Virus record (IMG/VR): IMGVR_UViG_3300025018_000355
Location: 1-34,260 of that record
Strand: one strand, 5' to 3'
Length of the DNA stretch: 34,260 nucleotides
Source: a virus
Lineage: Duplodnaviria > Caudoviricetes
The translations under genes were made by a program, and so were the position numbers. The notes beneath the pieces were generated by a model. The model did not search any database. It had not been told where the DNA came from and saw only the letters and a list, made by a program, of their open reading frames with translations. This document shows, piece after piece, positions 1 through 34,260 of the stretch (position 1 is the stretch's first letter; every line of letters begins with the position of its first letter).

Positions 1-2
1 AT

Positions 3-353
3 ATAAATACAGAGAACCAAAATAGAAAAGATATAACTCTTTTACAAAAGGAGTTTGCTGTTACGAATGTAAAGATTGATATGATTAGTCAATCTATTTT
101 GGAGATTAAAAATAATCATCTCTTACATATAAACGACCAATTAAGAGTTTTGTCTGAATCAATCTCGTCAAATAATGTAGAACTTACAAAATTATTAAAT
201 GATAAAACTGGAGATATTTATTCAAAACTAACTGATTTAAGAATTAAAGATGCTCGTACAGAGCCTAGTACTAATATCTTAAATAAAGTAATTGAGTATG
301 TAATACTCGCAGTTATAGGTGCTGGGGTAGCATTACTAATAACCCATTCTTAA
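3..353 (+). CDS. 5'-truncated coiled-coil protein with C-terminal transmembrane helix (XhlA/holin-like, probable lysis module)
   Basis: The frame of ORF 81..353 is open back to position 3. C-terminal hydrophobic stretch VIEYVILAVIGAGVALLIT. It would follow the endolysin if the genome is circular. Confidence 0.5.
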   Translation: MNTENQNRKDITLLQKEFAVTNVKIDMISQSILEIKNNHLLHINDQLRVLSESISSNNVELTKLLNDKTGDIYSKLTDLRIKDARTEPSTNILNKVIEYVILAVIGAGVALLITHS

Positions 354-360
354 AGGAAAT

Positions 361-528
361 ATGAATAAAGATAAAGACGAATGTGTTGCTATATTACAAG
401 CAAGAATAACCGATTTAAGAGCAATTGAAACATTTTTCAAGCGTTTTGGTGTCCAGATGGATAATAAAAGAATTGCCAACATCATTGGTGGGTTAAGGCG
501 AGTCATTGAGTATATTGAGCGTACTTAA
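361..528 (+). CDS. small hypothetical protein (55 aa, MNKDKDECVAIL...)
   Basis: Translated by hand; AAGGA RBS upstream; ends just before the terminator. Confidence 0.55.
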   Translation: MNKDKDECVAILQARITDLRAIETFFKRFGVQMDNKRIANIIGGLRRVIEYIERT

Positions 529-560
529 TAATAGTGCTACTATTAAAGTGGTCAGCTTTA

Positions 561-593
561 GCCTCCTTGCCTCGTCAGCAGGGAGGTTTTTTT
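561..593 (+). terminator. Rho-independent terminator
   Basis: Stem GCCTCCTTGC / GCAGGGAGGT, 7-nt loop, followed by a T-tract. Confidence 0.8.
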
Positions 594-615
594 ATAACGA
601 GTATAAAAAGGGATT

Positions 616-1059
616 ATGAAAGAGAATATCAGACTACTAACTAGAGAAGTAACAGAGCAAAATAATGAAATACCCCTATTTGTAAAAACTGATGATCCAA
701 TGTATACGGCCGAGATGATTTTAGAAGAAGCTCAAGAACTTAGAGATGAAATAGAAAAAGCATTTTTAACCGATGACCTCACACAAGTGGCAGGAGAAAT
801 CGGAGATGTAATCTACCTTGCTTTGAAATTATGTGATGCACTTGGACTTAATGCTGATGAGGTTGTGAGAATGAAAATAGATCGCAATAGAGATAAATAT
901 GGTGGTCATACAGACAGAGATACAGCAAAAAGCGAGTGGGTTGATAAGGGTGGGGATGAACTATGGTATCAAAGATATCTCCTCTTAAATACCGAAGAAA
1001 CTGCTATTGTTCCAGTTCAACCAAGAAGCATTGTGGTTTATCAGGCTGATACAGTTTGA
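616..1059 (+). CDS. MazG-like nucleotide pyrophosphohydrolase
   Basis: EEAQEL...GEIGDVIY (EExxE...ExxD) motif, then KIDRN. Confidence 0.7.
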   Translation: MKENIRLLTREVTEQNNEIPLFVKTDDPMYTAEMILEEAQELRDEIEKAFLTDDLTQVAGEIGDVIYLALKLCDALGLNADEVVRMKIDRNRDKYGGHTDRDTAKSEWVDKGGDELWYQRYLLLNTEETAIVPVQPRSIVVYQADTV

Positions 1060-1074
1060 GATATAAAGATACTG

Positions 1075-1103
1075 TTTACAAATACTAGTATTAGTTATAG
1101 ATT
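1075..1103 (+). promoter_or_regulatory. early sigma70-like promoter with palindromic operator in spacer
   Basis: TTTACA-N17-TAGATT; perfect palindrome AATACTAGTATT at 1081-1092. Confidence 0.5.
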
Positions 1104-1216
1104 TGATATATGGAAGCAATAACGACACTTCAATAGATAGTATTCAATCTTTCAAACAGCTCTGGTCTTCGTCGTTGTTCGCCAGGGCTGTTTTAAGGAA
1201 CAAGAAAGGGGGCAAA

Positions 1217-1438
1217 ATGCCTTCAAAGATAGAAATAAAAACAGTAATTCCAATGAATCACGCAGAAAAATGTCCTGTTTGCTCTGGTTTTGGAACTGTT
1301 AGCAAAAAACAAAAAGTATGTCATTCCTGCGATGGTTCTGGGTGGGTTATTGTTCCTAATTTTACTGATGAACATTTAGCGATGTATTCAAATACTTTTG
1401 GAAATATGGTTATTGAGAAAGATGAATATGAAGAATAA
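1217..1438 (+). CDS. small DnaJ-type zinc-finger protein
   Basis: CPVCSGFG and CHSCDGSG (CxxCxGxG twice); AAGGGGG RBS before ATG 1217, preferred over the TTG at 1103. Confidence 0.65.
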   Translation: MPSKIEIKTVIPMNHAEKCPVCSGFGTVSKKQKVCHSCDGSGWVIVPNFTDEHLAMYSNTFGNMVIEKDEYEE

Positions 1439-2147
1439 TTTTTATTTTCAACACGACAGCAATGCAAGAAATGATGAAAAAGTCCTTGAGCTAAGATGTG
1501 ATTTTGGAAATGAGGCTTATGCAATTTATTTTATGATTCTTGAGAGTATGAGTGAAACAAGCGATGGATATCTTAATAGGGAGGCTATGGGGGGGCTATC
1601 GCTAGGCTATAACATAGCCAAAGATAGGTTATTAGCCATAGTTGATAGATGTATTGAGTTAAATCTATTCACACTTGAGGAAAATAGGTTTACAAGCAAA
1701 AGAATGCAGGAACACTTAGATTTTAGACAGAAATTACAAAAGGCAGGTAAAAAGGGTGCAAAAGCCCGTTGGTCTACAAGGCAGGAAAATAGCCACCCTA
1801 ATAGCCCCCCTAATGGGGAGGCTTATGCTAAAGAAAAGGAAAGTAAAGAAAAGAATATTAAAAAAATAAATAAAAAAGAAAAAACAAAGAAAGGATTAAG
1901 ATTCCCAAAAGAAGATGAGCTATCGCAACAAGACTTTGAAGATGTAGCAGAAAAATACCAAGTTCCTTTAGCTTTTGTTTTAAGTGAATGGGATAGCGTT
2001 ATAAATTATTGTTATTCAAAGAATAAAAGGTACTCAGACTTTAAAAGAACTTTAATGAGTTTTGTAAAAAGAAATGCCTTAAAAATAAGAAAGGAACACA
2101 ATGAGTCAAGAGAATCAAAAAGCACTATCTCTTACTACAAGGAATAA
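1428..2147 (+). CDS. phage replication initiator, DUF4373/Lin1244-like N-terminal domain
   Basis: YFQHDSNARNDEK...YAIYFMILE N-terminus, AGKKGAKARW motif, K/E-rich linker, small C-terminal helical domain. Confidence 0.7.
   Translation: MKNNFYFQHDSNARNDEKVLELRCDFGNEAYAIYFMILESMSETSDGYLNREAMGGLSLGYNIAKDRLLAIVDRCIELNLFTLEENRFTSKRMQEHLDFRQKLQKAGKKGAKARWSTRQENSHPNSPPNGEAYAKEKESKEKNIKKINKKEKTKKGLRFPKEDELSQQDFEDVAEKYQVPLAFVLSEWDSVINYCYSKNKRYSDFKRTLMSFVKRNALKIRKEHNESRESKSTISYYKE
1578..1900. repeat. iteron-like repeats plus A-rich tract; putative replication origin
   Basis: GGCTAT at 1583, 1594, 1605 (11-bp period); inverted ATAGCC at 1614, 1789, 1801; A-rich tract ~1830-1900. Confidence 0.55.
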
Positions 2148-2466
2148 ATATCTATCGCCTACTCAGGGAGGATACAGTTTACTTACTAGCAGTAATGAAT
2201 ATGATCAAAACTATGTTGTTCACAGAATCAATCTTCCCTCTATTGAGGTAAACGCCAAAATGAGACAGTTTATTGAGGAGGCAATGGGTTCAGGTAAAAA
2301 GTTTGTAAGAATAGGAGATCACACAGTCATGGTCAATTCAATCTCTGGGATTGATCCAATGAAAAGAAAATATAAACCTCTAGGGATACAAGAACTCTAC
2401 CATCCAGATGGAGTTCATATAGTAAATAAAGTAACTGGTGAAAAAAGAAAGCGAGATGAAATATGA
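2101..2466 (+). CDS. hypothetical protein
   Basis: ORF with AAGGA RBS, overlapping the initiator gene. Confidence 0.6.
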   Translation: MSQENQKALSLTTRNKYLSPTQGGYSLLTSSNEYDQNYVVHRINLPSIEVNAKMRQFIEEAMGSGKKFVRIGDHTVMVNSISGIDPMKRKYKPLGIQELYHPDGVHIVNKVTGEKRKRDEI

Positions 2467-2789
2467 AAAATGCAGTATTAGATCAAGAGTGGTGTAGCCT
2501 TCAAAGAAAATTACTCTGTAAAGAATTTATGGATGAGGTTGAATCAATTATGCAACTTCACGAAGTTAAACAGTACTCTCATGGAGATACAAATTATAGC
2601 GAGTGGGAAATTCCTCAAGAAATGGTGTCTTTGACCACCGATCCAATGTTTAGAACCTCAACTAAATATCTCTTTACAGGACTATTTCAATGGAAAGATA
2701 GTAAAAAGAAAGGAATGATAGCCAAGCAGATTATCCTATTCTCTGCCGAGCATAACAGTTGTGCTGTATTTGATTTGTTTCAAAGTTAG
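2463..2789 (+). CDS. hypothetical protein
   Basis: ATGA-coupled ORF. Confidence 0.55.
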   Translation: MKNAVLDQEWCSLQRKLLCKEFMDEVESIMQLHEVKQYSHGDTNYSEWEIPQEMVSLTTDPMFRTSTKYLFTGLFQWKDSKKKGMIAKQIILFSAEHNSCAVFDLFQS

Positions 2790-2863
2790 TTTTCCCTATT
2801 TACACATACATAATAATGGTATTAAATAGACTTAATATAAAAATAAATATGAAAAAAGGAAAT

Positions 2864-3460
2864 ATGAAAATATCTCTGCCCAAACCAAATAAGGAGAAAA
2901 CAATCAAAGTTATAACGATTATAACTTCTGGGATTCTCTTAACTTCAATTGCCACCGTGGCAATAAACTCATTCTTCATGGAACATTATCTGGATTTTCA
3001 AAGTCCAATCGTTCTTAGAAGCCCGATTCTCGTCCAGAACAGAACAGATGCCCAATATATATCCCCAATAGGTGTGGAAGCTGTTTCCAACGCCACAGAG
3101 TCAGCAGAAACCACCAAAGAAGAAGAACCTATCGTTGAAGAAGTTAGCCTAACGCCATCTCCAAGACTAATTGCTCATTCTGAGGCACGACCAGATATAT
3201 ATGCCAAAATCGTTGAACACTTTGGAGATGAATCAATCCTAGCAGGAGAACTTATAGCCAGAGAATCAAGTTTTAATCCTTTAGCAATCAATCCAACATC
3301 AGGTGCTTGTGGCCTTGCTCAAGCATTACCTTGTGAAAAGATGGATTGTGATCTTACAGATGTAGATTGCCAACTAGAATGGATTGGTGAGTATGTAGAA
3401 AATAGGTACGGAAACTTTGAAAATGCCATAGCATTTCACGATGAGAAAGGTTGGTACTAA
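2864..3460 (+). CDS. membrane-anchored lytic transglycosylase (SLT/lysozyme-like fold)
   Basis: N-terminal TM helix; RESSFNPLAINPTSGACGLAQ motif and YVENRYG...GWY end; AAGGA RBS before ATG 2864. Confidence 0.75.
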   Translation: MKISLPKPNKEKTIKVITIITSGILLTSIATVAINSFFMEHYLDFQSPIVLRSPILVQNRTDAQYISPIGVEAVSNATESAETTKEEEPIVEEVSLTPSPRLIAHSEARPDIYAKIVEHFGDESILAGELIARESSFNPLAINPTSGACGLAQALPCEKMDCDLTDVDCQLEWIGEYVENRYGNFENAIAFHDEKGWY

Positions 3461-3628
3461 ATGACAGACTCCCCAAGATTAGGATATTACGATGATGACG
3501 AATACTGCCCAGAATGTGGAGAACTACTTGATTTTGAATATGAAAATAATGGATTCACAATGCCGAATGGACCAGAACATTGGGAAATTACAAAAATACA
3601 TTGCCCCGAATGTGGGTACGAGGAATAA
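3461..3628 (+). CDS. zinc-ribbon mini-protein (55 aa), absent from ORF track
   Basis: MTDSPRLGYYDDDEYCPECG...HCPECGYEE; starts immediately after the previous stop. Confidence 0.7.
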   Translation: MTDSPRLGYYDDDEYCPECGELLDFEYENNGFTMPNGPEHWEITKIHCPECGYEE

Positions 3629-3632
3629 AAAT

Positions 3633-3812
3633 ATGAACACAGTTTTTAAGATCTATAACAAAGAAACATTGGTAATAATTAAAATTGATGATGCTGATAA
3701 ATACTTCATAGATATGTATGGAAATGTAAATAGAATTGAGTATGACGATAAAGGAAATATGGATTTAATTTTACAAACTCATTTAGCAATAGCATTAAAT
3801 AAAGGAGAATAA
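3633..3812 (+). CDS. small hypothetical protein
   Basis: 3' part of track ORF 3492..3812; GAGG RBS before ATG 3633. Confidence 0.55.
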   Translation: MNTVFKIYNKETLVIIKIDDADKYFIDMYGNVNRIEYDDKGNMDLILQTHLAIALNKGE

Positions 3813-3813
3813 T

Positions 3814-3936
3814 ATGGGAGATATAGCAGATGCAATGATCAACGGATTATTTTGTCAATATTGTGGATGTTTAATAGATGGCGATGAGCCAGGATACCCA
3901 AGAGATTGTGGGTGTGGAGAGGAAGACGATGAATAA
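3814..3936 (+). CDS. Cys-rich mini-protein (40 aa), absent from ORF track
   Basis: MGDIADAMINGLFCQYCG...PGYPRDCGC; strong AAGGAG RBS. Confidence 0.7.
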   Translation: MGDIADAMINGLFCQYCGCLIDGDEPGYPRDCGCGEEDDE

Positions 3937-4138
3937 AATTAAACTAATGGAAGCATTATTATTAGCTTCACAGAATGCTCTTGATAAAGAAAAAAGATCA
4001 GTTAAAGAATTATTGGATTCTTTAAAAGATAAACCATTATCTGAGTGTATTGATAAACTTAAATGGTCTGAGAGAGATAGTGGGTTTACAAACGGATTAT
4101 TAGAAGCATTACAAATTGTATCAAGAATGGATGAATAA
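3929..4138 (+). CDS. hypothetical protein
   Basis: 3' part of track ORF 3878..4138; GAGG RBS before ATG 3929. Confidence 0.55.
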   Translation: MNKIKLMEALLLASQNALDKEKRSVKELLDSLKDKPLSECIDKLKWSERDSGFTNGLLEALQIVSRMDE

Positions 4139-4468
4139 ATGAAAACAAAACTTAAAAAAGCAACAAAAGATATTTTTAAAGATATGACTTGGAATTGTCA
4201 TGTATGTGGCAAAGAAAGACCTGATAATAAAATAGATGTTGTATCTGGTCAGTATAGAGGATTTAAGGATGCCCAAATAAATATAAGGTATTGTAATGAC
4301 AACACAGATTGTCAGATTGGAGCAACAAATGCAGTCTTTAAAGGGGAATTTCCTGTAACTGGAAAGATAGAACCATGCGAAGATTGTAAGTTAAAGTTTA
4401 TTATTAAAATGCTAGTCTGCATATTCTTTATGATTATGCTCCTAGTTTTAACAGGAAAGTATTTATGA
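4139..4468 (+). CDS. Cys-rich protein with C-terminal TM helix
   Basis: CHVC, C..DC, CEDC; hydrophobic C-terminus. Confidence 0.55.
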   Translation: MKTKLKKATKDIFKDMTWNCHVCGKERPDNKIDVVSGQYRGFKDAQINIRYCNDNTDCQIGATNAVFKGEFPVTGKIEPCEDCKLKFIIKMLVCIFFMIMLLVLTGKYL

Positions 4469-4701
4469 AAACAGAAAAAGAAGCAATTTTAGAAGCAAGA
4501 GATGAAGTCTTTAAAAGAATAGTTACTAACAAACTTAACAAACTCTATTGGGCTGAGGTTCTAAAAACTGCAAAGGTAAATACACCAGAGGCAGTTGAGG
4601 CTCAAACTAACATTGGAGTGAATAATGAAAATATGAAAAAAGATAAGTTGTTCTTAAAACTAATTGATCAAAAATTGAAAGGTTATATAAATGAAAAGTA
4701 A
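4465..4701 (+). CDS. hypothetical protein
   Basis: ATGA-coupled ORF. Confidence 0.55.
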   Translation: MKTEKEAILEARDEVFKRIVTNKLNKLYWAEVLKTAKVNTPEAVEAQTNIGVNNENMKKDKLFLKLIDQKLKGYINEK

Positions 4702-5011
4702 AATTGTACTTGAAAATGATTGGGTAAAAGAAGGAATTGAACTCTTTGGAGAAGACAGAATGGATTGGAAGTTTAAGTGTCCTAGCTGTGGAATAATCCA
4801 GTCTGTTCATGGATTGAATGAAAAGTATTCAGCATTAGAGGGATATTTCTACGCCACTATATTTTGTAGATGTATTGGTTGGATTGATCCTACTGTTGGA
4901 TGCAATCTTAATCTTGATGAGAATGGTGGAATCTCAGGTGCTACGTTAAAAATGAATGACGGAAGAATGGTACCAATTTTTGATTTTGCCAGACCAGAAG
5001 ACATAAATTAA
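4691..5011 (+). CDS. VVA0879-like zinc-binding phage protein
   Basis: W..EG.ELFG.DRMDWKFKCPSCG...CIGW...GCN...PIFDFA pattern. Confidence 0.55.
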   Translation: MKSKIVLENDWVKEGIELFGEDRMDWKFKCPSCGIIQSVHGLNEKYSALEGYFYATIFCRCIGWIDPTVGCNLNLDENGGISGATLKMNDGRMVPIFDFARPEDIN

Positions 5012-5021
5012 AGGAATAAAT

Positions 5022-5252
5022 ATGAATAACTTTTACACATCAGATCTTGGACTAGCCTCAGCAATGGTTAGTGTTGGAATACCACTAATATCATTGGATA
5101 AATCTAATCCTAAAAGAGTTGAGTTTGTCTTTGAAGAAACAAAAGAATTGCAGGAAGCGATCAATAGTTATTGGTCAAGTGATCTACTTGTTAGCCCACT
5201 AACTTACTTTAATGCAATGAAAATGCTAAAGAATAGGATTTACTCAGCATGA
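5022..5252 (+). CDS. DUF5659-like protein
   Basis: FYTSDLGLASAM...KRVEFVF...YW...LLVSP..YFNAMK.LKNRIY pattern. Confidence 0.65.
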   Translation: MNNFYTSDLGLASAMVSVGIPLISLDKSNPKRVEFVFEETKELQEAINSYWSSDLLVSPLTYFNAMKMLKNRIYSA

Positions 5253-5746
5253 ATACCATACAAATAACTAAATTCTTGGATGAATCAAATAAGATTGAGG
5301 GTGTTTATGATGCTCAAAGTCTAGATCAAGCATTATTTGCTTGGGAATATTGTATTGCTCAAGATGAGTTAAGTATCGGAGTCATATTAAAGACTCATAA
5401 AATACTCATGCTACATCAGCCACTATTTCCAGATGAAAAAGGCTATCTAAGAGAAGTGCCTGTGTATATTGGTGGTCGTGAAGCTATGCACCATTCTCAA
5501 TTAAGAGGTGCATTACAGGCTTGGACTACCAGATCAAACTTAATGGTTCACTACCCTGGATCTAGGATCTCGGATGATATAAAACTCCACCATGTTGAGT
5601 ACGAAAGAATACACCCATTTGTAGATGGTAATGGAAGAACTGGTCGTATCTTTATGAATTGGCAGAGAGTTAAAGCAGGATTGGATATAGATATTATCTA
5701 TGAGAATGAGAAGTACGATTACTATAAATGGTTTAAAGAATTATAA
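5249..5746 (+). CDS. fic: Fic-domain protein (class II)
   Basis: Canonical HPFVDGNGRTGR motif; N-terminal SNKIEG matches the (S/T)xxxE(G/N) inhibitory motif. Confidence 0.9.
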   Translation: MNTIQITKFLDESNKIEGVYDAQSLDQALFAWEYCIAQDELSIGVILKTHKILMLHQPLFPDEKGYLREVPVYIGGREAMHHSQLRGALQAWTTRSNLMVHYPGSRISDDIKLHHVEYERIHPFVDGNGRTGRIFMNWQRVKAGLDIDIIYENEKYDYYKWFKEL

Positions 5747-5807
5747 GAGGTCAGTCTCTACTCAAGTAATTCAAATAAATATAAATATAAGAGATTAGGA
5801 GAGAATT

Positions 5808-6065
5808 ATGTACAAACCTAAAACACTTTTCACAGGATATAAAATCGGTCAGAAAAATGCTTCTCTGTATGTTGGTGTTCCTGATAAATATTTTATCGCA
5901 GGTAAAGTTAAAGTTGATTTTGATAATGAAGTTCGTGAGTTTGATAAGACCAAATCAGTTACGACCAGAGAGTTCAACGATAAGTTTAGACCAAATACTA
6001 CCTATACGCTTTATTACTTTTTATGGAAAAAAGTCAGCGATGAGGTTGAAACTGACTCTGATTGA
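5808..6065 (+). CDS. hypothetical protein
   Basis: ORF with AGGAG RBS. Confidence 0.6.
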   Translation: MYKPKTLFTGYKIGQKNASLYVGVPDKYFIAGKVKVDFDNEVREFDKTKSVTTREFNDKFRPNTTYTLYYFLWKKVSDEVETDSD

Positions 6066-6091
6066 TATACTCCGATATATCAAACTGGTGG

Positions 6092-6120
6092 TTTACAAAC
6101 TGTATCATTGTTTATATAAT
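6092..6120 (+). promoter_or_regulatory. early sigma70-like promoter
   Basis: TTTACA(6092-6097)-N17-TATAAT(6115-6120) in an intergenic gap. Confidence 0.7.
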
Positions 6121-6143
6121 AACTATATTAAATAAAAATAAAT

Positions 6144-6296
6144 ATGAAAGATGATATGAACAACATAAACTCCCAAGATATTAAGAAAATTGTCGCTCAC
6201 TTGAACATTAGAATCAAGCAGATTGAAAAGAAGTTTGGCGAAGAAACTCCTGAAACCAAAAGCTTAAAAATACTTATCAAAAAGATGGGGGCTTAA
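6144..6296 (+). CDS. small hypothetical protein (50 aa; alternative start 6156)
   Basis: Translated by hand; fills the gap between the promoter and the next gene. Confidence 0.55.
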   Translation: MKDDMNNINSQDIKKIVAHLNIRIKQIEKKFGEETPETKSLKILIKKMGA

Positions 6297-6297
6297 T

Positions 6298-6498
6298 ATG
6301 AATATAAAAATATACGACTTTTATAAAGATCAGGTAAAGTTTTACACCAAACGACTCAAGAACGCTAAAAACAGCTTAAAATCATACGAGTCATTGGGTA
6401 TAACAGATCAAGATGATTTAGATTTTTATAACGAAATCATTAAATGTGAGGAAGAAAATATCCAAAGGTATGAAAGTAAGTTAGCAGAAATAGTATAA
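6298..6498 (+). CDS. hypothetical protein
   Basis: ORF with GGGGG RBS, tightly packed. Confidence 0.55.
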   Translation: MNIKIYDFYKDQVKFYTKRLKNAKNSLKSYESLGITDQDDLDFYNEIIKCEEENIQRYESKLAEIV

Positions 6499-6512
6499 AA
6501 ATTAAAAGGAAT

Positions 6513-6884
6513 ATGAATATGAAAAATACAATCAAAAAACTTCAAGAGATCGCAGATAACATTGAATCCTCAGATCTTAAAACAGCAGTAGCAGAATCAA
6601 TAATCTCCCACTTAGATGGATACGATGAACCAGAACAATTTTTTAACGACTTATTTCAGGGTGGTTGTGTATCTGGATTTATTGGAGAACTAATCTACTA
6701 CAAAGATACCTACGCATTCTTTGATAAATACTACTCCGACATTATGGATTTAGTCTATGAATATAAGGAACAAGGCATTGAGGTTGATCTAATGAAAGAT
6801 AATAACATTAAAAATACTGGTGCTTGGTTTGCTTATGAAGAAACTGCAAGACAAATAGCCGATGAGTTAGGTTTTGATATCTAA
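6513..6884 (+). CDS. conserved-looking acidic phage protein
   Basis: DLFQGGCVSGFIGELIYY.DT..FF motif; AAGGA RBS. Confidence 0.6.
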   Translation: MNMKNTIKKLQEIADNIESSDLKTAVAESIISHLDGYDEPEQFFNDLFQGGCVSGFIGELIYYKDTYAFFDKYYSDIMDLVYEYKEQGIEVDLMKDNNIKNTGAWFAYEETARQIADELGFDI

Positions 6885-6892
6885 AGATATAG

Positions 6893-6920
6893 TTTACTAG
6901 ATCATAGATAATAATATAAT
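6893..6920 (+). promoter_or_regulatory. early sigma70-like promoter
   Basis: TTTACT-N16-TATAAT; the -35 lies within AAGATATAGTTTAC, identical to 10962-10975. Confidence 0.55.
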
Positions 6921-6959
6921 TAAATAGTAGTAAAAACGTAAAAGCGAAAGGATGTCATT

Positions 6960-7808
6960 ATGACAGACGAACCCCAAGTTCAGGTTGAGGAAACTCAGAC
7001 CGAAGAAATTAAAAATACAGAAGTTGCTCCTCCAAGACAGCCATCAGAAGTATCAATGAGAGTAAATACCGAAAAGACTGGTGTAATTGATCCTATTGCA
7101 TGGAAGCAGATCAACGGAATGGCTGAGACTCTTATTAAATCAAGAGCATTGCCAGACTATATCAAAAATAAAGAACAGGCGATTGTGGTTATGCAATCAG
7201 GTTTTGAAATGGGAATGAAGCCGATGGAGGCTCTTAATTCTTTATATATGGTAAATGGTCAGATCACTATCTGGGGGAAGGCAGTTCCAAAGAGATTCAA
7301 GGTTCATGGATTTAATCTTTCTTATAAAGATAAAGAAAATGAGACAACTGTTACTGCTACTCATAAAAAGACTGGCGAAACTTATACCGAATCAATGACC
7401 TTTGCTGAGGCTGAACAATCAGGCTACACAAAATCAAATACTGGTCAATTAAAGTTTGGTTGGAAAGAGGGTACTAATCGTATCTTAAAACTCCGATATG
7501 GTGCATTAAATAAAATGCTTAAAACTCAATTACCAGATGTATTGGATTCTGCTCAAGGAATTGCAGAGGTATATCAAGATTCAATGAGTCCTAAAGAGTT
7601 TGAAAAAGCTCAACTTGGAGAAGTTGTAGCTGAGAAAAAACTTGATGATGAATTCATTAAAAGAATCAATGAAGCCAAAACTCACGGAGAACTAATTGGT
7701 GTATGTAAAACAATTAAGACCGAAGTAAATGCTGACTACCATGATTCTCTTGAATCAGAGTATGCCCGAAGAAAAGAAGAAATCTCTGAAATTGTGGAGG
7801 CAGAATGA
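6960..7808 (+). CDS. RecT-like single-strand annealing protein
   Basis: GFEMGMKPMEALNSLYMVNG motif; coupled to a lambda-exo-type nuclease. Confidence 0.7.
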   Translation: MTDEPQVQVEETQTEEIKNTEVAPPRQPSEVSMRVNTEKTGVIDPIAWKQINGMAETLIKSRALPDYIKNKEQAIVVMQSGFEMGMKPMEALNSLYMVNGQITIWGKAVPKRFKVHGFNLSYKDKENETTVTATHKKTGETYTESMTFAEAEQSGYTKSNTGQLKFGWKEGTNRILKLRYGALNKMLKTQLPDVLDSAQGIAEVYQDSMSPKEFEKAQLGEVVAEKKLDDEFIKRINEAKTHGELIGVCKTIKTEVNADYHDSLESEYARRKEEISEIVEAE

Positions 7809-8398
7809 TAGTTCATAAAGAATTAGTACAAGGTACAGACGAATGGCTACGGGTCAGGTTAGGGAAGTTCACAGCTTCCCAAGCCTCGGCCATAGCAACA
7901 GCAGGTAAGGGATTAGATACTCTTGTATTTGAAAAAGCCGAAGAACTTATCACTCAAGAAATTAAACAGGGATATAAGAATCCTGATATGGAACGAGGTA
8001 ATCTTCTTGAACCCAAAGCCCGAAACTTATACGAACTTGAGACTGAAAATATAGTACATGAAGTTGGCTTTGTTGAATTAGATCAGTATGTAGGTTGTTC
8101 TCCAGATGGAATGATAGGTAATGAGGGATTAGTGGAAATTAAATGCCCATCATTTAGAGTTTATTATGAATATCTTACTACTGGAAAAGTAGATCCTAGT
8201 TACTTTAATCAAATGCAAATGCAAATGTTTGTAACAGATCGCAAGTGGTGTGATTACACGGTTTACAATCCTTTATTTAAGAGCCAACCAATTATCATCA
8301 AAAGAATAGATCGTGATGAGATTGCTATTAAGAAAATCCAAGTTGGACTAACTATGGGAGTAGCTAAATTACAAAGTATTATTGAGAGGATTAAATGA
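7805..8398 (+). CDS. YqaJ/lambda-exonuclease family nuclease
   Basis: QGTDEWLRVRLGKFTAS, RGNLLEP.AR, GCSPDG, EIKCP, QMQMQM, WCDY. Confidence 0.9.
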   Translation: MIVHKELVQGTDEWLRVRLGKFTASQASAIATAGKGLDTLVFEKAEELITQEIKQGYKNPDMERGNLLEPKARNLYELETENIVHEVGFVELDQYVGCSPDGMIGNEGLVEIKCPSFRVYYEYLTTGKVDPSYFNQMQMQMFVTDRKWCDYTVYNPLFKSQPIIIKRIDRDEIAIKKIQVGLTMGVAKLQSIIERIK

Positions 8399-8520
8399 AT
8401 CTAATTTGGTTAATTATTTCATTGATACTTTTTTTGGTAATAGTTAAAGCAATAAATATCAAAAGAAAAATCCCAACAATAAACTTTATCGTAGCTATTT
8501 ATTGGGCATTAAAAATATAA
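8395..8520 (+). CDS. small membrane protein (41 aa)
   Basis: ATGA-coupled; MNLIWLIISLILFLVIV...; GAGG RBS. Confidence 0.45.
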   Translation: MNLIWLIISLILFLVIVKAINIKRKIPTINFIVAIYWALKI

Positions 8521-8535
8521 ACATTGAAAGGAAAT

Positions 8536-9615
8536 ATGACAGATACAACACAACTTACAGTAATAGCCGAGGAATCAGGATTAGAAAAATCAAAGGCAGA
8601 AATATTACTTACACAATTTACTGGTTATTTTGCCGAGGCTAAAGAAGTAGCTCAAGGATATAAAGATATCATCGTTAAAGACGAAAATGATATTGAAACA
8701 ATGGCCGAAGCCAAGACTAAAAGAAAAGCCTTAAGAGATATTAGGGTTGAAGCAGAAAAAACCCGAAAAGCCCTAAAAGAACAGTCATTAAGAGAAGGTA
8801 GAGCCATTGATGGTATATCAAATGTAATCAAAGCACTTATTGTTCCTGCCGAAGAACACCTACTTGCTCAAGAGAAGTATGCTGAAAGACTTAAAGCTGA
8901 AACAGATAGCAGAATTGAGAGTGAAAGAAATATTGAACTATCTAAATACGTTGAAGATGCTGATGTGTATTCATTACACCCTGATAACTTATCTGATGAA
9001 GCATTTTCAAAGTTACTTGAAAACTCTAAGTTTGCTTATGAAGCTAAAAAGAAAGCCGAAGAACAGGCTGAAAAAGAGAGAGTTGAGAACGAAAAGAAGC
9101 AAGAAATCTACATGAGCAGAAAATTATCTCTCTCAATGTATTCAGACTTTGTTGATTTTGAATTACTAACTCTTGATACAACAGAAGATCAGTACAAATC
9201 TATTCTTAAAAAAGCCGAGGATGATAAAGAAGAATATCTTGCTGAACAAGAAAAGATCAAAGCTGAGAACATGAAACTCCAAGCTGAAAAAGAAAAGGCT
9301 GAAAAATCCCAAAGAGAAGCCGAAGAAAAGTTAAGGAAAGAACAGGAAAAAATAAGGAAAGAACAATTAGCACAACAGCTTAAAGAAAAAGAGGCTAAAC
9401 AACTTGAGGAAGCACGAATAAAAGCCGAAGAAGAAGAAAAGAAAAGACTGCTCCTAGCACCTGATAAGGACAAACTAATTAAGTTTGTAAATGATATTCA
9501 AAATGTTACTCGCCCTCACTTGGAAACAATGGAGGCAGGAGAAATACTTGATGAAGCCAATGATCTTATTATCAAGGCTGTTGATTTATTGAGAATAGGA
9601 GCAAATAAACTATGA
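8536..9615 (+). CDS. coiled-coil protein (DUF1351/Gam-like phage recombination-module protein)
   Basis: RVEAEKTRKALKEQSLREGRAID pattern, E/K-rich helices; AAGGA RBS before 8536. Confidence 0.55.
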   Translation: MTDTTQLTVIAEESGLEKSKAEILLTQFTGYFAEAKEVAQGYKDIIVKDENDIETMAEAKTKRKALRDIRVEAEKTRKALKEQSLREGRAIDGISNVIKALIVPAEEHLLAQEKYAERLKAETDSRIESERNIELSKYVEDADVYSLHPDNLSDEAFSKLLENSKFAYEAKKKAEEQAEKERVENEKKQEIYMSRKLSLSMYSDFVDFELLTLDTTEDQYKSILKKAEDDKEEYLAEQEKIKAENMKLQAEKEKAEKSQREAEEKLRKEQEKIRKEQLAQQLKEKEAKQLEEARIKAEEEEKKRLLLAPDKDKLIKFVNDIQNVTRPHLETMEAGEILDEANDLIIKAVDLLRIGANKL

Positions 9616-9989
9616 CAAATTGTACTTGTGTTAATTTATTGTTAATGGGTTCTAAACCACCTAGGCCAAAGAAAGTATTTATGACAAAGCAAGATATTCT
9701 AAAAAGAGATGTAATGATGGATCTTAATAGATACCAAGATAACTTCGGTATTGAATCAACAAAAGAACTTTTATTTGATGCAGTTATTTTAGCTAAACCA
9801 GAGATAGGCGAATCTATGGTAAAAAATCAGATTGAGATTGCTAATAATATGGAAACATACGGAGGTAGCTTTGTTAAAGCATTGAGTGAGTTAGTCAGAC
9901 GTTCTGATGTTCTTAACTTTGCAAAACTTCAAGATGCTTTTCCATCTTATTTTTATAAATATCATCCAGATAACTGGGGAAAGAAATAA
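9612..9989 (+). CDS. hypothetical protein
   Basis: ATGA-coupled; C-terminal YGGSFVKAL...KLQDAFP.YF pattern. Confidence 0.6.
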   Translation: MTNCTCVNLLLMGSKPPRPKKVFMTKQDILKRDVMMDLNRYQDNFGIESTKELLFDAVILAKPEIGESMVKNQIEIANNMETYGGSFVKALSELVRRSDVLNFAKLQDAFPSYFYKYHPDNWGKK

Positions 9990-9991
9990 AT

Positions 9992-10255
9992 ATGAAACTA
10001 TTTAATAAGATAGTAAGCCTAATTACACATCCAAAAGTAATCAGATTAGTAAATATATTGGTTTTTATAACAATCTTGATTGATGTCTTTACTAATTCAG
10101 TTGATCCAGTAACGATACTTTTGATGATGTTTATTCTACTTGATGTACTTGTTGATATACGTAATAATAATATTAAGAATATAGACGTACATTTTCATTT
10201 AGGCGAAACTAAAAAGGAAAAAAATGACAAAAGCAAAAAAACAACCAAGAAATAA
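9992..10255 (+). CDS. small membrane protein
   Basis: Two hydrophobic segments and a basic tail. Confidence 0.55.
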   Translation: MKLFNKIVSLITHPKVIRLVNILVFITILIDVFTNSVDPVTILLMMFILLDVLVDIRNNNIKNIDVHFHLGETKKEKNDKSKKTTKK

Positions 10256-10538
10256 AATAGAACTTACTTGGAAAACAATTCCCCTATTTGAAAGAATGAC
10301 TTGGTTTGGTTTTACTACTGGTTGGAAAGTTAGTCAAGACAAATTAGATTGGGAATCAGAGGTAAGAGTCTTTAATGATTTAGTTCTATCAAGTGATAAT
10401 AAAAATATCCCATACAGTCAGATAGCAGAAACATTAGCTGAGAGTTATGCTAATACAGGACAGGCAATAGCATTAAATAGAGGTTTTGCTAGAGCAAGAG
10501 TTATAGATTTAATAGCCTCTTTTAGAAAGTTTATATGA
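10224..10538 (+). CDS. hypothetical protein
   Basis: ORF with AAGGA RBS. Confidence 0.55.
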   Translation: MTKAKKQPRNKIELTWKTIPLFERMTWFGFTTGWKVSQDKLDWESEVRVFNDLVLSSDNKNIPYSQIAETLAESYANTGQAIALNRGFARARVIDLIASFRKFI

Positions 10539-10819
10539 GCAAAACAGACTACAAAAAAATGTGGCGTAAGGAACAAGATCAAAACAAAATCCTTACAGAT
10601 CATATCAATAATAACTTAATCCCACGTCTTAGACGTGCTGAGTTGGTTCTTTATGGGATTGTCTTTGATGAAGTTGATATCCCATTGATGAAAGAAGAAT
10701 ACTTTAAATCTAATCCAGAGGCTAAAAAACTACACGAACAAGCAGTACAAGTACAAAAGGAGAAAAATGATTCAACCAATCCTGAATCCCAACCTGCCAG
10801 AGACTCTAACGAGAAGTGA
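10535..10819 (+). CDS. hypothetical protein
   Basis: ATGA-coupled ORF. Confidence 0.55.
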   Translation: MSKTDYKKMWRKEQDQNKILTDHINNNLIPRLRRAELVLYGIVFDEVDIPLMKEEYFKSNPEAKKLHEQAVQVQKEKNDSTNPESQPARDSNEK

Positions 10820-10970
10820 ACTGGCTAATTATTTAAGAGTATCCGATATGTCTGTTCGCAGATATGAAAAAGAAGGTGCTTTTAAAAGATGTAATGTAAA
10901 TACTAAAGGAACTCCATCTTATAAAAAAGTTGATGTTGAAAACTATCTACAATCAATCAATAAGATATAG
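10767..10970 (+). CDS. excisionase/MerR-like HTH protein
   Basis: LTRSELANYLRVSDMSVRRYEKEG; AAGGAG RBS. Confidence 0.75.
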   Translation: MIQPILNPNLPETLTRSELANYLRVSDMSVRRYEKEGAFKRCNVNTKGTPSYKKVDVENYLQSINKI

Positions 10971-10999
10971 TTTACAAAGTTATTTAATATAGTTATTAT
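10971..10999 (+). promoter_or_regulatory. early sigma70-like promoter
   Basis: TTTACA-N17-TATTAT; leader hairpin GCCTACC/GGTAGGC at 11016-11036. Confidence 0.55.
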
Positions 11000-11071
11000 A
11001 ATAATAAGTATTATGGCCTACCTCAAAAGGGTAGGCGATAATATCAATAGTAAAAGCGTAAAGGAGTAAAT

Positions 11072-11683
11072 ATGCCAAGTGCAAACTTCGGAGAGAAGAC
11101 CAATCTTGATAATAGGTCATTTTTTGTAGAGTTAAAAGAAAAGGACGATAGTATTGAGTTCCTTATAGCAGGTGGTGGTTACTATGATGGTAAACATTTC
11201 ATGGCTACTGAGGAGGGTGGTTGGGATATTATTGACTGTCCACGAATCATGGAAGCAAATCCATGTGATCTTTGTCAGAAATACTTTGATCTGAGAAAAG
11301 AGGCTAAAGATCAAGAGGGCGATGAAAAGAAAGCAACTCTTAAAAAGGCAAGATCATTTAATGCAAAAATTACTTTCTTCTATCCAATTGTTGATTTAGA
11401 AACTGATAAACCAAAAGTTCTTAAAACTGTTTTATCTGTAAGATCGCAATTAGAATCAGACCATAAAAAAGGACTACAAGTTCTTGGTTCTGCTTATGAA
11501 CTCTCTCGCCCAGAGGGGGAAGAAGACTATTACAAATTAGAAAGACTCGGAGTTCCAAAAGAATTATCTGAGGAAACAAAAACTGCCTACAAAGAAGCTA
11601 CTGAAATAAATCTTGAGGAGCTAATTGTAGGTAAACAGTCATCACAAAAGTTCCAAGACGATGTGAAAGAGGCTGTACTTTAA
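11072..11683 (+). CDS. gp32-like single-stranded DNA-binding protein
   Basis: H...CP...PCDLC zinc-ligand set, aromatic strands, acidic C-terminus; AAGGAG RBS. Confidence 0.55.
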   Translation: MPSANFGEKTNLDNRSFFVELKEKDDSIEFLIAGGGYYDGKHFMATEEGGWDIIDCPRIMEANPCDLCQKYFDLRKEAKDQEGDEKKATLKKARSFNAKITFFYPIVDLETDKPKVLKTVLSVRSQLESDHKKGLQVLGSAYELSRPEGEEDYYKLERLGVPKELSEETKTAYKEATEINLEELIVGKQSSQKFQDDVKEAVL

Positions 11684-11684
11684 T

Positions 11685-12263
11685 ATGATGAATAATCTAC
11701 CCTCACTTGAGCAGAAAAGAGAATTAGCATGGGAAATGTATCAGACCTTACGGCAGTCTGTTGTAACTCAGGCTTTTCTATTTATAGATATCGGCAAAAA
11801 ACTTAAAGATATACGGGACGATAAACTATATAAGTATCTCGGTGAGGGTGGATATTCAACTTTTCAACATTTTTTAGCTAATCCAGAACTAGGATTACGA
11901 CCATCAACAAGCTATCTCTATATCAGATTATATGAATACTATATTGAACAGTTACAAATAACCAGAGAACAGCTTATTGAAATCCCTATCAATAGACTTA
12001 TGCGATTACTTCCAAGCCTTAAAGAAATGCCCGATGATGAGGCTAGGGAAACTATTACCGATCTTGGACAACTTACTAGCTATGATTATGATATTGAAGT
12101 AGTTGAAAGAAATATTGAGAAAGCCAGACCAAAGTTATTTAGAAATAAAGAGAATGGTATGTGGAAGTTTGAGTTTGATCCTGAAAGCATGGAATCAATT
12201 GTGAATACTCAAACAGGAGAAGTCTTATATGGCAGTACGGATACAATTAAACCCAACGATTAG
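11685..12263 (+). CDS. hypothetical DNA-associated protein
   Basis: FIDIGKKLKDIRDDKLY...GYSTF pattern common in phage proteins. Confidence 0.55.
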   Translation: MMNNLPSLEQKRELAWEMYQTLRQSVVTQAFLFIDIGKKLKDIRDDKLYKYLGEGGYSTFQHFLANPELGLRPSTSYLYIRLYEYYIEQLQITREQLIEIPINRLMRLLPSLKEMPDDEARETITDLGQLTSYDYDIEVVERNIEKARPKLFRNKENGMWKFEFDPESMESIVNTQTGEVLYGSTDTIKPND

Positions 12264-12393
12264 TGAGGCTGAACTTATCTTACAAGGATTAAGAATGATC
12301 CAAGATGAGTTACAGGGTACTCAACAACTTAATTATAGAGAAGAACAAGAACTTGAATCCCTTATTAGTGAAATAATTCAAGAATTAGAATAA
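12229..12393 (+). CDS. small acidic protein (54 aa)
   Basis: Translated by hand (MAVRIQLNPTISEAELILQGL...); AGGAG RBS. Confidence 0.55.
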   Translation: MAVRIQLNPTISEAELILQGLRMIQDELQGTQQLNYREEQELESLISEIIQELE

Positions 12394-12412
12394 TTGTATC
12401 AGTAAGAAATAC

Positions 12413-12450
12413 TTTATAGAAACTTAAATATAAAGTATAATACTGGTATT
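12413..12450 (+). promoter_or_regulatory. promoter with overlapping near-palindrome
   Basis: TTTATA-N17-TATAAT(12436-12441); AATACTGGTATT at 12439-12450. Confidence 0.5.
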
Positions 12451-12459
12451 AAGGAAATC

Positions 12460-12687
12460 ATGATTAGATATTATACAAAAACAGAAGTACACCGAATCCT
12501 CAAAGATAAATACTCCATTGATGTATCATACGAAACCATTTGGGCGTGGGAGAAAAAGGGCTTTATCCAACCTAGTGGATATACTATGCGTGGTACTCGT
12601 AAAATGCCTATCTATACCCAAACTGAGATTGATGACTTCATAAATAAAGTGGAAGATCTTCGTAAAGAGGGCAAGTTAAGAATCTAA
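12460..12687 (+). CDS. MerR-like HTH DNA-binding protein
   Basis: VSYETIWAWEKKGFIQP...IYTQTEIDDF. Confidence 0.7.
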   Translation: MIRYYTKTEVHRILKDKYSIDVSYETIWAWEKKGFIQPSGYTMRGTRKMPIYTQTEIDDFINKVEDLRKEGKLRI

Positions 12688-12708
12688 AACTTATAATGCG
12701 TTATAAAA

Positions 12709-13167
12709 ATGTTCTATTCAAAAGCAAATCAAGTAAAGACAAAGGTAAAGAAGCGAAAAACTAGGACAGATAAACAAAAGGCGAAAGATAAAGCGTGGAG
12801 ATCATTTTCAGACTATATCAGGACGAGAGATAGTTTGAAGACCACGAGTACTTTAACAAGGTGTGTGTGTATAACTTGTGGAAAAACAGTTCCATACAAG
12901 AGGATTCACGCAGGACATGGAATCGGAGGACGAACCAATTCTATTCTGTTTGATGAAAAACTGGTAAATGGTCAATGTGATAGTTGTAATGTATTTCATG
13001 GAGGCGAATATGAAATATATGCCAGTAAACTCATAGAAATGTATGGCATAGATATGTATAACGAGTTCTTAGCTAAAAAGAAAAGAACAGTTAAATATAC
13101 AACTCAAGATTATATAGACATATCAATTATGTATAAAAATAAAAGGACGAAATTAGTAACACCATAG
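12709..13167 (+). CDS. ninG: NinG/Rap-like recombination endonuclease
   Basis: FSDYIRTRD, CITCG, HAGH, NGQCDSCN. Confidence 0.8.
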   Translation: MFYSKANQVKTKVKKRKTRTDKQKAKDKAWRSFSDYIRTRDSLKTTSTLTRCVCITCGKTVPYKRIHAGHGIGGRTNSILFDEKLVNGQCDSCNVFHGGEYEIYASKLIEMYGIDMYNEFLAKKKRTVKYTTQDYIDISIMYKNKRTKLVTP

Positions 13168-13185
13168 AGCTGACCAAAGGCTATT

Positions 13186-13923
13186 ATGGATTACAAACAT
13201 GACTACAAAGACATAAGTGAATTATCTAATTGGGATAAAAACCCAAGAGATATCAATGATAAAGAATTGGCTCGGCTAAAACTCCAGATTCAAGAATTAG
13301 GAATCTATAAGCCATTCATTATCTTAGAAGATGGAACTGTCATTGGTGGAAATATGAGGCTTAAAGCCTGTCGTGATCTTGGTATTAAAGGTAAAGTTCC
13401 TGTTAGTATTATTTATCCAAAGAATGAAAAAGAAAAAATCCAGTATGCTCTATCAGATAATGACAGGGCTGGTTTTTATATTGAAGCTGATGTTAGGCAA
13501 TTAGTCTTAGACAATCCTGATTTAGAACTTACTACTTATTCTATTGATTTAGGAGAACAAACATCTTTACAAGGTTTAATGGATGATGATGGCCTTGATG
13601 ATGATTACTCACAGAAATTAGGAGAAGTGGTTTATGAACCAAAAGAAACCAATCATAAAGTTAGTGATATCTTCCAAAAAGAAAATAAGTTTGATAAAGA
13701 AATTGAATCCTTAGAAAATGAGGAGATAAAAGAAATGCTACGACATCGTGTAGCCTATTTCTCTAACTTTGACTTTCCAAAGATTGCTGATTACTACGCA
13801 TATCAAGCAACACCAGAGGAACAACGCATAATGGAGAAGTTGGCCTTAGTATTACTTGATAAAGACCAACTCATTGAAAATGGCTTTAGTAAGATAATTA
13901 GTGAATTGGAGAATAATGGCTAA
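13186..13923 (+). CDS. ParB/Srx N-terminal domain fused to uncharacterised C-terminal helical domain
   Basis: KNPRDI...LK.QIQELG..KPFII...VIGGNMRLKA...LSDN. Confidence 0.8.
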   Translation: MDYKHDYKDISELSNWDKNPRDINDKELARLKLQIQELGIYKPFIILEDGTVIGGNMRLKACRDLGIKGKVPVSIIYPKNEKEKIQYALSDNDRAGFYIEADVRQLVLDNPDLELTTYSIDLGEQTSLQGLMDDDGLDDDYSQKLGEVVYEPKETNHKVSDIFQKENKFDKEIESLENEEIKEMLRHRVAYFSNFDFPKIADYYAYQATPEEQRIMEKLALVLLDKDQLIENGFSKIISELENNG

Positions 13924-14782
13924 AAATAAATCCAAAACCCCACTAAAACTCAACACAATCTACATTATTTCCAAAGGAAGACCACATTGTAAGACTGCTG
14001 AAACACTTACTAAAATGAACTATCCTGGCGAATGGTTTATTGTAAATGGCACTAATGATGACAAACATACTGAATATGTAAAAAAATGGGGTAAAGATAG
14101 AGTTTTACTATTTAATTGGGAAGAAGAAGTTAAAGAATCAAACCTCTTAGATAACTTTGGTGTAGAAAATATGAGTAGTGGTGCAGTTCCAGTTAGAAAT
14201 GCTACCCGAAGAATAGCCGAAGAACGAGGAGAAACACGCCATTGGCAATTTGATGATGATTACTCTAGCTTTAGACATATCAATAAAGATTTACAAAAGA
14301 ATGAAACCATAACTGATGGTAGTTTTTTTGAGTATGAGTTAAATAGGATTGCTACATTTGCTCATGAAGCAGGTTTAACTAATGTTGGTTTTAGTTTAGG
14401 AATGGAATCACATCCTCAGATGGTTAAGACATTTAGTAAAAGAGTCTTTAATGCTCATAATATGCCAACAGATCCAAAGAAGTTTAATACTTGGCGTGGA
14501 AGAATGAACGATGATCTTATCAATGCTTTAGATGTGTTTCATACAGGTAGATATGAGATGAGTTTTAAGTTTATGACTTTAATGCTTGCCCCGACTCAAT
14601 CTGAGAAAGGAGGCAACACCGATATCTATGAATTATCAGGAACAGTTAGAAAAACAGCGTATGCAGTCTTAATTGAACCAAAACATTGTAAGTTAAAAAT
14701 TAAGTATGGTAGATATCATCATGAAGTAAATTGGCGAGGTGTTGTACCAAAGATACTCAGGGAGAGCTATGCAAAAATATGA
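13916..14782 (+). CDS. GT-A glycosyltransferase, TET-associated (TAGT)/GREB1-like
   Basis: IYIISKGR, GAVPVRN, HWQFDDD, WRGRMNDD, TQSEKGGNTDIY, RYHHEVNW; GGAG RBS before ATG 13916. Confidence 0.75.
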   Translation: MAKNKSKTPLKLNTIYIISKGRPHCKTAETLTKMNYPGEWFIVNGTNDDKHTEYVKKWGKDRVLLFNWEEEVKESNLLDNFGVENMSSGAVPVRNATRRIAEERGETRHWQFDDDYSSFRHINKDLQKNETITDGSFFEYELNRIATFAHEAGLTNVGFSLGMESHPQMVKTFSKRVFNAHNMPTDPKKFNTWRGRMNDDLINALDVFHTGRYEMSFKFMTLMLAPTQSEKGGNTDIYELSGTVRKTAYAVLIEPKHCKLKIKYGRYHHEVNWRGVVPKILRESYAKI

Positions 14783-15872
14783 TTTTCTTTTAGTTGGTGC
14801 TGGTTTATTTAATGCTACCTTTGCTTCTATTGCACACCATAGATATGGTAAAAAATGTGCTGTTATTGAAATGAGAGATCATATAGGCGGCAATATCTAT
14901 ACAAAAAAAGTAGAGGGTATTGACGTTCATTGGTACGGAGCACATATCTTTCATACTTCAAATAAGATTGTCTGGGACTATATCAATACTTTTGGTAAGT
15001 TTAATGATTTTAAGAATACTCCAATAGCTATTGTTAAGGGAGAGACTTATAACCTGCCATTTAATATGAATCTTTTTAGTAAGGTTTTTGGCGTAACCCA
15101 TCCAGATCAAGTAAAAGCAATAATTGAGAGAGAAAAAGCAGAGTTTAAAGATAAACCAATCAAGAACTTAGAAGATCAAGCATTATCTATGGTGGGAAGG
15201 ACTATCTATGAAACCTTTATCAAGGGATATACAGAAAAACAATGGGGCAAGAAGTGTACTGAATTACCTCCTGAAATTATTAAAAGACTCCCTCTTAGAT
15301 TTACTTATGATAATAATTATTTTAATGATACTTATCAGGGTATTCCAAATGATGGGTATACTTCAATAATTGAGAAAATGTTAGAAGGTAGTGATGTGTT
15401 TCTTAATACTCCATTTGAATCAAATCATGGAATCACAGCAGATAAGATAATCTATACAGGAATGATTGATAAGTTTTTTGACTTCATTCATGGGGCTTTA
15501 GAATATAGAACGCTTGATTTTCAACACAATATCTATGATACGGATAATCATCAAGGCAATGCAGTTTTCAATTATCCAAGTGAGTACATTCCCTATACAC
15601 GAAGCATTGAACATAAACATTTCAACTATAAACCCACCGAAAAGACGGTAGTAAGTTTTGAGTTCTCTAGCCAATTTAATCATAATGATCCTAAACAGAT
15701 TCCATACTATCCTATTGGTAATAAAAGAAATAAAGAAATCTATGCTAAATATCTTGAGGAAGCAAAGAAAATCCCAGAGATAATCTTTGCAGGTAGATTA
15801 GGAGAATACAAATACTACGATATGGATGACACCATTGAATCAGCAATGAAACTGGTTGATAAGATTTTATGA
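14769..15872 (+). CDS. glf: UDP-galactopyranose mutase
   Basis: VGAGLF, HIGGN, HWYGAHIFHT, YTEKQWG, YDNNYFNDTYQGIP, PYYP, GRLGEYKYYDMD. Confidence 0.95.
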   Translation: MQKYDFLLVGAGLFNATFASIAHHRYGKKCAVIEMRDHIGGNIYTKKVEGIDVHWYGAHIFHTSNKIVWDYINTFGKFNDFKNTPIAIVKGETYNLPFNMNLFSKVFGVTHPDQVKAIIEREKAEFKDKPIKNLEDQALSMVGRTIYETFIKGYTEKQWGKKCTELPPEIIKRLPLRFTYDNNYFNDTYQGIPNDGYTSIIEKMLEGSDVFLNTPFESNHGITADKIIYTGMIDKFFDFIHGALEYRTLDFQHNIYDTDNHQGNAVFNYPSEYIPYTRSIEHKHFNYKPTEKTVVSFEFSSQFNHNDPKQIPYYPIGNKRNKEIYAKYLEEAKKIPEIIFAGRLGEYKYYDMDDTIESAMKLVDKIL

Positions 15873-16534
15873 AGTTAGCAGTAAGAATACAACACCACCC
15901 ATCAAGAGTAAGACATTTAGCTTTATTAGAAAATCTATTGGATGAAACAAGAGTTGAGGTAATTGAGGATACTACCAACACACTAAGTGGTTGTAAAAAG
16001 GCTTTAAGTTCCATAGGTAGTGATGATACTCATATTTTAGTCTTACAAGATGATTGCTTACCCTCTAAGGATTTAATCGCTACCTGTAAAAAGATCATTA
16101 AGGTAATTCCAGATAAACCAATTACTTTATTTAGTGCATACCCAATAGTAACCAGAGCATTAAAAAGAAAACAAACATTTGCAAAGGCTAACTTCTTTTA
16201 TGGAGCAGTTGCATATATTCTTCCAAGAGAAATTGCCAAAGGATTTTTAGAGTTTAGTCCTAGATTGATAGATACAGTTACCCAAGATGAAATAGGATTA
16301 TCAGTCTATTTTTATACAAAAGGTATTGAAACATATATCACAGCACCTAGTTTAGTAGAACACCTTGCTTGGAGAGAAAGCACCTTGAGTGATACTAATA
16401 ATAGAGAAAATAGAATAGCAGATAGTTATTTAGGTTTAGAAAAAAGTGGATTAGATATTGATTGGCAATTAGATGATCCTCCACTTTTATTTAATGAAAC
16501 AGTATCTAAGTATGAAACGAGAATAAAGAAATGA
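15869..16534 (+). CDS. GT-A fold glycosyltransferase-like protein
   Basis: HPSR, HILVLQDD, GAVAYILP, QDE, PSLVEH (GT25-like layout). Confidence 0.65.
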   Translation: MKLAVRIQHHPSRVRHLALLENLLDETRVEVIEDTTNTLSGCKKALSSIGSDDTHILVLQDDCLPSKDLIATCKKIIKVIPDKPITLFSAYPIVTRALKRKQTFAKANFFYGAVAYILPREIAKGFLEFSPRLIDTVTQDEIGLSVYFYTKGIETYITAPSLVEHLAWRESTLSDTNNRENRIADSYLGLEKSGLDIDWQLDDPPLLFNETVSKYETRIKK

Positions 16535-16977
16535 CAAACAAAGACCTACCTGTTGCAAATCCAAATGGTAGACCAACAGTAATGACTCCAGAAACTTTAG
16601 AAAGATTAAGAAGTGCTTTTGCTATTGGTTGTACTAAAAAAGAAGCCTGTGCTTATGCAAAAATTGGAAAGTCTACTTTATACGACTACATAAATCAAAA
16701 CCCAGAGTTTTCGGATGAAATTGAGGAGTTAATACAAACACCAATATTAAAGGCTAAACAGACAGTTACAAAAAATCTTGATGATCTTGAAACTGCTAAA
16801 TGGTATTTACAGAGAAAGAAAAAAGACGAGTTTGCCAATACTTTAGTTGATATAAAGCAGGATAATAGAAGCGTACAAATAGTAAAAAATGATCCAAGGG
16901 TAATAAATACACTTATGAAATCATTTGAATCTATGATGGAAAACATCAAGAAATTGCCCGATGATGAAGAATCTTGA
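16531..16977 (+). CDS. terS: terminase small subunit
   Basis: GRPTVMTPE followed by HTH (EACAYAKIGKSTLYDY); directly upstream of TerL. Confidence 0.75.
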   Translation: MTNKDLPVANPNGRPTVMTPETLERLRSAFAIGCTKKEACAYAKIGKSTLYDYINQNPEFSDEIEELIQTPILKAKQTVTKNLDDLETAKWYLQRKKKDEFANTLVDIKQDNRSVQIVKNDPRVINTLMKSFESMMENIKKLPDDEES

Positions 16978-18571
16978 GGAAATACTAGAAAGAGAAGCGT
17001 TGTTAGGCCGAGTAAGTGGCGATAAAAAGATTGTGGTTGAAAGATTATTAGAGGGATACAACTTCATTGAGATTACTAAGTTTGAAAATATTAGTAAGGC
17101 TCAAGTGTATCGGATTAAGAAAGAATTACAAATGGAGTACAAAGACATTCTTATTAAACATCAAGATGAGGTTGTTAAACAAAACCATAGACAAATAAAA
17201 AATCTTTTTGATAATGCAACTGTTATATCAAAGGGTAACAAACTAGCTCGTTTCAACGATTATTTTATCAATGATTATGATCCAGAAGCAACGGAAAAGA
17301 ATTGGGTATCTACTCAGTTGCAGGATGATATGTACGATATATGGGAACAATATCCTAAAAGTTGTATCATGGCTCCTCGTGAACATCTTAAAACTACATC
17401 AGTTATTTCTTATCTAATCAAAAAGATCTTTGAAAGAACTTATCCCATTGAAATCAACTACTATCATTTAGTTAAAGAAATTGCCGAGGAAAAGTTTAGA
17501 AAGATGAGGCTTATTATTGAATCAAGTCCATTACTTGCTCATAATTTTGGTCTTAAAGATCTAACAAAGGATACACAATCACATCTTGAGTTGTTGGATG
17601 GTACAGTTATGAAGCCAATGAGTTGGGGTCAAGGTTCTGTTGGTAAACATCCACATATTATTGTTCTTGATGACGTTATTGATAGGCGTGTTGCTTACTC
17701 CGATGATCGTAATAATAAAGCAATTGATAGATTCTACTCTGATATTTATCCTCAAATTAGTAAAGACGATAAAGAAAAGAAAATCATTATCATTGGTACT
17801 GCTCAAAGAGAAGACGATTTATATAGTTCTTTACCTACTGATTTTCATAAAAGAGTTTATAAAGCCATAAAACCAGATGGACAACCACTATCCCCAGAAC
17901 TATTTAGTTTAGAAGCATTGGATAAGATTAAGGCTGATATATCAGAGAAGTTTGGAGAGAAATATTGGCTTAAAGAGTATATGAATACGCCATTTAATGC
18001 GATGGGAGATATTATCAAAAGAGAGTGGATTCAGAGATATAAAACAATTCCAGATGGATTGGATATCTATCAAGGTTGGGACTTATCTGTTGGTAAAGAT
18101 CCTGAAAAGGGAGACTATACTGGTGGTGTAACTATTGGTGTTAAGAAAATTGATGAGATGATGCTAATATATGTATTAGATGTGTTTAGAGAAAGACTTG
18201 ATTTTGATGCACGTTTAAGAGCAATCACAGAACAGGCTAATAAGTGGAAACCACTAAAGATTGCTATTGAGGAGAATACTTTTCAATACGATACTGTTCA
18301 AACTATGATTAAGCAAACTAATCTTCCTATATCTGGTGTTAAGACTTTAAAGAATAAGATTGAGAAGTTTATTGTTGATCTTGCTCCACATTTTGAGAAT
18401 AAAAAGATCTTTATCGGGTATGATAGTGGTGATGAACAAAAGTTTGATTTATTATTAAATGAACTTCTATCTCTACCATTCGGAGAACATGATGACCAAG
18501 CAGATGGTTTAGTATTAGCAATAAAAGCAAGTGCAGTGGATTCTGATGTTCCATTCATTGACTTTCTTTAA
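16961..18571 (+). CDS. terL: terminase large subunit with N-terminal HTH extension
   Basis: Walker A-like APREHLKTT, Walker B IIVLDD, coupling motif IIGT, nuclease GWDLS and HDDQAD. Confidence 0.9.
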   Translation: MMKNLEEILEREALLGRVSGDKKIVVERLLEGYNFIEITKFENISKAQVYRIKKELQMEYKDILIKHQDEVVKQNHRQIKNLFDNATVISKGNKLARFNDYFINDYDPEATEKNWVSTQLQDDMYDIWEQYPKSCIMAPREHLKTTSVISYLIKKIFERTYPIEINYYHLVKEIAEEKFRKMRLIIESSPLLAHNFGLKDLTKDTQSHLELLDGTVMKPMSWGQGSVGKHPHIIVLDDVIDRRVAYSDDRNNKAIDRFYSDIYPQISKDDKEKKIIIIGTAQREDDLYSSLPTDFHKRVYKAIKPDGQPLSPELFSLEALDKIKADISEKFGEKYWLKEYMNTPFNAMGDIIKREWIQRYKTIPDGLDIYQGWDLSVGKDPEKGDYTGGVTIGVKKIDEMMLIYVLDVFRERLDFDARLRAITEQANKWKPLKIAIEENTFQYDTVQTMIKQTNLPISGVKTLKNKIEKFIVDLAPHFENKKIFIGYDSGDEQKFDLLLNELLSLPFGEHDDQADGLVLAIKASAVDSDVPFIDFL

Positions 18572-18600
18572 GGAATAAAAGAGTACAAATCTTTTATAAT
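18571..18600 (+). promoter_or_regulatory. late-type promoter AGGAAT-N18-TATAAT (portal)
   Basis: AGGAAT 18571-18576, TATAAT 18595-18600. Confidence 0.65.
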
Positions 18601-18608
18601 GGTTATAT

Positions 18609-20678
18609 ATGACAATCAAAGACTTTATCTCAGGATTATTTAGCAAGAGCAATGGAGGTTGGAACTATTTTTATTCCTCAGCTCCATATGTAAGTAAGAA
18701 AAATCAAGAATATTATTTTGGTATTATCTTTTCTGCTACTGATGCAATCGCTAAGGCTGTTCAAAACGTAGAGTACGGACTTTATAAAAAAAAAGGAGAT
18801 GATTACGAGGAAGTTACTGATCATCCTGCTATCAAACTATTAAAGACTCCAAACGTAATTCATTCAGACAGAGACTTCTTATATACTTTCTCAAGTCATA
18901 TTGATTTATATGGTCAATCATTCTTATGGCCTATCAGAACTTGTATGAGTTCTAAAAACATTGTTGAGTTAAGAATACTTAATGCAAGTAATGTTCATAC
19001 AATCCCAAGTGATGAAAATCTTATTGATGGTTATAAATGGAAAACTGGTACTAAAACAAGAGACTTTGAACCTCAAGAGTTAGTAAACATCTTACGTCCT
19101 GATCCTATTGATATGATCAATGGACTATCTACTATTCAAAAGGCTAAATACGAGGGAGATAACGAACTTAATTCTCAAAAACTCAATGCTTCATTTTATG
19201 AAAATGGTGGTCTTCCATCTGGTGTCATTTCAACAGATAGTGCAGTAGATCAAAAGACCTTTGACATGATTAAACGCAGAGTTAAACAACAATATGAAGG
19301 TGTAAAGAATTCGTATAAGGTAATGTTCTTAACTCATGGTGCTAATTACAAAGCTATTCAACCAACTCAAAGAGATATGGAATATGTATCTCAAAGAAAA
19401 TTAAACAGAGATCAAATCTTATCTATCTTTCAAGTGCCTGGGTCTGTTATTGCTGTAAGTGAAAACTCAAATAGAGCAGTTGCAGAAGTTGAACTTCGTG
19501 CTTTCATGGAAAATACTGTTGAACCACGATTAAGATTTATCTTTGATAAGTTAAATAGATTCTATCTTCCAATGTTTGAAGGAACTGAGGGAATGGAACT
19601 AAGATTTGAAAGTGTAGTACCTGCTGATAGACAGTTTGAACTACTTGAAAAAGTACAATCAGTTAGAAAATGGAGAACTCCAAATGAAATTCGTGCAAGT
19701 GAAGGACTAGAACCTATTGAAGGTGGTGATGGATTAGACTCTGCTACTAATTTTAGCTTTAATCCTGCTGATACCTCAAGTGATGAGGATATTTCAGGGG
19801 ATGATACATCCGATGATAAAAATAAAGCCGAAAATAAGGCATTAGAAACCCTCGCCCAGGCGTGGAGTAAAGAAAAAGAATGTACAGACTGTAACAAAGG
19901 GGATCATAAGACCAAATTAGAGGAATTACCAAAGCCATCTGACCAATCAAATAAAAAAGATAGGGAATATACACGAAGACGTAATAGTTATATTAGTGCA
20001 AAAGAAAAGAAATTTGCATTAGAACTTAATCAACACGTTAGTTTTTTAATTCGTGATATCAAAAAAGAATCAATAAAGATGGTTAAGGGTATTGAAGAAG
20101 ACTTTGAACTCACGCCACAAGTTGTTGAAAGTAAAATACTTCCCGATGATGAGAAGATTGAGCAATGGAAGACAATGCTTTTCTTAATGATACTTAAAAA
20201 TAACACTCAGATTTGGAAAACTGCTTCTAAACAAATGAATGATGTGTATGGTTATAAAGAAATTGAGGTTGATAGATTAGTCTCTAACTTTATTTCTGAT
20301 AGAGCCAACTTTACTTCTAAATCTGTAAGTACAACTATATTTAAACAAATCAGAACTTCAATTGATAATGCTGTAAAGAATGGAGAAATTGATTTAAGAA
20401 AAATTAAAGATATTGTTGTTGATAATATGAGGGATGTTAAAGATTGGAAAGCAGAACAGATTGCTCGTACTGAATTAGCTTGGTCATATTCTGAGGTTCA
20501 AATGAAAACCTATAAAGAAAATGGTGTTGAAAAAGTAAAGTGGGTTTGTGGTGGAAATCCTTGCGAGATCTGTGCAACTAACTGTGGAGAGGAAGTAGAA
20601 CTAAATAAGTCTTTCTCAAGTGGTCATACCAATGAACCTGCTCATATCAACTGTATGTGTATGGTAGTAGCAACATAA
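18609..20678 (+). CDS. HK97-type portal fused to MuF/head-morphogenesis domain
   Basis: FYENGGLPSGVI, ILSIFQVP, TPNEIRASEGLEPIEGGD (portal); AEQIARTE...KW...CEIC...PAHINCMC (MuF). Confidence 0.85.
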   Translation: MTIKDFISGLFSKSNGGWNYFYSSAPYVSKKNQEYYFGIIFSATDAIAKAVQNVEYGLYKKKGDDYEEVTDHPAIKLLKTPNVIHSDRDFLYTFSSHIDLYGQSFLWPIRTCMSSKNIVELRILNASNVHTIPSDENLIDGYKWKTGTKTRDFEPQELVNILRPDPIDMINGLSTIQKAKYEGDNELNSQKLNASFYENGGLPSGVISTDSAVDQKTFDMIKRRVKQQYEGVKNSYKVMFLTHGANYKAIQPTQRDMEYVSQRKLNRDQILSIFQVPGSVIAVSENSNRAVAEVELRAFMENTVEPRLRFIFDKLNRFYLPMFEGTEGMELRFESVVPADRQFELLEKVQSVRKWRTPNEIRASEGLEPIEGGDGLDSATNFSFNPADTSSDEDISGDDTSDDKNKAENKALETLAQAWSKEKECTDCNKGDHKTKLEELPKPSDQSNKKDREYTRRRNSYISAKEKKFALELNQHVSFLIRDIKKESIKMVKGIEEDFELTPQVVESKILPDDEKIEQWKTMLFLMILKNNTQIWKTASKQMNDVYGYKEIEVDRLVSNFISDRANFTSKSVSTTIFKQIRTSIDNAVKNGEIDLRKIKDIVVDNMRDVKDWKAEQIARTELAWSYSEVQMKTYKENGVEKVKWVCGGNPCEICATNCGEEVELNKSFSSGHTNEPAHINCMCMVVAT

Positions 20679-20708
20679 AGGAATAATTATTAAGGAATAC
20701 TTTATAAT
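20679..20708 (+). promoter_or_regulatory. late-type promoter AGGAAT-N18-TATAAT (protease-capsid)
   Basis: AGGAAT 20679-20684, TATAAT 20703-20708. Confidence 0.65.
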
Positions 20709-20718
20709 GGAGTTATAT

Positions 20719-21603
20719 ATGAAAAAATCTGAACAGTTAGAAAAACAAATCAAAACCCTATCAATGGTTATTGATGTAAAGAGTATTGATAAAAAATCAC
20801 GCATCATTCGTGGTGTTATTGGTACTACTGGTAACTTAGATCGTCATGGCGATACAGTAAATCCAGATGGATGGTTACTTGATAACTTCCTAAAGAACCC
20901 TGTAATCTTCGTTAATCACGCTTCTTGGGAAATGCCAGTTGGAAAAGCTATTGAAGTAAGAAAAGTAGAAAATGGCCTAGAGTTTGATATTCAATTTTCA
21001 ACTAAAACAGAACAAGCAAATGAGGCTTGGGGTTTAATTGAAGAAGGAATAATGAAAGCATGGTCAGTTGGCTTTATTGTTTTAGATTGGGGCAGACCAG
21101 GAGATGAATATACCATAATGAAACAAGAACTTTTAGAATTAAGTTTGGTTGGTTTACCTGCAAATCCTGATGCTATGAGTCCTAAACAAGCACAAAGTCT
21201 TAAAGCATTACAATCACTTATTGAATCTAAAGGTGTGAAACATGAGGCTAAAGCTGAAACTCCAGAGACACCAGAAGTACCAGAGACACCAGAAAAGAAG
21301 ATTGATGATGAGGACGTAGTCATCCCAGAAGATGAGGATAAACTTAAAATGATCTTGGATAAGTTAAACTCTCTTGAAGCAGAAGTTAAAGAAATTAAAG
21401 AGACACAAGAAAAAAGCCTACAAAATATAGTAGACTTTACTAATCAAGTTAAATCTGATGAACAAATTACCGAAGATCATGTCTTCCTTGCTCTTAATGA
21501 CATCCAGTCGGAGCTAAGAAGTGAAGATAAGGATATCGGTAAGACTCTAAGTCAGGTTAATAAAGTATTAAAACTAATAGGAAAGGACAATTCTCATGAA
21601 TAA
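20719..21603 (+). CDS. HK97-family prohead protease with C-terminal coiled extension
   Basis: DRHGD, NPVIFVNH, AWSVGF, ELLELSLVGLPANPDA; start set at MKKSEQ. Confidence 0.9.
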   Translation: MKKSEQLEKQIKTLSMVIDVKSIDKKSRIIRGVIGTTGNLDRHGDTVNPDGWLLDNFLKNPVIFVNHASWEMPVGKAIEVRKVENGLEFDIQFSTKTEQANEAWGLIEEGIMKAWSVGFIVLDWGRPGDEYTIMKQELLELSLVGLPANPDAMSPKQAQSLKALQSLIESKGVKHEAKAETPETPEVPETPEKKIDDEDVVIPEDEDKLKMILDKLNSLEAEVKEIKETQEKSLQNIVDFTNQVKSDEQITEDHVFLALNDIQSELRSEDKDIGKTLSQVNKVLKLIGKDNSHE

Positions 21604-22753
21604 AGAAGAGATTGCCAAAGCTCTAGCAGAACTTAAAGACTCTGTGAAAAGCGAACTGGGTGTTGAACTCAGTGATTCCCTATCAGAAAAAGTTGCTGGC
21701 GTTGTCAGCAAAGAGATGCTTGGTAAGTTTGAGGCTCAAATGAAAGACCTTAAAATTGCTAACACTCCTGATGAGGAAAAACAAGCTAAGGCTTGGGAAG
21801 ATACTGTTAAAGGATTCAAAAACCTTTATAACAAACAGATTCTTAACAAAGATATTGACACAACTACCTCAAGTTCTGGTCTTGAGTTGATTCCTGAATA
21901 CTTCGGTAACGAGGTTATTCGTATCGCTCAACAGGTCGGTGTTGCTCGTAATAACTCACGAGTTATCACTTTGCCAGGAAAGACTTTCAACTTGCCAGGT
22001 TTTGGTAATGTAACTGCATATCGTACTGATGAAAAGTCAGCTTACACCGCTTCTGGTTTAAGTACTGATCAGACTCAGTTCGTAGCAAAGAAATTGACTG
22101 CTATGGTTATTATGACCAAAGAGGCAATTGAAGATGCTAATGTGGACATCATCAAATGGGTTGCTGAACTTGCTGGAGAAGGCATTGCTCGTAAAGAAGA
22201 CGAGTGGGCTTTCTTAGGTCTTGGTGCAGGTGAAGGTATTTTCCAAACCACAGGTGTTCCTGAATACACTTTAGGAGCTGGCGATGTTACTTACGCATCA
22301 GTTGATTTTGACGACTTGCTAGGTGCATTAGCTTTGGTAGATGATGGTGTTGTTGATAGCCTTAAATGGTTAGGTTCTTTCTCAGTCTTTAATGACTTGA
22401 GAGGTACTAAAGACAGCAATGGTCAATACATCTTCCAGAATCCTGGTGCTGGTATGCCAAACACAATCTGGGGACTCCCTTACTTGAAGTCTACTGTTAT
22501 GCCTAAAACCAGTGATGGTTCTCAAGCAAACAAGAGCTTCATGGGTGCTTATGATCCACGATACTTGATGATCGGTGATCGTAAACGCATTGAGGTTGAG
22601 TTCAGTAAAGAGGCTACTGTTACATCTAGCGGTTCAACAGCAATCAACCTCTTTGAACAGGATTATGTCGCTGTTAAAGTGTCTGAGAGATTGGACATTC
22701 AGTTGGCACAACCAACCAAAGCATTTGTGAAAATTACTACTGCTGCAATTTAA
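21596..22753 (+). CDS. major capsid protein, HK97 fold
   Basis: Coiled N-terminal delta-like domain, LIPEYF, KDSNGQYI, IWGLP; position after the protease. Confidence 0.9.
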   Translation: MNKEEIAKALAELKDSVKSELGVELSDSLSEKVAGVVSKEMLGKFEAQMKDLKIANTPDEEKQAKAWEDTVKGFKNLYNKQILNKDIDTTTSSSGLELIPEYFGNEVIRIAQQVGVARNNSRVITLPGKTFNLPGFGNVTAYRTDEKSAYTASGLSTDQTQFVAKKLTAMVIMTKEAIEDANVDIIKWVAELAGEGIARKEDEWAFLGLGAGEGIFQTTGVPEYTLGAGDVTYASVDFDDLLGALALVDDGVVDSLKWLGSFSVFNDLRGTKDSNGQYIFQNPGAGMPNTIWGLPYLKSTVMPKTSDGSQANKSFMGAYDPRYLMIGDRKRIEVEFSKEATVTSSGSTAINLFEQDYVAVKVSERLDIQLAQPTKAFVKITTAAI

Positions 22754-22768
22754 TAGTTGAATCAGTAC

Positions 22769-22796
22769 GGGGAGGGTGGAGCAATCTGCCCTCCCC
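22769..22796 (+). terminator. GC-rich GNRA hairpin after capsid gene (no U-tract)
   Basis: GGGGAGGGTGGA-GCAA-TCTGCCCTCCCC. Confidence 0.5.
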
Positions 22797-22843
22797 ACAA
22801 ATGAGATTATAATGATTATAAATAGATCAAAAGGAAAATAATT

Positions 22844-23170
22844 ATGGTAGAAGATACACAAACAAATGAAGAAACAGTAGAAGAAGTAGTTGAAGAAACT
22901 CAAGAGACTCCAGAAACTGTTGAATCCCCTAAAGAAGAAAAGAAATCTAGTAAGAAAACTAAACAAGTAGTTCTTATTCCCAAACAAACATTTGGTTTTG
23001 AACGCAAGTCTTATTTAGTAGGCCAGAAGTATGTAATGGCTCAAAAAGATCTTCCTAGTGCTGTTGAGGGAAAATATGAAACCCAATCAGTTGAAGATGT
23101 TAAAAAAGAAGAAGAAAAACTTGCTAAAGTTAAAGCTAAAAGAATGCCTGTACTTGGCAAGAAAAAATAA
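22844..23170 (+). CDS. small charged head-module protein
   Basis: AAGGA RBS; acidic N-terminus, basic C-terminus; follows the capsid gene. Confidence 0.6.
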   Translation: MVEDTQTNEETVEEVVEETQETPETVESPKEEKKSSKKTKQVVLIPKQTFGFERKSYLVGQKYVMAQKDLPSAVEGKYETQSVEDVKKEEEKLAKVKAKRMPVLGKKK

Positions 23171-23173
23171 TCT

Positions 23174-23758
23174 ATGTCATTTAAGAAGTTTGAATACCAA
23201 ACTGGCTATTCTGGACTTACTCAAGCAGATATAGCCACATTTCTAAAACGTACTCTTACAACGGATGAGCAAACTCTAGTTACTTCTCTGATTACTGAGG
23301 TTGAAAGATCTTTGTGTCAGATGACTAATAGACAATTCAAATCTGGTGTTGATTATTATGAAGAATTTGGTTCTGGTCATAGTAACTTTGACCTTGCTAA
23401 TGTTCCTGTAAGTTCACTAACAACTATTGAAGTTGATGGTGTTGATGTTACTGCAAATTATGATCTGGCTGAAGACTATTGGGTTATGGATGAGTTATAT
23501 ATTAAGTTCCAAAGTCCTATTACAAGTGCTGATTTATATACTGGAGTTAAACTTACATATCAGATACGTCAATTCTGGGGAGAAGATGTTAAATTACTAT
23601 TAAAGAAATGGATATCTTACGAGTTCCTAAACTCTGAAAATGCAGGTGTAGGAGTAAGTAACTTTGGATTTTCTGATCTTAACAAGACATTTAATGTCTC
23701 TCAATATCAACGTGAGAAAGAAAAGATTATCAGTTACTATACTTTACTACGCTTATGA
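23174..23758 (+). CDS. head-tail adaptor/connector
   Basis: Synteny; TNRQF...L.NVPVSSLTTIEVDG pattern. Confidence 0.65.
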   Translation: MSFKKFEYQTGYSGLTQADIATFLKRTLTTDEQTLVTSLITEVERSLCQMTNRQFKSGVDYYEEFGSGHSNFDLANVPVSSLTTIEVDGVDVTANYDLAEDYWVMDELYIKFQSPITSADLYTGVKLTYQIRQFWGEDVKLLLKKWISYEFLNSENAGVGVSNFGFSDLNKTFNVSQYQREKEKIISYYTLLRL

Positions 23759-24093
23759 TGATGGATGTTTTAGCTACTATCTCTCAATTATCTGGTTCAT
23801 CTACGAATCAGTCTTATTCTATTACCAATACAAATGCTCGTATTGTTCTAATTCCAGCTTCTAATGAGGCTGTTGCCCTATATCAAGCTATGCCTCAAGG
23901 ACAAATGTTTCAATTTAACATTGTCTCTGACACAATAGATAATCTCAAACAACAATCAAAAATAACTGTTACTGCAAAACAAGTATCTGACTTTGAAAAT
24001 GGCGATATTTTTATAACTATGACTGATACTAAAAGAACTAGGATTGGTGGAAAGTTTTACTTAACTGGTCTTTGTTATAAAAAAGAATCATGA
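23755..24093 (+). CDS. putative head closure protein
   Basis: Size and synteny. Confidence 0.5.
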   Translation: MMMDVLATISQLSGSSTNQSYSITNTNARIVLIPASNEAVALYQAMPQGQMFQFNIVSDTIDNLKQQSKITVTAKQVSDFENGDIFITMTDTKRTRIGGKFYLTGLCYKKES

Positions 24094-24554
24094 AAGTAAA
24101 TCTACAACCAACTGCAAGAACAATATCATTACTAAAAAAACTATCTGAATCAACCTCGGTAGTAAATAAAGCCAAAAGGGCTGGAATGATTAAAGCAACT
24201 AATCTCTTTAAGATGAGAGCAGTTGAAAAAGCCCCGATAGCCAAAGGTACATTAAGAAAATCTATAATGACTGAAGTATCCTCAGATGGGGATAATGGTC
24301 GTGTGTATTCTGATTTAGATTACGCCCTCTATCAAGAGGAAGGTACTGGAATCTATGGTCCTAAAGGACAGCCAATCACAGCTAAAAAAGGCAAGATGAT
24401 GAGATTCAAGAGTAAATCAGGCAAAATAATATATACTAGAAGTGTAAAGGGTGTTAGACCAAAGAAGTTTATGCAACAGGCTTCTGAGTTTGTCCTAACA
24501 CAAACAGGGGTAATCTCACAAATAATTGGAGATGAACTTGAAAAAGGACTATAA
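24090..24554 (+). CDS. HK97 gp10-like neck protein
   Basis: APIAKGTLRKSI, YALYQEEGTG, GVRPKKFM. Confidence 0.8.
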   Translation: MKVNLQPTARTISLLKKLSESTSVVNKAKRAGMIKATNLFKMRAVEKAPIAKGTLRKSIMTEVSSDGDNGRVYSDLDYALYQEEGTGIYGPKGQPITAKKGKMMRFKSKSGKIIYTRSVKGVRPKKFMQQASEFVLTQTGVISQIIGDELEKGL

Positions 24555-24556
24555 AT

Positions 24557-24985
24557 ATGCCAAATATGATTGATGAACAAGCAATAATTAATGCACTTGA
24601 TCCACTACTAAGTTCTATTTCTAATGTTCAAGAGGTTTATAAAGGTGTTCCAAATTCTTTAGAGGTATATCCATCTATTGTAATTACTCAAGCAAGTTGG
24701 GAAGATGCTTTTGCAGATCAAAGAGATACAGTAGTAACAATGACTTTTAAAGTTATTGTTTATGTAAATCTAACTACCAATACTTTAGGTGCTCAAGATA
24801 CTTTACGAGCTGTTGTTAAAGCAGTTAGAGAAGTTTTAGGAGATCAAGATAATATTACTCTTGGTAATTTAGTAGACTCATCTCGGCTAACTCAAGGCGA
24901 ATACTTTTTTGATCAGAAAGAAACAATGCTTGGAAGTTGTGAAATAACGTATACTGTAAGAAAGAGATTCAATAGGTATTCATAA
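24557..24985 (+). CDS. putative tail terminator
   Basis: Size, YPSIVI motif, synteny before the tail tube gene. Confidence 0.6.
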   Translation: MPNMIDEQAIINALDPLLSSISNVQEVYKGVPNSLEVYPSIVITQASWEDAFADQRDTVVTMTFKVIVYVNLTTNTLGAQDTLRAVVKAVREVLGDQDNITLGNLVDSSRLTQGEYFFDQKETMLGSCEITYTVRKRFNRYS

Positions 24986-24990
24986 CAAAC

Positions 24991-25020
24991 AGGAATAATA
25001 ATAATTAAATCATTTATAAT
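24991..25020 (+). promoter_or_regulatory. late-type promoter AGGAAT-N18-TATAAT (tail tube operon)
   Basis: AGGAAT 24991-24996, TATAAT 25015-25020. Confidence 0.65.
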
Positions 25021-25028
25021 GGAGTTAT

Positions 25029-25196
25029 ATGAAATACAAATACAAAGGTAAAACGGCTATAAAGATTTACGGGGTCGGCATTGTACAACCTGTATCAGAA
25101 TTTGAATCTGATAAGGAGATTATTCATCCCCTCATTAGTAAAGTAGAAACAAAATCTTCTAAGAAAAAAGAAGAATTAGAAAGTAAGGAGAAATAA
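25029..25196 (+). CDS. small protein (55 aa) upstream of tail tube, absent from ORF track
   Basis: MKYKYKGKTAIKIYGVGIVQP...; fills the gap exactly. Confidence 0.65.
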   Translation: MKYKYKGKTAIKIYGVGIVQPVSEFESDKEIIHPLISKVETKSSKKKEELESKEK

Positions 25197-25198
25197 TC

Positions 25199-26155
25199 AT
25201 GGCAAACGAAGGAATTTTAACCCAAATCAGTCTCGCTAAAGAGACAACCGTTGGAACTGCTGTTGTTCCTAGTATCTCTATGGCAGTATTGCCTAGTGAT
25301 GGTGTTGTAACAGAAGAAGAAGCTGTCGGTGTAGAGGGAATTGATACCTCTCCTGCTCTTAATAAAGAGTTTGTACAAGGTATTCGTGAATACAACGGTG
25401 CTTTTGAAATGAACGCTTTCCCACAAGCAATTGGATATCTAATGGCCTCTGCCTTTGGTTCAGTATCAAGTGCTGCTGCTGGTGGAGAAACCATTGTTTA
25501 TGATCATGATTTTGTAGAAGTTGTAACTAAAACCTCTGTAACTCTTGAACAAAAAATTGGTTCAATTACTGAAAGATTTGCAGGATTCGTTGCAAGTAAG
25601 TTTGGTATTGAAATCACGGTTGGAGAGCCAATTAAGTTTACTTTTGAAGGTAAAGCATTAAGTAAAGCTACTGCAACTGCTATCACGGCTTCTTATGAAG
25701 ATTCTCCAGTATTTGACTGGACTGATATTCAATCAATTACTCTTGGTGGTACTGATATTAAAGATGCTTTAAGTGAATTAAGTCTTGAATATACCAATAA
25801 CTTACAAAACTTCCACGGATTAAGTGGAGATTCTGAGCCAACTAATATATATGTTGAGCCAAGTGAAGTTACTGGTTCTATTACTGCTTACTTAGATACA
25901 AATATTAAGGCATTACAAGCTGTATTTGAAGCTAAAACTCAACAGGCTTTGATTATTACTATCCAAGCTGATGAAACAATCGGTGTTGCAAGTAAAAATC
26001 AATTAGTTATTACTGTTCCAAAGGTTGTTTTAAATACCTATGCTTATCCAATTGATACCGGATATGTTGAAGTTACTTCTGATTTTGTTGCAAGACAAGA
26101 TGCTACTGATGGTTTGATTAAAGCTACCTTAACTAATTTAGTTGCTTCATACTAA
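25199..26155 (+). CDS. major tail tube protein
   Basis: KETTVGTAV N-terminus, beta-rich composition, AAGGAG RBS, synteny. Confidence 0.8.
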   Translation: MANEGILTQISLAKETTVGTAVVPSISMAVLPSDGVVTEEEAVGVEGIDTSPALNKEFVQGIREYNGAFEMNAFPQAIGYLMASAFGSVSSAAAGGETIVYDHDFVEVVTKTSVTLEQKIGSITERFAGFVASKFGIEITVGEPIKFTFEGKALSKATATAITASYEDSPVFDWTDIQSITLGGTDIKDALSELSLEYTNNLQNFHGLSGDSEPTNIYVEPSEVTGSITAYLDTNIKALQAVFEAKTQQALIITIQADETIGVASKNQLVITVPKVVLNTYAYPIDTGYVEVTSDFVARQDATDGLIKATLTNLVASY

Positions 26156-26210
26156 ATCTGGTAGCTGATTATAAAAAGTATAAGCCGAAAGGCAGAGAAT
26201 AAAGGATTGT

Positions 26211-26570
26211 ATGACTATAACTACACCTTCTGGGTATAAAGTAACATTTAAGAATCAAGACGAATTGACGTATGGTGATCGTAGGACTATCCAACGAGCC
26301 ATGATGCGTGATATGTCTATTAAAGCTGGTACTAAACAGGAAGATATTTCCATTACTGGTGGCATGATTTTTTCAGGTCAAGACGAAGCTCTTAAAGTAA
26401 CCCTTAAATCTATTGTGAATCCTGATGGAACTCAAGTAACTGGAGACCTCTACGAAGCAGTAATGAATTGGACAAACCAAGAAGATGGCGATGCTGTTTT
26501 TGAAGTGGTTAATAATTCCTTGAATGGAGACAGCGAAAAAAAAGAACCGTTGAAGCTAAACGCAGTCTAA
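26211..26570 (+). CDS. tail assembly chaperone (gpG-like)
   Basis: Lies between tube and tape measure genes; A8 slippery run near the 3' end. Confidence 0.75.
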   Translation: MTITTPSGYKVTFKNQDELTYGDRRTIQRAMMRDMSIKAGTKQEDISITGGMIFSGQDEALKVTLKSIVNPDGTQVTGDLYEAVMNWTNQEDGDAVFEVVNNSLNGDSEKKEPLKLNAV

Positions 26571-26800
26571 GACGGTTTTTTGCTTCAAAACAAGGACGAG
26601 TACCATTTCCAAACGAGTATGGCGAAGCCTACTTGTGTTTTATCCTCAAGATTACTTTTAGTGAGTTAAATAATCAACCAAGTTGGTGGGTTGATGATAT
26701 GTTAGATATAGTAACTACTAAAAACTCTGTTGAAGCTGATGACGCCAAGAAGCAACAAAAAAAAGCAGGATCATCAACACACAGAGGAAGAAGAAGGTAG
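26543..26800 (+). CDS. -1 frameshift extension of the tail chaperone (gpGT-like)
   Basis: -1 frame open from the A-run to TAG 26798-26800: RTVEAKRSLRRFF...ITFSELNNQPSWWVDDML... Confidence 0.75.
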   Translation, partial: RTVEAKRSLRRFFASKQGRVPFPNEYGEAYLCFILKITFSELNNQPSWWVDDMLDIVTTKNSVEADDAKKQQKKAGSSTHRGRRR

Positions 26801-26814
26801 CTTTTAGCTATAAT
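26785..26814 (+). promoter_or_regulatory. late-type promoter variant AGGAAG-N18-TATAAT (tape measure)
   Basis: AGGAAG 26785-26790, TATAAT 26809-26814, ATG 26821. Confidence 0.5.
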
Positions 26815-26820
26815 GAAGTC

Positions 26821-29544
26821 ATGGCAAATAAAACATTAGAATATCTACTTACGATTAAAGATGAGGCTACTAAGTCTCTACAAAACTTTGGTAAAGAAGC
26901 ACAAAATATTGGAAAGAACCTTGATAATGTTGGTCGTAGTATAAGTGATGCAGGAGTTGGCTTTGCTAAAATTGGAGCGGCTGGAGTTGCAGGATTAGGT
27001 TTAGCTACAAAATCTGCTATGGATTTTGATTCTCAATTAAGAAATATCCAATCCATTAGTAAAATGACTGAAGCTGAAATCCAAGGAATGGGAAAAACCT
27101 TTATTGGATTAAGTAAAACACTCCCACAAACTGCTACTCAATTAGCAGAGGGTTTTTATAATATTCAGGGTTCAGGATTTGCAGGTGCTGATGCTTTAAA
27201 AGTTCTTGATGCCTCTGCAAGAGCAGCCTCGGCAGGTTTAACTACTACCGAAGCCTCAAGTTATGCGATCACATCGGCATTAAATGCTTACGGAATGAGT
27301 GCTGATGAGGCTAAAAATGTTTCTGATACTCTTTTTAAGACTGTTGATATTGGTGTTGTTTCATTTGAGCAATTAAGTGGAACTATTGGAGATGTTTTAG
27401 GTACGGCGGCTAATATGGGAGTTGGAATTGATCAGGTTGGAGCTGCTATTGCTGGAATGACTAAAAAAGGTATTGGAGCGGCTGAGGCAACAACATCCTT
27501 AAATGCTACTATTTTAGGATTTATGAAACCATCTGATCAAATGGCTGAATCCATGAGTGCATTAGGATATGAATCTGGTCAAGCTATGTTGGCTGAGATG
27601 GATCTTGGTCAAGCTATTTTGGCTGTAAGAAAACACGCAGAAGATAATGGTGCAACTGTCAATGATCTTTTTGGTAATGTTCGTGCATTAAAAGGTGTTC
27701 TAGCTTTAACTGGAGATGAGGCTGTTGGATTTAGCCAAGATCTGAAAGCTATGCAGGGAGCCACAGAGGGAGTTGGTGCTACCCAAGAAGCATTTACTGA
27801 ACAGGCAAAAGGTGCTGCTTTTCAGGCTAAAATCTTTGCTAATAATTTACAAAATATTGGTATTATTATTGGTAATTCAATTCTTCCAACTATCAATAGC
27901 TTTTTAGCTAAACTTACTCCACTAATTGAAAAGTTTTCACAATTTGCTGAAAAACATCCAAAACTAATTGTCGGTATCCTAGCCTTAGTTGCTTCATTTG
28001 CTGTGTTTGGAGCTATCTTAATCTTTGTCGGTCAGATGATTATGGCTGTTGGTGCAATTATTCCGTTTTTGGGTATGGTTGCTACTGGTGCAACTGCTGT
28101 AATGGGTGCTTTTGGTGCTGTATTAGCATTCTTAGTAAGTCCTATTGGATTAGTAATCTTAGCAGTAATGGCCTTAATTGCAGTTGGAGTTTTACTTTAT
28201 AAGAATTGGGATACTGTAAAAGCAAAAGCCTCTGAATTATGGAGTGGTATCAAATCGGGCTTTGAATCTATGGTTAAGGGAATCAGTAACTTTGGCAAAC
28301 GTATCGGGGATAGCATATCAAGTGGTATCTCACAAGGTAAAAGTTCAGTTAGTAACTTCTTTACTAATCTTGCCTCTGGTGCTCAAACTGGAATTACAAA
28401 TCTATTTAATAAAATAAAAACAATCTTTATTGGTGCTTTAGATCTTTTACTTAAAGGAGATTTTACAGGAGAATTTGGTAGAGCATTGGGATTAAGTGAG
28501 GACTCTCCAATAATTGCTAATGTTTTGATGTTTAGAGATATGCTTATTTCTGCATTTCAAACTATGGCAGATGGAATCTTAATGGCTTTAATGCCAGCCT
28601 TTTGGATATGGCAAAATATAATCTTCCCTCTTTTATTCTTAGCATTTGCTATCGTGTCAAGAATCTTATACGAAATCTATAATGTATTTGTTCTTGTGTT
28701 TACAATGATTAGAGATACTGTTGTTACTTTATTTACTGTTCTTTGGACAGCTTTAGTAACGATATTCACGGCCATTAGAGATTGGTTTATGATTACCCTT
28801 ACTGCACTATGGGTAGAGACAATTCAACCTATCCTATTGATTATGCAAGAAGGATTTTTACTCGTTTGGAATACGATTAAAGAGTTTACTATCATGGTTT
28901 GGACTGCATTAGTTGAGTTCTTTACTATGGTATGGCAACAGATCGTAAGTATCTTTACTTCTTTATGGAATAGCGTTGTTTCTATCTTTACTGCAATCTG
29001 GAGTTCTGCTCAAGCAATCTGGTCATCTATCTGGAATACAATTGTTACATTTGCAACTCAAATATATACAACTGTATCTCAAAAGTTTGAATCAGCTAAA
29101 GCAAAGGTAATTAGTATCTGGGAAGCATTGAAAAATGCTATCAGATCTATTGGCGAAGCAATTTATAACGCTATTGTTGAGCCATTTATCAGAGCTTTAA
29201 GAAAAGTTGAGGAAATCGCTAGTAAGATTAAAGAAGCAGCTAGAAAAATCTCTCCATTCCATAAAGAAAGTCCATCTCTTGTTGAGTTAGTACAATCTGG
29301 TATGGGTAAGATTAAATCTGAATATGCCTCACTTAATCGTATCAATATCCCATCTGCTCAAGAATTAGCAGGTGTTCCAAGTTTTGGTCCATTATCAAGT
29401 GGTATTGGTTCAACTCCAGTTATGGGTGAAAATAATACGACTACAAACACCATCAATGTAGAAGCAACAATCAATAGTGAAATGGATGCTCAAGAATTAG
29501 CAATGATTCTTGGTAATCAGTTAGCAAACTCAGGAGCATACTAA
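26821..29544 (+). CDS. tape measure protein, TP901-family core
   Basis: 907 aa, Ala/Gly-rich, AMDFDSQL motif, hydrophobic segments, W/F 11-residue repeats. Confidence 0.92.
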   Translation: MANKTLEYLLTIKDEATKSLQNFGKEAQNIGKNLDNVGRSISDAGVGFAKIGAAGVAGLGLATKSAMDFDSQLRNIQSISKMTEAEIQGMGKTFIGLSKTLPQTATQLAEGFYNIQGSGFAGADALKVLDASARAASAGLTTTEASSYAITSALNAYGMSADEAKNVSDTLFKTVDIGVVSFEQLSGTIGDVLGTAANMGVGIDQVGAAIAGMTKKGIGAAEATTSLNATILGFMKPSDQMAESMSALGYESGQAMLAEMDLGQAILAVRKHAEDNGATVNDLFGNVRALKGVLALTGDEAVGFSQDLKAMQGATEGVGATQEAFTEQAKGAAFQAKIFANNLQNIGIIIGNSILPTINSFLAKLTPLIEKFSQFAEKHPKLIVGILALVASFAVFGAILIFVGQMIMAVGAIIPFLGMVATGATAVMGAFGAVLAFLVSPIGLVILAVMALIAVGVLLYKNWDTVKAKASELWSGIKSGFESMVKGISNFGKRIGDSISSGISQGKSSVSNFFTNLASGAQTGITNLFNKIKTIFIGALDLLLKGDFTGEFGRALGLSEDSPIIANVLMFRDMLISAFQTMADGILMALMPAFWIWQNIIFPLLFLAFAIVSRILYEIYNVFVLVFTMIRDTVVTLFTVLWTALVTIFTAIRDWFMITLTALWVETIQPILLIMQEGFLLVWNTIKEFTIMVWTALVEFFTMVWQQIVSIFTSLWNSVVSIFTAIWSSAQAIWSSIWNTIVTFATQIYTTVSQKFESAKAKVISIWEALKNAIRSIGEAIYNAIVEPFIRALRKVEEIASKIKEAARKISPFHKESPSLVELVQSGMGKIKSEYASLNRINIPSAQELAGVPSFGPLSSGIGSTPVMGENNTTTNTINVEATINSEMDAQELAMILGNQLANSGAY

Positions 29545-29545
29545 T

Positions 29546-30388
29546 ATGATAAGTAATGTTTATATCAACGGAGTAGAAATCACGAGTAGTAATGTAAGAA
29601 TATCCTCTGTTAGAGACTCAATCAATGCAGGTATTGATGTATCAGATTATAAAAGAGGAGGTCGTGCAGGTGTAGCCCTCTCAACTCCATTTTATAGAAA
29701 CTTTGTAATCAATATGGAGTTCTGGATCTTTGCTACTTCTCCATCTGATGATCTAACTACTTTAAGAGATAATTTTGTTGGTTATTTAAGATTGGTTACT
29801 GATAAAGATGTTGAACAAAAAAAGACCTTTGGTTTTAAGATGAGTAATGGAGTAACTAAAGAAGTTCCTGCCATTATCTCTGATGTTAGATCAGATATTA
29901 CTCAGGCAAATCTCTCACATTCAGTCGTAAGTGTAACCATAAGAACAGAATTAGAATACTTTACCAGTAGTATGGGTACAAATAAGACAATCTCAGTTTA
30001 TGAGGGTGGTGGAATGCCAGTTCCTATGCCAGTTCCTATGAGTATGGCTTCTCCTATTGGTGGACCTGCTTTAATTCTAAATAACGGAGGAAATGCTGAA
30101 TATTTCCCAACAATTAAAGTCAATGGACCATTTACGGGTTTTGTTCTTAAAAATAATACAACTGGTAAGCAAATTGACTATGATGGAACACTTACTGGTT
30201 CTCAATATTTAACTTTAGATATGTATAACCGAGTAGCATTAGTCAATGGAACGAGTAATGCACTTGCTGATATTTCTGGAGATTGGTGGTGGTTACAGCC
30301 TGGAAATAATGAGATTTTGCTTATTACTTCTAGTGGTAGTGGAAACGCAGAGTTCCAAGATTATAAAGATGCTTATAGAGGTTTATAA
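29546..30388 (+). CDS. distal tail protein (Dit)
   Basis: Follows the tape measure gene; N.GNAEYFPTIKVNGP and WWWLQPGNNEI motifs. Confidence 0.8.
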   Translation: MISNVYINGVEITSSNVRISSVRDSINAGIDVSDYKRGGRAGVALSTPFYRNFVINMEFWIFATSPSDDLTTLRDNFVGYLRLVTDKDVEQKKTFGFKMSNGVTKEVPAIISDVRSDITQANLSHSVVSVTIRTELEYFTSSMGTNKTISVYEGGGMPVPMPVPMSMASPIGGPALILNNGGNAEYFPTIKVNGPFTGFVLKNNTTGKQIDYDGTLTGSQYLTLDMYNRVALVNGTSNALADISGDWWWLQPGNNEILLITSSGSGNAEFQDYKDAYRGL

Positions 30389-30400
30389 CGATTATAAATT

Positions 30401-31420
30401 ATGTACGATTTAATTATTCAATCACCAGATGACTCAACAGTATTTCGTCCTCCTTATGATTCAATCACAATAAAAGAAGAATTGAATAAAGGATACGACG
30501 GTAGCTTTACTATTTCATATCCAAGTATCAAAAAATATGCTGATGCCTTTGGTTTAACTCCTGATGATATTTTTGCTACCTCAAGTAGAGAGTGGTATGT
30601 AAGAAAGAATGAAGTTAAAATCTTTGGTGGAATCTTAATGGATAGACGTATTTCTGGTGGTGCAACTGGCTTAACTTCTTTAGTTGTAAATATTGCAGAC
30701 TTTTCTCTTTTATTAAACAAGCGAAGAACTGATGTTTTTTGGCAAAGATTATCAACTGACTCAGCAGATATTGTTGAGGATATGCTTGATTATACTAATG
30801 CAATAAGTCCTACTGGAATTGTAATGGGAAATAAACCTGTTACTAAAAATAGAGATCAGACTAGCAGATATGCAAATATCAGAGATGAAATTGTTTCAAT
30901 GTCTGCTCTTAAAAAATATGATGGTTATGATTGGGATGTAGATGTAACTAAAAGTCTTAATCTTTATTATCCAAAAGGCGAGGTCAGAGGATATATTATC
31001 CTTGATGAATTTAATACAACATCATTTCAAAATAATAGAAATCTACAAGGTAAACTAACTAATAAAGTCTATGTTCTTGGAAAAGGTTATGACGATGATA
31101 TGGTTGTCGGAACAAAAGAGAGTGTTGGTTCTCAAACTACTTGGGGATTATTGGAAGATGTTTTATCTGAAAAAGGAGTTGGAACTTTATCTGAGTTAGA
31201 AGATCGTGGAGAACAATTTGTTAATGATAATGCTTTTTCTACCGATGGTATTTCACTTAAACATCAAGATGGTACTCCAGATTTAACTTCATATAGTGTT
31301 GGAGATACAGTCAGAGCAATTAGGCGTGATCTATCTTATGATGAAGAACTAAGAGTTTATAAAAGAACAATACAAATTGATGATTCAGGAGGGGCGACAG
31401 TTGATTTGTCGTTTGAATAA
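30401..31420 (+). CDS. baseplate hub/Tal-like minor tail protein
   Basis: Follows Dit; TNKVYVLGKG, YSVGDTV motifs. Confidence 0.7.
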   Translation: MYDLIIQSPDDSTVFRPPYDSITIKEELNKGYDGSFTISYPSIKKYADAFGLTPDDIFATSSREWYVRKNEVKIFGGILMDRRISGGATGLTSLVVNIADFSLLLNKRRTDVFWQRLSTDSADIVEDMLDYTNAISPTGIVMGNKPVTKNRDQTSRYANIRDEIVSMSALKKYDGYDWDVDVTKSLNLYYPKGEVRGYIILDEFNTTSFQNNRNLQGKLTNKVYVLGKGYDDDMVVGTKESVGSQTTWGLLEDVLSEKGVGTLSELEDRGEQFVNDNAFSTDGISLKHQDGTPDLTSYSVGDTVRAIRRDLSYDEELRVYKRTIQIDDSGGATVDLSFE

Positions 31421-31653
31421 TGGCAGTAAATAAAAAACCAACAGATATTATTGAAGACATCAAAGAACTTGAGAGAAGATTATCTATTCTTGAAAGAACT
31501 GGTGGACTGAATAATCTTTTGTCAGTCGTATATACTGATGCAACAAGGCCAACAGCAGGTGTTGAGGGTCGTGTTATTTATAACTCAGACGATGGACAAT
31601 TAAATATTGATAATGGTACAGACTGGACTCTCCCAGATGGTACAGTTACTTAA
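31420..31653 (+). CDS. small tail-tip protein
   Basis: IKELERRLSILER coil, then GRVIYNSDD...GTDW motif. Confidence 0.6.
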   Translation: MAVNKKPTDIIEDIKELERRLSILERTGGLNNLLSVVYTDATRPTAGVEGRVIYNSDDGQLNIDNGTDWTLPDGTVT

Positions 31654-31662
31654 AATATATAA

Positions 31663-31692
31663 AGGAATTAAATAGTATAAAAAAGCTATAAT
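31663..31692 (+). promoter_or_regulatory. late-type promoter AGGAAT-N18-TATAAT (fibre module)
   Basis: AGGAAT 31663-31668, TATAAT 31687-31692. Confidence 0.65.
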
Positions 31693-31710
31693 AAGATAAG
31701 GAAATCAAAT

Positions 31711-32544
31711 ATGTCATTATATACAATTAGAACAGGCGCACCACTACATCCAGAAGATACAGTACTAGAACATCTTACTGATATGGTTCGTAAGGGTGGA
31801 GTATTAAATCCTGAAACCGATTTACTTACTGTTGAGCCATCTGGAGGTGGATTAAATGTTGATGTTGAAATTGGTCGTGGTTATATAAAGAAAAGTGGAA
31901 ACGCTTATCCAATTCGTAATACTGATACAAGAACTATTAGTATTGGTGCAAACAGTAGTGGTAATCCTCGTATTGATTCTATTGTTGCCTATTTAGATTT
32001 AACTATTATCCCAGATGGTACTACCTCCCAAGGAGATGATGTTTGTTCTATTGTTGCTGTTCAAGGAACTCCAGCAGCTAGTCCTGTTGCTCCATTAGAG
32101 GCTCAGATTGAATCAGCCATTGGATCAAGTAATCCTTATATTGTTTTAGATAATGTAACTGTCGCAAATGGGGCAAGTGGTATTAGTAATGCTAATATTG
32201 CTCGAGCCTGTGATAGAGTTTTTATGAAAACTCCTAAACCAACTTTTGATTTAGAATATTCTGCTACTATTACGCCAGATTATTTGGATGGAGATCAACA
32301 AAAAATTGATTTAGCTGGAAATATAACTATTAATGCTCCTACCAATATGGTAATTGGAGATTATTTAATGGTTAAATTAATCCAAGATGCAACTGGTGGA
32401 AGAACAGTTACTTGGTTTAGTGGTATTACTTGGTTATCAGCAGATTATTCAATTAATTCAACTGCCAATAAGGTTAGCGTATATGCCTTTAAAAAAGTTG
32501 GCACATCGAGTTATGAGGGATATCTGGTTGGTAAAGAATATTAA
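31711..32544 (+). CDS. minor tail/baseplate-fibre protein
   Basis: NPRIDSIVA and GTPAASPVAP motifs; C-terminal QDATGGRTVTW domain. Confidence 0.7.
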   Translation: MSLYTIRTGAPLHPEDTVLEHLTDMVRKGGVLNPETDLLTVEPSGGGLNVDVEIGRGYIKKSGNAYPIRNTDTRTISIGANSSGNPRIDSIVAYLDLTIIPDGTTSQGDDVCSIVAVQGTPAASPVAPLEAQIESAIGSSNPYIVLDNVTVANGASGISNANIARACDRVFMKTPKPTFDLEYSATITPDYLDGDQQKIDLAGNITINAPTNMVIGDYLMVKLIQDATGGRTVTWFSGITWLSADYSINSTANKVSVYAFKKVGTSSYEGYLVGKEY

Positions 32545-32574
32545 GGTTAGGCCAGTAGGCCACGAAAGGTTAGT

Positions 32575-32766
32575 ATGAAAGTAGTTTATATCGTTCAGGG
32601 ATTTGAAGCTAATGATCCTATGAGTGGAAGATTGAGTGATAGTGTAGAGGTTGAGGTATTTGCCAAAACTGAAAAAGAAGCAATCACGCAGGCTAAAAAG
32701 TATATTAAAAAGAAATATTTTAGGGTTAGTCGAGTAATTGAGATTGATCCTGAACTAAAAAGATAA
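32575..32766 (+). CDS. small hypothetical protein
   Basis: AAGGT RBS; lies between two tail genes. Confidence 0.55.
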   Translation: MKVVYIVQGFEANDPMSGRLSDSVEVEVFAKTEKEAITQAKKYIKKKYFRVSRVIEIDPELKR

Positions 32767-32769
32767 AAT

Positions 32770-34020
32770 ATGTTTACTCCAGATATAATTATCCCTCTTG
32801 ATGATTTAAATTCAAATATCCCATCTAATTGGGTTAGGGATACTGATTTTGATGATCGTATTCCTGTTCATTCAAATACTGGAGTTGGTGCTACTGGAGG
32901 ATCAAATACTCATACCCATACCACCCAAAGTCATAATCACGCTTTAAATAATCATACTCATACTGTTAGTTTTGGTTATTATGAAGAAGCAAGCGGTGGT
33001 GGTGCAGGTGCTAATGCTAATCCAAAAAGACGACACTATCATACAAGTGTAACAAGTTCTTCAATGAGTTCGGCTAATTCCAGTAGTGATAGCTTTACTA
33101 CTGGTTCTGGGTCTACATTACCTCCTTATTATGAAGTTATCTATATTAGAAGTACTGGATATAATTTAATTCCTCCTAATGGTATTTTATTTAGTCAAAC
33201 AGATTTAAGTAATTTAGATCTTTGTGATGGAAATGGTGGAACGCCTAATTTAGAGGGAAAGTTTTTAAAGGGTGCAGGTGCTGGTGGAAATGCTGGAGGA
33301 GCAGGTGGAACTACTAATCATACTCACGATGTAAGCCATTCTCATTCTTCTGGTGCTTCTCATACTCATAGTGGAACTTCTGGTGGATATGCTGGAGACA
33401 CATCTAGTCACGGTGGTGCTGATTCAACAGATGGTGTTAATGCCCATACTCACGGATTCACAACTGGATCAACAACTGCTCCTATTAATTCTTATTCAGG
33501 ATCTGGTGGTGGGGATACCTTAGTTTACCCCCCCTATCACACTTTAAAGCCATTTAAAAATATGGCTGGAGTTAATGTTCCATTACAAGAGGGGGCTATT
33601 GCTTTAACAAAACTATCAACGCCTCCAACTGGATGGCTAATTTGTGATGGAAATAATGGAACTCCAAATTTGCCAAGTAAATATGTAATGGCGAGTGCTA
33701 CTGCAGGAACAACTGGTGGAGCAACAACTCATACTCACGCAAATGTCAATCATACACATACCTCATCTTCTCATAGTCATACTGGTACAACAAATAGTGC
33801 CTCTCCATCAACATATCAAACAGGAGATGGATCATATCGCGGAAGATCTCCTCATACACATACATTAAGTACAAACAGCCAAACAGCAACATACGCAAAT
33901 AGTAATATCGTTTTTGATTCGGGAAGTTCTATCCCTGCTTATATTGAAGTTAAATATATTATGGCTACTGCATCTGCATTGGGTGGTGGTGCTGGATTTT
34001 TAGTACAAGAATTTATGTAA
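32770..34020 (+). CDS. tail fibre/receptor-binding protein with three collar plus HxH repeat units
   Basis: CDGN.GTPNL collar motifs; 12 HxH motifs; each unit ends in a (P)PY-like motif. Confidence 0.75.
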   Translation: MFTPDIIIPLDDLNSNIPSNWVRDTDFDDRIPVHSNTGVGATGGSNTHTHTTQSHNHALNNHTHTVSFGYYEEASGGGAGANANPKRRHYHTSVTSSSMSSANSSSDSFTTGSGSTLPPYYEVIYIRSTGYNLIPPNGILFSQTDLSNLDLCDGNGGTPNLEGKFLKGAGAGGNAGGAGGTTNHTHDVSHSHSSGASHTHSGTSGGYAGDTSSHGGADSTDGVNAHTHGFTTGSTTAPINSYSGSGGGDTLVYPPYHTLKPFKNMAGVNVPLQEGAIALTKLSTPPTGWLICDGNNGTPNLPSKYVMASATAGTTGGATTHTHANVNHTHTSSSHSHTGTTNSASPSTYQTGDGSYRGRSPHTHTLSTNSQTATYANSNIVFDSGSSIPAYIEVKYIMATASALGGGAGFLVQEFM

Positions 34021-34036
34021 TAACATTAGCTATAAT
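34007..34036 (+). promoter_or_regulatory. late-type promoter variant AAGAAT-N18-TATAAT (endolysin)
   Basis: AAGAAT 34007-34012, TATAAT 34031-34036. Confidence 0.5.
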
Positions 34037-34044
34037 AGGAGTAT

Positions 34045-34260
34045 ATGAAAAAAATTTGTTTACAAGCTGGTCATAAGGGAAGAACAACTGGAAGTACAGG
34101 TGCTCCAGGTGAACAAAAATGGACTTCTGAGATTGTTCCTAAAATAGCTTCCATTCTCCGTTCTCGAGGTTTTGAAGTAAAAGAAACTGGAGCAGATGAT
34201 TATAAAACTGATAAATCAATCGGTTCTACTGATTGGGATTTATTTTTATCTGTTCACTAT
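34045..34260 (+). CDS. N-acetylmuramoyl-L-alanine amidase (Amidase_3) endolysin, 3'-truncated
   Basis: MKKICLQAGH...GAPGE...DLFLSVH: zinc ligands H, E, H. Confidence 0.8.
   Translation, partial: MKKICLQAGHKGRTTGSTGAPGEQKWTSEIVPKIASILRSRGFEVKETGADDYKTDKSIGSTDWDLFLSVHY

What the first reader, a model, noticed from the sequence alone, without database searches (positions are those of the whole stretch)
13186..16977. Packaging-linked galactofuranose glycosylation cassette: ParB-N, TAGT-like GT, UDP-Gal mutase, second GT, TerS
Seen: four genes, each overlapping the next, run directly into terS-terL. Established: ParB-domain genes beside terminase genes mark phage DNA-modification loci; TAGT/GREB1-type GT-A enzymes are related to base-J glucosyltransferase and glycosylate hydroxymethyl-pyrimidines; Glf converts UDP-Galp to UDP-Galf. 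Inference: the phage makes its own furanose donor and installs Galf, possibly extended to a disaccharide by the second GT, on DNA at around packaging time, as protection from restriction or CRISPR nucleases. I do not know of a characterised Galf-modified phage DNA, but cannot exclude one.
Basis: partly seen in the sequence, partly recalled or inferred. Interest (0 to 1): 0.88.

Follow-up and report, generated by a model that had tools for sequence, protein, structure and literature searches.

The report
ParB-docked galactofuranose transferase for phage DNA
Just ahead of its DNA-packaging genes, this phage carries a helper protein predicted to grip a sugar-transferring enzyme, plus an enzyme that likely makes the five-ring form of galactose, so it likely attaches that sugar directly to its own DNA even though no gene that primes a DNA base was found, while a second transferase next door likely sugar-coats the virus particle instead.

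Summary
The genes are real, intact and overlap into terS-terL, but they are two modules. (1) ParB-TAGT-glf recurs in unrelated phages. glf accompanies 15 of 28 evaluable clusters of this TAGT clade, in two gene orders, against 1 of 107 other TAGT clusters. The ParB C-terminal domain co-diverges with the TAGT and is predicted to bind it (0.76 vs 0.00). In kin phages the same ParB slot holds a DNA methylase or a DpdA-like enzyme. No TET, ThyA-type synthase or methylase was found in this near-complete genome, so the hydroxymethyl-pyrimidine acceptor is unsupported and the acceptor is open. (2) The second GT is a homologue of Che8 gp110, a capsid glycosyltransferase. It had glf nearby in 0 of 80 loci, so the disaccharide idea fails. 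Best reading (0.5): primer-less galactofuranosylation of phage DNA, plus separate virion glycosylation. A phage glf for galactosylated DNA is already proposed for RL38J1. The scan noted similar cassettes before on other DNA.

The parts
13186..13923 (+). ParB-like protein: ParB N-terminal domain (about residues 1-110) plus an unnamed C-terminal domain (about 136-245) found only beside TAGTs and predicted to bind the TAGT
13916..14782 (+). TAGT-family GT-A glycosyltransferase (PF20691, phrog_842) of the glf-linked clade; invariant D113-D114-D115 and N198-D199-D200
14769..15872 (+). UDP-galactopyranose mutase (glf), full length, active-site motifs as in E. coli UGM
15869..16534 (+). Second GT-A, homologue of mycobacteriophage Che8 gp110 (phrog_854); separate module, likely a virion-protein glycosyltransferase
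16531..16977 (+). Terminase small subunit
   Evidence: phrog_4102
16961..18571 (+). Terminase large subunit

Best explanation
The ParB, TAGT and glf genes form a recurring three-gene module in which Glf likely makes UDP-galactofuranose, the ParB C-terminal domain is predicted to dock the TAGT, and the TAGT likely transfers galactofuranose straight onto the phage's own DNA, while the second transferase is a separate gene that likely glycosylates virion proteins. Shown: family assignments, intact motifs, repeated linkage of glf to this TAGT clade, co-divergence of ParB-C with the TAGT, and no detectable base-priming gene. Predicted: the ParB-C/TAGT interface. Inferred: UDP-Galf as donor (about 0.75), DNA as target (about 0.65), an unmodified base at a limited set of sites as the most likely acceptor (a backbone phosphate or a terminase-cut end is the alternative), late expression with terS-terL, and shielding from host nucleases as the benefit.
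For: Donor: glf lies beside the TAGT in 12 of 25 evaluable 90%-identity clusters of this clade (window excluded, 2 too short to judge) against 1 of 56 other TAGT clusters (13 too short). In a later sample it was 3 of 3 new clade clusters against 0 of 51 evaluable others; two of those three have the order glf-ParB-TAGT. Cassette glfs do not group with the sampled Bacteroidota host glfs, even in a Prevotella prophage (quick tree). TAGT and glf identities co-vary (Mantel rho 0.54, p 0.009, 10 loci). Partner: all 59 clusters have ParB-C beside a TAGT; TAGT identity tracks ParB-C (rho 0.87) but not ParB-N (rho -0.10) over 21 loci. The complex scored 0.76 against a best control of 0.00; this mark was reached by 116 of 157 solved complexes and 2 of 215 mismatched pairs; runs agreed in at least 86% of contacts, partner pLDDT at least 81. 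DNA as target: in phages sharing this window's head and tail genes, the ParB slot before terS holds a queuine-tRNA-ribosyltransferase-like (DpdA-like) gene plus a queuosine-precursor transporter (L152), or a ParB-N6/N4 methylase fusion (L159); in Cooper the slot holds a TET/JBP. These enzyme types act on unmodified DNA bases (established; PMC13229309 for ParB-activated T-dioxygenases). The characterised phage TAGT (T2/T6) acts on DNA (PMC13216743). G002 (CheckV 100% complete) has ParB-TAGT and no other Pfam-detected GT among the ORFs scanned, so the TAGT probably starts the glycan. Second GT: hhalign probability 97.7% to Che8 gp110, which PMC12363180 calls essential for capsid glycosylation; in L160, L161 and L163 it sits between the major capsid and head-tail adaptor genes.
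Against: No acceptor hydroxyl is accounted for, and the phage DNA GTs in the papers read act on a primed base or on a sugar; Pyle et al. judge GTs without a 5mYOX or ThyS neighbour less likely to modify DNA. 13 of 28 evaluable clade clusters lack glf although their TAGTs share the clade signature; the Arsenicibacter genome carrying one had no glf found at all, and only 12 of 61 sampled genomes of the Prevotella genome's phylum had glf. Similarity to the T6 enzyme is not detectable by direct profile comparison (probability 0.2%). Palindrome avoidance in the window (4-mer mean z -6.5, 6-mer -3.3) equals that of kin without the module (G011 -6.2/-3.2, G012 -6.0/-3.3). The predicted TAGT interface is less conserved (0.55) than the rest of the TAGT (0.71). 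ParB-C is also the DNA next to the TAGT gene, so linkage alone could give part of the co-divergence. Clusters are kin, so the counts are not independent.
Confidence: 0.5

Rival explanations
1. The TAGT puts galactofuranose on a protein (virion, terminase, portal or a host factor), not on DNA; ParB-C only stabilises or localises it.
For: No base-priming gene. GREB1, a eukaryotic member of this family (membership recalled), is reported as a protein O-GlcNAc transferase (PMC7968844, search listing). A capsid-type GT is next door, and L010 has a further GT array upstream. Palindrome avoidance is unchanged.
Against: The gp110-like GT was found in none of the TAGT loci L001-L150 except the window's own record and in 1 of 59 clusters. 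The other identified occupants of the ParB slot are DNA enzymes.
Confidence: 0.2
2. The ParB-TAGT pair does glycosylate DNA, but with a common donor (UDP-Glc or UDP-Galp); glf is a passenger or feeds something else.
For: 13 of 28 clade clusters lack glf, with no clear TAGT sequence difference; one host had no glf found; the sister clade had no glf in 0 of 6 and 0 of 51 evaluable clusters.
Against: glf is strongly clade-restricted, occurs in two gene orders, and co-diverges with the TAGT. Two of the hosts of glf-less members do carry glf (G006, G007).
Confidence: 0.13
3. A primed base exists after all: an unrecognised phage protein, ParB-C itself, or a host enzyme supplies the hydroxyl or a first modification that the TAGT then glycosylates.
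For: All characterised cases read need a primed base (PMC13326640, PMC13216743). Pfam misses many 5mYOX enzymes (PMC13229309 section 12), and the Cooper control scored under the cut-off. CheckV rates the window 29% complete.
Against: ParB-TAGT occurs without a recognised primer in phages of Lactobacillus, E. coli, Nocardia and Haloarcula. No other gene recurred beside the module in the gene maps examined. The window ends inside the endolysin, and a 35,404-base contig holds the same proteins.
Confidence: 0.1
4. One reading: Galf on a hydroxymethyl-pyrimidine, extended to a disaccharide by the second GT.
For: All four genes overlap in one operon; T6-type TAGTs and 5mYOX-linked GTs make di- and trisaccharides on DNA (PMC13216743, PMC13326640).
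Against: No hm-base source; the second GT is gp110-like and unlinked to glf (0 of 80) and TAGT (2 of 80).
Confidence: 0.07

Closest known systems
ParB-dependent phage T-dioxygenases (5mYOX/ParB; PMC13229309), e.g. Cooper gp1-gp2
   Same: [quoted passage not shown]
   Different: The partner here is a glycosyltransferase and no dioxygenase was found; a stable complex is predicted here, whereas none was trapped for 5mYOX176.
T2/T6 beta-glucosyl-HMC-alpha-glucosyltransferase (TAGT, PF20691; PMC13216743)
   Same: Same Pfam and PHROG family, GT-A fold, DxD and xED-type motifs.
   Different: T6 extends an alpha-glucosyl-hmC and sits by the hmC synthase; here there is no primer gene, a ParB partner, a glf, and only remote similarity. 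That paper counts solitary TAGTs in 288 of 753 genomes and leaves their function undefined.
Rhizobium phage RL38J1 / Pootjesviridae galactosyl-5-hydroxycytosine DNA (PMC13326640)
   Same: Phage-encoded UDP-galactopyranose mutase proposed to supply UDP-Galf for DNA glycosylation.
   Different: RL38J1 primes the base with a 5hodCMP synthase; its glf is not beside a TAGT or ParB and lies outside the cassette glf group.
Mycobacteriophage virion glycosyltransferases Che8 gp110 / Corndog gp38 (PMC12363180, PMC11256854)
   Same: The second GT is the same family (phrog_854).
   Different: 15% identity; here it lacks the roughly 470-aa GT2 partner that several kin carry; acceptor untested.

Membership tests
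TAGT (PF20691) | Profile score over the curated cut-off | tested here: met
   59.6 vs 27.5 bits; TAGT models are the top viral fold hits, TM about 0.7
TAGT (PF20691) | GT-A fold with DxD and catalytic-base motifs | tested here: met
   GT-A hits in PDB; D113-D115 and N198-D200 invariant in 13 rows
TET/5mYOX-primed DNA glycosylation system | TET/JBP dioxygenase in the genome | tested here: not met
   0 in the window and 0 of 54 related records; control Cooper gp2 rang at E 4e-8
T-even / Pootjesviridae pre-replicative system | ThyA-family hmC or hoC synthase | tested here: not met
   4 of 56 records rang (T6 control, Aeh1, pv27, G090); none in the window or its close clade
ParB-enzyme-terminase DNA modification locus | ParB-N gene directly before an enzyme gene and terS/terL | tested here: met
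ParB-enzyme-terminase DNA modification locus | ParB C-terminal domain specific for its partner | tested here: met
   co-divergence rho 0.87; predicted complex 0.76 vs 0.00; prediction only
ParB-enzyme-terminase DNA modification locus | Modified nucleoside in virion DNA | not testable with these tools
   needs LC-MS
UDP-galactopyranose mutase (TIGR00031) | Equivalog cut-off and active-site motifs | tested here: met
   378.8 vs 303.75; motifs aligned to 1I8T
UDP-galactopyranose mutase (TIGR00031) | Gal rather than GalNAc specificity (His/Lys as in E. coli vs Arg/Arg in 4MO2; rule recalled) | tested here: inconclusive
   Window has the E. coli-type His and Lys; source paper not held
Che8 gp110-type virion glycosyltransferase | Homology to gp110 | tested here: met
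   64 bits with a 13-sequence profile holding no named mycobacteriophage protein; hhalign 97.7%
Che8 gp110-type virion glycosyltransferase | Glycan on capsid or tail proteins | not testable with these tools
   No Ser/Thr-rich capsid tail seen; needs glycoproteomics

The most novel reading that the evidence does not exclude
A widespread ParB-adaptor/TAGT enzyme glycosylates unmodified DNA in one step, with no priming oxidation, and this clade installs galactofuranose: a new nucleoside and a new route to DNA glycosylation that would explain part of the solitary phage TAGTs, with cultured dairy phages and a halovirus as ready models for the sister clade.
Probability: 0.35. Interest if true: 0.88.

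Novelty: new variant of a known kind. Interest (0 to 1): 0.64.

Why it matters
The phage DNA glycosylation routes in the papers read all need a hydroxylated base made by a ThyA-type synthase or a TET/JBP. Hundreds of phages carry TAGTs with no such partner, and their function is stated to be open (PMC13216743). This locus names a likely donor (UDP-Galf), a likely obligatory partner domain (ParB-C) and a three-gene set small enough to express, which makes that question directly testable. It also suggests that gp110-type virion glycosylation extends well beyond mycobacteriophages.

Tried and rejected
Second GT as extender: rejected. Host cell-wall operon origin: rejected; the context is a phage and the cassette glfs lie apart from sampled Bacteroidota host glfs (quick tree only, the one-clade test did not finish, and the label needed 2 changes). 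Misassembly: rejected; a 13695-16429 joint in X2/X3 rests on short matches of much deeper, unrelated contigs and was dropped. Promoter scan: 25 sites vs 30.1 by chance, uninformative. Direct searches with the second GT found nothing in viral contigs or cultured phages, and no clear PDB match; the profile and a relative did. Atlas search of ParB-C gave only unnamed viral clusters. No TAGT column separates glf+ from glf- members beyond I/L/V swaps. k-mer analysis named no target motif (palindrome z-scores are inflated by two-strand counting, so only comparisons hold). No RNA holder listed. Literature searches for a characterised ParB-TAGT product found none; subscription papers, including Iyer 2013 and Freeman 2023, were not held.
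Full report
Observation. The six genes from 13186 to 18571 are intact and each overlaps the next. Family calls: ParB-N (weak Pfam, phrog_620, ParB folds), TAGT (PF20691 over cut-off), glf (TIGR00031 over cut-off), a GT-A with only a phrog_854 match, TerS and TerL. A public contig spans 11500-18734 unchanged; that run may be the window's source, and three other groundwater runs hold near-identical pieces.

The genome. The window is the whole record G000, a siphovirus with replication, packaging, head and tail genes. CheckV rates it 29% complete. However, it ends inside an Amidase_3 endolysin, a 35,404-base contig holds the same proteins, and four relatives rated 100% complete are 33-37 kb, one with a collinear structural module. 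I treat it as near-complete; about 1 kb is unseen.

No primer for the sugar. Pfam scans of 55 window ORFs found no dioxygenase, ThyA-type or methylase domain. Six-frame family searches agree. Tet_JBP: 0 in the window and 0 of 54 related records, with Cooper gp2 ringing as control, though under the cut-off. Thymidylate-synthase family: 4 of 56 records (T6, Aeh1, pv27, G090), none in the window or close clade. C5 methylase: 2 of 55, one a broken copy in a clade member. N6/N4 methylase: none in the window. 121 of 126 listed ORFs of three clade genomes were scanned (5 opposite-strand shadows left out): no primer, one small-domain methyltransferase in G003. Most metagenomic records are fragments; 7 were at least 90% complete and 7 were cultured-phage records. 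Pfam is known to miss divergent 5mYOXs (PMC13229309 section 12).

Module 1: ParB-TAGT-glf. TAGT loci and seven cultured phages were collapsed at 90% identity. In the window's clade glf lies beside the TAGT in 12 of 25 evaluable clusters (window excluded; 2 too short; one glf is short and divergent). In other TAGTs it is 1 of 56 (13 too short). A second sample (best 80 of 463 kept; 10 re-fetched contigs dropped; 98 loci, 59 clusters) gave 3 of 3 new clade clusters with glf and 0 of 51 evaluable others. Two of the three have glf before ParB, so the link survives rearrangement. Clusters are kin and not independent. In a quick tree, the 14 cassette glfs fall within one supported group with Firmicutes-type enzymes and apart from sampled Bacteroidota host glfs, including the glf of a Prevotella prophage. 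TAGT and glf identities co-vary. Against this: 13 clusters lack glf with the same TAGT signature. Of four named hosts, two carry glf elsewhere, one has the cassette glf plus a partial second copy, and Arsenicibacter had none found.

The ParB C-terminal domain. It is unnamed. It was found beside a TAGT in all 59 clusters and in 22 of 24 clade clusters with enough upstream DNA, and it stands alone next to a TAGT in Vibrio phage pv27. Its divergence follows the TAGT (rho 0.87) while ParB-N does not (rho -0.10); physical linkage may add to this. The folded pair scored 0.76 against a best control of 0.00, a mark reached by 116 of 157 solved complexes and 2 of 215 mismatched pairs, with at least 86% contact agreement and partner pLDDT at least 81 (the counts hold only roughly for my own alignments). 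The best contacts join TAGT residues 277-282 to the conserved ParB stretches 197-204 and 221-234. The TAGT side of the interface is less conserved than the rest of the enzyme.

Why DNA. In phages that share head and tail genes with the window, the ParB slot before terS holds a TGT/DpdA-like gene with a queuosine-precursor transporter (L152), a ParB-N6/N4 methylase fusion (L159), a sister-clade TAGT (L154), or ParB alone (L151, L156). Cooper has ParB-TET there. The slot swaps enzyme types that act on unmodified DNA bases, which is my reason for ranking an unmodified base first. This is inference. ParB/5mYOX pairs work when co-expressed in E. coli (PMC13229309), so coupling to packaging rests on gene position only. 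Palindrome avoidance is no weaker than in kin without the module, which fits recent gain or partial modification and gives no support to global protection.

Module 2: the second GT. Of 80 viral loci kept (best 80 of 132), 0 had glf and 2 had a TAGT. In close relatives it sits before terS, between terS and terL, or between the major capsid and adaptor genes, often with a roughly 470-aa GT2. It is homologous to Che8 gp110, which PMC12363180 names essential for capsid glycosylation. None of five kin genomes with this gene matched the clade's TAGT profile, so module 1 is an accessory insert beside it.

What is known. PMC13326640 (abstract, passages, sections 28 and 29; supplementary Fig. S11 not seen and may bear on the ring form) reports galactose as the base-proximal sugar in RL38J1 and proposes a phage UDP-Galf route via 5-hydroxycytosine. 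PMC13229309 (abstract, sections 9, 12, 13) covers ParB-activated T-dioxygenases. PMC13216743 (passages) notes 288 of 753 genomes with solitary TAGTs of undefined function. Pyle et al., 10.1101/2023.12.21.572611 (passages, section 9; supplements closed) found about 65% of GT contigs without a primer and set them aside. PMC13390438, PMC11256854, PMC12363180 and PMC8256090: passages. PMC7968844: search listing. Iyer 2013, Freeman 2023 and the mutase specificity rule: not held, recalled or seen only as cited. Searches found no characterised ParB-TAGT product. The scan has noted related cassettes in three other genomes; these are AI notes, not support.

Verdict. A new variant of the ParB-enzyme-terminase kind: likely primer-less, likely Galf-donating, with a predicted adaptor domain, sitting next to an unrelated likely virion glycosyltransferase. 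Confidence 0.5, interest 0.64.

Noticed in passing
window 34045-34260 and 81-353: The record ends inside an Amidase_3 endolysin and starts with a holin-like ORF (holin call from a C-terminal hydrophobic stretch only), consistent with a circular genome missing about 1 kb.
   Followed up: yes
window 18609-20678: Portal fused to a gpF/MuF-like head-morphogenesis domain.
   Followed up: no
window 5249-5746, 616-1059, 2816-3460: Fic-domain protein, MazG-like pyrophosphatase and an SLT/aggregation-promoting-factor-like protein among the early genes.
   Followed up: no
L152:8729-10808: A kin phage has ParB, a TGT/DpdA-like gene and a queuosine-precursor transporter in the same slot: probable 7-deazaguanine modification using imported precursor.
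   Followed up: partly
L160, L161, L163: gp110-like GT between the major capsid and head-tail adaptor genes in uncultured phages; virion glycosylation may be common in this group.
   Followed up: partly
L237:9598-14559 (G001): Five-gene array with two GT-B-type glycosyltransferases and an FkbM methyltransferase directly upstream of ParB-TAGT-glf.
   Followed up: no
L067:931-2620: Two TAGTs in tandem after ParB in an Atopobiaceae contig.
   Followed up: no
L076:948-1808: Short, divergent 286-aa mutase right after a clade TAGT; may act on another sugar.
   Followed up: partly
L241:1826-11484 (G002): Reverse transcriptase after a 2660-aa gene, resembling a diversity-generating retroelement.
   Followed up: no
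L258:785-2387 (Cooper): gp2 is annotated as queuine tRNA-ribosyltransferase but matches Tet_JBP; gp3 is annotated terS but matches a P-loop nucleotide kinase.
   Followed up: partly
L068, L069: Clade TAGTs in a Methanobrevibacter and a Prevotella assembly appear broken or split.
   Followed up: no
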